Shown here: positions 1 to 64,000 of the stretch, piece by piece
How positions within the stretch are numbered: the first letter of the stretch is position 1
Layout: each line of letters opens with the position of its first letter
Source: a bacterium
GTDB taxonomy: Bacteria; Bdellovibrionota_C; UBA2361; CALJRW01
Assembly (NCBI GenBank): GCA_031385045.1
Contig: JANNBC010000009.1
Coordinates: 38,427-102,426, forward strand
Direction of reading: 5' to 3'
DNA: 64,000 nt
Made by a program: the position numbers and the translations under genes
Notes under the pieces: generated by a model
What the model saw: only the letters and a program-made list of their open reading frames with translations
What the model was told of the DNA's origin: nothing
Database searches by the model: none

Positions 1-1
1 T

Positions 2-778
2 TTTGCTGAATTTAGCTACATGCTAATTCAAGCTAATGACTTTTTGCACCTCTACCAAACTAAGGGTGTCGTGATGCAAATCGGAGGCTCCGATCAGTGG
101 GGTAATTTAACTTGTGGAATGGAATTAGTTCGTAAGAAGCTTCATCAAGATGTCTACACTTTTTCAGTCCCACTACTTACTGATTCTAATGGTAAAAAGT
201 TTGGTAAATCAGAGAAAGGAGCTCTTTGGCTTGACCCTGAAAAAACATCCCCTTTTGCTCTACATCAATTTCTACTTAACTCGGCAGATGCTGATGTCAT
301 TAATCTAATTCAGAAACTTACATTTGCTGATGGTCCCCAAATAACTAACCTTCAAAATAGTTTAAGTACTGAGCCAGAAAAAAGAATCGCCCAAACATTT
401 CTGGCTGATGAGGTTTGTGCATTAATCCACGGACAAGAATCCGTGGAATCAGCAAAGATCGCTGCTAAAGTTCTTTTTGGAGGAGACCCAACAGGACTTC
501 CAGTAAAACAATTACTAGAAATATTTAGTGAAGTCCCATCACACTCGATTGCCAAATCAGAATTACTTGATACAAAATTTCTAGATTTGCTTGTGACAGT
601 AGAAGCTTGCACCTCCAAGGGTCAAGCACGCAAGCTAATCGAAAGTGGTGGTGCCTACTTAAATAATCAAAGGATTACAGATATAGATCTAAAGATTACC
701 TTAACTAGTTTGATTGAAGGTCAATTATTAATTCTGCGAACAGGCAAGAAATCTTATTTCTTAGTTAACGTAATTTAA
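2..778 (+). CDS. tyrS: Tyrosine--tRNA ligase, 5'-truncated by the window edge
   Basis: Frame is open from nt 2 (FAEFSYMLIQANDF); QIGGSDQWGN, KFGKS (KMSKS-type) and a C-terminal S4-like domain ending RTGKK. Confidence 0.97.
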   Translation, partial: FAEFSYMLIQANDFLHLYQTKGVVMQIGGSDQWGNLTCGMELVRKKLHQDVYTFSVPLLTDSNGKKFGKSEKGALWLDPEKTSPFALHQFLLNSADADVINLIQKLTFADGPQITNLQNSLSTEPEKRIAQTFLADEVCALIHGQESVESAKIAAKVLFGGDPTGLPVKQLLEIFSEVPSHSIAKSELLDTKFLDLLVTVEACTSKGQARKLIESGGAYLNNQRITDIDLKITLTSLIEGQLLILRTGKKSYFLVNVI

Positions 779-787
779 GGAGTTCTA

Positions 788-1246
788 TTGAATTTTAGTA
801 GTGGTCAAAAAGTACTCGTTAAATCCTTGAAAAAACCTGGGATTTTTTTATCTTTACTAAATACAAAATCGGCCTTGATTAGCCTCGGTAAGTTAGAATT
901 AAAAATTCCCTTAAGCGATCTAGAAATTATTACTTCCCCTATAAAGACAAAAAAAGAATCAGCTGTTGCTAAAAAATTTAAACCCCAGAAAAAACTTCCC
1001 GGAGCCGCTTATAAAAAATCTCTTAAAATTGACTATCATGGTTTTACAAAAGCAAACTGTCTAGCTGATTTCGAACAACGTCTAAACCAAGCTTACTTAG
1101 ATCAAGTCAAAGAAATTGTTGTTGTTCATGGCCGTGGTCAAGGAGTCTTAAAACAAGCTTTAATTGCATATCTTCAAAAGATTAATCTTAAACTTAGCTT
1201 TCGTAGTAGTGCAATTAATGAGAATGAGCTTATAGTTAATTTATGA
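788..1246 (+). CDS. Small Smr-domain protein (MutS2 C-terminal-like)
   Basis: TTG start after AAGGAG; IDYHG and VVHGRGQGVLK Smr motifs; N-terminal KOW-like segment. Confidence 0.8.
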   Translation: MNFSSGQKVLVKSLKKPGIFLSLLNTKSALISLGKLELKIPLSDLEIITSPIKTKKESAVAKKFKPQKKLPGAAYKKSLKIDYHGFTKANCLADFEQRLNQAYLDQVKEIVVVHGRGQGVLKQALIAYLQKINLKLSFRSSAINENELIVNL

Positions 1247-1752
1247 AGATAGTATTACTAATTTTCTTAATCATTTTTAATAATATAATATTTGCAGAAC
1301 CACCTACTCGTTCTCCCAATCCTGGCTGGAGCGAAATGCAGGTACAAGAAACAACAAGACCGACAGTCTTAACCCAAGTATTACTTTGGGTCCCAAATCG
1401 AATCGCTGATCTTGTGGATATTATTCGTGTCGATGTCGGCGCTGGCCCTTCAGTTGGTGCTGTTGTGCGGCTTAGTGAAAACTTTCAATTTGGATATCGC
1501 GTCATGCACCCAATGTCTGTTCGAGTTGGAGCATTTGGCCGAAACTATCCTTGGCTAATTGAAACCTCTGATGAAATGGGTGTAACTCCCCGCTTCCAAG
1601 AATCTTTACAAAGAAAAGTTTGCGGATCGGAAATTGGAGTTGGCGCTGATTTACTAATCGTTGGTGGATATGGTGGAATTTGCCTGCAAGAAATCGCTGA
1701 TTTCTTTGCCGGCGTCTTCTTTATGGACTTAAATGATGATGATTGGCAATAA
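1243..1752 (+). CDS. Hypothetical exported protein
   Basis: ATGA overlap with the upstream stop; signal-peptide-like N-terminus; Gly-rich beta-type segments. Confidence 0.7.
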   Translation: MKIVLLIFLIIFNNIIFAEPPTRSPNPGWSEMQVQETTRPTVLTQVLLWVPNRIADLVDIIRVDVGAGPSVGAVVRLSENFQFGYRVMHPMSVRVGAFGRNYPWLIETSDEMGVTPRFQESLQRKVCGSEIGVGADLLIVGGYGGICLQEIADFFAGVFFMDLNDDDWQ

Positions 1753-1756
1753 ATAA

Positions 1757-2560
1757 TTAATCGATAGTACGCAACGCTTTAATCTCGTTAATTTTATCCA
1801 TTGTTAATTCTTTGATTGATTCAATAATCATTTTTGGCTCGTAGGCATACTTCGCTAAATGTTTACGTTGCGAGACGCCAGTCAGTGTCATGATTGTATA
1901 ATAGCCCATTTGCGTTCCTCCTAGAATATCCGTAACCATTGTATCTCCAATAATTACTGTTTCCGCAGTTCGTGTTCCCAAGTAGTTTCTAGCTTGGCGC
2001 ATCATTACAGGACTTGGCTTACCTACACTAAACGCTTTAACGCCGGTCGCTTCTTCCAGCATGGCAACTGTGGCTTTAATGCCGGGCTTAGTCCAGCCAA
2101 CAATTTTTGGTGAGGGATCCAAATTAGTTGCAACTAATTTAGCACCCTCTAAGATCATATCAATTGCACTACTAATCCGATCCATTGTAAAACTAACACC
2201 CTCACCAACGACAACATAATCCGGATTTTTATCAACAATTGAAAAGCCATTTTGATAAAGACTTTGAATCAAACCACCTTCACCAATAACATAAGCTGTG
2301 CCATTTGGTTTTTGTTGCGCTAAAAATTGGCCTGTGGCCATGGCACTTGTAAAGATATTATGCTCAGCAACAAAGATTTCCATCTTCTGAAGTTTTAGGA
2401 CAACCTCTCGCTGAGTGCGTTGACTATTATTTGTAAAGAACAGAAATGGAATATCATTATCCTGCAAAGTCTTAATGAACTCGTTTGTTCCAGGGATCCG
2501 CTGAGCACCACTATAGATCACACCATCCATATCAATTAGAAATCCGATCTTATCAATCAT
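1757..2560 (-). CDS. HAD-superfamily subfamily IIA hydrolase (NagD-like)
   Basis: DMDGVIY, FTNNS, GKP and IGDTMVTDI motifs. Confidence 0.92.
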   Translation of the reverse strand: MIDKIGFLIDMDGVIYSGAQRIPGTNEFIKTLQDNDIPFLFFTNNSQRTQREVVLKLQKMEIFVAEHNIFTSAMATGQFLAQQKPNGTAYVIGEGGLIQSLYQNGFSIVDKNPDYVVVGEGVSFTMDRISSAIDMILEGAKLVATNLDPSPKIVGWTKPGIKATVAMLEEATGVKAFSVGKPSPVMMRQARNYLGTRTAETVIIGDTMVTDILGGTQMGYYTIMTLTGVSQRKHLAKYAYEPKMIIESIKELTMDKINEIKALRTID

Positions 2561-2847
2561 TGTATTTTACTTTTTTGAAATTTTAGAGAGAAACTGTAGC
2601 AAGTTAAAAAACTATTGCGACAAAACACTTAAGAGGGATAATTGATTAGCAAAAACCAAGACAGACAATTAAAAACCCTATGCTAATACTTATAGCATAA
2701 GTTTTTTATAGAGATAAATAGTTGTTTGATTTTTTTCTGTTTTATTTTGCTATTTTAAGAAATTGACTAAGGGTCTATAGTTAATCAAGAATCAAAGATA
2801 TGGCTGATGTCTAGCGCCAGTTAATTTACTACCAAATAATAAAGACA

Positions 2848-4131
2848 ATGACTAAGAAAACTAAATACTCCATCCCCACTCAATTGATATATGGCAAATA
2901 TTCCACTGAAAAATGGAACTTTGCAAGTCATATAGTTCCGCCGATGACTCTGAGCAGTTCCTTTCGTCTTCAATCAGCAGAACGTGGAGCAGAAGCATTC
3001 TCCCACTTTGGACAATTAGACCAACCGGAAGCGCAATATTTCTATGAGCGAATGGGCGAACCAAATAAGGATATGCTAGAGGAGACCTTGGCCATTGCGG
3101 AAGGCGGAGAATGTTGTTTAACATTTGGAAGTGGTATGGGGGCGATTTCTGCGGCAACAGGCTTTGCTCTTAATGAATCTGCTAGTGAAATTATCTCCCA
3201 TAAAACAATCTATGGTTGTAGCTTTTCTCTATTCACTAATTGGTATCGAAAAATTGGATTGAAAGTTAATTTCTGTGATTTAAAAGATCCTGAGTCCTTT
3301 CTACCTTTTGTGACTGAACGGACTCGTATTCTATATTTAGAAGCTCCAGCCAACCCAACTCTCGATCTTTTAGATCTCGATGCCATCTCAAAGTTAGTTG
3401 CAGAGCTTAATAAAACGCGCAACACCGAAAACAAAATTATCACCGTAATGGACAATACCTTTGCAACCCCTTGGGGACAACGCCCGATGGAACATGGGAT
3501 TGATGTAGTGGCTCACAGCATGACCAAAAACCTTTCTGGATTTGGAGCCTGCTTAGGCGGTGCTGTAATTACCAAGAAAGAACACTTTGCTAACCTTTCC
3601 CTCTACCGTAAAGATTATGGTGGAAACTTATCCCCGCAAACTGCTTGGCAAATTTTGGTTTATGGAATTCCAAGTTTAGGAATTAGAATTAATAAACAAA
3701 CTGATAACGCTAAAATAGTTGCAAAATTTCTAGAAGAACACCCAAAAGTTGAAAAAGTGTACTACCCCGGCCTAGAATCTTTTCCACAGTATGAATTAGC
3801 TCAGCGAATGCTTAAAGATTATAATGGCAAGTTTATGCCAGGAACATTAATCTTCTTTCATCTGAAAGGAAAAGATTTAGATTCGGCAAGGGATGCGGGA
3901 AGAAAACTAATGAATAGTCTGGCTGATAATGCTTATTGCTTAACTCTAGCAGTTAGTCTTGGACAATTAAAAACTTTAATTGAACATCCAGGATCAATGA
4001 CTCATTCCGCTTATAGCTCAGAGCAACAGCTTGAAGTTGGAATCCACCCAGGAGGGATTAGACTTTCCTTAGGTATTGAAGAAGTGGAAGATATTATTAG
4101 AGATCTTACTGCCGCACTCGATACTTTATAA
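2848..4131 (+). CDS. PLP-dependent Cys/Met metabolism enzyme, probably methionine gamma-lyase
   Basis: SGMGAI, YGC (MGL-type Cys), EAPANP, DNTFATP, HSMTK (PLP lysine), AVSLG, IRLSLGIE. Confidence 0.85.
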   Translation: MTKKTKYSIPTQLIYGKYSTEKWNFASHIVPPMTLSSSFRLQSAERGAEAFSHFGQLDQPEAQYFYERMGEPNKDMLEETLAIAEGGECCLTFGSGMGAISAATGFALNESASEIISHKTIYGCSFSLFTNWYRKIGLKVNFCDLKDPESFLPFVTERTRILYLEAPANPTLDLLDLDAISKLVAELNKTRNTENKIITVMDNTFATPWGQRPMEHGIDVVAHSMTKNLSGFGACLGGAVITKKEHFANLSLYRKDYGGNLSPQTAWQILVYGIPSLGIRINKQTDNAKIVAKFLEEHPKVEKVYYPGLESFPQYELAQRMLKDYNGKFMPGTLIFFHLKGKDLDSARDAGRKLMNSLADNAYCLTLAVSLGQLKTLIEHPGSMTHSAYSSEQQLEVGIHPGGIRLSLGIEEVEDIIRDLTAALDTL

Positions 4132-4148
4132 GATTATTTTTCTAAAAA

Positions 4149-4661
4149 ATGAATTTTCAAGTAAATAAAAATTTATATATAATTACAGGTGCTCCGGCCT
4201 CTGGCAAAACAACCTTTGGTTATAAATTAGCCACTGAAATCAATGCCTGCTTTTTAGATAGTGATCAAGTAACAGAGGGCTTGATTCAAGCAAGCCTAAC
4301 TGCGATGAATAGAGATCCAGGAGATCGCGATAGTGATTTTTATAAACAGACTTTTAGAGATGTGGTTTACGAAACTCTTTTAACATTAGCTGAGATTAAT
4401 ATCAGAAATGTTCCTGTAGTGATCGCTGCCCCATTTACCAAGGAAATTCAAAGCTTGAACTGAAAGGAGGAGTTAGGATTACGTTTCAAGTCCGAGATTT
4501 CGATCTATTATTTATCTTGCTCAGCAGAGAAAAGACTCAAAAGAATTAAAGAAAGAGGAGCTAAACGAGATCAAGCGAAGCTAGAGAATTGGGAACAATC
4601 TCGAGCATATTATGGACTTGAGAAAGAGCCAGTCTTTGATTTTATTTTGATTGAAACCTAG
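4149..4661 (+). pseudogene. P-loop kinase (AAA_33-like) interrupted by an in-frame TGA at 4461-4463
   Basis: GAPASGKT Walker A; the same frame continues after TGA (KEELGLRF...RIKERGAKRDQAKLENW...IET) to TAG at 4659-4661. Confidence 0.75.
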
Positions 4662-4679
4662 TTTGCCTAGGAATATTTG

Positions 4680-4772
4680 TGGTGCTACACGAAGTGTAGC
4701 ACCAGTTTTAACTTTATCTGAGAATCCGCCTACGCTTAAGCTACGGCGAGATAGTTTCGCTAGGCGAAACTA
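4680..4772. repeat. Cluster of three stem-loops between convergent genes (terminator or REP-like)
   Basis: TGGTGCTACAC-GAA-GTGTAGCACCA (4680-4704); imperfect TCCGCCTACGCTTAAGCTACGGCGA (4725-4749); TAGTTTCGC-TAG-GCGAAACTA (4752-4772). Confidence 0.7.
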
Positions 4773-6866
4773 CATTCCCATATCAGCCATTGCTTCACGT
4801 CGAGAAAGTTTGATCTTTCCGTTAGAGTCTACATTTAGAACTTTAACTGGAACTTGATCACCTTTAGCTAATACGTCATTAACATCTTCTGTTCGCTCAT
4901 CAGAGATTTCAGAAACGTGTAACAATCCATCCGTTCCTGGAAGAATTTCTACAAACGCACCGAAAGACTCAATTCGCTTAACAATCCCTTGATAAATCTT
5001 ACCAATTTCAGCTTCTGCTGTGTGTGCCTTAATAACTTTTAAACCAGCAGACATTTGCTCAGCATTAGAACCTGAAACAGTAACTGTTCCATCATCTTGA
5101 ATGTCGATATTGATCTTGTAGACATCAGTAATTGATTTGATAGTTTTACCACCAGAACCAATCAAGTCGCGAATCTTACCTGGATTAATCTTAATAACTT
5201 CAATTTGTGGAGCTTTAGGATTAATAATGGATCGTGGCTCAGCCATAGCTTCTTTCATCACAGAAAGAATATGAAGTCTTGCAACTCGAGCTTGCTCTAG
5301 CGCTTGAGTCATAATCTCTTTAGAAAGACCAGCAATCTTGATGTCCATTTGAATTGCAGTTACACCAACATCAGTTCCACAGATTTTAAAATCCATATCA
5401 CCTAAATGATCTTCATCTCCTAGAATGTCAGTTAAAACTACGAAATCTTCTTCACGCTTTAATAATCCCATCGCGACCCCTGCTACTGGAGCTTTGATTT
5501 TAATACCAGCATCCATCAGTGCCATTGTTCCACCACAAACTGACGCCATAGAACTGGAACCATTTGATTCAGTAATATCAGATACAATTCGGATTACGTA
5601 TGGATTTGATTTATCAGTTGGAACAACTGGAATCAAAGCACGTTCAGCTAAAGCACCATGTCCAACTTCACGTCGACCCACTCCGCGCATTGGCTTAGCT
5701 TCCCCAACGCTATATCCCGGGAAGTTATAATGGAGGCTAAATCTTTTTTGATAATCTTGATGAAGAGTTTCAATTCTCTGCATACTGTCGTTACCAACAG
5801 CAAGAGTTGCAGTGACAATCCCCTGAGTTTCCCCACGAGTGAACAATGCTGAACCATGAACTCTAGGCAAAAAACCAACTTCGATATTAATTGGGCGAAC
5901 CGTTACGAAATCGCGACCATCAATTCGCACCTTTTTATCAAATGCTAAGCTACGAACTTTTTCGTAAACTTCATCTTCAAAAATTGCTTTTACTTCTGTT
6001 GTGATTTTTTCTGCATTAGCATCATCAGCCTTAACGATTGCTGCTACACATGATTTTTTAAGAGCAGAAATTGCTTCTCCCCTAGCATGCTTATGCTCAG
6101 TCATGATTGCTGTTTCTAATTTATTGCTAATTTCTGCTTTAACTTTAGCAACCAAAGCAGCATCTTTAGGAGGAACAGGAGCAATTACTACTTTTTCCTT
6201 ACCACACTGCTTAGCAAGATCTAATTGCATATTAATTAATGCCTGCATCTCTTGATGAGCATAAAAAATAGCATCTAAAACTTCAGCTTCAGGAACGATC
6301 TGAGCACCACCTTCAACCATTAAGATTGCATCGCGAGAACCAGCTACAATAACTTGTAATTCAGCTTTGTTTGACAGTTCCATTGATGGGTTAATCATTA
6401 ACTTACCATTAACACGACAAACTCGAACACCAGCGATTGGGCCATTAAATGGAATATCAGAAACCGTTAAAGCAGCAGAGGCACCAGTCATTGCTAATAC
6501 ATCAGTTGGAACTTCAGGATCCGCTGATAACACTGTAGCAATTACTTGTAATTCATTAGACATTCCTTCAGGGAACATTGGACGACATGGACGATCGATT
6601 AACCTAGAAGTTAATACTTCACTATCAGATAACTTACCTTCGCGTTTGAAAAACCCACCAGGAATTTTACCTCCAGCATAAGCTTTCTCGATGTATTCGA
6701 TTGTTAATGGCAAGAAATCAAACCCTCTTGATTCTCCCATACAAACAGTTACTAACACGACCGAGTCTCCACAAGTGACCAAGGCTGTTCCATTTGTTTG
6801 CTTGGCGATACGGCCAGTTTCGATTGTAAGAGTTTTTCCATGAAACTCTGTTGTTACGGTATACAT
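4770..6866 (-). CDS. pnp: Polyribonucleotide nucleotidyltransferase
   Basis: GKIPGGFFKREG, RREVGHG, SNGSSSMAS, GDEDHLGDMDFK; KH and S1 domains; lies downstream of rpsO. Confidence 0.99.
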   Translation of the reverse strand: MYTVTTEFHGKTLTIETGRIAKQTNGTALVTCGDSVVLVTVCMGESRGFDFLPLTIEYIEKAYAGGKIPGGFFKREGKLSDSEVLTSRLIDRPCRPMFPEGMSNELQVIATVLSADPEVPTDVLAMTGASAALTVSDIPFNGPIAGVRVCRVNGKLMINPSMELSNKAELQVIVAGSRDAILMVEGGAQIVPEAEVLDAIFYAHQEMQALINMQLDLAKQCGKEKVVIAPVPPKDAALVAKVKAEISNKLETAIMTEHKHARGEAISALKKSCVAAIVKADDANAEKITTEVKAIFEDEVYEKVRSLAFDKKVRIDGRDFVTVRPINIEVGFLPRVHGSALFTRGETQGIVTATLAVGNDSMQRIETLHQDYQKRFSLHYNFPGYSVGEAKPMRGVGRREVGHGALAERALIPVVPTDKSNPYVIRIVSDITESNGSSSMASVCGGTMALMDAGIKIKAPVAGVAMGLLKREEDFVVLTDILGDEDHLGDMDFKICGTDVGVTAIQMDIKIAGLSKEIMTQALEQARVARLHILSVMKEAMAEPRSIINPKAPQIEVIKINPGKIRDLIGSGGKTIKSITDVYKINIDIQDDGTVTVSGSNAEQMSAGLKVIKAHTAEAEIGKIYQGIVKRIESFGAFVEILPGTDGLLHVSEISDERTEDVNDVLAKGDQVPVKVLNVDSNGKIKLSRREAMADMGM

Positions 6867-6961
6867 TATAGTTCTCCTATTTTTTGTTGATATGACTTCG
6901 ATAGGTCAGGCCCAAGAAAATTATTGGGATATTGAAAACTACTTAATTTTTGACTCGGGTA

Positions 6962-7110
6962 GCAATTTTGATTTTTAAGCTTTGACTTAAAAATCAAAAT
7001 CGCCGGCCGCTATAGACTAAGGAGTTTTGTAACTGACTAATCGAAAAGTCACTAAATTTTATGTTGTTATTGACTAGTTGGAAACCCAGTAAATTTGAAT
7101 TTCCAACTAG
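6962..7110 (-). promoter_or_regulatory. Structured rpsO-pnp intergenic leader with two long hairpins
   Basis: Perfect 15-bp stem 6965-6979/6986-7000 and 11-bp stem 7074-7084/7100-7110. Confidence 0.55.
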
Positions 7111-7179
7111 CCCGCATTGATTATCTTGATTAATAATAGACCTGAGATCGGTATTATTTTCAAGAAATATTCTCTGAAA

Positions 7180-7449
7180 CTACTTACGAATTCCTAATTT
7201 GCCAATTAAAGCAGTATATCGCTCGTAGCTTTCACCTTTTAAGTAAGCTAACAATCTTTTACGACGAGAAATGATTGCCATCATCCCTTTCTTAGAATGG
7301 TGATCCTTAGCATTGGAATTAAAATGACCAGTAAGGTTATTAATTCTTTCTGTTAGCATAGCAACTTGTACTTCAACTGAACCAGTATCAGTTGCATGAT
7401 GACCATGATCGGCCATTACTTTTTTCTTATCAGAGTTTGTGAAAGACAT
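7180..7449 (-). CDS. rpsO: 30S ribosomal protein S15
   Basis: DTGSVEVQVAMLTERI, KDHHS, C-terminal LGIRK; 89 aa. Confidence 0.99.
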   Translation of the reverse strand: MSFTNSDKKKVMADHGHHATDTGSVEVQVAMLTERINNLTGHFNSNAKDHHSKKGMMAIISRRKRLLAYLKGESYERYTALIGKLGIRK

Positions 7450-7727
7450 ATTTAGTTTATGTAATTATAATAAACACCTGCAACCTAATAAATCGGCAGA
7501 GCCAGATTCAAAGCAACAGAGAGGGCAAACTACCAGGAAATACATTTTTTCTATCTAGTTTGGGCAAATTATTAACAATTTAAGGCCTTTAAGTCAATAG
7601 TTGGGCAAAGGCCTTAAAATAGCGAAGTTCTTCTTTTGCCCCTCTAATCTTACTCCCCGACATCCCTGATACCTGAAAAACAAATCCCCTTGTCCTAATG
7701 CTAATGTCACTCTAAATTTAGCAAACT

Positions 7728-8669
7728 ATGTCCAAAAACTTCCTTAATATCCTAGACCATGATCGCAACATATTGATTAATCTCATTAATTCTGCGTTGG
7801 AGTTTAAACAAAAAACGTCTCAGGGAACTCGTGTGGAACCGAAGTATCAGGGAATGTCGGCCGCCTTAGTGTTTGAAAAGCCCTCTTTAAGGACAAAAAT
7901 TACATTTGAGCTGGCCTGTACCTATTTTGGGATTACCCCTATTTTCCTATCTAGTTCCCAGATTCTTGCCAGCGGTAATAACCAACAAGGTCGAGAGTCA
8001 ATTCCCGATATTGGTCGAAACCTAGAGAGATTTGTCGATGTGATCATCGCCCGAGTTTATCAACATGAAGGACTATTAGAATTATCGGACTCAGTGAAGT
8101 GCCCCGTAATTAATGCCCTTTGCGATCGCTATCACCCAACTCAAGCAATCGCCGACTTAACGGCAATCAAATGGCATAAAAAATCTTTTGATAATTTAAA
8201 GGTGACGTTTATTGGAGATGGCAACAATGTCGCAACTTCCCTACTACATTGCTGTGCCCTACTAGGTATTAATTTTACGATTGCCTCACCACCAGGCTAT
8301 GAGATTAACTCTAAAGAAAAAAGCTTCGTAGAAACTATCGCGGAAGAGACGGGTTCTAAATTAGCATTTATTACAGACCCACAAGAAGCTATAAAAAATT
8401 CTGATGTAATTTACACCGATACTTTTACATCTATGGGACAAGAAGCCGAACATCAACTGCGTTTAAAAGCTTTTGCTAATTATCAAGTTAATCAAAAGTT
8501 ACTGTCTCTAGCTAAGGTTGATTGTTTATTTATGCACTGCCTACCAGCACACCGTGGTGAAGAAGTTAGTGACGAAGTGATGGATGGAACGAACTCGATT
8601 ATTTTTGATCAGGCAGAGTGCAAATTACATGCCGCCAAAGCTGTGATTGATTGGATCTTAAGCAAATAA
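7728..8669 (+). CDS. argF: Ornithine carbamoyltransferase
   Basis: FEKPSLRT, HPTQ, GDGNNV, SMGQE, HCLPAHRG. Confidence 0.93.
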   Translation: MSKNFLNILDHDRNILINLINSALEFKQKTSQGTRVEPKYQGMSAALVFEKPSLRTKITFELACTYFGITPIFLSSSQILASGNNQQGRESIPDIGRNLERFVDVIIARVYQHEGLLELSDSVKCPVINALCDRYHPTQAIADLTAIKWHKKSFDNLKVTFIGDGNNVATSLLHCCALLGINFTIASPPGYEINSKEKSFVETIAEETGSKLAFITDPQEAIKNSDVIYTDTFTSMGQEAEHQLRLKAFANYQVNQKLLSLAKVDCLFMHCLPAHRGEEVSDEVMDGTNSIIFDQAECKLHAAKAVIDWILSK

Positions 8670-8677
8670 TTTAGCAC

Positions 8678-9862
8678 ATGAAAAATATTTATGACGTAAT
8701 TGTAGTTGGCCTTGGGGCAGTAGGAAGTTTCACAATATTTCAACTCTCAAAAAGCAACAAGAAAATCTTAGGATTAGATCAATACTCACCTCCACATACT
8801 TTAGGCTCTAGCCATGGAGAAACGCGGATCACAAGACAAGCTATTGGCGAAGGCGCAAGTTATATTCCAATAGTCCTCAGATCAAATGAAATCTGGGCAG
8901 AACTAGAAAAATTAGCTGGGGCAAATTTGTATAAACCTTGTGGTGGATTAATCTACGGTTCCCTAGATAGTAAAGTTATCAATCATGGTTGTTCCGATTT
9001 TATGAACAATACAATTTCACTTGCAAAGGAATTTAACATTGAACATAAGCTTTTTAATTCCAGAGAACTGAAAGATAATTTCCCTCAATTTGAGTTTTCC
9101 CCTGAAGAAATAGGCTATTATGAACCAAAAGCTGGATATTTGATCCCAGAAAAGTGTATCCAAATTCAGCTCGAACTTGCAAAACAAAATGGCAGTGTCA
9201 TCTTACCAAATACGCCTATTAAATCATTTGAAACGAAAAATGGTTTAGTAATATTAGAAACCGATAATGAAGAGTTTTATGCCGAGCAAGTAATTATCTG
9301 TTCGGGAAATTGGATGTCTTCCTTGCTTAAAATGCAAACAGCTAATATTTTTCAAGTTACTCGGCAAATCCTCTATTGGTTTGAAGGTAAATTACCAATA
9401 AATAATTACTACGAAGATAAAATGCCAATTTTTATCAAGATTGGTAACCAATTAGAAGATTCTTTTTATGGATTTCCCGCTGTTCAAGGGATGACACCAG
9501 GAATAAAATTGGCAACAGAGCAAAGTATATCTTCAAAAACCCCAGAAGAAGTTGATCTAGTCGTGTCGGCAGATGAGATCAATAAATTCTATGAATCATT
9601 TAACAAATCTATTAAAATTAAGAATAATTGTATTAAATCACATGTCTGTTGTTATACAACGACTCCAGACTCTGGGTTTGTGATCGATTACCTTCCAAAT
9701 CAACCGCAAGTTCTAATAGCTTCTTGCTGTTCGGGGCATGGATTTAAACATTCAGCAGCAATCGGAGAGATTCTTGCGGAAATTTCTCTTTTAGGAAAAA
9801 GTAAAATTTCTATAAAGGACTTTAGCTTAAGCAGATTTAACAATTTTACGAATAGCAATTAA
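8678..9862 (+). CDS. solA: Monomeric sarcosine / N-methyltryptophan oxidase family flavoprotein
   Basis: GLGAVG FAD motif, GSSHGETRITR, CSGHGFK. Confidence 0.85.
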   Translation: MKNIYDVIVVGLGAVGSFTIFQLSKSNKKILGLDQYSPPHTLGSSHGETRITRQAIGEGASYIPIVLRSNEIWAELEKLAGANLYKPCGGLIYGSLDSKVINHGCSDFMNNTISLAKEFNIEHKLFNSRELKDNFPQFEFSPEEIGYYEPKAGYLIPEKCIQIQLELAKQNGSVILPNTPIKSFETKNGLVILETDNEEFYAEQVIICSGNWMSSLLKMQTANIFQVTRQILYWFEGKLPINNYYEDKMPIFIKIGNQLEDSFYGFPAVQGMTPGIKLATEQSISSKTPEEVDLVVSADEINKFYESFNKSIKIKNNCIKSHVCCYTTTPDSGFVIDYLPNQPQVLIASCCSGHGFKHSAAIGEILAEISLLGKSKISIKDFSLSRFNNFTNSN

Positions 9863-9872
9863 AAAAGTAATT

Positions 9873-10910
9873 CTATAAGCGACGTAACCCATCTTCTTTC
9901 ATTGGATTAGGAATCTCTTCGTCTAGCTGATTAATTTTGCGAAGCATTGATTTATCAATTTCTAAGTTGGCACCTTGCATGCTCTCGGCTAATTGGCTGA
10001 TGCTATTAGCACCAACAATCGTAGAAGCCACAAAATCATGCTGCTTGCTCCAAGCAAGTGCCAAGGCTGAAACTGGTACATTAATCTCCTTAGCCAGCTC
10101 CATGATTCTAATTGTGGTAGCAATAGTTCGGTCATTTACAAAACGCCTAGCCATTTTCTGTTGGCGCTTAGCACCTTCTTTTAAGTAATGAGTGAATCTA
10201 GCTCCTTCCGGAAAAGATTCGTTATACTTACCAGTTAAAACTCCACCACCTAGCGGTGAGTAAGGTAGTAGGCTAACTCCTTCATTGCGGCAGACCTGAG
10301 CTAGCTCGCTTTCGGCACGGCGATTAATTAAGCTAAAATTATTCTGAACTGTATCAAAACGAATTAATTTATGATTCTCTGATGCTTGTAAACTTTTCAT
10401 CACCCCCCAAGAGGTTTCATTACTACATCCAGCAACACGAATTTTACCAGTTTTTTTCAGTTGATCTAAAGCACCTAAAGTTTCCTCATAGGGAATTCCA
10501 TGATCGGGCCAATGGGTTTGATAAAGATCTAGGTAATCAGTATTTAAACGACGAAGGCTTCCCTCGACTGCTTTAATAATTTGGTGTTGATCTAAGGTAG
10601 TCTTGCCATTTCTAATTGGTGGAGTAAACCAACCATGAGCTGGGCCGGCAATCTTAGAAGCAATAATTACACTATCTCGAGGTTTAGTTTTAAGCCATTC
10701 GCCAATAATTTCTTCGGATCTTCCAGCATAATCAAACTGTGGTGGCACGGGATAAAGTTCTGCCGTATCAAAAAAATCGATTCCTTGATCATAAGCATAA
10801 TCCATAATTGCCAGAGATTCTTTTAGATCACAACGAGTTCCAAAAGTCATTGTTCCTAAACAAACCGAGGAAACTACTAAACCACTACGACCAAGTCGGC
10901 GACGTTCCAT
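9873..10910 (-). CDS. Aldo/keto reductase (Tas-like)
   Basis: CLGTMTFG, DTAELYPVP, DLYQTHWP, YSPLGGG. Confidence 0.92.
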   Translation of the reverse strand: MERRRLGRSGLVVSSVCLGTMTFGTRCDLKESLAIMDYAYDQGIDFFDTAELYPVPPQFDYAGRSEEIIGEWLKTKPRDSVIIASKIAGPAHGWFTPPIRNGKTTLDQHQIIKAVEGSLRRLNTDYLDLYQTHWPDHGIPYEETLGALDQLKKTGKIRVAGCSNETSWGVMKSLQASENHKLIRFDTVQNNFSLINRRAESELAQVCRNEGVSLLPYSPLGGGVLTGKYNESFPEGARFTHYLKEGAKRQQKMARRFVNDRTIATTIRIMELAKEINVPVSALALAWSKQHDFVASTIVGANSISQLAESMQGANLEIDKSMLRKINQLDEEIPNPMKEDGLRRL

Positions 10911-10915
10911 AATAT

Positions 10916-11953
10916 TTACTTGATAATAAACTTTGCGGCTTCTAACAAATCCATAGAGATGTAATCAGCTTGTACTTCATATAGATTGTCACTGCCAGCA
11001 TTACCAGTCTGAACTAAAATAGTTTTGCAGCCAGCATCTCTTCCCATTTTAATATCTCCACTGGAATCACCTATGACAACAGAATTTTTTAGATCCAGAT
11101 TAAGTTCTTTTTCGGCACGTCGGATTAAACCTAAATTTGGCTTCCGACAGTCCGTACCAGCAGCTTTGGTGTATGGAGAAAAATATATTTTATCTACTAA
11201 GATACCCTCTGCACTTAATAATTTTAGCATCTTTTTATTAACTTTGAATAAGTCTTCAAATTGGAAATATCCAAAATCTACCCCTGGCTGATTTGTAATA
11301 ATCACCACTCGATATCCCGCATCTTGAAAAGCTTTAATCCCAGCAATTGCATTTGCTAACAAAACAAATTTATCTGGTTCAAATAAATACTCAACATGCT
11401 CATTAATGGTGCCATCACGATCTAAAATTACGGCCTTAGAAAGTGGCAACTTATCTTTTGGAGTATAGGCCTGAAGACCTGCAGAATATTTCTCTAAAAT
11501 AGAATTAATAATTTCAGAACTTGAGCTTGATTCCACAAGATCAATTAACTTCACTTGCCCACCATAACTTTCCACTATTGGGGCAGAGCTTAAAGTTTTC
11601 TTACTGTAATCTGCCGCCTTAATATAAAAGTCCGGCTTTAGCTGAGAAATATTTTCATTGTTATTTAATTCATCAAAAATAAAAACATAATCTACAGACT
11701 CTAGTCCAGCAACAACTTTGGCTCGTGACTCAGCTGGAACAATCGGCCGCAGTTCACTTTTATAAGCTTTAATTGAGGCATCGGAGTTAACTCCCACAAC
11801 TAAGCACTGACAAAGCTCCTTAGCTTTATTTAAATAATCAACATGCCCTGGGTGAATTAAATCAAAACTTCCAGAGGTAAAGCCAACTTGACTCGGACGA
11901 TTAGTTTTAAAAAGTTCTAGCAATCCTTCACGTGTAATAATTTTATTTCTCAT
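10916..11953 (-). CDS. Fused heptose-1-phosphate adenylyltransferase-like (HldC/RfaE domain II) and heptose-bisphosphate phosphatase-like (GmhB) protein
   Basis: N-half GSFDLIHPGH...GVNSDAS; C-half LDRDGTIN, TNQ, CRKP, IGD HAD motifs. Confidence 0.85.
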   Translation of the reverse strand: MRNKIITREGLLELFKTNRPSQVGFTSGSFDLIHPGHVDYLNKAKELCQCLVVGVNSDASIKAYKSELRPIVPAESRAKVVAGLESVDYVFIFDELNNNENISQLKPDFYIKAADYSKKTLSSAPIVESYGGQVKLIDLVESSSSSEIINSILEKYSAGLQAYTPKDKLPLSKAVILDRDGTINEHVEYLFEPDKFVLLANAIAGIKAFQDAGYRVVIITNQPGVDFGYFQFEDLFKVNKKMLKLLSAEGILVDKIYFSPYTKAAGTDCRKPNLGLIRRAEKELNLDLKNSVVIGDSSGDIKMGRDAGCKTILVQTGNAGSDNLYEVQADYISMDLLEAAKFIIK

Positions 11954-12291
11954 TTCTCTAGTCCTTTCTGAGCAATTTCATATAAGAGCGTATAAGGATA
12001 AATGCCACTGTCATGCCCATCTGCCCAACGAATCCCAATTGCATAATTACCAACTCCCCAAATTTCTTGGAGAGATGTCTGTTCATCTGCTGTATGCATA
12101 ATTACCTTCAAACTACTTTTCTTAGGAGTGAGCGGTGTATCATGAGACAAATCTCCTCTTTCTAATTTACTATCTGCCGAGGGACAGTTTTGCCTAAGTA
12201 ACTGACTAGATAGTTGGTGCACTTCACCATTTTGCCAGGTTATTTCTAATCCTTCCGTTCCTAATCTTTTAATTTTACTGGGAGTAATCAT
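11950..12291 (-). CDS. DUF971 / gamma-butyrobetaine hydroxylase N-terminal-like protein
   Basis: LRQNCPSA and VGNYAIGIRWADGHDSGIY. Confidence 0.85.
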   Translation of the reverse strand: MITPSKIKRLGTEGLEITWQNGEVHQLSSQLLRQNCPSADSKLERGDLSHDTPLTPKKSSLKVIMHTADEQTSLQEIWGVGNYAIGIRWADGHDSGIYPYTLLYEIAQKGLEK

Positions 12292-12296
12292 AACGA

Positions 12297-13772
12297 CTAT
12301 TCTTGATAAGCTTCAATTAAAGCAGGCATTTCTGCTAATCGTTGCAGTGTTTTTTCCTTACCAAGGGCTAAAATTGATTCGGAAAGTGGCGGAGTTGCTT
12401 TCTTTCCTGTTACCGCAATTCGCACTACTGGAAAAACTTGTCCAGTTTTCAATCCTGATTCAGCAACAACTTCTTCCAATGCTTTGTGAATAGAATCGAC
12501 AGTAAAAACTGCCACGCTGGAAAACTTCTGAGCAACAACTTCTACAACCTGCTTAGCAATCTCTTTGTTAACATTCTTGTTAAAGATGGCATTCATTTCG
12601 CGAGGCAGATCATTAAGACAAAGAAACTCAATGTTTTCTATGATTTCTGGCAATGTCTTAATTCGCTCTTGAACATGGGGAGCAATAATTTCCCAAGATT
12701 TGGCAGGACAACTTGTAATATATTTATTTGCTAACTCCGTAAATTTTTCGGAACTTAAGGAACGTAGGTAGACACCATTCATCCATTGTAATTTTGCTGG
12801 ATCAAAAACACCGCCAGAAGAGTTTAGACCATCTAAACTAAATTTTTGAATCAGTTCGTCCCTTGTAAAGACTTCCTGTTCATCACCAGAACCAACAGAC
12901 CAACCGATTAAAGAAACATAATTTAACAAAGCTTCCGGTAAAATACCTTGTTCTTCATATTGAGTTAAGGCATCGGCACCATGTCGTTTAGAAAGTTTCT
13001 TTCCGTCTGGACCTAAGATATGAGATAAGTGAACAAACACAGGTTTTTCCCAGCCAAAAGCTTCATAAAGCAAAATATGAATTGGCGTTGTTGGTAACCA
13101 TTCCTCTCCACGAAGGACATGAGTTATTCCCATATAATGATCGTCAACAACTGAAGCTAAATGATAAGTTGGGAAACCATCGCTCTTTAAAATCACCGGA
13201 TCACGCAGCGGTGGATTGTCCCAGGTGATTACCCCACGAACAGCATCGTTCATAGAAAGTTTAATTTGATCTGGCAAGCGAAAGCGAACAACTGTCTTGG
13301 CACCTGCGGGTAAATTCCTTGTACGACAATATCCACTATAACCGGGACGTTCGCGACGAGCCATTTGCTCTAAACGTTCAATCTCTAATCGTTCCGAAGA
13401 ACAATCACAACGGTATGCCTTACCCTCAGAGATTAATCGCTCTACTTCTTTTTGATACAAAGAAAGTCGCTCACTTTGAATATAAGGACCGACCTTGCCC
13501 GCTTCCACTGGAGCAAATTCAGAAAATTCATTAATTGCTTTTAAATCAGCCTGATTTGGCCCTTCATCATAATCTATTCCTAACCAATGTAAGGAATCAA
13601 CTAAGTATTTAATAGCTCCAGGAACTAATCTTTCCCGGTCAGTATCTTCAATTCGAAGTAGAAATTGACCACCATTTTGCTTAGCTAAAAGCCAAGCGTA
13701 CATCGCGGTTCGAAAACCACCAATATGTTGAAATCCTGTCGGGCTGGGAGCGAAACGAGTTCTAACTGTCAT
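12297..13772 (-). CDS. gltX: Glutamate--tRNA ligase
   Basis: RFAPSPTG, HIGG, RIEDTD, KLSKR. Confidence 0.98.
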   Translation of the reverse strand: MTVRTRFAPSPTGFQHIGGFRTAMYAWLLAKQNGGQFLLRIEDTDRERLVPGAIKYLVDSLHWLGIDYDEGPNQADLKAINEFSEFAPVEAGKVGPYIQSERLSLYQKEVERLISEGKAYRCDCSSERLEIERLEQMARRERPGYSGYCRTRNLPAGAKTVVRFRLPDQIKLSMNDAVRGVITWDNPPLRDPVILKSDGFPTYHLASVVDDHYMGITHVLRGEEWLPTTPIHILLYEAFGWEKPVFVHLSHILGPDGKKLSKRHGADALTQYEEQGILPEALLNYVSLIGWSVGSGDEQEVFTRDELIQKFSLDGLNSSGGVFDPAKLQWMNGVYLRSLSSEKFTELANKYITSCPAKSWEIIAPHVQERIKTLPEIIENIEFLCLNDLPREMNAIFNKNVNKEIAKQVVEVVAQKFSSVAVFTVDSIHKALEEVVAESGLKTGQVFPVVRIAVTGKKATPPLSESILALGKEKTLQRLAEMPALIEAYQE

Positions 13773-13956
13773 AATCTAAATATAATTTAATCAGCTAGAA
13801 TTATGCCCTTAAAATTCATTTACTGCAATCAATTCAAGTTATTGAAATAAATTCAAACAGCACCCGGCACTCAGCTAGTTAATTATAGATTTCAAATGCT
13901 ATATTTTTAAGATTTTTTATAGAATATGGACTACCACAGCTTAAGATACTTGCTAA

Positions 13957-14361
13957 TTATGATTTAGCTTGAACTTCCTTACCAACTAAAGATAAAATTG
14001 ATGCTATTCCAATAGTTATTAAGAGCGCTGGGGCCGCCTCGATTTTCGCTAAAGCTTCTGGAAATTTCAACATTAGTCCCGTTGCAATGAAATGACCGGC
14101 GCAGATATTAAAAGATCGAGGCCCAACCTCCGGACTTCTTACTTGGAGAAATTGAGCGATGCCTAGTACAACTACAGCATTTGCAAAGCTTTGCTCGGGG
14201 GAAATCCCTAGTTGACTATAATCTTTACCCATATATTTGATGGCAACAAGACTGATTCCAGCCCCTGAAATTACATCATTCGCTAGACAAACCAGATCAT
14301 GCACCATCGACTTTGGCTTTGAGGTATGAATTAGTTGATTATAAATAATACCTTTAGACAT
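13957..14361 (-). CDS. Hypothetical membrane protein
   Basis: 134-aa ORF with several hydrophobic segments; no recognised motif. Confidence 0.55.
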   Translation of the reverse strand: MSKGIIYNQLIHTSKPKSMVHDLVCLANDVISGAGISLVAIKYMGKDYSQLGISPEQSFANAVVVLGIAQFLQVRSPEVGPRSFNICAGHFIATGLMLKFPEALAKIEAAPALLITIGIASILSLVGKEVQAKS

Positions 14362-14666
14362 AATTTTTAATTATATTTATTGTTAATACCAAACGATCCT
14401 TATCCTTTACTTAGCTTAGGCTAAACTAGTTATAATCTGTTTTAAATCTATGTGACATTTTAAAAGTAGCCCTTAAGTAAGTCTTCTTAGGCCTTTGATC
14501 TATTTCAGTCTTTTGCTTTAAAACTCTAATCTCCCCGACTCCGTTCGTAGTGTATATAAAATGACACATCCTTAAAAAATTGTTAATAACACCTCTGCTG
14601 CTTGCAAGCCTTGGCTTTTAAAGTGCCCTATTTGTTTCAGTAATATTAGCTCATTGAATTAATCGC

Positions 14667-16604
14667 ATGTCGTTATCGCCAATTATAGAAATTCCTACCC
14701 CAGCAATAATCCTTGCTGATATGCAACTTAATGGAGCTCCGCCTGAGGCTGGACGGCCCAAGGCTGCCCTAAAAGCAATTGAATTAATAGTCTCGGGAGC
14801 TAAGGAATATCTTCAGCAATTAGAACCTCAAGTCCAAAGAGATTTATTAATGATTGTGGACAAGGTTAGTAAACGAGTTTTATTAAAGAAAAATCTACAG
14901 GCCTTGATCAAAGATAATTTTGACGTTACTCAAAAAACAATTGAACCCAAAGTTCATTCTAAATTATTAGAATTTGGTGCTGAACTTGCTAAGATAATTG
15001 AAAACCGTGCTCCTAAATTACTAGAATTAGGATTTAAACCGGAGCAAATAGGCAATGCTTTGGTCAAGATGAATTTCGATCAAATTGAGCAATGTTTTGT
15101 GAATCAACATTTTTTAGTTGCTGGAAAGATAGAGGCTAGTCGAGTTGATTCAATTTTAAATGCCCGTGATGCACTAGAACTTTATCAACGCTTTGCAAAG
15201 ACTTATCAGCAACCGGAGCTTGGACCTTTAGCTGTGCATCAAAGAATTGTATTAGTGCGAAGTTCCGAACTGGCAAATGAGAGGATCGCTGTAGCTAAGG
15301 ATATTTTATCAGCTGGATTTGAATCCAGCATAGCTTTAGACTATGCCTTAGCAAATCAGGAAGAGCGAGCTTGGTTTAATCGAAAAATCCAAGAACCGAT
15401 ATTTTTCACTAGCCCCTCAGCTCTAATCCGGTTAGCAAAAACAGAGCCGGAGCAAAGAGAGAAAGACTTACAGAAAATAGTTAATTTTATCTTGCACGGG
15501 GCGACGGCTACTGATGCAATTGGAATAGTTCTACGAAAAGATCTTAAAGAGAATAGTGAAAGAGCGCTAATGGTCTTTGAGATTGCCCTTGATGCGGGAC
15601 TAAACTCCACCGCAGCTCTTGATTTTGCATTATCAAAAAAAGGACAACAATCACCCAACTCCCGCGTCGGTTCAATCAATACGCTAAAAGCATTGCCGCT
15701 TGGATTCTCTGATGAACATATTGTAGCTCTGGTAACGGGAGGACAAAAAAGATACCAACCCAATTCAGTCAAAGACAATTCAACTAAAACCGAAGCAGAA
15801 AAATTCAAAGATCATTTAACAAAAATGGTTTTAAATAAATTTATGATTGATCGCAAAGATCCCGAAGCTTATCAAACAAGAAGGCTATTTGCCAAGCTTG
15901 ACGTTGTGGAGATGATTGATTTATACAAAGTTTTTTTTAATTCTCAAGAGTTACCAGACTTAATTAAAAAAGCTCATCATCAAAATGGACTTTATTCATA
16001 TATTGATGATCTACTGATCAATCAAGCGGCATTAGATCAACAAAATTTCCAAAAACTATGTCGACAATATAAACAGCTAATCAATCAACCGGAACAATTT
16101 ACCTCAAAAAAATTCTCTCCTGAATTTCAAGAATTAAATCAGGCCTTAAGTGACTTTCTAATTAGTATTGATCCAGATATCCGTTATCGAGCTAAGCTAA
16201 CTTTTAATACTTGGCTAGTCGCTGTTGTTAAAAAATATTACACCAAAGCATTAGATCTTAGCCCTGAAGTTGTAGAAAGTATTATTGACTGGACGATCAA
16301 TCATTACGATCCAATAAAGCAACAATTAAATGGGAAAAAACCAGTTAATATTCTAAAATCATTTGGCGCAGCAATGCAACATTTCTATCATCATTTAATT
16401 GAACATAAACTGAGTGAAAACCCGAAAGCACTTAGAGCATATGTTGTCTTTAGTAGGGCTAAGACCAAGGAAAAGACTAGCGAAGAGCCGATAGCGGATC
16501 AAAAGATTTGGGAAACACTCAGAAAGCAACAACCTGGCAATGAAGTGGCAATTAATTTCGCAGAGGCTATTTATAATGAAGTCAAGGCACTCTACAAGAA
16601 ATAG
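14667..16604 (+). CDS. Hypothetical helical protein (645 aa)
   Basis: Long ORF with no recognised family; degenerate helical repeats. Confidence 0.75.
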   Translation: MSLSPIIEIPTPAIILADMQLNGAPPEAGRPKAALKAIELIVSGAKEYLQQLEPQVQRDLLMIVDKVSKRVLLKKNLQALIKDNFDVTQKTIEPKVHSKLLEFGAELAKIIENRAPKLLELGFKPEQIGNALVKMNFDQIEQCFVNQHFLVAGKIEASRVDSILNARDALELYQRFAKTYQQPELGPLAVHQRIVLVRSSELANERIAVAKDILSAGFESSIALDYALANQEERAWFNRKIQEPIFFTSPSALIRLAKTEPEQREKDLQKIVNFILHGATATDAIGIVLRKDLKENSERALMVFEIALDAGLNSTAALDFALSKKGQQSPNSRVGSINTLKALPLGFSDEHIVALVTGGQKRYQPNSVKDNSTKTEAEKFKDHLTKMVLNKFMIDRKDPEAYQTRRLFAKLDVVEMIDLYKVFFNSQELPDLIKKAHHQNGLYSYIDDLLINQAALDQQNFQKLCRQYKQLINQPEQFTSKKFSPEFQELNQALSDFLISIDPDIRYRAKLTFNTWLVAVVKKYYTKALDLSPEVVESIIDWTINHYDPIKQQLNGKKPVNILKSFGAAMQHFYHHLIEHKLSENPKALRAYVVFSRAKTKEKTSEEPIADQKIWETLRKQQPGNEVAINFAEAIYNEVKALYKK

Positions 16605-16642
16605 CATTTATAGTAAGTCCAAAAAGTAATTTCCGTTAAGAA

Positions 16643-19863
<3,221 letters not shown>

Positions 19864-20021
19864 CGGAGAATGTTATATCAAGCAAGGACTGTTTTTACCA
19901 GTCGTGCATTATTTTACTTAGTGCTTTTAATCACTTAAGAAAAGAAACTGAATATTAAAGGAATGCATCTTATCATTCTAACTACTTATATGCATTAATG
20001 ATTGCTTAAAAGATCTTTTTA

Positions 20022-21707
20022 TTGGTAAAGGAGACTCCAATTTCAACCTCAATTGAACCACAATCAAAATCTGAAAATCAGTTAATTGGCAAAGTAATTC
20101 GTGTCTCTGCTGATAATGTTGGAATTCAACATAATTTAAATTTTGGTGAACAACTAAATCCTACGGATCATAATTTAAAGATTGGAACTTTTATCATAAT
20201 TCCTGGAACTGATTATATTTCACTAGGACAAATTACAGAGCTAAAAACAATTAGCTCGGAAGAATCTAAAATTCAAACAGAGGTGATTGTCCAATTACTC
20301 CTTAGTATTCAATTAAAGACGGCCAAAGTAATCCACGGAATTATCGAACAACCGCAGATTGGAGCAAATGCGATAGTTGCTACTGCAGAAATTCTTAAAT
20401 TAATTACTAACCCTGCGGCTAGTGCCTCGATTAAGGAAAGTCCCGTAAGCTTTTTAATTGCAAACTTACAAAATGCCATTAATGTACCAGTTGCCATCTC
20501 CCCAGAAACTTTATTTGGTCGCCACTGCGCAATCATTGGTACAACAGGTGCTGGGAAAAGCTGGACTATTGCTAGAATCTTAGAAGAAGCCGCTCGTTAT
20601 AATTCAAAAATCATTCTTTTTGATGCCACAGGCGAATATCAAGATATTTCTACAAAGGTAAGACATGTTTACTTAGGAAACGATCCCGAGCCTGCGCTTA
20701 ATTCTCAGGAGGTTGTCCTACCCTTTTACAACCTAACAGAAAACGATCTTTTTGCTATTTTTCAACCAAATGGAGAAAGCCAAGCGCCGAAACTGCGCGC
20801 TGCAATTAAAAGCCTAAAACTTGCTAATTTAAAGCCAGAAATTGCAATTTCTGGTAAAATTATTAAAGCCAATCGATCAAAACTAGCCTATGAAAATGCT
20901 TATCAACAATTTGCAGAAGAACTAGAAAAAAATGGTATTTACTTTGAGATTGATTCTCTTGCTAGACAAATTGAAAATGAATGTGTCATTCCAGTACAAA
21001 GCTCTGTAGAAAGTAACTCCTGGGGAGCAATTGATCCAACTGACCGTTCTGCCTGTGTTTCATTAGTCTCTCGGATGGAAGAGATGCTTCGCTCCGATAC
21101 ACTAGCACCAATCTTTCGACCCCAAGGTAAAAAATCACTGCTTACTGAGATTGAGGAATTTCTAAAAGATGATTCTAGTGCCATCCTCAGAATTTCTTTG
21201 CAATATTTATCTTATGATCATCATGCTAGAGAATTAATTACAAATGCTGCTGGTCGCTACCTTTTAAATTTAGCTCGTAAGAATTATTTTAAACAACAAC
21301 CAACTCTTATCTTACTAGATGAAGCTCATCAATTTTTAAATTTAGAAATTAATAACGAAGATCTTAATTATGCCTTGGATTCTTTTGCGATCTTAGCAAA
21401 AGAAGGTCGTAAATATGGAGTAAACCTTTGTATTGCTACACAACGACCAAGAGATATTCCCGAAGGAGTCATCAGTCAGATGGGAACTTTGATTGTGCAT
21501 CGTTTAATTAATGATTACGATCGCAGTCTGGTGGAACGAGCCTGTGGACAATTAGATCACCGCACAGTTCAAATGCTACCAAATCTTACAGCGGGTGAAG
21601 CAATTTTAGTTGGCGCAGAATTCCCTATCCCATTAATGATTAAAGTTATTCCTGCCAGATGCAAACCAAATTCAGCTGGGCCGGATTATCAAAACTATTG
21701 GAAATGA
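20022..21707 (+). CDS. HerA/FtsK-superfamily ATPase (DUF87); start codon uncertain
   Basis: N-terminal beta-barrel-like region; RHCAIIGTTGAGKS Walker A, LLDEAH Walker B, KEGRKYG, ATQRP. Confidence 0.9.
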   Translation: MVKETPISTSIEPQSKSENQLIGKVIRVSADNVGIQHNLNFGEQLNPTDHNLKIGTFIIIPGTDYISLGQITELKTISSEESKIQTEVIVQLLLSIQLKTAKVIHGIIEQPQIGANAIVATAEILKLITNPAASASIKESPVSFLIANLQNAINVPVAISPETLFGRHCAIIGTTGAGKSWTIARILEEAARYNSKIILFDATGEYQDISTKVRHVYLGNDPEPALNSQEVVLPFYNLTENDLFAIFQPNGESQAPKLRAAIKSLKLANLKPEIAISGKIIKANRSKLAYENAYQQFAEELEKNGIYFEIDSLARQIENECVIPVQSSVESNSWGAIDPTDRSACVSLVSRMEEMLRSDTLAPIFRPQGKKSLLTEIEEFLKDDSSAILRISLQYLSYDHHARELITNAAGRYLLNLARKNYFKQQPTLILLDEAHQFLNLEINNEDLNYALDSFAILAKEGRKYGVNLCIATQRPRDIPEGVISQMGTLIVHRLINDYDRSLVERACGQLDHRTVQMLPNLTAGEAILVGAEFPIPLMIKVIPARCKPNSAGPDYQNYWK

Positions 21708-21937
21708 CAATTGTTTTGTTTTTCTGAACCTTCTGCCTAATCTTTGTTGATTAGTAAAAACAGCAGGAGACTCTCACAAAATGCATTTATTCTATAAGAA
21801 TTACTAACTAATATCTACTGTTGATCAAGTTAAAAATTACCAACATTTTAAAAATTACTTAATATAAATTACAGAAGCTTATACATTAATGACAAATCAC
21901 CATTGTTCGAATTTAAGACAAGCTAAGAAAATAATAT

Positions 21938-22201
21938 TTAGTTTTTAGAAATCGCCATGCAGATTAACAAGATGATAGATCTACTTGCAAGCAATAATCC
22001 TAATAAAATAATTGGTATCCAAAAATATCCTACATTTGAATTAATTAAATAACTACAATTCTGAGGAGCAATAGATTCGAAATCTACGCCATACTCCCGA
22101 GCACATTCATGGAGTAGAATAATTGGTGTGTATGCTTCCGCAACAAAAGCATACAGAATCAGGCCTGTTCCGATAATTACTTGTATCAGATTTTTCTTCA
22201 T
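21938..22201 (-). CDS. Small hypothetical membrane protein
   Basis: Two hydrophobic segments flanking a Cys pair. Confidence 0.5.
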   Translation of the reverse strand: MKKNLIQVIIGTGLILYAFVAEAYTPIILLHECAREYGVDFESIAPQNCSYLINSNVGYFWIPIILLGLLLASRSIILLICMAISKN

Positions 22202-22260
22202 AAAGACTCATCCAGGAGAAACTTGGTAACTAGACTTTAAATGACAACTTTTAAATGCAG

Positions 22261-23568
22261 CTATTTGTTCCATGCTAATTCTTTAAACTGTTCTTTAAGA
22301 GTACTCTCCCAAGAAAACTCTGTGGGGAAATCTTTCATTTGCTGATTCATCAAATTAGCAACTTCATTAATCAAATTCCTCTTAGCATCATGAGAAAAGT
22401 CAGACCAATTAGCATAGAACGTTTGATAAGATGGTAAATTCTGAGTAATTAATTGTAACAGCTCACTAGCTATTAATTCTTTTGAAAAATTCTCAGTAGC
22501 ATAATTTTTTACATCAGGACTAATTAACAATTTAGGATTAACTTGAAATTCTTTAAGCAATTGGGCCAAGGTTTCCACCTCTTCCACCCCAGGAGCAATC
22601 TTATAGATTAAATTCTCAGGCAAATAATCGATCAATCCATAATCACTGGCCAGAATGACTTTAGAGTTAGCCATGCTCACAGCTAAATATGGGCAAGGTT
22701 GCTCATAAACACTAAACAGTAAATGCATGGCGACTGAACTAGACTCGAGAATTAGCTCCCAATTTTTCAGTGTCCGACCAAAGCTTAGCGCAACTTGAGA
22801 CTCAACTCTAAATTCTTTAATTAAAGACTCAGCAAGGTCTTTTTCCGTAGGTTCAATCAACCAATTTAATTTCCAATCTGGATTTGCTTGCAAAGATTTT
22901 AGTAATTGTGGTGTGCGCTCAGCGATTGTTGGTTTAGCAGAACTAGCCAAGGCTAAACTTTTAACTACTTGCTGATTACTAGAAATTGTCACTGGAAAAG
23001 CTAAATGCTTTGGTTCTAAATTGCACTGCCGACTAATACTATCTACAAACATAGAACGTTTATATTCGCTAAGATTTTGAGGATTAGTGAATAACGCTTG
23101 TAGTGCATAGCCTGCTTCCCGATTACCAAAAGGTCCGACCGGTAAGTATTTATTACTGCGACTTGGCCAAACAATCTCAGGTTTTTTTAACTCTGGTAAT
23201 ACTTTCGTCCAAGGACTATTTAGAAAAGACTCCGCTCCATAATCAACAAAATTTAAATGATGAAAAATTACCAATCCCGGGATAAGACCTAAATGTGCTC
23301 GAGAAAAATGACTACTAGTATGGTTTTCAACTTGATAAATAAATAAGTCAAATGGATTTAGCTGATGTTCCTGAACGGCAGTTAAATAGTGAGCTGAAGG
23401 ATAATTTTCATACGGTTCAAAACTATCAGTAAAAACTTTTATCTCTAGATTTAGAGACAATATAGGTAAAAGCTCTGCCGAAAAAATTTCACTGATACTT
23501 TCTGTGGAGGACTTACTTGGTGTAAACCAAGCAATGCGCATCTTCTTTAGAACATCTGAACTATTCAC
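22261..23568 (-). CDS. Divergent GT-B-fold glycosyltransferase-like protein
   Basis: MRIAWFTP start typical of GT4-like proteins; overlaps the upstream GT4; EX7E motif degenerate. Confidence 0.65.
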   Translation of the reverse strand: MNSSDVLKKMRIAWFTPSKSSTESISEIFSAELLPILSLNLEIKVFTDSFEPYENYPSAHYLTAVQEHQLNPFDLFIYQVENHTSSHFSRAHLGLIPGLVIFHHLNFVDYGAESFLNSPWTKVLPELKKPEIVWPSRSNKYLPVGPFGNREAGYALQALFTNPQNLSEYKRSMFVDSISRQCNLEPKHLAFPVTISSNQQVVKSLALASSAKPTIAERTPQLLKSLQANPDWKLNWLIEPTEKDLAESLIKEFRVESQVALSFGRTLKNWELILESSSVAMHLLFSVYEQPCPYLAVSMANSKVILASDYGLIDYLPENLIYKIAPGVEEVETLAQLLKEFQVNPKLLISPDVKNYATENFSKELIASELLQLITQNLPSYQTFYANWSDFSHDAKRNLINEVANLMNQQMKDFPTEFSWESTLKEQFKELAWNK

Positions 23569-24634
23569 AATTTAAGGGTGATAATAAACGTTCAATAATT
23601 CTATCCCATCCGGTAGAATTAAGACCTGACTGATCAATCCAAGCAAGACCATTTAAACCCAAATGTTTTGCCCAATCTTTATCTTCGACAAAACGATTTA
23701 TACCATGACCAATACTATCAGGATTTGGGTCAACAATTAAACCATTCTCTTCATGCTTCACAAATTCAAGTGTTCCCCCACTATCATTAGCTGTTAGTAC
23801 TGGCTTACCAGAAGCCATTGCCTCTAGAGTTACGTAACCATAATCTTCATTATAAGGCGCATAGTAAACAGCTAGAGATTTTGCAAAGAGATCTACTAAA
23901 TCTTCATTACTTACCCGGCCTAAAAATTCTACCCGATCTTGCAAATGGTGTTTGGCAATTTCGTTCTGATAGTACTCCATAATTCCAGGTTCATCTGGTA
24001 ATCCAACAATTTTAAGCTTAACTTGCTTATGTACTATCGGAAGTGCCTTGAGCATCAGATCCACTCGCTTAATACTACACAGTCTACCAACTGATAAGAT
24101 ATACTCCTCAGCAGGTGCATTATAGTATTTACCAACTTGTGGCAAAGGCGGATACAAAACTTCAGCCTGTAAATGATTGTAATGATTTAGGCGGTCGACA
24201 ACATTCGCAGAGATTCCCGACAAATAGTCAGCCTCAGCCAGACATTTTTGATCAGCCGTAGCTATCATTGATCTTAATGCCTCGTCTCGTGGGTCATCTG
24301 AAAAATCAGCGAAGCGAGTTCCAAATAAATCATAAATAGCTCGGTGTTGATGAACTAACCAAACACTTTTTTTCGTATGCTTAGCAAAATAATTTGGAAA
24401 TTTCGTGGCAATTACTAAATCTGTTTTAACTGCACCCAACGTTGAGAAATCAATTGATCGATAATAAGCCGCTTGATTTAAGATCGATTCTTTAGGTAAC
24501 ACGGTGTAAGGCAATTCAATTAAGTCAGCGTTATGACCCCGAAGCTTTAACTCTCTTAGTAGATCTCTAACTAAGACTTCCATTCCACCAGAAGTGTAAG
24601 GAACTTTAACACCAAGAACAATAATATTTGCCAT
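23561..24634 (-). CDS. Glycosyltransferase family 4
   Basis: GGME, GRLCSIKR, EDYGYVTLE (EX7E). Confidence 0.92.
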   Translation of the reverse strand: MANIIVLGVKVPYTSGGMEVLVRDLLRELKLRGHNADLIELPYTVLPKESILNQAAYYRSIDFSTLGAVKTDLVIATKFPNYFAKHTKKSVWLVHQHRAIYDLFGTRFADFSDDPRDEALRSMIATADQKCLAEADYLSGISANVVDRLNHYNHLQAEVLYPPLPQVGKYYNAPAEEYILSVGRLCSIKRVDLMLKALPIVHKQVKLKIVGLPDEPGIMEYYQNEIAKHHLQDRVEFLGRVSNEDLVDLFAKSLAVYYAPYNEDYGYVTLEAMASGKPVLTANDSGGTLEFVKHEENGLIVDPNPDSIGHGINRFVEDKDWAKHLGLNGLAWIDQSGLNSTGWDRIIERLLSPLNCE

Positions 24635-24645
24635 GTTTTACCTAT

Positions 24646-26088
24646 CTATTTCACTGAACCAATAATGGCATAGTCCATAAAACCATACAGTAAGTTATTT
24701 AACTGTTGGATATTAGCATTAATTGTATCCACTGTACCTTGCCAACGCGGAGGCATTTGTTCATCAAGTGGAATTGTTCTTAACACTCCAGAAACCGGTG
24801 ATAAGTATTTTACCTCATCAACTTGCAAACCTTTTAACTCCATTTGATACCTTAAAGTATCTGGATGCATTGGCCAAACGTGTGTCGGATCGCGAAAATA
24901 ATTAGAAGACAAGGCTAATAATGATTGCGGATTGATTGTTTCAAAAATGATCTTAGCACCAGGAACAAGTTTCTCTTTAGCTAGATTAATTAATTGGTCT
25001 AAATAAGTTCGCTCCAGGTGCTCAACCACCTGCACCGCAATTAAACCACCAAGTGATGCATTTGCTTGTGTCGATAGAAATTTTACAGCATCAACTAGTT
25101 GCACATTAAAGCCTTTCGTAGCGCAATGCTCAACCATGGCAGCATCAATATCAACTCCCAGAGCTGGAATATTATTAGCTTTAAAAAGCTCTAATAATTC
25201 ACCACGCCCACTTCCGATCTCCATCACCGGCTTAGAAACATTTTGGAAATAAGGTAAATAAACTTGAAGTCGTTTAGTAATTTCTTCCTCACTACCTCGG
25301 AAGCGATTTTCTAATAAAAGATATGAGTAGTCTGGCAATTCACCAGCTTGATTCTTTTTACTGTTTGTTTCAAAACTAGAATCTTCCGGCTTACTAGTCA
25401 CCTTCGCAACAAGTCCTTCTAGGCCCCGACAAACAGAATCAACAGTTTTAAAACTCTCTTGGTTCTGCTCTGCTAATCCCCGAACAACAGTGACTTCTTT
25501 TTGTAAGTTTTGAATATGAAACTGTAAATCTTTGCCAAAATTTTTCTCAGTGGAACGAAGGCTAGCCATCTGCTCATCAGCAAGTCTTTCGATATGTTGC
25601 AAAGACTTATTAATATCATAATCAATCTTCCGGATTAGTTCCCAAAAATTTTCACCATCTCGCGCATCAATATATTTTGCCGAGTGATTTAAATGCTTAA
25701 CTAAATTAATTTGAAATTCTTGTTGAGCTTGAAAATGTGGTTGAAGCAGACCCCAAATAAATGGTAATGCCTTGCGTTTTAATTTAACAATAATCTTGCC
25801 AAAGATCCCAGCACGATGAGAATTAATCCAACTAACATCAGCCTGCTTTGGGATCACATAGTTGAGATTCAGATAGCGTAATTCATCAGAATACACTAAC
25901 TCTCCAGCCTTAACCGACTTACCCTGATAACTAGCAGTCGCCGGTTGAAATTCAATCTTACTATGCCCAACATTTGCGATATCTGCCTCTACGTTAGAAC
26001 GGATTTTAGCCATTATCTCTTGGACTGTGGGCTTGGAATTACTGGAGTTTGGGGTAGGCTCCACCATATTAATTGCATTATTAGACAT
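24646..26088 (-). CDS. Coiled-coil plus class I SAM methyltransferase (glycan-associated)
   Basis: ENRFRGSEEEI, EIGSGRGE, QVVEHL, ETINP, DPTH; helical N-terminal half. Confidence 0.85.
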   Translation of the reverse strand: MSNNAINMVEPTPNSSNSKPTVQEIMAKIRSNVEADIANVGHSKIEFQPATASYQGKSVKAGELVYSDELRYLNLNYVIPKQADVSWINSHRAGIFGKIIVKLKRKALPFIWGLLQPHFQAQQEFQINLVKHLNHSAKYIDARDGENFWELIRKIDYDINKSLQHIERLADEQMASLRSTEKNFGKDLQFHIQNLQKEVTVVRGLAEQNQESFKTVDSVCRGLEGLVAKVTSKPEDSSFETNSKKNQAGELPDYSYLLLENRFRGSEEEITKRLQVYLPYFQNVSKPVMEIGSGRGELLELFKANNIPALGVDIDAAMVEHCATKGFNVQLVDAVKFLSTQANASLGGLIAVQVVEHLERTYLDQLINLAKEKLVPGAKIIFETINPQSLLALSSNYFRDPTHVWPMHPDTLRYQMELKGLQVDEVKYLSPVSGVLRTIPLDEQMPPRWQGTVDTINANIQQLNNLLYGFMDYAIIGSVK

Positions 26089-26240
26089 GCTAAATTTTTA
26101 CTATCTTGAAGAATATTTGGCAATGAGTATCAAAGAAATGTTTGGATAGTAAGTCAGATAGAGGCAATTCTATAGACCTTAATCGATTTGCATACCCAAA
26201 ACACCTTAGCACTTAGCAAAAATTAGTTTTGGACTCACTC

Positions 26241-27074
26241 TTACAACTTACTAATTATATTTGAGAGCCGAACATAGTCTTCCACCGTTAAGTTCTCAGG
26301 TCGAGCATCGGGATTAAAACCATGCTCAACTAAAAATTCTTTAGGATGTTCAATTGTCACAGCTTTTAATTTTTTTAATGTATTCGTAATTTTTTTGCGT
26401 CGCTCAGAAAACAAGGCCAGCACCACTTGCCTAAAAAGCAAGTCATCAGCAATCTGATACTTTGGTTCCTTGTAAAATCTAAGTTCAATTACTTGAGATT
26501 CAACTTTTGCTTCCGGGTGAAAACAATCGCCAGCAACGATCGGGCCAAGCGAGGCCGCCGCTTTAATCTGAGTAAAGATGCTTAAAGATCCATAAGCCTT
26601 AGTATCGGCTTTCGCTGCTAGTCTAGCGGCGAACTCTTTCTGCAACATCAAAATGGCACGATTTACTGATTTAGAAAAAGTCAGCAAATGGAAAATAATT
26701 TCCGAAGAGAAACTATAAGGTAGATTTCCAAAGACGGTTAAACCTTGTTCCACGCTAAAATCATGTTCCTTCATTAACTCTTCCAAATCTAAGAAACGAA
26801 CATCTTCATTAACAATAATTAAATTAGGATATTTTTTTTGCAAGTGCTGACAAAACTTCTCTTCAATTTCTACGACAATCAAATTTTCATAATCAGCTAA
26901 CTCAGCAGTCAGAGCTCCTAAGCCTGGTCCAATTTCTAAAATCTGCTCTTCCTTTTGAGGATTAGCAAATTCTACAATTTCACTGATAACACTGGGAACA
27001 ATTAAAAAGTTCTGTCCGCGATCTTTATTAGGTCGAACTCGTAATTGATATAATAAATCTTTAATATCATTCAT
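26241..27074 (-). CDS. rsmA: 16S rRNA dimethyladenosine transferase
   Basis: GQNFL, EIGPGLG, NLPY, MLQKE. Confidence 0.96.
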   Translation of the reverse strand: MNDIKDLLYQLRVRPNKDRGQNFLIVPSVISEIVEFANPQKEEQILEIGPGLGALTAELADYENLIVVEIEEKFCQHLQKKYPNLIIVNEDVRFLDLEELMKEHDFSVEQGLTVFGNLPYSFSSEIIFHLLTFSKSVNRAILMLQKEFAARLAAKADTKAYGSLSIFTQIKAAASLGPIVAGDCFHPEAKVESQVIELRFYKEPKYQIADDLLFRQVVLALFSERRKKITNTLKKLKAVTIEHPKEFLVEHGFNPDARPENLTVEDYVRLSNIISKL

Positions 27075-27109
27075 GTTGATTATTTATCTTTAAAATAAGT
27101 CCTAGCAAA

Positions 27110-28120
27110 TTATTTTTGGAGTCCACTATAGTCAGGAATTCTAGAATAAACATTGGTCGTAGGATATGCTGGCAAATCAGCATCCAGGCGAGCCGCAGCA
27201 ACTAAACCAATCATTCCAGCATTATCCATACAATGCTTAAAATCTGGATAATACACTTCTTCCGCTAATTTACTAACAGCCGAGCGTAGATATTTATTGG
27301 CGGCAACTCCTCCAGTAACAACGAGCCGTTCAATCCCAGTTTGCTTCTTAACTTTCTTTAATTTAAAAATCAGATTCTCAACAATTGAGCGCTGAATACT
27401 ATGTGCTAAATTAGCTTGAATCTCTGGTGTTATTGGCTGATGCTCTTTGACTAATAACGAGATTGCCGTTTTTAAACCTGAGAAACTAAAATTTGTCTGG
27501 CCTTTCATTACAATCGGCAATGTATAAAGATCGGTATTAACCGTGTCCGCAAGCTTTGCTAGTTGCGGGCCACCTGGATATGCAAAGCCTAATAAGTGTG
27601 CCGATTTATCAAATGCTTCTCCCGCGGCATCATCAATTGTCTCGGATAATATTTGATATTTTCCCAAATTTTCAACAAGTACGATTTGAGTATGACCTCC
27701 GGATACTAATAGTGCCAAGTAGGGAAATGTTAGCTTCGGATTATTTAAAAAGGCTGCTAGTAGATGTCCTTCAATATGATTAACCCCTAGTAGTCGCACA
27801 CCAGAAGCCAAACTTAAACCCTGAGCAAAGCCTAGCCCTGTGAGTAAACATCCTTTGAGTCCTGGACCAATTGTTACAGCTAGAGCATCAAAGTCAGAAA
27901 GGTTTAAATTCAAGTCGCCTAGAGTCTGATCCAATAAAATTGGTAAATTTTTGGAATGCTCTCGAGCTGCTAATTCTGGAACTACTCCCCCATATTCTAC
28001 ATGAATTTCATTCTGCGAAAGAATTTGTTCAGCAAGAATGGTACAATTATTAAGACTCTGAAAATCGACAACCGCAATGGAAGTTTCATCACAACTAGTT
28101 TCAATTGCTAAAACTTTCAT
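27110..28120 (-). CDS. tsaD: tRNA threonylcarbamoyltransferase
   Basis: IETSCDET, HIEGH, SGGHT, DDAAGEAFDK, FSFSGLKT. Confidence 0.98.
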   Translation of the reverse strand: MKVLAIETSCDETSIAVVDFQSLNNCTILAEQILSQNEIHVEYGGVVPELAAREHSKNLPILLDQTLGDLNLNLSDFDALAVTIGPGLKGCLLTGLGFAQGLSLASGVRLLGVNHIEGHLLAAFLNNPKLTFPYLALLVSGGHTQIVLVENLGKYQILSETIDDAAGEAFDKSAHLLGFAYPGGPQLAKLADTVNTDLYTLPIVMKGQTNFSFSGLKTAISLLVKEHQPITPEIQANLAHSIQRSIVENLIFKLKKVKKQTGIERLVVTGGVAANKYLRSAVSKLAEEVYYPDFKHCMDNAGMIGLVAAARLDADLPAYPTTNVYSRIPDYSGLQK

Positions 28121-28121
28121 C

Positions 28122-28985
28122 TTATTGAATTGCTGCTAAATACTTAGCAACAGCTTGCAAATCTTTTTCTGGAGCCATCGCATAAAAATTGGTTGGACAG
28201 TAATCAGTACTGACAATCTGCCCGGCAGGTGTTTGACCTGTTTTTAAGTACCTTAAAAAATCTGCTTCCTGCCAATTCTTTAAATTAAAATTATATTTAG
28301 ACTTTAGTGCCGGAGTAATTTTTTGCTGATCTCCTTTTAAGAGAATCTTACCGCCAGCTAAATATTTAGGTTCAGAAAAAAGTGGCTCATCCTCCTGATG
28401 ACATCCAGCACAATCCGCAACTCGGTCGACTAAATACTTGCCATAAATCTTGGGATTAGTATCGCTAATTTCTGAAATATAACCATTAAACTCCGAACGT
28501 TCCTCAAATAATCCAGTAGTATTTCTTTGCCAAAATTTAATTTCACGACGATTGAAATCATTTTTGACTGGGGTTAGAGTTTGTAAATATGCATAAATTG
28601 CCGTGAGATCATCATTACTCGCTTTCTTTAAGCCACGATGAAAATAACCAGACATAAACTCTGTTTTTTTACTCTTATTTAATCTAATGGCATCAATGAA
28701 GTCAGAGAGATTGTAGTTACCGATACCTGAAATTGAAGGAGTGAGATTAGCAGCGAAAAGCAATCCATAATTATCAACTAACTCCCGACCACCAGCTAGC
28801 GTTGAGTTGGGATTGGCATTAATTCCATGACATGATCCACAGGCTCCAAAGCCCTGAACTAACTCTTTCCCTCGCTGAACTTTATCTTTAGTTAAATTAA
28901 CTTCAAGATTAAGGTTCGGTCTTTGCCAGCAACCTGTGAGCAGAAATAAAGTGATCGCAAAAGATAAGAATCGTTTATATGACAT
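28122..28985 (-). CDS. Dihaem cytochrome c lipoprotein
   Basis: Lipobox LLTG-C; two CxxCH motifs (CGSCH, CAGCH); ANLTP. Confidence 0.85.
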   Translation of the reverse strand: MSYKRFLSFAITLFLLTGCWQRPNLNLEVNLTKDKVQRGKELVQGFGACGSCHGINANPNSTLAGGRELVDNYGLLFAANLTPSISGIGNYNLSDFIDAIRLNKSKKTEFMSGYFHRGLKKASNDDLTAIYAYLQTLTPVKNDFNRREIKFWQRNTTGLFEERSEFNGYISEISDTNPKIYGKYLVDRVADCAGCHQEDEPLFSEPKYLAGGKILLKGDQQKITPALKSKYNFNLKNWQEADFLRYLKTGQTPAGQIVSTDYCPTNFYAMAPEKDLQAVAKYLAAIQ

Positions 28986-29003
28986 ATAAATCTCAGTGTC
29001 AGT

Positions 29004-29414
29004 TTAGGACTGATGCTTCAGATAAGCCAATCTCAAGTTATGTAACATTTCTTGCATGAAGTTAGCCTCTTCTGGTTCCAAGTTGCCAACTGTTTTTTCT
29101 TGAAGCATGGCAATAATATCGATTGTTTGTTTGGCACCATCTAGATCAATACTCGCACCCATACCTTCTGGAGCAGGCAGTTCTCCCATTAAAATCAAGG
29201 CTTGTGTTGCTAAGGAAGCAATAAAAGATGGGAAATTAATTTGGAAATCTTGTTCAGAATCAGCTCTAACAAATCCATGCTCCTCTTCTAATTCATTATC
29301 AGGCTGTTTCTCTGGAGTAACTTCCATCGATATCTTTTCATTACCAGAGTCATCAAATCTACGGCGATCATTTACTTTAAAAGATTTATTTTCTTCGTTT
29401 TCGTTCTTACTCAT
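29004..29414 (-). CDS. DUF1844-family protein
   Basis: FKVNDRRRF, LATQALILMG, AKQTIDII..LQEKTVGNL. Confidence 0.85.
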   Translation of the reverse strand: MSKNENEENKSFKVNDRRRFDDSGNEKISMEVTPEKQPDNELEEEHGFVRADSEQDFQINFPSFIASLATQALILMGELPAPEGMGASIDLDGAKQTIDIIAMLQEKTVGNLEPEEANFMQEMLHNLRLAYLKHQS

Positions 29415-29542
29415 ATTTTCAGTTATTAAATCTTAACTACATTATCTGCTTAGCTCTACGGAAGAACTCCAACTGCTAAACAGAATAATTGGTAATTTTC
29501 TTTACTACTAGACACTTACACATAATATTATACAATAATAGT

Positions 29543-30319
29543 ATGAAATTTAAAATTCTTGGTTCTGGCGCCTCGATGGGGGTACCAATGATTGGTTGTA
29601 AATGTGCAGTTTGTACCTCTTCTGACCCGCGAAATATCCGTAGCCGCTGTTCTGTATTAATCGAAAGTGACCAAGGGTACCAAATCCTAATCGATACTAG
29701 CCCTGATTTGCGACAGCAGATATTGGCTAATCAAATTGAGACAATTGACGCGGTCTACATTACTCATTGCCATTTTGATCATGTCGAAGGCTTAAATGAA
29801 CTCCGACCACTAAATTTTAAAAGTGGCAAACCAATCAAATTATTTATCCATGAAGATCATAAAGAAAGCTTAATCACTCGCTTTGACTATATCTTTGAAC
29901 CAAACATCGACTACCCTGGTGCACCTGCTGTTATTTTTGAAATCCACACTTTTAAATCTTATGAAAGTTTAGAAATTTTTGACTTAAAAATTCAAACTCT
30001 CTGGGCAGATCATGGAAATATCAATGTTGCAGGAATTATTTGCAATCAGATCGCCTATATTCCTGACTGCAGTGGGTTTTCGGTCCAGGATCGTGAATTC
30101 CTTGATGGAATTGAACACTTAATAATTGATGGCATGTGGCCAGAAGTGATTACCAGAAATCATTTTAATATTGAGCAGGCAATTGCTTTTGGCAAAGAGA
30201 TTAAAGCAAAGAAAACATATCTAACCCACCTCTCTCATCGAGTCGATTATTTGGAACGCGCCAAGTATGAAACTGAAAATATTAAACTTTGTTATGATGG
30301 TCTGTTGCTCAACGTTTAA
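29543..30319 (+). CDS. Metallo-beta-lactamase-fold hydrolase (PhnP-like)
   Basis: GVPMIGCKCAVC, THCHFDH, THLSH; start moved to ATG 29543. Confidence 0.9.
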   Translation: MKFKILGSGASMGVPMIGCKCAVCTSSDPRNIRSRCSVLIESDQGYQILIDTSPDLRQQILANQIETIDAVYITHCHFDHVEGLNELRPLNFKSGKPIKLFIHEDHKESLITRFDYIFEPNIDYPGAPAVIFEIHTFKSYESLEIFDLKIQTLWADHGNINVAGIICNQIAYIPDCSGFSVQDREFLDGIEHLIIDGMWPEVITRNHFNIEQAIAFGKEIKAKKTYLTHLSHRVDYLERAKYETENIKLCYDGLLLNV

Positions 30320-30360
30320 GAGATACTAGCGTCTAAGCTTACCTACGAAGCAAATTCCAT

Positions 30361-30388
30361 AAAAAAAGGAGCTAAAAGCTCCTTTTTT
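30361..30388. terminator. Bidirectional intrinsic terminator
   Basis: AAAAAAAGGAGCT-AAA-AGCTCCTTTTTT between convergent genes. Confidence 0.85.
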
Positions 30389-30408
30389 CTTTTTAATAGC
30401 CTTTACAA

Positions 30409-30912
30409 CTAAGCACAAAGACTTTGAATCTCAGACTTAACTTTATCAGAAGGTCTAGCTTTAACAACTGAAATTTCATCAATCAATAAGCCTTGAGCTA
30501 GGTCCATCATCTTTTTCTCACCAAAAGATAAATCTTTTCCATTACTTAGAATAATTAAGTCTCTAATTACTTCAGCAATTTCATAGACAGAACCAGTCTT
30601 AATCTTCTGTAAGTATTCACGATGACGACGATTCCATGTTTGGCTTGTAACTTTAGCTTTGCGGTCACTAATAATTGAGTAAACCTTGCTCACTGCACGT
30701 TTATCAATAACTTTTCTTAGACCAACTGATTCGGCTTGTGCCACAGGAACCATGAACTTCAGTCCCTTCTCATTAATCATAATTTCCAGAAAATTTTGCT
30801 CAATAGTACCAATCCTTTTACAACAGAGGGAAGCAATTTTCCCAACTCCATGACCTGGATAAACTACCATGTCACCATTTGAGTACTGTTTTAGATTTTT
30901 ATTGTTAGTCAA
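30409..30912 (-). CDS. carD: CarD/CdnL-family transcription factor
   Basis: VVYPGHGVG, WNRRHREY, LSFGEKKM; TTG start. Confidence 0.92.
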   Translation of the reverse strand: MTNNKNLKQYSNGDMVVYPGHGVGKIASLCCKRIGTIEQNFLEIMINEKGLKFMVPVAQAESVGLRKVIDKRAVSKVYSIISDRKAKVTSQTWNRRHREYLQKIKTGSVYEIAEVIRDLIILSNGKDLSFGEKKMMDLAQGLLIDEISVVKARPSDKVKSEIQSLCA

Positions 30913-31251
30913 AGTGATTCTCCGAAAAGAAAAAAATTAAAGGAAGTGAAAAAACCAAGAAAAATTAGGGGTAAAGAAGAGCTAGGAGGATAATTAGTCG
31001 CGAACTAAAACGTTTATCTCTAATCTTCCTAAATTAGGCATAATTTGCGGGATTTTCCTACTAATTAAGCAAGGACACTATAACAGATTCAGCAAGTTTA
31101 ATCAAAGGAATAATAAAAAAGACTAATAATAATTGCTGACCATCTGCCAGAACTTACTGTCAGAGTGTGTTAATATTACCTTCTCTTCTTAATCGTAATT
31201 CAAAAGTCTAAGTTTTTACTACTGGGAGAGGCAATTTAAGTAGGATAAACG

Positions 31252-31286
31252 AAAAAAGCCGCCGAACTCCAAAGGACTCGACGGCT
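31252..31286 (-). terminator. Intrinsic terminator after rplT
   Basis: GC-rich imperfect stem followed by a U-tract on the minus strand. Confidence 0.75.
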
Positions 31287-31307
31287 CTACGCAACTAAAA
31301 GAAGGGA

Positions 31308-31667
31308 CTAAGCCTGCTCTAGTGACTTCTTTGCTTGACTGGCAATTACACCAAAAGCAGCTGGATCGTTGTAAGCCAAATCAGCTAACATTTTACGATC
31401 CATTTCAATCTTACAAAGACCTAATCCATAAATGAATTTGCTATAAGAAAGACCATACTCTCTAGCTCCTGCGTTAATACGCTGAATCCAAAGCTGACGA
31501 AAATGTCGCTTCTTCTGATGTCTTCCAACATAAGCATGCAACATGGCTTTTTCAACGCCACGTTTTGCAATCTTATAACATGATTTTTTACGGCCAATAA
31601 AGCCTTCAGCTAACTTTCTAAGTTTCTGGTGACGCTTTCTGCTGGCAATTCCTCTTTTAACTCGCAT
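31308..31667 (-). CDS. rplT: 50S ribosomal protein L20
   Basis: MRVKRG, FRQLWIQRINAG, DRKMLADLA. Confidence 0.99.
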   Translation of the reverse strand: MRVKRGIASRKRHQKLRKLAEGFIGRKKSCYKIAKRGVEKAMLHAYVGRHQKKRHFRQLWIQRINAGAREYGLSYSKFIYGLGLCKIEMDRKMLADLAYNDPAAFGVIASQAKKSLEQA

Positions 31668-31709
31668 ATCAACCTCTTTAAAATTGGGTGGTAAGTATTA
31701 TACTAAAAA

Positions 31710-31910
31710 TTATAAATAAGGCAAAAGTCGAGCAATAGCTTTCATTCCGGTAGCTTTAGTTACTACAGAACCTCTTAATTGTCTCATTCGCTTTGGTGAT
31801 CTTTTTGCAGTATTATGACTAGTGTTAGACTGCCCTCTTAATACTTTTCCAGTTGCAGTTTTTTTTCTAAATCTTTTGGCGGCAGTTTTATTTGTTTTTA
31901 TTTTTGGCAT
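31710..31910 (-). CDS. rpmI: 50S ribosomal protein L35
   Basis: MPKIKT..AAKRF..TATGK, C-terminal LLPY; directly upstream of rplT. Confidence 0.97.
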   Translation of the reverse strand: MPKIKTNKTAAKRFRKKTATGKVLRGQSNTSHNTAKRSPKRMRQLRGSVVTKATGMKAIARLLPYL

Positions 31911-31941
31911 AATTAATTCTCTTATTTTTTACGACAACAGC

Positions 31942-32018
<77 letters not shown>

Positions 32019-32200
32019 AAAATCATTAAGATTTTAGTCATTTTTTAAGTTTGAGACCGGAAATACCAGTACAAACAGAACGGCATAAGATAGCAAATAA
32101 CTTAAACTTGGTCAAATAAACAGTCTCCCCGACTTCTCTGATACCTAGCGAGTAACAAATAATTTGATTTAAGAAAAATTTACCTGTAGCCTTATTCTAA

Positions 32201-32824
32201 ATGAAGTTATCTGACCTCCCTCTAGAACATTGGCTAGTGATCATAAGCTCCTTAATCATTACAATTGGAGTAACTGCCTATATTCGCGATACAATTGCGG
32301 GAATTACAAAACCAAACCGAGTTTCTTGGTTAATATGGTCAATTGCTCCCTTAATTGCAACTTTTGCTGCCCTTGATGCCAAAGCAGATATATGGGCAAC
32401 AATGCGTGTCTTCCTAGCAGGTTTTCTTCCAATGTTAGTCCTAATAGCATCATTTATTAATAAGAATAGTTACTGGAAACTAACTAAATTTGATCTGATT
32501 TGCGGGCTATTTGCAATCCTAGCGATAATTGTTTGGTTAATTGTAGATTCACCAAGACTAGCAATTATCCTTGCTGCAACGGGTGAAGGATTTGCCTCGT
32601 TGCCAACAATAAGGAAAGCTTGGAAATTTCCAGAAAGCGAAACTGGCATTGCTTACATAGCAAGTGGACTAAGCGCACTATTAGTTTTACCAGCCATCCC
32701 TGTTTGGAATATTGAGAATGCCACCTTTCAACTATATCTACTGGCCGTAAATATAGTCCTTGCGACTGCAGTTTATCGGCGACAATTAAAGATTTTTTGG
32801 GGACGAATCAAGCTAGGATATTAG
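32201..32824 (+). CDS. Multi-pass membrane protein (PQ-loop-like duplication)
   Basis: About 7 TM segments; TKPNRVSWLIW and PTIRKAWKFPESET motifs. Confidence 0.75.
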   Translation: MKLSDLPLEHWLVIISSLIITIGVTAYIRDTIAGITKPNRVSWLIWSIAPLIATFAALDAKADIWATMRVFLAGFLPMLVLIASFINKNSYWKLTKFDLICGLFAILAIIVWLIVDSPRLAIILAATGEGFASLPTIRKAWKFPESETGIAYIASGLSALLVLPAIPVWNIENATFQLYLLAVNIVLATAVYRRQLKIFWGRIKLGY

Positions 32825-32961
32825 GCTTAAAAGGAAAACAGCAGTTCTGGGCAAAAGTGATACCGAAGCCCAGAACCCCATAGAATCGGATAAACCCCCC
32901 GCTTATCATTTTTGAAAATAACAAAAATAATAACTGAGTGTTTGGTATTATTTTGCTCGGT

Positions 32962-33183
32962 TTATTTTAACAACAAGCAACCAAGTACTTTGCTTTCGCT
33001 AAGGTTGTTAATTTGGCGATACGCCTGATTAGCTCTAAGATCAATACGATCAACCTTAATTTGTGCTCTTAGTGTAGAAACTGTGGCACTAGACATTGAA
33101 CGTGGTGGACAATCAGAAAATCTTTTAGAAATCTCACCAAAACTTACGATAATTTGTTCTCTTAGGCTTTTATTCTTTTTCAT
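32962..33183 (-). CDS. Small basic hypothetical protein
   Basis: 73-aa ORF followed by a 9-bp hairpin (32844-32876); no motif. Confidence 0.4.
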   Translation of the reverse strand: MKKNKSLREQIIVSFGEISKRFSDCPPRSMSSATVSTLRAQIKVDRIDLRANQAYRQINNLSESKVLGCLLLK

Positions 33184-33375
33184 ATCAGTAGCTTAATAAT
33201 TTAAAAAAACCTGATATAACCTAAGAAAACCCGGGTAAAATACCCTACGCAAGTATTATGTGGTTATATCATAAACTGTTGCACAATTCTTTAGTTATTT
33301 TAGCAAATACACTAAACAAGGCAACTTCTAGAGCAGGGAGCAAGGCAACTGCCCTGCTTCCTGCTCCCGATCCAT

Positions 33376-35079
33376 TTACTTAGAACAAACACTCTGCACA
33401 ACTGGAACTTGGTTAGTAAACTCCACGTTCAGGGCATGTTGAGCATTATTAGCTCTCTCCATCCGACCTAAAAGGTTCGCTGAAGCTCCAGCTTTCTTAA
33501 CTTTGCGAATTACTTTTTGACCTAATTTGCGAAGCTCTTCTGAACCAGCTTGGTAGATACCAATCCTGTCCTGATTACTTGTTGCAATACAAAACTTAGT
33601 ATTTCCACAAGTCGTTACATTAACAGGAAGACTCCAAGTAATTCCCCAGTTAGCAGCCTGTAACTCAGAAGCCAAGGCATTTGTTCGTTTAATAAAACGC
33701 AGTGCTCGAGGACTTGAATCAAGCTTCTTCAAGTTACGATTAAACTTATTGATTAATCTTTCTTGAGCAAGAGAACCACCATCAATGCTATTTAGCAATG
33801 CTGACTGATCAAACGTGTCACAATTTAGACAAGACTGACCATCACCATTACAAATACCACAACGATCTTTCTTAGCAGTACCATTTAAGATTCCTTTACA
33901 ATCCGTACAAGAAGAGTTGTCACCACCACATACTCCACAGTTATCAAATTCTAATCCACTGTTAGGAATACCGTCACAACCTTTGTCCTCTTCGCACTGA
34001 TCCGATAAATCCTTTAAAGCGTCAGCATCATCACACTTAACACCTAAGTGATCCTCAGAACAAATAATTGTACCATGGAACTCACAAAGCCCTTCTCCGA
34101 TACCACAAGTAGTATCTAAGCTTGGGAATGATTCGTCGATATCACCATCACAGTTATTATCTAATCCATCACAAAGCTCTGTGGTAGGCTCTTCATTACG
34201 CTCACAAGAACAGGAATTAGTAAAAGTTCCTCCATTACAAACTCCTTGTTCGCCATTGTCGCATAAAGTCCCTGGAAGAGATGTGCCATTTGGAACACCT
34301 AAACAGTCAGCACAAGCTGAGTTATCTCCATTACAGACTCCGCACTCATCAACTACTTTATTATTTGCATTGGGAACATACGGACAAGAGTCTGTTCCGA
34401 TTTTTTCAATCGCTAAATCGACATCTCGATTTAATCCCCAAATTTTCATTTGAATCGCACCTATTGATTTGAAATCAACAGGAAAAGCTTTCCCCGCTGC
34501 TTTTACAAAGCTACTGTAAGGAATACTTTTTTTAGTAGCACTTGGAATCGCAACATTTAAGATGATCGAAGCCGATGATGCATGACCTTCATCTGAGTAC
34601 ATAATAATTTCAATCTCAGTTGGTTGCTGATTTGCATAATCAAAACTGATAATATCGAGATCTATTGAAGTTGAACCATCTTGAGTAAAGTCGACTCCAC
34701 CTAATCCCTGATAATTAACAATTGAGCCTCCAGTTTGATCACCATCCCAAGTAACTGTAGCTACGCCACTAGCGCCTTGGTCTTGAGAGAATGTTAAATA
34801 TCCAATTTCACTGACCATTCGATTTGGACGATTAACTGTTCCAGCGAATGCGAAGACATTAAATTCACGATTACTGCCAATCACTGAACTACGGCCAGTG
34901 CCATCTGCAGGAATATTGATTTGGCCAAAGGAAGCAGAACTATCGGGAGTACCATCATTGACAACGAGTGCATCGCCATCAAATTCATCAATTGTTATGG
35001 CCTGCGCAGAAGAAACAGCTAGCAAGCAGATGAATATAGAAATTAAGAACCCTGTTAAAGGAGTTACTGAGAATCTCAT
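33376..35079 (-). CDS. Secreted modular Cys-rich protein
   Basis: Signal peptide ending AQA; beta-rich N-domain; three DxCGxCxGDxxxC units, one ELCDGLDNNCDGDIDE unit; basic helical C-domain. Confidence 0.85.
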   Translation of the reverse strand: MRFSVTPLTGFLISIFICLLAVSSAQAITIDEFDGDALVVNDGTPDSSASFGQINIPADGTGRSSVIGSNREFNVFAFAGTVNRPNRMVSEIGYLTFSQDQGASGVATVTWDGDQTGGSIVNYQGLGGVDFTQDGSTSIDLDIISFDYANQQPTEIEIIMYSDEGHASSASIILNVAIPSATKKSIPYSSFVKAAGKAFPVDFKSIGAIQMKIWGLNRDVDLAIEKIGTDSCPYVPNANNKVVDECGVCNGDNSACADCLGVPNGTSLPGTLCDNGEQGVCNGGTFTNSCSCERNEEPTTELCDGLDNNCDGDIDESFPSLDTTCGIGEGLCEFHGTIICSEDHLGVKCDDADALKDLSDQCEEDKGCDGIPNSGLEFDNCGVCGGDNSSCTDCKGILNGTAKKDRCGICNGDGQSCLNCDTFDQSALLNSIDGGSLAQERLINKFNRNLKKLDSSPRALRFIKRTNALASELQAANWGITWSLPVNVTTCGNTKFCIATSNQDRIGIYQAGSEELRKLGQKVIRKVKKAGASANLLGRMERANNAQHALNVEFTNQVPVVQSVCSK

Positions 35080-35409
35080 TGTTAGAACCTAAGTAAAAAA
35101 TAAAAAAACCTTAGTTACTTTCCAAAGTTTTGAAAAACTTAGAGAGAACTAACTCATTTTAATCCCAAGAAATTCAAGAATTTTCACTCTTTCCTAGGAC
35201 TAAAAGATGTATTTTCCGTAATCAAAGACCAGAAAACTACAGCTATAATTCACACAGCTCACTCACTCGCGCAAGAGGCATTCAACAAAAGTAATTATTT
35301 TTTAGGACCTATCAGTGCCCAACCCAGGTAAAGTTGAAGTGCTCTCAAGCTAAAAAAGCCTTGGAATCTTAGTGTATTAGCTAACTAGGCAAAAATTCGC
35401 ACTAAAAAT

Positions 35410-35453
35410 AAAAAAGGGCGGAGGAACTAATCTCTTTGTCCCCCCCACCCTTT
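35410..35453 (-). terminator. Intrinsic terminator
   Basis: G-rich/C-rich stem with a T6 tract on the minus strand. Confidence 0.7.
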
Positions 35454-35530
35454 ATTATTTAACTAAGCAAATATACTAAGCGACATAAGGAATTACCGAA
35501 AAAGCAACGTCCTTTAGTATATCTCAAATC

Positions 35531-36334
35531 CTATCTTTGCTGACCACACTTAACAGGATCAAAAGATGGTAAGGTGATTTGCAATTTATTGTTATGAATA
35601 TCAAGCGGCATAGAACGAACCTTAGCAACTCCAACCAAGGCATTCCCTAAACCTGATGCCCCTGCAACATTTTTCTCAGTAAAGTATGATGAAATGGCCG
35701 CAGTATTAGCATCACTAACTGAATCGGATAAAATAGTGATATTCTCCCCATCAATACTTACTAACTGCACATAGTAGACACGATCTTCTGGTTTAAATGA
35801 ACGACCAGGATTTTTATACTGCTCAACAACTTCGACAACAGTAACATAAGGCTTATCTTTACAGCTATTCTTACCACTAGAATCCTTGCAGACTTTCAGT
35901 AAATACAACTCCGCAGATTCGGGCGACTTATAATCTAAAGTTAAATCTTCGCCAAAATTACTAAGAACCTTGAAATATTTATCAAAGTCAGTCATCACAT
36001 CACCGAGGCGATCCTCTTTTTTTATCGTTACCGGCTTGGATAATTTTCCCAGAACTTCTGTTACGGCCTCCTCGCCTGTCGCTATTGATTCTAAGGAAAC
36101 TAATAATTTTTTATTCTCTGAGTAAAGCATATCCTGTTTGATGGCATCAAAGTCACCAAACATACAATTATTAGTAACCTTTAAGTTCATTGGAAACTTA
36201 CCTTTAAGGTACTGATCTTTTAATCCACTTTTAGCAATCGTAATCGACTTCACCGGCAAGTCGGCGAATACCGTAACCAAAGGAAGTATCGTAACAAAAA
36301 AAACTGCTAGCGTATTTTTAAATAGGTTTTTCAT
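35531..36334 (-). CDS. Secreted hypothetical protein (about 267 aa, 4 Cys)
   Basis: Likely start MKNLFKNT at 36334 gives a signal peptide ending VFA. Confidence 0.75.
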   Translation of the reverse strand: MKNLFKNTLAVFFVTILPLVTVFADLPVKSITIAKSGLKDQYLKGKFPMNLKVTNNCMFGDFDAIKQDMLYSENKKLLVSLESIATGEEAVTEVLGKLSKPVTIKKEDRLGDVMTDFDKYFKVLSNFGEDLTLDYKSPESAELYLLKVCKDSSGKNSCKDKPYVTVVEVVEQYKNPGRSFKPEDRVYYVQLVSIDGENITILSDSVSDANTAAISSYFTEKNVAGASGLGNALVGVAKVRSMPLDIHNNKLQITLPSFDPVKCGQQR

Positions 36335-36429
36335 ATTTGAATTAAGAAAAGAAAAAGAATGCGTAGTAAAACTTAGCCCTTGATTTTTACAAGGATAAGA
36401 CATGATTGTTTGCAGGGCAAGACAATAAC

Positions 36430-36472
36430 AAAAAGGGGCACAGATTAGACTAGCTAATCCTGTACCCCTTTT
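36430..36472 (-). terminator. Intrinsic terminator after the Hint-domain gene
   Basis: AAAAAGGGGCACAGATTAG...CTAATCCTGTACCCCTTTT. Confidence 0.75.
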
Positions 36473-36509
36473 CGATTCTTTAAGAACATTGTCTCAAAGT
36501 TGCCCCAGA

Positions 36510-39500
36510 TTATTTTTTATTAATAATCTCTTGGGCTGTTAGGTCACCAGTTACAATTCCATCAGAAAGTACCAAGTGGTTTTCTAATTCATTCTCAGCA
36601 TCTAAACGAATATTAATTACTCGTTGGTCAGCCTTAATTGGTAATGCTACTGCTGAAATTACAGCAACTTCACTACCGCTTAATGTTACAACATCACCAG
36701 CGACTACTTCTCTAGCTGTAATGATACCTCTCTTAGTATACACTGGGTGTTTCTGAGTAACCTTAACAACTTTACTGCCGGCAGTAATTGCAATGATTGG
36801 CTCTTCCTCATTTGATTCCAAGACACTCTTCACTTTCACTGCTTTACCAGTTACAGGGTTACGCACCTCTTCGCCAGCGCTAATACTTTCGATTGTTTTC
36901 TCTGTCCCATTAGCCATTAGAATTTTTGTTTCAGGAACGAAACAACCTTCTAAGCGTAATGAAGAACAAGTCCAACAAGCTTTACTGAAGTCAGCTGGAT
37001 TAGTAATCGGTGTGTTTTTATCACCGTAGTACTTAAAGGCTGTATCAAACTGACCGAATGTATCAGACTTATTAATAAAACCATTTTCAGCATGTCCAGA
37101 GAATCCGAAATAATATTCGAAACCTGTTTTGTTAATTGGTTTATTAACAAAGCTATTCTCCATCTGTTGAGTCCAGCCTGCAGGACGTAATCTGCTAACT
37201 GTAGTTCCATTAGGACCTGCAATTTGAACTTGACTCCAACCCCAAGCAGAATCAACTGTCATGGTTTGGCCATCTTTATTAACATCAATTCCGCGAATTG
37301 CTTCAAGGATTTTAATCCCTTCATTCAATAGCGCTTGAGTTACGTTCTGGCCTTGAGCATTTACAGCACTAGTAAAGAAGCTTGTAAAACCCTGTCCAGC
37401 AACATCCTGTTTCTTCTGGAAGCCCATCATACAAACTCTCATTTGATAGATGTCGTAGCCATCATCTTGACCAGCATAAGTAGTCTTACCATGCTGACTT
37501 TCAGGATAGCCTAAGCCTACGCAACAGTTCGGTACTCCCCAGTTTGGATCATTAACCGTACGGTCACAATCATCAGGTCCAAGTTCACACTGAGCGTTAC
37601 AAACTGCTCCTGGAAACTTATCCTTATAGATCTGACGGATATTAGTTCCATCACACATCTCTGTTGGGCTATTGATAATACCATCGCCACAAACCGGAGT
37701 TTTACACAGATTAGAACAAGCATCATTGTTGACAGTATTGCCATCATCACACTGTTCTGGGTTCTGCTTAATACCATCGCCGCAAACGGCAGTGATACAT
37801 TGGTTACTACAGTTATCATTGTTAACTGTATTACCATCATCACACTGCTCACCTGCTTGTTTGATACCATCACCGCAAACCGGAACTGTACAAGTATTTG
37901 TACAAGCATCATTGTTTACAGTATTGCCATCATCACAAAGCTCTGGAGTTTGCTTAATACCATCGCCACAACGTGGAGGCTGACAAGTATTAGAACAAGC
38001 ATCATCATTTACAGTGTTACCATCATCGCAAAGCTCTGGAGACTGAACGCATCCATCACCGCAACGAGGAGTAGTACATTCGTTAGTACAAGCATCATTG
38101 TTAATCTTGTTACCATCGTCACACTGCTCTGGACTCTGCTTAATACCATCACCACAAGCTGGAACTGTACAAGTATTTGTACAAGCATCTGTGTTGTTAG
38201 TATTACCATCGTCACACTGCTCGCCTGTTTGTTTAATACCATCGCCACAACGTGGAGGCTGACAAGTATTAGAACAAGCATCATCATTTACAGTGTTACC
38301 ATCATCGCAAAGCTCTGGAGACTGAACGCATCCATCACCGCAACGAGGGGCAGTACAAGTGTTTGTACAAGCATCATTATTAATCTTGTTACCATCGTCA
38401 CACTGCTCACCTGTTTGCTTAATACCATCACCGCAAACCGGAACTGTACAAGTATTTGTACAAGCATCATTGTTTACAGTATTGCCATCATCACATAACT
38501 CGGGAGACTGAACTAAGCCATCACCGCAACGAGCATTTTGACAAGTATTAGAACAAGCATCATTGTTTACAGTATTACCATCATCGCACTGCTCGCCTGT
38601 TTGTTTAATACCATCTCCGCAGATTGCAATTACGCATAAGTTGCTACAGCTATCATTGTTAACAGTATTGCCATCATCGCACTGCTCGCCTGTTTGTTTA
38701 ATACCATCGCCACAACGTGGAGCTGTACAAGTATTTGTACAAGCATCATTGTTATTTGTATTACCATCGTCACACTGCTCACCTGTTTGCTTAATACCAT
38801 CGCCACAACGTGGAGGCTGACAAGTATTAGAACAAGCATCATCGTTTACAGTGTTACCATCATCGCAAAGCTCTGGAGACTGAACGCATCCATCACCGCA
38901 ACGAGGAGTAGTACAAGTATTAGTACAAGAATCATTATTTACAGTATTACCATCATCGCACTGCTCATTTGATTGTTTGATTCCATCTCCGCAAACTGGA
39001 ACTGTACAAACATTTGTACAAGCATCAGTGTTTACATTGTTACCATCATCGCACTGCTCATTTGATTGTTTGATTCCATCTCCGCAAACTGGAACTTTAC
39101 ATGTATTAGAACAAGCATCTGTGTTTACAGTATTACCATCGTCACACTGCTCAGTTAATTGTTTGATTCCATCTCCGCACTTAGGATTATGGCAAGTATT
39201 CGTACAATCATCATTATTAACAGTGTTACCATCATCACACTGTTCGCTAGAATCATTTACAACGCCATCACCACACTTAGTACAACTTAAACGACAACCA
39301 GTATCATTTGGGTTAGCGTAATCACAAGTTGTTCCTGGGAAAATTTGAACATCATACTGATTATGAACAGCATCACCGCAATATGGTAAACGACATTCTG
39401 CACGACAACCGTCAGTAGTATTAGTGTTACCATCGTCGCACTCTTCATTCCCAAGGCGAATACCATCACCACAATATGTGCAGATAGTACATTCACAGTC

Positions 39501-39674
39501 CGAACATCCACAAAGAACTGGATCCGTAACTGTTACTAGCGTACTGCCCGGAGGACAAAAATTGTTAGTATTTCCTGCAAAATCTTGCGCGCTGACAGTA
39601 GAAAAAGCGAACAAAATTGATAAAAAAAGTATTGAAACAAAAGCCTTTACTGACTTTAAGTTTGTATTTTCCAT
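36510..39674 (-). CDS. Secreted protein with myxobacterial-type Cys-rich repeats (DUF4215-like) and a C-terminal Hint domain
   Basis: Signal peptide; 18 full CGDG..ExCDDGN..C...C units plus 2 degenerate; G|CF at C911, TQKH block B, C-terminal DGIVTGD. Confidence 0.92.
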   Translation of the reverse strand: MENTNLKSVKAFVSILFLSILFAFSTVSAQDFAGNTNNFCPPGSTLVTVTDPVLCGCSDCECTICTYCGDGIRLGNEECDDGNTNTTDGCRAECRLPYCGDAVHNQYDVQIFPGTTCDYANPNDTGCRLSCTKCGDGVVNDSSEQCDDGNTVNNDDCTNTCHNPKCGDGIKQLTEQCDDGNTVNTDACSNTCKVPVCGDGIKQSNEQCDDGNNVNTDACTNVCTVPVCGDGIKQSNEQCDDGNTVNNDSCTNTCTTPRCGDGCVQSPELCDDGNTVNDDACSNTCQPPRCGDGIKQTGEQCDDGNTNNNDACTNTCTAPRCGDGIKQTGEQCDDGNTVNNDSCSNLCVIAICGDGIKQTGEQCDDGNTVNNDACSNTCQNARCGDGLVQSPELCDDGNTVNNDACTNTCTVPVCGDGIKQTGEQCDDGNKINNDACTNTCTAPRCGDGCVQSPELCDDGNTVNDDACSNTCQPPRCGDGIKQTGEQCDDGNTNNTDACTNTCTVPACGDGIKQSPEQCDDGNKINNDACTNECTTPRCGDGCVQSPELCDDGNTVNDDACSNTCQPPRCGDGIKQTPELCDDGNTVNNDACTNTCTVPVCGDGIKQAGEQCDDGNTVNNDNCSNQCITAVCGDGIKQNPEQCDDGNTVNNDACSNLCKTPVCGDGIINSPTEMCDGTNIRQIYKDKFPGAVCNAQCELGPDDCDRTVNDPNWGVPNCCVGLGYPESQHGKTTYAGQDDGYDIYQMRVCMMGFQKKQDVAGQGFTSFFTSAVNAQGQNVTQALLNEGIKILEAIRGIDVNKDGQTMTVDSAWGWSQVQIAGPNGTTVSRLRPAGWTQQMENSFVNKPINKTGFEYYFGFSGHAENGFINKSDTFGQFDTAFKYYGDKNTPITNPADFSKACWTCSSLRLEGCFVPETKILMANGTEKTIESISAGEEVRNPVTGKAVKVKSVLESNEEEPIIAITAGSKVVKVTQKHPVYTKRGIITAREVVAGDVVTLSGSEVAVISAVALPIKADQRVINIRLDAENELENHLVLSDGIVTGDLTAQEIINKK
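37680..39473 (-). repeat. Coding tandem repeat, 93-nt (31-aa) unit with 279-nt higher-order spacing
   Basis: Near-identical blocks start at 38011, 38290 and 38848. Confidence 0.95.
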
Positions 39675-39859
39675 TAGGGTTTTTCCTGTTAAATGAGATT
39701 AGCGCTATAAAAAAATAACACCTTTTGATTTTTAATCAACAAAATTGAAAAAATTCATTGATATTTATGGAAGTAATTTGAAGTGTGTGCCTAGATATTT
39801 TAGGGAATGCCTCAAACCCCTCTAAAAAGGACTTTTAACTATCTAAATTACTAAAAAAA

Positions 39860-40771
39860 TTACCAAATTTGCAGTTCTGTTTCTAAGGTAATGCCTTGTT
39901 TTTGGTTTACATCTTCTTTAATCAAAGAAATTAAGGCTAGGACTTCCTGAGCAAGTGCCTCCTTTGAGGGATTTACAATCCAATTGGCATGCAACTCGGA
40001 TACTAAGGCATTACCTTGAGCTCTGCCCTTAAACCCAGCTTTTTCAATAATCTCTCCGGCATAAGCCTTGGGCGGATTCTTAAAAATAGACCCAGCTGAA
40101 GCTAAGGTTAAAGGTTGAGTGGCCTTTCTATAGGTCAAATGTTTTTGTTGTTCGGCAAAAATTGTTTCTGGATTTCCTGGGGTTAACTTAATTATTGCTG
40201 AAATAATAATCGCCTCTGGCGGTAATGGTGTCTGACGATAGGAGAAACTAAGACTTTTAGCATCAACAGTCTGTAAAACCGCTTGCGCATCAAAATAGCT
40301 GACCGATCTTAAAACCTGACTAATTTCTCCTAGATGTGCCCCGGCATTCATTCGGACAGCACCACCAAAAGTTGCCGGAATACCTCCAGCAAACTCCAAT
40401 CCAGAAAAACCTAACTTGGAGACCTCACGAGAAAGCACCATCAGTGGCATACTACCTCCAACTTCAAAAGTATCTTCAGTCAATTGACGATAATATCGAA
40501 ATCTTCGACCAAGTCTAATAACTGGTTGTTCAACTCCTTGATCTGGAATTAACAAATTACTTCCTGCCCCAATAACTTTATAACCTAAAGAATATTCTCT
40601 AATAAAGGAAAGACAACTCGCCAACTCTTCTGGTGAGTTTGGCTCTATCAGCACAGCCAACTCTCCACCGATTGAAAATGTTGTTAACTTTTTTCCAGAG
40701 ATATCTAGTTGGACAGCACAGTTAGAAATTTTTTGAAAATCCCTAAGCCAAAGCGCTCTATGATCAAGCAT
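39860..40771 (-). CDS. murB: UDP-N-acetylmuramate dehydrogenase
   Basis: GAGSNLL, GIPATFGGAVRMNAGA, SAGSIFKNP, HANWIVN; start set at the ATG overlapping the murC stop. Confidence 0.96.
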   Translation of the reverse strand: MLDHRALWLRDFQKISNCAVQLDISGKKLTTFSIGGELAVLIEPNSPEELASCLSFIREYSLGYKVIGAGSNLLIPDQGVEQPVIRLGRRFRYYRQLTEDTFEVGGSMPLMVLSREVSKLGFSGLEFAGGIPATFGGAVRMNAGAHLGEISQVLRSVSYFDAQAVLQTVDAKSLSFSYRQTPLPPEAIIISAIIKLTPGNPETIFAEQQKHLTYRKATQPLTLASAGSIFKNPPKAYAGEIIEKAGFKGRAQGNALVSELHANWIVNPSKEALAQEVLALISLIKEDVNQKQGITLETELQIW

Positions 40772-42134
40772 ATTTATTCGCAATGTTTTTGGCAAAATTT
40801 CCGATAGAACCTGCTCCCATGCAAACTAACACATCCCCAGATCGAAACTCTGACTGCAAACTATCATAACAATCCTCTAACGTTCCAGCATAGGAACAGT
40901 TTTGATGGGCAATACTTTGAGCTAAATTTTCAGCATTAATCTGTTCAATTTCTAACTCTCCCGCGGAATAAATATCGGAAATCATCACTTGGTCACAATG
41001 CTCAAAGCAATGCTGAAATTCATCCCAACATTCTGCAGTTCTTGTGTAACGATGTGGTTGAAAAATTACATGTACACGTCCAGCTTGTTGGCCATAGGCC
41101 TCGCTAATTGCGGAAAGTGTCGCTTTAATTTCAGTTGGATGATGTGCATAATCATTAATAATAGTGACCCCTTGGTGACAGGCAACAATTTCCGATCTTC
41201 TAGAAACCCCTTGAAAACTACTTAAGGCATCCTTGATAATTCCCAGAGAAATTCCAAATTCCATGGCCACAGCAAAAACACTAAGACAGTTTAACATGAA
41301 GTGTCGCCCCACTAACGGAATTTGATAAACACCTAAACTTTCCTCTTCTTTAAAAACCTCGAACTCTGTTCCTTGTGGTGAAATCTTTAAGCATTTGGCA
41401 CGAAGTGTTGCCTTAGAACTTAAGCCATAAGAAATCTTCCGGCAGTTTAACTGATCGTAAATTTTACTAACTCGTGGATCGTCGACACACATTACCGCTA
41501 AGCCATAAAATGGGACTGACTTTACAAATTGATGAAAGGCTTTTTCGATCTCTTCCACCGTCCCGTAAGTGCTTAAATGCTCCTTATCAATATTAGTTAC
41601 AACGGCAATCGTCGGTTTTAAGTGTAAAAAACTTTTATCAGACTCATCGGCCTCAGCAACAAGAAAGTCTCCCTTCCCTAATTTTCCAGTGCTATTATAT
41701 TTATGAACAATTCCACCGATAATTACAGTTGGATCAAACTTAGCCTCCTCCATTACAGCCGAAATTAAACTAGACGTAGAAGTCTTGCCATGCGCTCCTG
41801 CAATCGCTACCCCATACTTAAATCGCATTAGCTCTGCTAAGACTTCCGCCCTAGAAAGAATTGGAATTAAACGGTTTTTAGCTTCCACCATTTCTGGATT
41901 TGTGGAAGAAATTGCCGAGGAATAAACTAAAAGTGAGATATTATCAGCTAAATTATCGGCATCATGACCTGTATAGATCTTGGCTCCTAATTCTGCTAAC
42001 CGTCGGCAAGCAGTACTGAAGTTTAGGTCTGAGCCACTGATCTGGAAGCCTTGGTTTAGTAGTACTTCGGCAATTCCGGACATTCCAGCTCCACCAATAC
42101 CAACAAAATGAAAGTGTAATTTTGGATTATACAT
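40764..42134 (-). CDS. murC: UDP-N-acetylmuramate--L-alanine ligase
   Basis: GIGGAGMSG, GAHGKTST, EADESD, DYAHHPTEI, FQPHRYTRT. Confidence 0.98.
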   Translation of the reverse strand: MYNPKLHFHFVGIGGAGMSGIAEVLLNQGFQISGSDLNFSTACRRLAELGAKIYTGHDADNLADNISLLVYSSAISSTNPEMVEAKNRLIPILSRAEVLAELMRFKYGVAIAGAHGKTSTSSLISAVMEEAKFDPTVIIGGIVHKYNSTGKLGKGDFLVAEADESDKSFLHLKPTIAVVTNIDKEHLSTYGTVEEIEKAFHQFVKSVPFYGLAVMCVDDPRVSKIYDQLNCRKISYGLSSKATLRAKCLKISPQGTEFEVFKEEESLGVYQIPLVGRHFMLNCLSVFAVAMEFGISLGIIKDALSSFQGVSRRSEIVACHQGVTIINDYAHHPTEIKATLSAISEAYGQQAGRVHVIFQPHRYTRTAECWDEFQHCFEHCDQVMISDIYSAGELEIEQINAENLAQSIAHQNCSYAGTLEDCYDSLQSEFRSGDVLVCMGAGSIGNFAKNIANKYA

Positions 42135-42386
42135 TAATAAAAATTTGTAATAAGTTTCCTACTTCTTGCTTATAGGCAAAAGAAACAACTTTAGTTATAC
42201 TAAAAACCCGTTCAGGTTATTTAAACGGCTTAGACGAATTAGACAGGAAGCTATATCAACTAGCATAGTTTAGAATTGATATCAAAAGCTTTCAAATACC
42301 AAATCTATGGAGCATTTGAGAGCGACTCAAAAGAAAAAAAGCAAAGCGGATAAAAATTTATGGCTGCGGTTATCTAAAATACAGAA

Positions 42387-43073
42387 ATGTCAGAGTTTGA
42401 AAAAACATACCTTTATAAACCAACTATTGGTTCCAGCCACACTTGGGCGCTAAAACAATTTAGGGAACTTCCTGCCCAAGCTAAGATTTTAGATTTTGGG
42501 GCTGGATCAGGAATTATTGGATTAAAGCTTCAAGAGCTAGGGCAAAACCAAATATATGCTGTCGATCTTGATCCAGATCGACGAATAGCCTTAAATAAAA
42601 TCTACTTAAAATGTACCGAAACCCTAGCAGAGCTAGATGAAACAGATTTTAATTGTATAATTTTACTGGATATCCTTGAACATCTTACCAATCCGTTTGA
42701 GTTTCTAGGCGAACTTACTAAAAAACTTGCACCTGGTGGTGTGATGTTAATTTCAATTCCCAATATTGCTCATTGGAGCATGCGCCTCGGGTTACTCTTT
42801 GGATTTTTTGAATATACAGAACGAGGTTTATTAGATAAAACTCATTATAGTTTTTTTAATAAAAGACGTGCAATCTCCTTGGCTCGGTCGGATAATCAAA
42901 TGCAACTAGTCTCCTATAATGTTAGTGTTTCTCCAGCAGAGTTTGTCTTGCCAGAATTACTGACAGATAATAGCGCTTATAAATTCCTAGATGAACAAAG
43001 ACTAATGTTTGCCAACTTCTTCCCTAGTCTCCTTGGCTATCAACACCTAATGAAATTAAAGAAGAAAGCATGA
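42387..43073 (+). CDS. Class I SAM-dependent methyltransferase
   Basis: LDFGAGSG, DILEHL, SIPNIAH, GLLDKTH. Confidence 0.88.
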   Translation: MSEFEKTYLYKPTIGSSHTWALKQFRELPAQAKILDFGAGSGIIGLKLQELGQNQIYAVDLDPDRRIALNKIYLKCTETLAELDETDFNCIILLDILEHLTNPFEFLGELTKKLAPGGVMLISIPNIAHWSMRLGLLFGFFEYTERGLLDKTHYSFFNKRRAISLARSDNQMQLVSYNVSVSPAEFVLPELLTDNSAYKFLDEQRLMFANFFPSLLGYQHLMKLKKKA

Positions 43074-43852
43074 GGATTATTTCTTGGAATGTGAATGGCC
43101 TGCGTGCTGTCTACCGAAAAAATTTCCTAGAATTCTTAGAACAATATTCTCCCGATATCTTGTTATTACAAGAAGTCAAAGCACTCCCAGAACAACTTAC
43201 AGAGGAAGAACTAGCACCACTTAATTATCAGTCAATTTTTTCGCCTGCTCAAAAAAAAGGATACTCTGGTGTCGCAATTTACTACCGCAAAGATTTAAAA
43301 ATCGAAATTGTGGCAAAAGGTATTAATCACGCTAGGTTTGATGATGAAGGTCGCTTTTTAATTATCAAAGTAAACGACCTACTAATTTACAATATCTACT
43401 TTCCATCAGGTACAACTGGGGATATTAGACAAAACTTCAAAGAAGAATTTCTAGATTCAATCACTAAACACTTCCGCCAACAATTATTAGATCCCTCAAA
43501 GAAAATTGTGATCGGCGGTGATTTTAATATCTGTCACCAAGAAATCGATATCCACCACCCAAAACAAGCAAGCAAATTAGGGCTATCAGGTTTTCTACCA
43601 CAAGAAAGGAGTTGGTTTAGTGATTTTTTAGATTTAAATTTTTGTGATAGTTTTAGATCAATTCAAGGGACAATCCCCAATCGTTATTCTTGGTGGAGCT
43701 ATCGCGCCGGAGCTCGAGGTAAAAACTTAGGATGGAGAATTGATTATTTTTTGTTAAGTCGCAATTTAGAATCTCAGATCAGTAATGCTGATATTTTAGA
43801 TGATTGTTTGGGATCAGATCATGCGCCAATTATTTTAGATTTAAAAAACTGA
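43070..43852 (+). CDS. xth: Exodeoxyribonuclease III
   Basis: [28 protein letters not shown]. Confidence 0.96.
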
Positions 43853-44904
43853 TGTATTTAAAAATAATTAATAAATGTTATTCCTTAGCAGAAATTGCTG
43901 AAACAAGTGGCGCTAATATCTACGGTGATCCTCAAGTCAAAACAATTGGACTTTGCCCCCTCTCCTCCCCAGAAAGCCAAATGCTATGTTTTAGCAAAGG
44001 ACAGAGTATTCGAAAACTAGAAGAAGAATTGCCCGCAGGTAGTATCGCCGGAATTTTTATTTCTAACCAAATTAAGCTAGAAGGCACATTAAATCACAAC
44101 TACCTGCAAGTAGAAGATCCGCAGTTAACATTTATGAACTGTACAGAATTATTTTTTGAAAAAATTATCAGTACAGGTGAAATTGCTGCTAGTGCGATTA
44201 TCTCCCCCTCTGCCCAGCTAGGAGTCAATGTTCAAATCGCTGAACATGTAATTATTGGAGATAATACCGTGATTGGAGATCACACTGTTATTCACCCCAA
44301 CTCGACAATTTATCATAACGTAAAAATTGGGCAGCATTGCCTAATTCACAGTAATGTTGTGATTCGAGAATATTGTGAGCTCGGAAATAAAATTATTATT
44401 CAAAATGGAACAATTATTGGCGCAGATGGGTTTGGATATTTACCAACAAAGCTAGGACTGCAAAATGTACCACAAATTGGCAATGTGATTATTGAGGATT
44501 TTGTTGATATTGGTGCTTGCTCTTGTATCGATCGAGCAACCTCAGGGTCTACCATAATTGGCTTCTCCACAAAAATTGATAACCATGTTCAAATCGGACA
44601 TAACGTTCAAATCGGAAAATTTTGCATTATTTGTGGACAAACTGGAATTGCTGGTAGCTGTGAGATTGGTGACCAAGTTGTTCTTGGTGGCAATGTTAAA
44701 GTAAAAGATCATATTATCATCCCAAGCAACACACGCTTAGGAGGCAATAGCATGGTCAATCAGCAGATTAGAGAAGCAGGAGATTATTCTGGATATCCTG
44801 CGGTGCCTGCAAAAACATGGACCAGAAATTCCGCTACTCTAAAAGACCTAGCTCAAACTATTAAAGAGATTAGAGATGATATCGCGGAGTTAAAAAAACA
44901 CTAG
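43852..44904 (+). CDS. lpxD: UDP-3-O-acylglucosamine N-acyltransferase
   Basis: Hexapeptide repeats, [28 protein letters not shown] coupling to xth. Confidence 0.95.
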
Positions 44905-44920
44905 GGTAAAACTTGCTCAA

Positions 44921-45631
44921 TTAAGATTTCTTCTCAGCAGACTCCAGCCGCTTCTTTGCTTGGGTCACGATAGGCCCAGGTATATTCTTTGATCTGGCAA
45001 TTTTTTTAAGATCCGTGGCATTAATATAACGTAACCATTTAGTAGCCACATCAAGCGGTACTTTCGGATTACAAACAAGTGTGAACTTCATGGCATAGGA
45101 ACTCATCCACATTCGATTATCTGAGATAGTTCTTAGAACTGCTTTTGACATATTGGTGTTCTTGGCGAAATCTTGAATTTCTTTTTCTTGAATTTTGGGA
45201 TTTTTCAAGACACTCATCTGAACCAAACGATTACCATTGCCGATTAAAATAGCCCGACAGGCGGCGTTACCAAACATCCCCATTTTTACTTTTTGAGGCA
45301 ATTTCATTTTGGAAAGTAACACTCGAATATCACTAGATACCTCTTCTTCTGTTTCCTTGAATAACTTTTCTGGAACTTTCTCTTCCCCTTCTTGGGCATA
45401 ACTCAAGATTTCCTTGAGTTCCTCTTCTCCCAAATTACCAAGCGAGCGAAGCGATGTCATAAAGTCAGACATCAACTTAAAAGATGGATCCAAATTCTTG
45501 GCAGGTAATACTTCAGATTGTTCATCCGCACCAAGAAATTCTCCCATCTCCAACAAGTCGCTTTCATCAAAGCCCTCTAATTGTTGAAGTGATTTAAAAA
45601 AATCTTTTAGTTCGTCTGTTTTTTCGCTCAT
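44921..45631 (-). CDS. Hypothetical protein (acidic N-half, helical-repeat-like C-half)
   Basis: ATGA-coupled to coaX; VLKNPK...LVCNPKVP pattern. Confidence 0.75.
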   Translation of the reverse strand: MSEKTDELKDFFKSLQQLEGFDESDLLEMGEFLGADEQSEVLPAKNLDPSFKLMSDFMTSLRSLGNLGEEELKEILSYAQEGEEKVPEKLFKETEEEVSSDIRVLLSKMKLPQKVKMGMFGNAACRAILIGNGNRLVQMSVLKNPKIQEKEIQDFAKNTNMSKAVLRTISDNRMWMSSYAMKFTLVCNPKVPLDVATKWLRYINATDLKKIARSKNIPGPIVTQAKKRLESAEKKS

Positions 45632-46404
45632 TTATTCAAATCACCTAAAATCTTAATGCCTTTTAAGGTTAAGTTAGGATCAACAATTGTTGGATGAGAG
45701 ATCTCTTCAGCAAATAGGGACCCAAGGCCCCCGGTAACTAAAATTCGAGAGTTTGATTCAGCCTCTTTTTTTAAAAATCTAGAGATTAAACCTTCAATCA
45801 TGGCACTCCAGCCATAATAAATCCCTGATTGCACAGCTTCTTTGGTAAATTGTCCAATTATATTTGGTGGACGTCCTAACTCAATCTCGGGAAGATGCGG
45901 ACAATATATTCTTAAGGCTGACACTCCCGTAATTGGACCTGGTGTGATCGCCCCGCCCATAAACTCACCTCGCTGATTCAAATAATCAACAGTGATGGCA
46001 GTTCCAATATCAACGATAATTACTGGGCCATGATACTCAGCCTGTGCCGCAACAGCATTGGCAATTCGGTCAATTCCTAAGGTCTGAGGGTTTTCCACCA
46101 TCAGATCAATATTCATATTGCTTTGCCAACTTAAAAATTGGGGATCAATTTTAAAATAATTTTTTAGGACTATATTTAAGTTGTCATTAACTTTTTGATT
46201 AACGCTGGCAATTACTAAGCGATCGGGTACATAATCTTGGGATAAGTTATAATATAGCTTATCGCGCAGACTTTCTGATATTTCCTGTTCCACTTTTTCC
46301 TGATCAAGGAAATGCTCTGAATTAATATGAAAAATTGCTTTTAAATTCTTATTTTCAAATAGTCCGAAGCTAGCCCTGCTTGTACCAATATCAGCTACTA
46401 ACAT
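45628..46404 (-). CDS. coaX: Type III pantothenate kinase
   Basis: DIGTS, LGIDR, VDIGTAIT, GGAITPG, VTGG. Confidence 0.93.
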   Translation of the reverse strand: MLVADIGTSRASFGLFENKNLKAIFHINSEHFLDQEKVEQEISESLRDKLYYNLSQDYVPDRLVIASVNQKVNDNLNIVLKNYFKIDPQFLSWQSNMNIDLMVENPQTLGIDRIANAVAAQAEYHGPVIIVDIGTAITVDYLNQRGEFMGGAITPGPITGVSALRIYCPHLPEIELGRPPNIIGQFTKEAVQSGIYYGWSAMIEGLISRFLKKEAESNSRILVTGGLGSLFAEEISHPTIVDPNLTLKGIKILGDLNK

Positions 46405-47164
46405 ATCTAACCTTACTTATTTCTAACGAAGTAAAAGACTGATCTTCATTATTAATGTTAACTAAAATTCGGCCTTGCTGATCCACTCCACCATATCTCC
46501 CATGAATTTTCTCTTGATTCCAATTTGCTTCAATCTCTGAACCAAGTGGAAAGGAAAAGTTATTCCAACGTTCCTGAAAAGCAGAAAACCCAAATTCTTG
46601 AAAAGTTTTTAAAATGGCAGGGAGCTCTAGAGCCAGTTTACTAGCAAGATCGCAGGGATGATAGGCTATTCCTATTGCTTCGTAAAGACTGGCACTATCT
46701 AGTCCAGGTATTTTTGACTCTAAATTCATTCCAACGCCAATTGATAGAAAATTTTGATTCTTGTGTTGATATTGCTCGACAAGAATTCCTGCAATTTTTT
46801 GCCCATTTTTAGTTAAGATATCGTTTGGCCATTTAATCATCAATTTTTTTTGTCGGTCAGCGATTGACTCAATTAATAAAAGTCCTACGACCAAAGGAAA
46901 AGCGGTGTAACTGATTTGACCATCCACTGGTAAAATAAAAGTAACAGCTAATGCGCCACTAGTAGTTTGCCACTGATTCCCCAAACGTCCTCTAGCCAGC
47001 CTTTGGGCTTGCGCAATAACCAAAAGATTTTGTTTTACTTTTTGGTTAAGCAGTAGTTTTGCCTGATCCATCGTAGAATCAAGACGGTCGTAGCAATAGA
47101 AATCCCAATCACTCTCGCTGAGCGTTAGACTTAATTCTCTTTCCCAAGAAACAATATTATGCAA
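46391..47164 (-). CDS. birA: Biotin--protein ligase (no HTH domain)
   Basis: STMD, Q..ARGR.G..W, KWPND, KIAGILVE, GVGMN. Confidence 0.92.
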   Translation of the reverse strand: MHNIVSWERELSLTLSESDWDFYCYDRLDSTMDQAKLLLNQKVKQNLLVIAQAQRLARGRLGNQWQTTSGALAVTFILPVDGQISYTAFPLVVGLLLIESIADRQKKLMIKWPNDILTKNGQKIAGILVEQYQHKNQNFLSIGVGMNLESKIPGLDSASLYEAIGIAYHPCDLASKLALELPAILKTFQEFGFSAFQERWNNFSFPLGSEIEANWNQEKIHGRYGGVDQQGRILVNINNEDQSFTSLEISKVRYVSS

Positions 47165-47200
47165 ATTATTAACCTAAATTTTATGTATGAATTATGCGGG

Positions 47201-48262
47201 CTAGACCTTACTTAATAACCAACCATGAAAGTAACGGAAAAGCACTCTAACGATTGCAGCCCCAGGAACTGCTAAGAAAATCCCTAAAAGTCCAAAGAGC
47301 TTACCCCCTGCAAAAATAGCGATAATAACTGTGACGGGAGAAAGGCCTGTTTTCTCACCAATTATTTTAGGTGTGATAAAAATCCCCTCTAAGAACTGTA
47401 CTCCAGCAAAAACTCCCCAGACATAAAACAAGTGATGAGTATCACCAAATGTGATTAAAGCCATGAGACTAGCCAAAATAATCCCAACAACACTTCCAAG
47501 GTATGGAATTAAGTTACCAAAGCCAGCAATCACAGCAAGTAAAAACCAAAGATCTACACCAACAAATCCTAAGCCAACTGCGTAAAGTATAAATAAACAA
47601 AAACAAATCAGAATTTGCCCGCGAATAAATCCAGAAACAAATGTATCTATTTCTCCAACAATCGCTTGAACTGTCTTCCGTTGTTTTTGGGGGAAGATCT
47701 TATAAAAAAGAACTGGGTAGTCCTTAAAATTCATGGAAATATAAAAAATCATGAATGGTAAAAGCGCTAAATTCACTAACGCCAGAGTAATTGAATACCC
47801 TTGTAAGATTGTACTCTGCACGCGACTGAAAATTTCAGGCAGAATATCTTTAGCTAAATTAGGCAAAGACTCAGTGGCTTTATTTTGGATATCCGCTCCA
47901 AACTTTTCTAATATCTTTTGATATAAAGGATCGATTCTTAACCTTGCTACTTCCAAATAATGGGGGAAATTATCCATCAATTGCCAGAACTCTTTTTGAA
48001 GGACTGGAAAGACCGTAACAAAAAGTAAGGCAAATAAAATTAGCGTAACTCCAACAATTATAAAAAATCCAATGGGACGAGAAATTTTATTCTCTTCTAA
48101 TCGAATTAAAATTGGCTCAATTAAATAGGCAACAATAAAAGAAATCACTACTAAAAAGACAATTTCCCGTAACTCACTAACCAACCAGAAAATCAAGGCC
48201 GTTACCAGTAGAACTAGAATCCATAAAGGTGGAAGGATATTTTCTTTTATCGAGGATTTCAT
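47201..48262 (-). CDS. AI-2E family transporter (PerM-like)
   Basis: GFIRGQ, IPYLG, Q.LEG.FITPKIIG, GG.LFG.LG.FLAVP. Confidence 0.9.
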   Translation of the reverse strand: MKSSIKENILPPLWILVLLVTALIFWLVSELREIVFLVVISFIVAYLIEPILIRLEENKISRPIGFFIIVGVTLILFALLFVTVFPVLQKEFWQLMDNFPHYLEVARLRIDPLYQKILEKFGADIQNKATESLPNLAKDILPEIFSRVQSTILQGYSITLALVNLALLPFMIFYISMNFKDYPVLFYKIFPQKQRKTVQAIVGEIDTFVSGFIRGQILICFCLFILYAVGLGFVGVDLWFLLAVIAGFGNLIPYLGSVVGIILASLMALITFGDTHHLFYVWGVFAGVQFLEGIFITPKIIGEKTGLSPVTVIIAIFAGGKLFGLLGIFLAVPGAAIVRVLFRYFHGWLLSKV

Positions 48263-48368
48263 GAGAAATATTTTAATAAATTGATCAGGTGTTTAGAGAC
48301 CTAGTTAACATAGTTTCTAGATTTTTTGAATGACCAAATTTTTCCGATGGATCCTAAAGTTTAATAAA

Positions 48369-51300
48369 CTATAGAAAATTAAGCACAGGTCTTCCAAATA
48401 ATTGCTCAATTTGTTCACATAACTCCTCAGACGGCCTAACAGAAATTGGCACATTACGACCATCCTTTAGGATAAACTGAATTTGCTCATCTTGGAAATC
48501 AAATTTTACTTTTAAAGGAACTTCTCCGCGGTATTTATTAATAATACTTAAAAGTTCTTCTTTTCGTTCAGTTAATTGGTCAGCTTGCCTAAATACTAAC
48601 ACTCCCTGGGTCGCCCTTCGATCCCGAAGTTCAATTAATGATTCTAAATTTTCAATTACAAAAGTTGAGCGCTCGTCTCCAACATCAATTCGACCAGTAG
48701 CGATTACTGGAGCAGAGCCTTCTAACAGCTCCCCAACTTTTAAATAGGTATCAGGCCAAACTAAAGACTCAATTGTACCTGACATATCCTCAAACACTAA
48801 ACTAGCATAACGAGTTCCCTTTTTAGTATTCTTAAGCTTTAAGGCTGTAACCACTCCACCAATTCGAACCTTGGCACTAGCATTATTATCCTTAACTTCA
48901 CTAATCGATTTAGTTCCTAAGGCCTTCAGGTAATTGTAAAACTTTTCAATTGGGTGACCAGAAAGATAAAATCCTAAGGCATCTCGTTCATTAGAAAGCT
49001 TCTGGTTAATTGGCCACTCGGGACGATTTGTATTCCGAACTGGCACTGTCCGACTCATGACTTCTGCTGAGAAAAGACTAATCTGATTAGTATCTTGCTC
49101 CTTCTGTAAGTTTTGAGCAGCTTTCATGACTGGCTCTAAGCGTTCCATTAATTCATTCCGACTAAGACCCGAAAAATCAAAAGCTCCGGAACGAATCAAA
49201 TTCTCCATTACCCTTTTATTTAAAGCTTGGATCTCTACTCGGCTCACTAAATCTTCTAAGCCTTCAAATGGTCCACCTTCAACTCGAGCTTTAACAATGG
49301 CATCAACAGCTTTATCACCAACGCCTTTTACTGCCGACATTCCAAATCGAATTACTCGCTCTTCTACCGAGAAGTCAGCAAAACTTTTGTTAACATCAGG
49401 AGGTAAAACTTTAATCTGATGACGACGGCACTCATTCATGTTCTTTAAAACTTTATCACTATCATCCATCTCATGGGACATTAATGCCGCCATAAATTCT
49501 ACCGGATAGTGTGCCCGTAAATAAGCAGTTTGATAAGAAATCATGGCGTAGGCCGCCGAGTGACTTCGGTTAAATCCATATCGAGCAAAAGTTTCCATTT
49601 GATCAAAGATTTCTGCAGCGAGGCGATCATTAATCGTGTTTTTCTTTGCTCCTTCTAGAAAACGATTCCTTTGCTTAGCCATCTCCGCTGGATCTTTTTT
49701 ACCCATGGCTCGTCGCAGTAAATCGGCCTCTCCTAGACTATAACCAGAAAGCACTTGGGCAAGTTGCATAATCTGTTCCTGATAAACAATGATTCCATAA
49801 GTATCACTAAGTGTCAGCTTCATGTCGGGATGCAAGTACTCTACTTGAGCTCGTCCGTGTTTACGATTAATATAATGATCCACCATCCCAGCATCTAAGG
49901 GTCCAGGTCGATAAAGTGCGAGAATTGCCACCAAGTCATTAAAGCAGCTTGGCTTTAATCGCATGGTCATATCCGTAATACCTGATGATTCTAACTGAAA
50001 GACACCTGTAGTGTTTCCAGCACATAACATAGAATAAGTTTTGCTATCATCAAGTCTTAGATTATTTGGATCAAGCAACAAACCTTGCGATGCTTTAATT
50101 AACTTTACTGCCGTATTAATTACGGTTAAGGTTTTAAGACCTAGGAAATCGAATTTTACCAGTCCAATTTTCTCCACATATTTCATGGAGTACTGCGTCA
50201 CATCCTTACCATCTTTATCAACCATCATTGGAAGCATTTCATCTAGTGGACGATCACCAATCACAACACCAGCAGCATGGGTTGAGGTGTGACGGTTAAG
50301 ACCTTCTAGCTTCAGAGCTAATTCAATTAAGTCCTTCCCCTGTCCTTTAGCATATTCAGCTAATCGAGGTTCCATTTTAATTGCTTCGCTTAAAGGATAA
50401 TCAAATCCTTGGCGCGGTGCAGGAACTAACTGAGCAATGCGATCTGTTTCTGCGTATGACATACCTAAAGCACGTCCCACGTCCTTAATAGCAGCTTTGG
50501 CTTTTAATGTTCCAAAAGTAGCAATCTGAGCAACTTTGTCGGCACCATATTTATCAACAACATATTTAATCACTCGGTCACGCCCGGTGATACAGAAGTC
50601 CACGTCGATATCGGGCATGGAAATACGTTCTGGATTTAAGAATCTTTCAAAGAGTAATTTATGAATTATTGGATCTACTTCTGTAATTCTTAGGGCATAG
50701 GCAACTAATGACCCCGCAGCACTACCTCGACCGGGACCTACAGGAACATCTTGCTCTTTCGCCCAGTTAATAAAATCAGCTACGACTAGAAAGTACCCGG
50801 CAAATCCCATCTTGATCAGAATTTGCAATTCTAATTCTAATCGATCGCGATATTCTTGTTCAGAATTAGCATCCCATTCTCCGCGATCTTTAATTTGTTG
50901 AAACCTTGATTCTAAACCATCCCGCGATAAGTTTTCTAATTCTTGATCAAGAGTTTTCTCGGGAGGCAACTCATAGCGAGGCATGTAATAAGTATTAAAA
51001 TCGAATTTTAAATCACAACGATCGGCAATCATTACCGTATTTTTAATTGCTTCTTCGGCGTAACGATTATTCACCCCAAACTCCTGCTTCATTTCCTGAT
51101 AGTTTTTTAAGTGGAGATGAACACCTTCATGTCTAATCCGATCAGGATCTGTAATCTGCCTACCAGTAGAGACACACATCAATACTTCTTGAGCATAATG
51201 ATCTGTGGCCTCGGGATAATGGCAATCAGTTGTTGCAACCATGGCAATCCCAACTTCTTTCGCATAATCAGCTAAGACTTTGTTCATGTTCTGCTGCAAA

Positions 51301-51845
51301 GCAATTTGGTGTGGTTGGACTTCTAAAAAATAATCTTCTTTAAAGATCGACGAGTAGAACTGAATTCGTTGCTTCAATTCGCGATCCTGTTCTAAGGTAA
51401 TTAAATTTCCAAGCTCACTATTTAAACAACCACTTAGAACAATTAACCCTTCCGAGTAGCGAGCTAAAATTTCATGATCAATTCGGGGTTTAAAATAAAA
51501 ACCTTCCTTGTAAGCTAAGCTGATTAACTTACACAGATTGGTATAGCCTTGGTTATTCTTGGCAACTACGGTTAAATGATTAATCGCTTCCCCACCTTGG
51601 GCCTTGGAAACTCGTTCATGGCGGGAGCCGGCAGTAATATAGAATTCACAACCAATGATTGGCTTAATCTTATGATCTTTACAGGCACTATAAAATTCTA
51701 GGGCACCATGCATATTACCGTGATCAGTAATGGCGATTGCTGGCTGACCAAGCTTGGCAGCTTTTTCCACGATATTAGGTAGTTTGTTTACACCATCTAG
51801 AAGACTATATTGAGTATGTAAATGTAGGTGGACAAATTGAGACAC
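48369..51845 (-). CDS. dnaE: DNA polymerase III alpha subunit
   Basis: HLHLHTQYSLLDG PHP domain, GPGRGSAAGS, PDIDVDF, YGFNRSH; ordinary length, no intein seen. Confidence 0.99.
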   Translation of the reverse strand: MSQFVHLHLHTQYSLLDGVNKLPNIVEKAAKLGQPAIAITDHGNMHGALEFYSACKDHKIKPIIGCEFYITAGSRHERVSKAQGGEAINHLTVVAKNNQGYTNLCKLISLAYKEGFYFKPRIDHEILARYSEGLIVLSGCLNSELGNLITLEQDRELKQRIQFYSSIFKEDYFLEVQPHQIALQQNMNKVLADYAKEVGIAMVATTDCHYPEATDHYAQEVLMCVSTGRQITDPDRIRHEGVHLHLKNYQEMKQEFGVNNRYAEEAIKNTVMIADRCDLKFDFNTYYMPRYELPPEKTLDQELENLSRDGLESRFQQIKDRGEWDANSEQEYRDRLELELQILIKMGFAGYFLVVADFINWAKEQDVPVGPGRGSAAGSLVAYALRITEVDPIIHKLLFERFLNPERISMPDIDVDFCITGRDRVIKYVVDKYGADKVAQIATFGTLKAKAAIKDVGRALGMSYAETDRIAQLVPAPRQGFDYPLSEAIKMEPRLAEYAKGQGKDLIELALKLEGLNRHTSTHAAGVVIGDRPLDEMLPMMVDKDGKDVTQYSMKYVEKIGLVKFDFLGLKTLTVINTAVKLIKASQGLLLDPNNLRLDDSKTYSMLCAGNTTGVFQLESSGITDMTMRLKPSCFNDLVAILALYRPGPLDAGMVDHYINRKHGRAQVEYLHPDMKLTLSDTYGIIVYQEQIMQLAQVLSGYSLGEADLLRRAMGKKDPAEMAKQRNRFLEGAKKNTINDRLAAEIFDQMETFARYGFNRSHSAAYAMISYQTAYLRAHYPVEFMAALMSHEMDDSDKVLKNMNECRRHQIKVLPPDVNKSFADFSVEERVIRFGMSAVKGVGDKAVDAIVKARVEGGPFEGLEDLVSRVEIQALNKRVMENLIRSGAFDFSGLSRNELMERLEPVMKAAQNLQKEQDTNQISLFSAEVMSRTVPVRNTNRPEWPINQKLSNERDALGFYLSGHPIEKFYNYLKALGTKSISEVKDNNASAKVRIGGVVTALKLKNTKKGTRYASLVFEDMSGTIESLVWPDTYLKVGELLEGSAPVIATGRIDVGDERSTFVIENLESLIELRDRRATQGVLVFRQADQLTERKEELLSIINKYRGEVPLKVKFDFQDEQIQFILKDGRNVPISVRPSEELCEQIEQLFGRPVLNFL

Positions 51846-51999
51846 GGGAAATATATTGTTTTAAGAAAATACTGCTATCGCCTTTTTAAGCATTTAACCA
51901 AAAAAGCAACACTAGAATATTTTTTAGCTCATTGATTGTCAAACGTTTATCCAAAATATTATTCGGACTAAGCTCTCAAGTAATTTATAGCCACACCCT

Positions 52000-52428
52000 A
52001 TGCCTAATTCGATTGACCCTCAAATTATTGAACTAATCCAGAACGATAGCGAAGATTCATTGAGTCAGCATCTGGGAATCAAATTTATTACACTGCAAAA
52101 AGATTGTGTACAAGCAACAATGCCTGTGGATCAAAGAACAAAACAAAGATTTGGGATCCTACACGGTGGAGCATCTGTTGCTTTAGCCGAAACCGTCGCA
52201 TCTGTTGCTGGATGGCTAAATATCGATTTTCAAAAGGAAGCTGTTGTTGGCCTAGAAATTAATGCTAACCACCTGCGCTCTGTGCGCACTGGGCTAGTAA
52301 CGGCCACCGCGACTCCCATTAAACTTGGTAAACTAATTCATGTTTGGAATATTGAAATTAAAAATGAGCTAAATGAACTTACCTGCATTTCAAGATGTAC
52401 CCTTGCTGTTATTGATAAGATTAAATAA
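52000..52428 (+). CDS. Hotdog-fold thioesterase, probable DHNA-CoA hydrolase (MenI-like)
   Basis: Q.FGILHGGASVALAET, GLEINANH; adjacent to menA. Confidence 0.85.
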   Translation: MPNSIDPQIIELIQNDSEDSLSQHLGIKFITLQKDCVQATMPVDQRTKQRFGILHGGASVALAETVASVAGWLNIDFQKEAVVGLEINANHLRSVRTGLVTATATPIKLGKLIHVWNIEIKNELNELTCISRCTLAVIDKIK

Positions 52429-53349
52429 GTGATTAAAGCCTTCTATTATCTTTTTTTAGCCTGTAGACCTCTGACCCTAGTAGTTGCCACGCTACCGGTA
52501 ATCCTCGGAATGGCTCTAGCCGTTAGCCAAAATTTATTTGATCTGCCAGCAGATCTACTGATTAGTATTAATACTCTAGTAGTAGCAAGTCTCATCCAAA
52601 TTATTTCTAATTTAGCCAATGATTATTTTGACTTTAAGCAAGGCAGTGATCAAAAACTGACTAACCGCTTAAAAGTCCTTCCAGCTAAACTTGTTCCTCC
52701 CAAATTTTTCTTGGTTTTTTTATTAAATATTTGCTTTCTAACGATTATTTTAGCAGTACCCCTAATCTTGATTGGCGGAAAACCAATTTTATTTATTGGT
52801 ATTCCAGCAATAATTTTTGCCTTTCTCTATTCAGCTACTAAATTTTCGCTAGCCAACAACTATCTCTCTGAATTATTTATCTTCCTCTACTTTGGGCCAA
52901 TTGCCACAGCAGGAACTTTTTATCTGCTGACAACATTCTGGACCTTACCGGCATTAGGGATTGGGATTTGTTCAGGCTTATTAGGAATTGCCCTCTTACA
53001 AGTTAATAACCTAAGAGACTATCAAAGCGATCTATTAAATGGACGTAAAAATTTAGTAACTAAATTTGGTCAAGAGACTGGCTTAGTGATCTTACGATCT
53101 CTCTACCTGATTGCTCCAATTAGTTTACTATTCCTCGGCATGCCTAAATATTTAATTTGCATTATTCCACTGGGATTAATCTATGCCTTCTATTTAATTA
53201 CACTAACAAAAAGAGCGAGCATTAATTTTAAATTATTATTCCTAAATACTATCGGGCTAATTTTCCTACTAGAGATTACGGGACTAGTCTTAATGGGACT
53301 AGAATTAATTCACAATTACCCGAACCTGATTAATCCTGTTATCAGATAG
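52429..53349 (+). CDS. menA: 1,4-dihydroxy-2-naphthoate prenyltransferase
   Basis: RPLTL, NLANDYFD..G.D, NNLRD...D...GRK. Confidence 0.9.
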   Translation: MIKAFYYLFLACRPLTLVVATLPVILGMALAVSQNLFDLPADLLISINTLVVASLIQIISNLANDYFDFKQGSDQKLTNRLKVLPAKLVPPKFFLVFLLNICFLTIILAVPLILIGGKPILFIGIPAIIFAFLYSATKFSLANNYLSELFIFLYFGPIATAGTFYLLTTFWTLPALGIGICSGLLGIALLQVNNLRDYQSDLLNGRKNLVTKFGQETGLVILRSLYLIAPISLLFLGMPKYLICIIPLGLIYAFYLITLTKRASINFKLLFLNTIGLIFLLEITGLVLMGLELIHNYPNLINPVIR

Positions 53350-54594
53350 ACCCTCAATAATCAGCTTGAATCCATTATAGACTAAGGATTCTCCTTGGTT
53401 AGGAATTTTGCCTAATTGATGGATAATAAATCCAGCGATAGTATCATAGTCACCTTCGGGAAGTTTCAAATCATATTCTTCATTTAGATCATCAACTAGT
53501 GCCCCACCATCAACAATTAAATCACCAGAAAGTGTCTGTTTAAAATCAGGCTCTTCTTCATAATCTGATTCATCAAAAATATCACCAACAATTTCTTCTA
53601 GCACATCTTCCATGGTGATAATCCCATCTACTCCACCATGCTCGTCAACCACAACAGCAATATGCGCCTTCTCTGTTCTAAATTTTGTTAATAATTCTAG
53701 TAGGTCTAAACTTCCTGGAATAAAAAGTACTGGCCGAATCAATTTAGCAACTTTTTGAATATTAACTTCTTGGCCGATAAGCGGTACGAGATCACGAACG
53801 AGCAAAAAGCCCTTCACCTGATCTAAAGTATCTCCAATAACTAAGATTCGAGAATATTCCGAATCAATCACCTCTTTAATCACTTCTTCAATCGAATCAT
53901 TTAAAGAAATTGAGATAATATCTTGGCGCGGAGTCATGACTTGATCGACTTCCGTCTCTGATAAATCTACCACCCCTTTTAGCATGGCCAATTCATCCTG
54001 ACTTTCTTCTGTATCTTCCGAAAAATCTACTAACTCAACTATGTCTTCCATCGTAACACTTTGTTGACTCTCCACAGGATTTGCCAAAGAGAACTTCCCT
54101 GAGAAAATCCCTCCTAAATAATCCGCTAGGTAGGCTAAGGGATAAAAAATATAGATAAAGGGAGTAATAAAAGGAGCGATTGCACAGAGTGAGCGCTCGG
54201 GAACTGCATAAGATATCGACCAAGCAATTTGCACCAAAACTAAAGCTGCTATTAAACAAATAGCAACCAAAATTATTCCAAACGTAATATTACTAATCTC
54301 GGAGTTAGGGAATAACTCACCTAAGATGTTCCCTTGAAATACTTCCAAGATCACAAAAGCTAAAAGAAAGAAGGAGAAGAATCTCCAAGCCTGTGCTGAT
54401 AAGGTATTAATTGAGGCCGATTGTAATAATTTTACTGCTGATTGCTTCCCAAATTTAACAGCAAAATCTTCGGCAATAATCTTCTTTAAACGAGCATTTC
54501 GTAAGGTTGAAGAAACCAAGACAAACACGGCGTGCATTAAAAGTAATAACGGAAGAATTAATAGGAGAACAAGTCCCGAGGCACTATCAGACAT
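53305..54594 (-). CDS. Hemolysin/CNNM-family CBS-domain membrane protein
   Basis: TM N-domain, VMTPR, VVDEHGG..GIITMEDVLEEIVGDI, CorC C-domain. Confidence 0.9.
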   Translation of the reverse strand: MSDSASGLVLLLILPLLLLMHAVFVLVSSTLRNARLKKIIAEDFAVKFGKQSAVKLLQSASINTLSAQAWRFFSFFLLAFVILEVFQGNILGELFPNSEISNITFGIILVAICLIAALVLVQIAWSISYAVPERSLCAIAPFITPFIYIFYPLAYLADYLGGIFSGKFSLANPVESQQSVTMEDIVELVDFSEDTEESQDELAMLKGVVDLSETEVDQVMTPRQDIISISLNDSIEEVIKEVIDSEYSRILVIGDTLDQVKGFLLVRDLVPLIGQEVNIQKVAKLIRPVLFIPGSLDLLELLTKFRTEKAHIAVVVDEHGGVDGIITMEDVLEEIVGDIFDESDYEEEPDFKQTLSGDLIVDGGALVDDLNEEYDLKLPEGDYDTIAGFIIHQLGKIPNQGESLVYNGFKLIIEGLSDNRINQVRVIVN

Positions 54595-54690
54595 TACTTG
54601 ATTTGATTAAGAAAAACTGAAAAGTTAATTTTGATGTGAGGGTCAGGATCCATATGATTTATCAACTAATTTTGCTTGTAATGGATGAAA

Positions 54691-54719
54691 TTGTCAATAA
54701 AAAACCATGGTCATAGAAT
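54691..54719 (+). promoter_or_regulatory. Sigma70-type promoter of the Fe-S oxidoreductase gene
   Basis: TTGTCA-17 nt-TAGAAT; implies start at ATG 54743. Confidence 0.6.
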
Positions 54720-54742
54720 GCTTATTAAGTAATAATAGTTTA

Positions 54743-56950
54743 ATGGATATTAATACTGCAACCAGAGAAATAATGTGGAACGTTTCGCACGTCTCCAATA
54801 CAATCATAATGTATGCCATTTTCGTTTTATCCCTAATAATTGGATTTAATGGTGTTTTTAGACAGATTGAACTTTGGCAGTCTGGCAAACCTGCTCCAGA
54901 GAATACAGGCAATTACTGGCAAAGGTTTCAGGATCTATTTCGCTGGAGCTTCTTACAGCACGGTGTTGTGAAGGAAAAATCAATTGCAGTTGCTCATACT
55001 CTTGTTTATTTAGGCTTTTTAGCACTGCTATTTACGACAACAATGGTCTTTATTGACCATGATCTTGGTTGGATTTGGGATGGTTTTAAAATATATGATG
55101 GAAAATTCTATCTAGGCGTGACAATCATGAGTGACGTGCTGGGATTAGGATTAATCCTTGGCTGTGCCATGATTGCTAAGAGACGATATTTTGACTTGCC
55201 AGATCAATTACATAATCGAATTGCTGATTACTTCTTTCTGATCACACTGGTGCTACTTTGTGTGCAAGGCTTTCTAGTTGAAGGCTTAAGAATTCATGCT
55301 ACTAACGATCCTTGGGCTATCTACTCACCAGTTGGCTTTATGGTAGCTAAATTCTTTTGGTTTTTATCAGAACCAGCAACGCGTGGAGTTCACTTTGGAC
55401 TTTGGTGGTTTCACACCTTAACTGTCTTTACAGTTGTGGCAATTACTCCCTACACTAAATTCTTTCACATTATTGCTAGCTCCATTAATCTCTACTTTCG
55501 ATCTAACGGACGCCCTAAGGGAGCGCTTAAAAATATTGGTGACTTAGAAAAGTTGATGGAAGAAGCAACTGATGATTTCAACTTAGGCACGGACTCAATT
55601 AAAGATTATAGCTGGAAGCAACTAATGGATTTAGATGCTTGTACCAGTTGTGGCCGATGTCAGAATGTTTGCCCAGCCTATAATGCCGGCAAACCACTCT
55701 CCCCCAAATGGTTAATCTTAGATACCAGAAACCATGCCCTAGCACTAAATGCTAACGATCAACTAGCTCCATCGCTTGTTCCCAAATTTTTTAGAAATAT
55801 TGATAAATTCTTAACAACAGAATTCTTCTTAAAATCTTCTGGTGTCCGCGAAGAGAATAATCAACTTGTCGCTGATGGTGCTTACCGCGGGGCTAATAAA
55901 GCCGTACAAAGTTCACTTTGGTCTTTAGGTCAAAGTGCTGATCAATCAATTGCTGGTTCAGTCATGGATCCAAATGTTTTCTGGTCTTGCACAACTTGCT
56001 ATGCCTGCGTTACAGCTTGTCCCGTCGGAATCAATCATGTCGATCAGATTGTCTCCAATCGTAGGAACTTGGTGATGATGAAAGGTGAACTTCCAAGTGA
56101 AGCCCAAGCAAGTCTGCGGATGCTGGAATCACAAGGAAATCCCTACGGGCCAGCCGAAGATCGTAGTAAGTGGTATAACGACCTAGACTTACCAATTGTT
56201 ACTGCTGGAGACGAAGTTGATTATCTCTATTGGGTGGGCTGCGTGTCCGCTTTTGATCCACGAAAACAAAAGATTGCTCGCTCGCTTGTTAAGATTATGC
56301 AAACAGCCGGACTGTCCTTTGGAATTCTTGGAAACGCCGAAGGATGTACTGGAGATCCTGCTCGACGTTTAGGCGAAGAAAATCTTTTTCAAACTATGGC
56401 TAAGAGTAATATCGAAACTCTAAAGGCAGTAAAATTTAAAACATTAGTGGCTAATTGCCCCCACTGTTTTAATACAATTAAAAATGAGTATCCACAGTTT
56501 GGTAACTTAGGAGATGGAAGAGAACCAGAAATAATTCACCATTCTAAGTTAATTAAAAAATTAATTGCTGAAGAAAAAATCAAACTAGATCCTAGTGCCG
56601 AATCTTATACCTTTCATGACCCCTGCTATCTTGGGCGTTATAATGATGAATATGATGCCCCAAGAGAAGTTGTCCAAAAATCTTCTAAACTAAAAGTTCT
56701 GGAAATGGATGATAACCGTGAGAAAGGCAAATGTTGCGGAGCTGGTGGTGGACACTTTTGGATGGATCTAAAACAAGGCGAACGAATCAACGTCCAACGC
56801 GTGGCCCAAGCCCAAGCAACTGGTGCAGATAAAATTGCTACTGGTTGCCCATTTTGCTTACAGATGATGGAAGATGGAGTGAAGATTAATTCGGCAGAGA
56901 TGGAGGTTCAGGATTTAGCTGAAATTGTGGCAGAACAACTGATAAAATGA
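54743..56950 (+). CDS. Membrane-bound Fe-S oxidoreductase (FadF/HdrD-like)
   Basis: TM N-domain; CTSCGRCQNVCP and CTTCYACVTACP 4Fe-4S motifs; CCG domains (HDPCY, CCGAGGG, CPFC). Confidence 0.92.
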   Translation: MDINTATREIMWNVSHVSNTIIMYAIFVLSLIIGFNGVFRQIELWQSGKPAPENTGNYWQRFQDLFRWSFLQHGVVKEKSIAVAHTLVYLGFLALLFTTTMVFIDHDLGWIWDGFKIYDGKFYLGVTIMSDVLGLGLILGCAMIAKRRYFDLPDQLHNRIADYFFLITLVLLCVQGFLVEGLRIHATNDPWAIYSPVGFMVAKFFWFLSEPATRGVHFGLWWFHTLTVFTVVAITPYTKFFHIIASSINLYFRSNGRPKGALKNIGDLEKLMEEATDDFNLGTDSIKDYSWKQLMDLDACTSCGRCQNVCPAYNAGKPLSPKWLILDTRNHALALNANDQLAPSLVPKFFRNIDKFLTTEFFLKSSGVREENNQLVADGAYRGANKAVQSSLWSLGQSADQSIAGSVMDPNVFWSCTTCYACVTACPVGINHVDQIVSNRRNLVMMKGELPSEAQASLRMLESQGNPYGPAEDRSKWYNDLDLPIVTAGDEVDYLYWVGCVSAFDPRKQKIARSLVKIMQTAGLSFGILGNAEGCTGDPARRLGEENLFQTMAKSNIETLKAVKFKTLVANCPHCFNTIKNEYPQFGNLGDGREPEIIHHSKLIKKLIAEEKIKLDPSAESYTFHDPCYLGRYNDEYDAPREVVQKSSKLKVLEMDDNREKGKCCGAGGGHFWMDLKQGERINVQRVAQAQATGADKIATGCPFCLQMMEDGVKINSAEMEVQDLAEIVAEQLIK
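56730..56922 (+). repeat. Direct repeat copy 1 (3' end of the Fe-S oxidoreductase gene)
   Basis: 193 bp, ungapped alignment to 57734-57926, about 21 mismatches by hand count. Confidence 0.95.
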
Positions 56951-56994
56951 GCTAACTAAGGAAGTTACTTATAGGCCTCCATGTTTGAAAAGGA

Positions 56995-57294
56995 TTAGGC
57001 AACCCTAACTTGAACTTCTTGCGTTAGCTTATCTCCTAACTTATCTTTCTCTATTTCTAAATCATACCAAGCTTGAAGGTTAATCCAATATTTTTCTGAT
57101 AAATTAAAGTATCTAGCAAGTCTTAGCGCAGTATTAGCGGTCACAGCTCGTTGACCTTTTATAATTTCATTAATTCGCCTAGCAGGGACATTAATGTCTT
57201 TTGCTAATCTATATTGAGTTACGCCAAGAGGCTCTAGGAATTCTTTATTCAAAATTTCACCTGGATGGATTGGTTTAAGTTTCTTTTTATTCAT
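56995..57294 (-). CDS. higA: HigA-family antitoxin (Xre HTH)
   Basis: PIHPGEIL..EFL, RRINEI, TALRLARYF, WINLQ..YDL. Confidence 0.95.
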   Translation of the reverse strand: MNKKKLKPIHPGEILNKEFLEPLGVTQYRLAKDINVPARRINEIIKGQRAVTANTALRLARYFNLSEKYWINLQAWYDLEIEKDKLGDKLTQEVQVRVA

Positions 57295-57309
57295 TTTTAT
57301 TCTTTTAAA

Positions 57310-57589
57310 TTAATGATAATCAACAATTTCTACTTGATAGGCATTTAAATCTTTCCATCTAAAACAAACCCTCCACTTACTATTAATTCGAATACTAAAC
57401 TGGCCCAACCTAATCTCCTTTTAATTTTTCCAAACGATTACCAGGAGGGTTACGTAAATCTTCCAAGGATTCTGCAACATGAATCATCACCAGTTTTCGA
57501 AGCGCTAAACTTTCAATAGCCTTGAACTTCTTGGAAGTTTGCCGATCAAATAACCCGCCCGTTTCCAAGCAACGAAAGTTTTTAATCAT
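57310..57589 (-). pseudogene. higB: HigB-family toxin with a 1-nt insertion frameshift near 57412
   Basis: GGAG RBS; MIKNF...LEDLRNPPGNRLEKLKGD, then in the shifted frame RLGQFSIRINSKWRVCFRW...EIVDYH*. Confidence 0.9.
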
Positions 57590-57605
57590 TTAAGATCTCC
57601 CTACT

Positions 57606-57640
57606 ATAATAACGCACTGCGTTACTAACGTCAAGCGTTA
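57606..57640 (-). promoter_or_regulatory. higBA promoter with two overlapping palindromic operators
   Basis: TTGACG-17 nt-TATTAT on the minus strand; TAACG-N5-CGTTA at 57610-57624 and 57626-57640. Confidence 0.8.
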
Positions 57641-57733
57641 CTATTAAAGTAAAGATATATAATCGAAATTTAATTATAAAAGTTTCAGACGACTACAAAA
57701 TTCAGGCTTTTATTGGGATTGGAGTTACTAAAT

Positions 57734-57926
57734 AATGTTGCGTAGCTGGTGGCAGACACTTTTGGACGGATCTAAAACAAGGCGACCGAATTAACGTCCA
57801 ACGTGTGGACTAAGCCCAAGCAACTGAAGCAGATGAAATTGCTACCGGTTGCCCATTTTGTTTGAAGATGATGGAAGATGGAGTTAAAATTAATTCTGCT
57901 GAGATGGAGGTTCAAGATTTAGCTGA
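57734..57926 (+). pseudogene. Direct repeat copy 2: decayed duplicate of the Fe-S oxidoreductase 3' end
   Basis: About 89% identical to 56730-56922; CAA>TAA stop at 57811. Confidence 0.92.
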
Positions 57927-58953
57927 GGATGTCCTTTTCTTGCAAAATATTGATAGAATTTTGATAATCGGCCAATGTTTGAATTACGTCTTCCCATTTG
58001 GGAGGTTCATTAAAGAACATCTCGCGCATTTTACCATAATCATCTCTCATAAAACCTAGTACTGGCTTTGCAGGTATCAGCCTTAAGCATTTTTCAGCTT
58101 CTAAATAATTAGCCCAAGAAGATCTAAAATAAATATTTTTATACTCAGCAACTCTTTTTAGAAGTGTGAGGTCTGAGCTAATTTTATCAAAATAATCTGA
58201 ATTGATAATGGTATAAAGATCATAATAATGTCGTGACTGCCTAAGGCTTACTTGCTTATCTTTAGGAAAATTAGCATACATATGTAAGATCGTCGCTTTC
58301 TCCCAAAACGTCCGAGCAATATCCAAGACCCTAATTAAATCTTTAGATCTTTCAAAATCTAAAGCTTCTCCTAAGTAGGAATCAACCGAACTCTCGATTG
58401 TTGGCCAATGCTCTCCGCGACAGCCAAACTCTAATTTAATTGAACTTAGTATGTAAGCTGAACTTTTCAGAGCAGAGGCTCCTTGAGGGTAAATAAAAGT
58501 TAAAGTTTGAAGATCGATATCTGAAGTGTCAAGCTCAAGACTCCAATCTTGATCGACTAGAATCTTCTTTATTTCTAAATTCAACTTCGCTAGCAGAACA
58601 TCCGTCACGTACTCCTGACATTTAGCTGACATGCCAGCAATTAACAATTTTCTTTGTTTGCGACTAGTCACCTGCTCTGGATCGTTAGAGCCAGTAAAGC
58701 CAAAAAAACTTTTATCAATCGAAATATCAACATCTTCCGAAAAGCGATTAATGACTCGATAGACCTTAGATAAAGAAGTTCCCCCCTTAAATGTTATTGC
58801 CGTGGAAAGCTCTGGTATCTTAAATAGAACACCCAATATAAAACAAACCCAAAAATCTTTTTCAACAATTTGAACAGGTAAATTTATTTTTTCCGATGCT
58901 ATCAAAAAATACTGATATCTTTCCTCAGTTGTTTTCTGAATGATACGATCCAT
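57919..58953 (-). CDS. AbiEii/AbiGii-family nucleotidyltransferase toxin (type IV TA)
   Basis: EKDFWV, FKGGTSLSK, RFSEDVD, RTFWEK, SRHYYD; TAA-G-ATG coupling to abiEi. Confidence 0.92.
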   Translation of the reverse strand: MDRIIQKTTEERYQYFLIASEKINLPVQIVEKDFWVCFILGVLFKIPELSTAITFKGGTSLSKVYRVINRFSEDVDISIDKSFFGFTGSNDPEQVTSRKQRKLLIAGMSAKCQEYVTDVLLAKLNLEIKKILVDQDWSLELDTSDIDLQTLTFIYPQGASALKSSAYILSSIKLEFGCRGEHWPTIESSVDSYLGEALDFERSKDLIRVLDIARTFWEKATILHMYANFPKDKQVSLRQSRHYYDLYTIINSDYFDKISSDLTLLKRVAEYKNIYFRSSWANYLEAEKCLRLIPAKPVLGFMRDDYGKMREMFFNEPPKWEDVIQTLADYQNSINILQEKDILS

Positions 58954-58954
58954 C

Positions 58955-59551
58955 TTAATTAACAATTTCCTGTATTACTTTTGCTACCCAAACAGGTGCT
59001 TTATGCTGGTCTAAAGACAATCTCGCTAAATCTTTCTCAGATAAAGTTTTTTTAATTTGATTAACTATTTCTCTGCTCATACTATCCTTCCCTAGATAAC
59101 GAATCGCCTGAATTACTAATCCTGAAATTGAATTATAATTCTGCATGCTACTTGGGGCTGATTTTTTAAAAAGAAGTACCCTTCCACCAATATTAATTTT
59201 CTTACTTATACCATCAGTAAGGTAAACGATCTTTGCTGGAACTTGTTGACTTAACCCTAAAAGATTTGCAGCAAATGCTCCTGAAGGCTGAATCTTAATC
59301 GCATATTTTTTGGCGATTGCTTGAGCAATCTTATCAATTTCGGGCGGAAGCACCCCAAGCTCTAAGTGTTCTAACGGATAATCATAAATTCCAGTTGTTA
59401 AGCGACGAATGAGTCCTTTTTGGGTTAATGTTGAAAGTGCTTTTCTGATACTCGAACTACTTCCAAGACCATTAAAATCACTTGGAGTGAAGACCCAACC
59501 CCTCCCCTTGCCAAATATCCTACTTTTTATAGCGTTTTCAGTATGTTGCAT
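58955..59551 (-). CDS. AbiEi-type antitoxin (DUF6088-like)
   Basis: VFTPSDF, IRR...GIY, AANLLGLSQQVP...YLTDG; likely start MQHTE. Confidence 0.88.
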   Translation of the reverse strand: MQHTENAIKSRIFGKGRGWVFTPSDFNGLGSSSSIRKALSTLTQKGLIRRLTTGIYDYPLEHLELGVLPPEIDKIAQAIAKKYAIKIQPSGAFAANLLGLSQQVPAKIVYLTDGISKKINIGGRVLLFKKSAPSSMQNYNSISGLVIQAIRYLGKDSMSREIVNQIKKTLSEKDLARLSLDQHKAPVWVAKVIQEIVN

Positions 59552-59572
59552 TAGGCTGTGTACATGTTTGTA

Positions 59573-59600
59573 TTCACAAATATATACCATTTTTTGTGAA
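59573..59600. promoter_or_regulatory. Inverted repeat upstream of abiEi (probable autoregulatory operator)
   Basis: TTCACAAA-N12-TTTGTGAA. Confidence 0.55.
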
Positions 59601-59631
59601 AAAATAATAACTAATTTTTGACATAATCTTG

Positions 59632-59668
59632 ATTAATCAGATATAAGCGAAGCTTATATCTGATTAAT
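59632..59668. repeat. Perfect 17-bp palindrome with a GC-GAA-GC apex
   Basis: ATTAATCAGATATAAGC-GAA-GCTTATATCTGATTAAT. Confidence 0.9.
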
Positions 59669-59779
59669 GAAAATGCTCATTTGCTACTGAAGAACCCCTT
59701 GAAACTCAGTCCTTCGAACAACCCCCTAATCATCTTTGTTGCTTATTGTCTTGCATTAAGCCGATTGTAATCTCTATTT

Positions 59780-60319
59780 CTAGGCCAATTCTTTTCTCTC
59801 ACGCTTTAACTTTCTTTTTGCTAAAAGCAAGCTTTCTAAACCATTCAATGCTTTTTGATGCTCTGCACTTGAGTCAATCGTCGAATTAATGAGATTAGTA
59901 AAAGTTTGCCTTTGAACATCACTTAAGTCTGGAAGATCAAGAGAACTTTTTGCATGCCCCATTTCTTGAAGTGATTTATTAAGCAATGCAGTACGAATAT
60001 TTATCAACGCATTAATTTCTTGTGAATCAGCGGAATCTTCTTGTACATCTATCCCTCTTCGCAATTCTTCGACTTGAAGCTCAAAGTCTTTTTTCTGATA
60101 TTTTAAGGATAGCCATATCGAGGCAAATGCTAATGCACTAAAAAGACAATTTACAACTCCAAAAGAATCTCCAAATTGCCCAAGCTTTGCGACTTCAGTA
60201 GGACCAATTGAAGTAAGATAAATGATGTAAGCTAATAATAACCACACAACAATCACTATTCCATAAACAAACCACACCTCATGTTTCCTTATCTCATATG
60301 ATGATTTTGTTTTTGACAT
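59780..60319 (-). CDS. Two-TM plus coiled-coil protein, defence-island associated
   Basis: GQFGDSFGVVNCLFSALAF...Q...ELQ pattern between and after two TM helices. Confidence 0.7.
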   Translation of the reverse strand: MSKTKSSYEIRKHEVWFVYGIVIVVWLLLAYIIYLTSIGPTEVAKLGQFGDSFGVVNCLFSALAFASIWLSLKYQKKDFELQVEELRRGIDVQEDSADSQEINALINIRTALLNKSLQEMGHAKSSLDLPDLSDVQRQTFTNLINSTIDSSAEHQKALNGLESLLLAKRKLKRERKELA

Positions 60320-60340
60320 AAATGTTTAATAAAAATAGAG

Positions 60341-60567
60341 CTAAATCTTACTTAACTCCCCAGCAATCATCTCTGCCTGCCGAAGCACAGTCTCCTTCGC
60401 TAACAACTGCATATCTGGCGGATAACCAAACTGTCTCAAAGTCCTTTTAATAATAACTTTTAACTTAGCCTTAACGCTCTCCTTGATAGTCCAATCAATA
60501 CTGGCATCGCCCGGACTTGTTCTGTTAAAACAACTGCTAACTCTCGTAATTTGTCTTGTTGCATTAA
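60341..60567 (-). pseudogene. hsdR: Remnant of the type I restriction subunit R C-terminus (DUF3387-like), frameshifted
   Basis: LMQQDKLRELAVVLTEQVRA / frameshift near 60507 / ASIDWTIKESVKAKLKVIIKRTLRQFGYPPDMQ...VLRQAE. Confidence 0.85.
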
Positions 60568-60589
60568 CGATCACGACTGGATCTGGCAA

Positions 60590-61348
60590 TTACACCGCAG
60601 GCATCTCTCTCAAGATTTCCCCTTTTATCATACAACCACCTTTTGCATGATAAGGACTATCTTTGTGAATAGTAGGATCTTCTTGGTTGATATTAAATTC
60701 CTTCTTACCCCACTGCTTGAAAAAGAATTTTACCTTTTGTTTCTTACAGGCTTTATTAATATTTTCGATCCATTCCATTTTAATTGGTCTGGCACCTGGA
60801 CCTGACTCACCACCAACGATAGCCCAGTCAATTTTTTTCAAGTTAACCTTACCAACGTTACCAATTAATGGTTCAAATGAAATAAACTTAATATTGGCTG
60901 GCGTTTCTCTTAAATCATCGATCCTAAAGGTGACTTTATCATTCTCTACGGACACTCCCATCCAAATATTATCTGTCCAATTTAACTGCTCAGCAATTTC
61001 TTTTAATCGCTCAGAGCGCTTAGTTAAGATCTGGTAAGTATGCTGTGGAGTCTCATTCATTACTTTAAAAACTTTTTTTAAATAAGTAATAGGGACATCC
61101 TTATGAAATAAATCGCTCATGGAATTAACAAAAACTAATTTTGGTTTCTTCCAGTTATAAGGCATTGTCAAAGTTTGCGGAGCAAGTGTTAATCTAAAAC
61201 CATCTTTATATTGCTCGACACCCATTGCCTTAAGCCGTTTTGCCATTACTTCGGCATAGCAAAATTTACAACCAGCCGAGACCTTGTTACAACCAGTAAC
61301 TGGATTCCAAGTTAATTCAGTCCATTCTATCGTTGATTTTGTTGCCAT
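60590..61348 (-). CDS. DUF5131 (phage Gp37/Gp68) three-Cys, radical-SAM-like protein
   Basis: IEWT..TWNPVTGC-x6-C-x2-CYA, FVNSMSDLFH, LTKR, GGESG, FFKQWG. Confidence 0.93.
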   Translation of the reverse strand: MATKSTIEWTELTWNPVTGCNKVSAGCKFCYAEVMAKRLKAMGVEQYKDGFRLTLAPQTLTMPYNWKKPKLVFVNSMSDLFHKDVPITYLKKVFKVMNETPQHTYQILTKRSERLKEIAEQLNWTDNIWMGVSVENDKVTFRIDDLRETPANIKFISFEPLIGNVGKVNLKKIDWAIVGGESGPGARPIKMEWIENINKACKKQKVKFFFKQWGKKEFNINQEDPTIHKDSPYHAKGGCMIKGEILREMPAV

Positions 61349-62244
61349 TTTTTTATGATTTGATTTGCTAATTTTTTTGCTAAATTACCAGCCTTTTCAC
61401 TTTTGTTACTCGCAACAAAACAAAATGAAAACAACAAGCTATTCTTAGAGTTTGTCATACGATAAGTATTCTGCGCAACCCATGGAAATATTATTCTTAG
61501 CCTATCAAGATAATATTTTTCTATAGTATTAAAATCCGCCAATTTCACCTGCCTTTCATCTCCCGAAAACAAACTACTTTGGCTGCTTGGCGTATAAAAT
61601 TTATCTTTCCAATCTTCAGTGCCAAAAAAATCATTTAAAATATTCAAATGATCCAACGGTATTTCATTTCTGGTTTGAAGTAATCTATTAATTGCCATAA
61701 GCGGGGTTAATAGCCAGAGATCTACAACTCCAGTTTTTGCAATATTCTCTAGGGTTTGCCACTTAATTTGCATCGCATACGGATCGAGAAACATGACACA
61801 TCTCAAGCTTTTACTTTTCGAAAGTCGATCGCAAAGCTTTATAACTTGTTCATTACAATCTCCCGGGACTATCCGAATTAAATTTCGCTTTTCTGGATAA
61901 GAATGAATTAGCTCTTCTAGCTTATCAACGTTTGATGCCTTTTTTTCTATGAAGACATACTCATCAAACCCAGGATCAATTCCCAAGACAACTTTGGCAG
62001 ATCCCTCAATTAACCGCTCATAGTTCTCATCTTTAAAATCATCAAAAAAACTTAATTGAGATTCAGAACTGATATCAATTTTGGATATTGGCTGTTGGAT
62101 ATATCCAGAGCCAGCAAAACCATCTACATATATTTTTCTAAATGGTTGATTTTTTAATGCCAAGAGATAAGCATTAAGATACGCACGTAAAATTTGTAAC
62201 TTTTCCGAGGTCCATTGTGAGCCAAATTGATTATAACTATTCAT
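61327..62244 (-). CDS. tcmP: Three-Cys-motif partner protein (methyltransferase-like)
   Basis: WTSEKL.IL..YL, YVDGFAGSG, GS, GDCN, FLDPY; overlaps the DUF5131 start by 22 nt; likely start MNSYN. Confidence 0.88.
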   Translation of the reverse strand: MNSYNQFGSQWTSEKLQILRAYLNAYLLALKNQPFRKIYVDGFAGSGYIQQPISKIDISSESQLSFFDDFKDENYERLIEGSAKVVLGIDPGFDEYVFIEKKASNVDKLEELIHSYPEKRNLIRIVPGDCNEQVIKLCDRLSKSKSLRCVMFLDPYAMQIKWQTLENIAKTGVVDLWLLTPLMAINRLLQTRNEIPLDHLNILNDFFGTEDWKDKFYTPSSQSSLFSGDERQVKLADFNTIEKYYLDRLRIIFPWVAQNTYRMTNSKNSLLFSFCFVASNKSEKAGNLAKKLANQIIKKWQQNQR

Positions 62245-62670
62245 ATTGCCAACTAGTTCTACTATGCTTTTATATAGAAATATACTAGATTTAGCAATAC
62301 GGCGTAGCCGCGTGTTTATAAGCACGGACTAAGGCTGCTTTAATTAAGAATTTCACAACTGGGTTTGCTGGCAACATTATTCCCTCCTCCACGCTAAGGG
62401 TTACGAAGTAGACTTGGTTGTTTAGGATTACCTTTCGCAGACGGGGCATGGATTAATCTAAAAATAGTTTAGATTATTATCGAGAGTTAGAGATTAAAGT
62501 TGCTTCAATTTAGAATAAAGTTGGGTGGCACAAGATGAAAAGATGAAAGCTATCCAAAATCTGATACAGAAGTTAAACTCAAATTAAGACAATATATACA
62601 AGGCTACGCAATACAAGATTACCAATAATCTTAATGACGCATCCAATTTCAGTTAAAGTTAAATACTAGT

Positions 62671-63906
62671 ATGAAGTTTGCCGCACAAAAAAAGTTTTTA
62701 ACATTAGAGGCTTTCATTTTTGGATATGTAGCCTATGGTTTATGGATCGCAACAAAATGGACAGTAGATGATGCTTATATTATTTTCCGCTATGCAAAAA
62801 ACTTAGTTGAAGCTCAAAAGTTTACCTACAATGTAGGAGAGGACCCTGTTGAGGGATATACGGGCGTTTTGCTGCCAGTACTAATCGCCCTAGGCATGCG
62901 GTTTAATTTTAATCCAGTGAACCTATCACAGACAATTGGTGTTTGTTCATATCTTATCCTAATAATTACATTTTACAAGGCAAGCTTAAAAATTTCAGCA
63001 CAGTCAAAAGCTCTATCCTTAGTGTTTTTAACATGCTTTATTGTAATGGGAATTTTTTACACTCATGCTTATAGTGGTTTAGAAACCACACTTTACAGTG
63101 CATTGCTAATATTATCATTCTTGCAAATATTTAATATTTATCAACAGAAATCAACTCTTCACGACCATTCACTACTCGCAATGACTCTTTTATTTTTAAG
63201 TCTGACTCGTCCTGAAGGTGCTTTCTTTTCTTTAATTATTGCCTTCATAATATCAATTAGTATAATTCTCAAAGAGAAAAAGATTAAATTTGGATTAATC
63301 TATTTATTGATATTTGCCTTGCCTGGAGGCATATATTTTATTTGGCGTTTCAGATACTACGGATATTTTTTACCAAATACCTTTTATGTAAAATCAGACT
63401 CAGGCTTTTCTTGGGATTCATTTTTTTCATTGAGTGAATTTATTTACAAGTATTTCTTATGCCTAATTATTGCCTTAATTTTGGCAGTGGCACTTACTGA
63501 GAAGTACTATACTCGAATCCTAATGGAAGGCCGTGCTGAGTATCTACATAGGAAATATCTATACTCATTTGGGATAACAATATTATCTACCCTGATTATC
63601 ATTGGATTTTATTTAAATTCCAATTTAACAATGAATTATTCCTATAGATTTTTTGCACCTTATACCTTTTTGTTTTTACTAATGTTATTATGGGCAAGCC
63701 TTCCATTTCTAAAAGTACTCCCGTTACTAAGGTCAGAAGATCCAAAACGATATTTTCTCATAAAAATCATTCCTCCAATTTTTCTGATTGGGCACATTCT
63801 ATATCAAATCAATAACTATCATCAGAACGAAATAACTTTTATGAGGAAAGAACAGGTAACTGATCTTCGCCATTATTCTGGACAGAAATTCCTATTAAAA
63901 GACTAA
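62671..63906 (+). pseudogene. GT-C-type membrane glycosyltransferase-like gene, truncated by an IS at 63861
   Basis: DDAYIIFRYA, VEGYT, SGLET, TRPEG, PNTFYVK, RFFAP; last 15 or so codons lie inside the IS end. Confidence 0.7.
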
Positions 63907-64000
63907 GTTTACCAATTTTGGTAAGCTTAATTTAATAGGAGAAAACGATGAGAAAAAAGCTAAGCCAGGAGATAAAAGACGAGGCGATACGACTAGTTGA
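63861..64000 (+). mobile_element. Left end of an IS3-family insertion sequence
   Basis: TGATCTTCGCCATTATTCTGGACAG resembles the IS3 terminal repeat (TG...GGACA); followed by an RBS and an OrfA-like ORF. Confidence 0.8.
63948..64000 (+). CDS. IS3-family transposase OrfA N-terminus (runs off the window)
   Basis: AGGAG RBS; MRKKLSQEIKDEAIRLV resembles the HTH_Tnp_1 start pattern. Confidence 0.75.
   Translation, partial: MRKKLSQEIKDEAIRLV

Follow-up and report, generated by a model that had tools for sequence, protein, structure and literature searches.

What becomes of the thioester in bacterial Hint domains that do not splice has been a long-standing question since these domains were described. 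It arises again in the 64,000-nucleotide stretch of DNA analyzed here (the window), where a 1054-residue protein encoded at 36510..39674 on the minus strand ends in a Hint domain. In the available text of two papers, Hint domains undergo an N-to-S shift to a thioester and class 1 splicing needs an Asn and a +1 nucleophile (PMC5874633, PMC4031507); B-type BILs are described there as cleaving without splicing (PMC4031507). The protein begins with a likely Sec signal peptide, recognized by inspection (approximately residues 1–29; 39588..39674, minus strand, as are all segments of this gene), and continues with a stalk of 19 Cys-rich acidic repeats of the myxo_disulf_rpt/DUF4215 type (residues 68–698; 37581..39473), a disulfide-rich pre-Hint domain of 212 residues (699–910; 36945..37580), the Hint domain itself (C911–D1044; 36543..36944) and a ten-residue helical tail with a conserved Q1048 (L1045–K1054; 36513..36542).

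The Hint fold is predicted with high confidence, with its junction at G910|C911, and the domain contains E956, T973xxH976, N1021 and the closing pair G1043-D1044, a Gly-Asp found at the position of the intein His-Asn, with Leu next. Profile matches, the predicted fold, C911 and T973xxH976 establish that the terminal Hint domain with intact N-terminal catalytic residues recognized in an earlier note on this DNA is real. Two further statements of that note also stand: the residues for class 1 splicing are absent, here and in the family, and no toxin follows, the protein stopping 10 residues past D1044. Given intact Cys1 and TxxH and the missing splicing residues, cleavage at the N-terminal junction only, as the note proposed, would be a sound expectation.

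The pre-Hint domain has six cysteines (703, 717, 718, 748, 900 and 903) and a variable core, and ends in C-x-x-C-x-x-x-R907-x-x-G910; in the structure prediction its pLDDT is 77–88 at the ends and 36–59 in the core. A proposal that the CxxC gates the reaction by redox is not supported, as the C900-W-T-C903 motif is found in only 50 of 138 complete family members and lies in a predicted beta strand. Within the subfamily bearing this pre-Hint domain, all 18 full rows keep C718, C748 and C903; 12 have C703 together with C717, 4 have neither and 2 have just one of the two. C900 is seen, untallied, in the displayed alignment rows. Because these cysteines are conserved and the CxxC is placed in a strand, structural disulfides look like the better reading, as judged from alignment and model. 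The stalk would likely be an adhesin-type arm displaying a disulfide-locked pre-Hint domain.

A profile of the GD-ending Hint subfamily, a check the earlier note had asked for, was built from 14 rows and retrieved 441 clusters at E ≤ 1e-30; it reveals a terminal cassette on unrelated exported cargos. Among the best 150 of the 441 clusters, 142 have one terminal Hint and 8 are multi-Hint HN-type proteins. In the 142, Cys1 is present in 137 of 138 complete members (the single exception is Ser, also a Hint nucleophile), Gly-1 in 125/138, [TS]xxH in 141/142, the terminal Asp in 137 of the 139 with a parsed end (3 were unparsed), Gln at +4 in 136/139 and Arg at −6 to −3 in 116/138, counts that run high since the rows were picked by likeness to the profile and include kin that are not independent. 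The +1 position is hydrophobic (Leu 78/139; Cys, Ser or Thr 0) and the median tail after the Hint is 13 residues in the same best-150 set. The regions upstream of the Hint, by contrast, fall into 82 unlinked groups among the 138; their N-termini are signal-peptide-like, lipoprotein-like or TadE/pilin-like, with a hydrophobic segment in 98/138. Retention of the catalytic residues across 82 unlinked cargo groups identifies the GD Hint as a portable terminal cassette on exported proteins, mostly following R-x-x-G, whose N-terminal cleavage residues are under strong selection.

The host genome (G000) carries four Hints of this short-tail GD type. In a genome of the same genus (G001), a Hint gene at C9:93134-93823 (L014/L049) has its cargo reduced to a leader and a short Ser/Gln/Gly linker, with a Ser|Cys junction that lacks the Arg, while the host-genome counterpart has a full 780-residue cargo. 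Ser1 variants are found in G042:C242 (L006) and G109:C238 (L032), each still adjoining a partner gene of the kind described below. A search of genome_contigs with a single Hint query gave no confirmed locus.

The strongest feature of the locus, absent from the earlier note, is a conserved partner gene downstream of the cargo-Hint gene at 35531..36334 (minus strand), which encodes an unannotated exported protein of 267 residues from its likely start (the ORF caller begins it at 36403). The family conserves a C-x-x-G-D-x-D motif, a Glu, a Tyr, a Ser and two Cys pairs: D37 is present in 34 of 34 members and D39, E58, Y163 and S217 are near-invariant. The four conserved cysteines look paired, as one row lacks both C33 and C239; among the lysines none is invariant, K137 coming closest (27/34). 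A mixed beta/alpha structure is predicted confidently (pLDDT 89, pTM 0.88). We found no convincing match to Pfam with the 34 members (best E = 0.006, single members only), none to NCBIfam and none to PDB sequences (best E = 0.27); nothing scored above 0.81 in the Atlas, and Foldseek with the predicted model gave nothing at E ≤ 0.001, the best being an FnIII-type sandwich at 0.084. A metagenome scan with one partner returned a single, identical locus.

The partner tracks the Hint domain. Across 124 genomes of the phylum, an unbiased search with a single partner sequence returned 27 rows, and a hand count placed 24 of these no more than 6 kb from a GD Hint. In profile searches of these genomes, with a partner profile built from Hint neighbors and linked loci that include kin and are not independent, a partner lies at most 6 kb from 41 of 41 short-tail GD Hints, against 0 of 7 other Hints, and in 34 of the 41 cases it directly follows the Hint gene, downstream on its strand and within 1 kb; by genome, the partner is present in 23/23 with the Hint and in 4 of the remaining 101. 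The linkage gives a Fisher p of 3e-21, and Hint and partner identities correlate over 31 loci (r 0.75, Spearman 0.46), but neither value is counted as evidence of co-evolution because kin share both genes. A divergent partner subgroup without G-D-x-D has no Hint nearby (L082, L083, L085, L086). Two other accounts of the pair were rejected: that the partner is the upstream domain of the long-tail group split off as a gene of its own (profile comparison probability 0.4), and that the two genes are a toxin–immunity pair, which is at odds with a constant downstream gene beside changing cargos and with the lack of any toxin-family match in the cargos scanned.

The reading that we tentatively favor, while falling short of conviction, is that the partner gates an N-terminal self-cleavage in which the thioester is hydrolyzed and the cargo freed. 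Both proteins would be exported, judging from their N-terminal hydrophobic segments. The Hint domain, predicted to fold with high confidence, would be joined by the partner, which on the strength of the gene linkage may dock on the Hint or on the Arg-x-x-Gly junction; that its conserved acidic residues pair with Arg907 is no more than a guess. A model of the Hint–partner complex scored 0.46, against 0.02 for the best of three controls, a score in the range that the tool rates more often wrong than right unless the pairing is likely beforehand; the benchmark mark was reached by 116 of 157 solved complexes and 2 of 215 mismatches, with only 18 of the 157 and both mismatches at 0.60 or below, and these counts hold roughly here, where our own alignments were used. 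The runs agree in at least 50% of contacts with a partner pLDDT of at least 83, no interface being given, and the model lends weak support to predicted binding of the two proteins. By analogy with known Hints, Thr973 and His976 would assist an N-to-S acyl shift at Cys911 that gives the Gly910 thioester. Lacking His-Asn and a +1 nucleophile, the domain should neither splice nor cleave at its C-terminus, and the thioester would likely be hydrolyzed to leave a mature cargo with a C-terminal Gly. A C-type BIL is reported to cleave at its N-terminal junction. Hint and partner would together make up a portable two-gene processing cassette that serves many unrelated exported proteins. Plain hydrolysis leaves unexplained the near-invariant Asp1044, Glu956, Asn1021 and Gln1048, and the need for a second protein.

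A second possibility, which we consider doubtful but worth pursuing, is that the Gly910 thioester is passed to an acceptor instead of water. The partner would either be that acceptor or present it, whether an amine or lipid of the cell envelope, a subunit of a pilus or a prey surface; the arrangement is likened to a hedgehog Hint and its sterol-recognition region split over two genes, or to a sortase signal with a built-in catalyst. Substrate recognition is suggested by the dedicated partner at 41/41 loci and by an Arg-x-x-Gly found across 82 cargo groups; the partner residues D37, invariant, and D39, E58, Y163 and S217, near-invariant, are consistent with it; and by motif inspection the near-invariant Asp1044 occupies the position of hedgehog C143, a residue that forms a branched intermediate according to the available text of PMC12054796. 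Transfer would account for the presence of a partner as well as for the Arg on the cargo side and the invariant Asp. The same lineage also has a module resembling FrpC-type self-processing on similar cargos, with four adjoining partner genes. Against transfer, the evidence offers no candidate acceptor, the partner cysteines looking paired and no Lys being invariant; lipoprotein- and pilin-type cargos are anchored already; and the FrpC-like family, found in 51/124 genomes, lies mostly far from partners, with Asp-Pro kept in one of five inspected copies. In its full form this rather doubtful reading is a two-gene ligation system: a cargo that ends in R-x-x-G plus a GD Hint would activate itself as a thioester, which the invariant Asp might relay, and the partner might guide the cargo's covalent attachment to the envelope of the cell, to a Tad pilus or to a prey surface.

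It is unlikely that the Hint cleaves on its own as in ordinary BILs while its neighbor serves the cargo or a Tad pilus. The reverse linkage is the looser one and leaves some space for this account: 38 of 52 partner homologs are near a GD Hint, and 14 have none within 6 kb; contig ends interrupt 5 of these loci, 4 have the secreted FrpC-module-like family as a neighbor and 5 are solitary. Several loci border TadE/TadG clusters, and the long-tail sister clade does without the partner (0/6 loci with one nearby; L039, L043–L047). Moreover, a terminator-like hairpin lies between the cargo-Hint and partner genes at 36429..36474 on the minus strand (−26.8 kcal/mol, z −5.8); 0 of 200 shuffles were as good, and it is missing from the list of the terminator scan. 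A similar hairpin with compensatory changes occupies the same intergenic place in G001, and the hairpin makes tight coupling of the two genes at this locus less likely, although Hint and partner are less than 200 nt apart at most other loci. Yet the partner tracks the Hint and not the freely changing cargo, and 0 of 41 short-tail GD Hints are without it.

Still less probable is that the Hint acts as a binding module, an often membrane-tethered partner retaining or chaperoning the cargo with negligible cleavage. The tight Hint–partner linkage would suit such docking, as would the long hydrophobic segment and linker with which several partners begin on inspection. Block F of inteins usually has Asp at position 4, where this family has Asn (93/94), a change that may also favor docking. 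However, the near-invariance of Cys1, Gly-1 and [TS]xxH, with Ser as the lone exception, is hard to explain without catalysis. An Asp-ending intein has been reported, and Asp is near-invariant at the terminal-Asn position here. Atypical splicing or C-terminal cleavage through cyclization of this Asp, with the cargo joined to the short tail, is nonetheless highly improbable: A-type BILs can splice without a +1 nucleophile (PMC4031507, in the text available), but the penultimate His is absent, the +1 residue is hydrophobic and the product would gain only ~10 residues.

The host genome encodes an HMG-CoA reductase (G000:C7:48760-49773), and at 94.9% completeness gives no match to DXR; TadE has three matches. 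An HMG-CoA reductase without DXR is a pattern typical of predators, and by such criteria these features would fit a predatory host, which makes an adhesion role for the stalk plausible. TadE/TadG-like (VWA) pilin clusters are flanked by Hint and/or partner genes at L060, L065, L086, L088, L089 and L050, those at L060 and L065 confirmed with Pfam, and some cargos begin with TadE-like ends (P0155). The FrpC-like module ends secreted Cys-rich proteins at G000:C7:66749-73945 (L002), where the gene is directly upstream of a Hint gene and its partner, and at L080, L086, L088 and L089. The L088 protein matches PDB 6sjx at E = 6e-5 and the host-genome copy gives no match; of the five modules inspected one keeps Asp-Pro and four have Ser/Thr-Pro, and genomes of the phylum with the family hold up to 11 copies. 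An unannotated C-terminal domain of ~130 residues with a W-x-L/I-P...C motif, noticed by inspection, is shared by secreted Cys-rich repeat proteins encoded at 33376-35079 of the window (minus strand) and at G000 C53:29427-32783, C43:19920-22157 and C25:13637-15061, and is possibly another terminal sorting domain.

With a partner beside every detected copy, the fate of the thioester can be put to a direct test using two small, soluble proteins. Should the cargo be ligated, this would be a new route of covalent anchoring in an uncultured lineage that is probably predatory, and possibly a tool for protein ligation; it would also be a prokaryotic counterpart of hedgehog processing with the acceptor recognized in trans, and would give surface proteins a new sorting route. 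Should the cargo only be released, the partner would be the first trans-acting Hint regulator, as far as the searched literature shows. That search, largely of openly available papers and of parts of them (PMC9185962, PMC2797640, PMC3403396, PMC11271337, PMC5941755), came upon no report of a partner gene serving a terminal Hint.

How does this Hint relate to those already known? It shares with the hedgehog Hog domain (PF01079; PDB 1at0) a Gly-Cys junction on a secreted cargo; in contrast to Hog, it has a 10-residue tail in place of a sterol-recognition region, is below the Pfam cut-off and has a separate partner gene. The name hedgehog-like used in the earlier note therefore does not hold in its specific sense, there being no sterol-recognition region and an Asp, by motif inspection, in place of the second catalytic Cys, C143. 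A correspondence of E956 with hedgehog D46 was rejected: the equal number is likely coincidence, and the published alignment does not pair them. As a class 1 intein the domain fails, Gly-Asp then Leu standing in place of (His)-Asn and Cys/Ser/Thr, and it differs from A-type BILs, which end in His-Asn in the available text of PMC4031507. B-type BILs are defined by a conserved C-terminal Cys/Ser/Thr without His-Asn (PMC9185962, in part); here the +1 residue is hydrophobic and the Hint_2 profile scores 14.3 against a cut-off of 28.4 bits. The pretoxin Hint (PF07591; PDB 2lwy) precedes a toxin, unlike the present one, which also scores below that family's cut-off (23.7 versus 27.7 bits). The isolated domain just passes the Vint cut-off (PF14623; 28.8 versus 27); Vint is defined by upstream VWA and Vwaint domains in the accessible part of PMC2362128, and profile searches found no VWA match upstream of this Hint.

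The C-type BILs described in 2009 are reportedly secreted and C-terminal and cleave N-terminally in vitro, and we know of no partner gene from that work. The likeness to them (Dori-Bachash et al. 2009, PMID 19153786; Bdellovibrio Bd2400) is one of description; the portion of PMC9185962 that cites this work places a PPS-1 domain upstream of this third type of BIL, which comes from predatory bacteria. A published qPCR primer for Bd2400 had 0 matches in genome_contigs and in metagenome_contigs. Short-tail members may already appear in the supplements of the 2009 paper. For a tree, 57 Hints were kept out of 65 candidate rows, 4 being dropped for want of a parsed end motif and 4 by a score or start filter; the set had no hedgehog, Vint, B-type BIL or canonical intein rows. 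The tree separates short-tail GD (100/97), long-tail GD (98/86) and HN types (100/91), the long-tail GD group being sister to the window's short-tail clade against the HN-ending Hints (100/91). Pseudoalteromonas, Tistrella, Azospirillum and Embleya carry long-tail GD Hints on plasmids or chromids (L043–L047), and that of P. xiamenensis sits behind a PKD-domain gene.

The closest known group is that of Burglin 2008, whose Additional files 16-17 (PMC2362128, as available) include the secreted bacterial terminal-Hint proteins MXAN_6253, STIAU_1829, plu1731, MED297_11140 and others. The GD end is thus not new, as had been supposed, since the same GD..Q end appears in Additional file 16 (PMC2362128). 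Like the window's family, the group consists of secreted proteins whose terminal Hint has Cys1, TxxHP, G-x-E and a G-x-x-V-G-D-x-x-x-Q end, and relatives assigned to it by motif match our family's profile at 99.9% (E = 9e-33, 151 columns). The GD-ending Hints match this group, and the C-type BIL is probably the formal name for part of it. Its members mostly have a longer tail (L-P-x-x-W-x-x-D) and one shared upstream domain; that domain's motif (two Cys, I-C-L-x-R...D-C-D-Y) and the long tail are, judged by inspection alone, absent here. In the window's clade the tail is short, the cargos are unrelated to one another, the junction mostly carries Arg-x-x-Gly and a partner gene is adjacent. GD-ending terminal Hints on secreted proteins are already known, and what appears to be new is the short-tail GD clade's dedicated partner.
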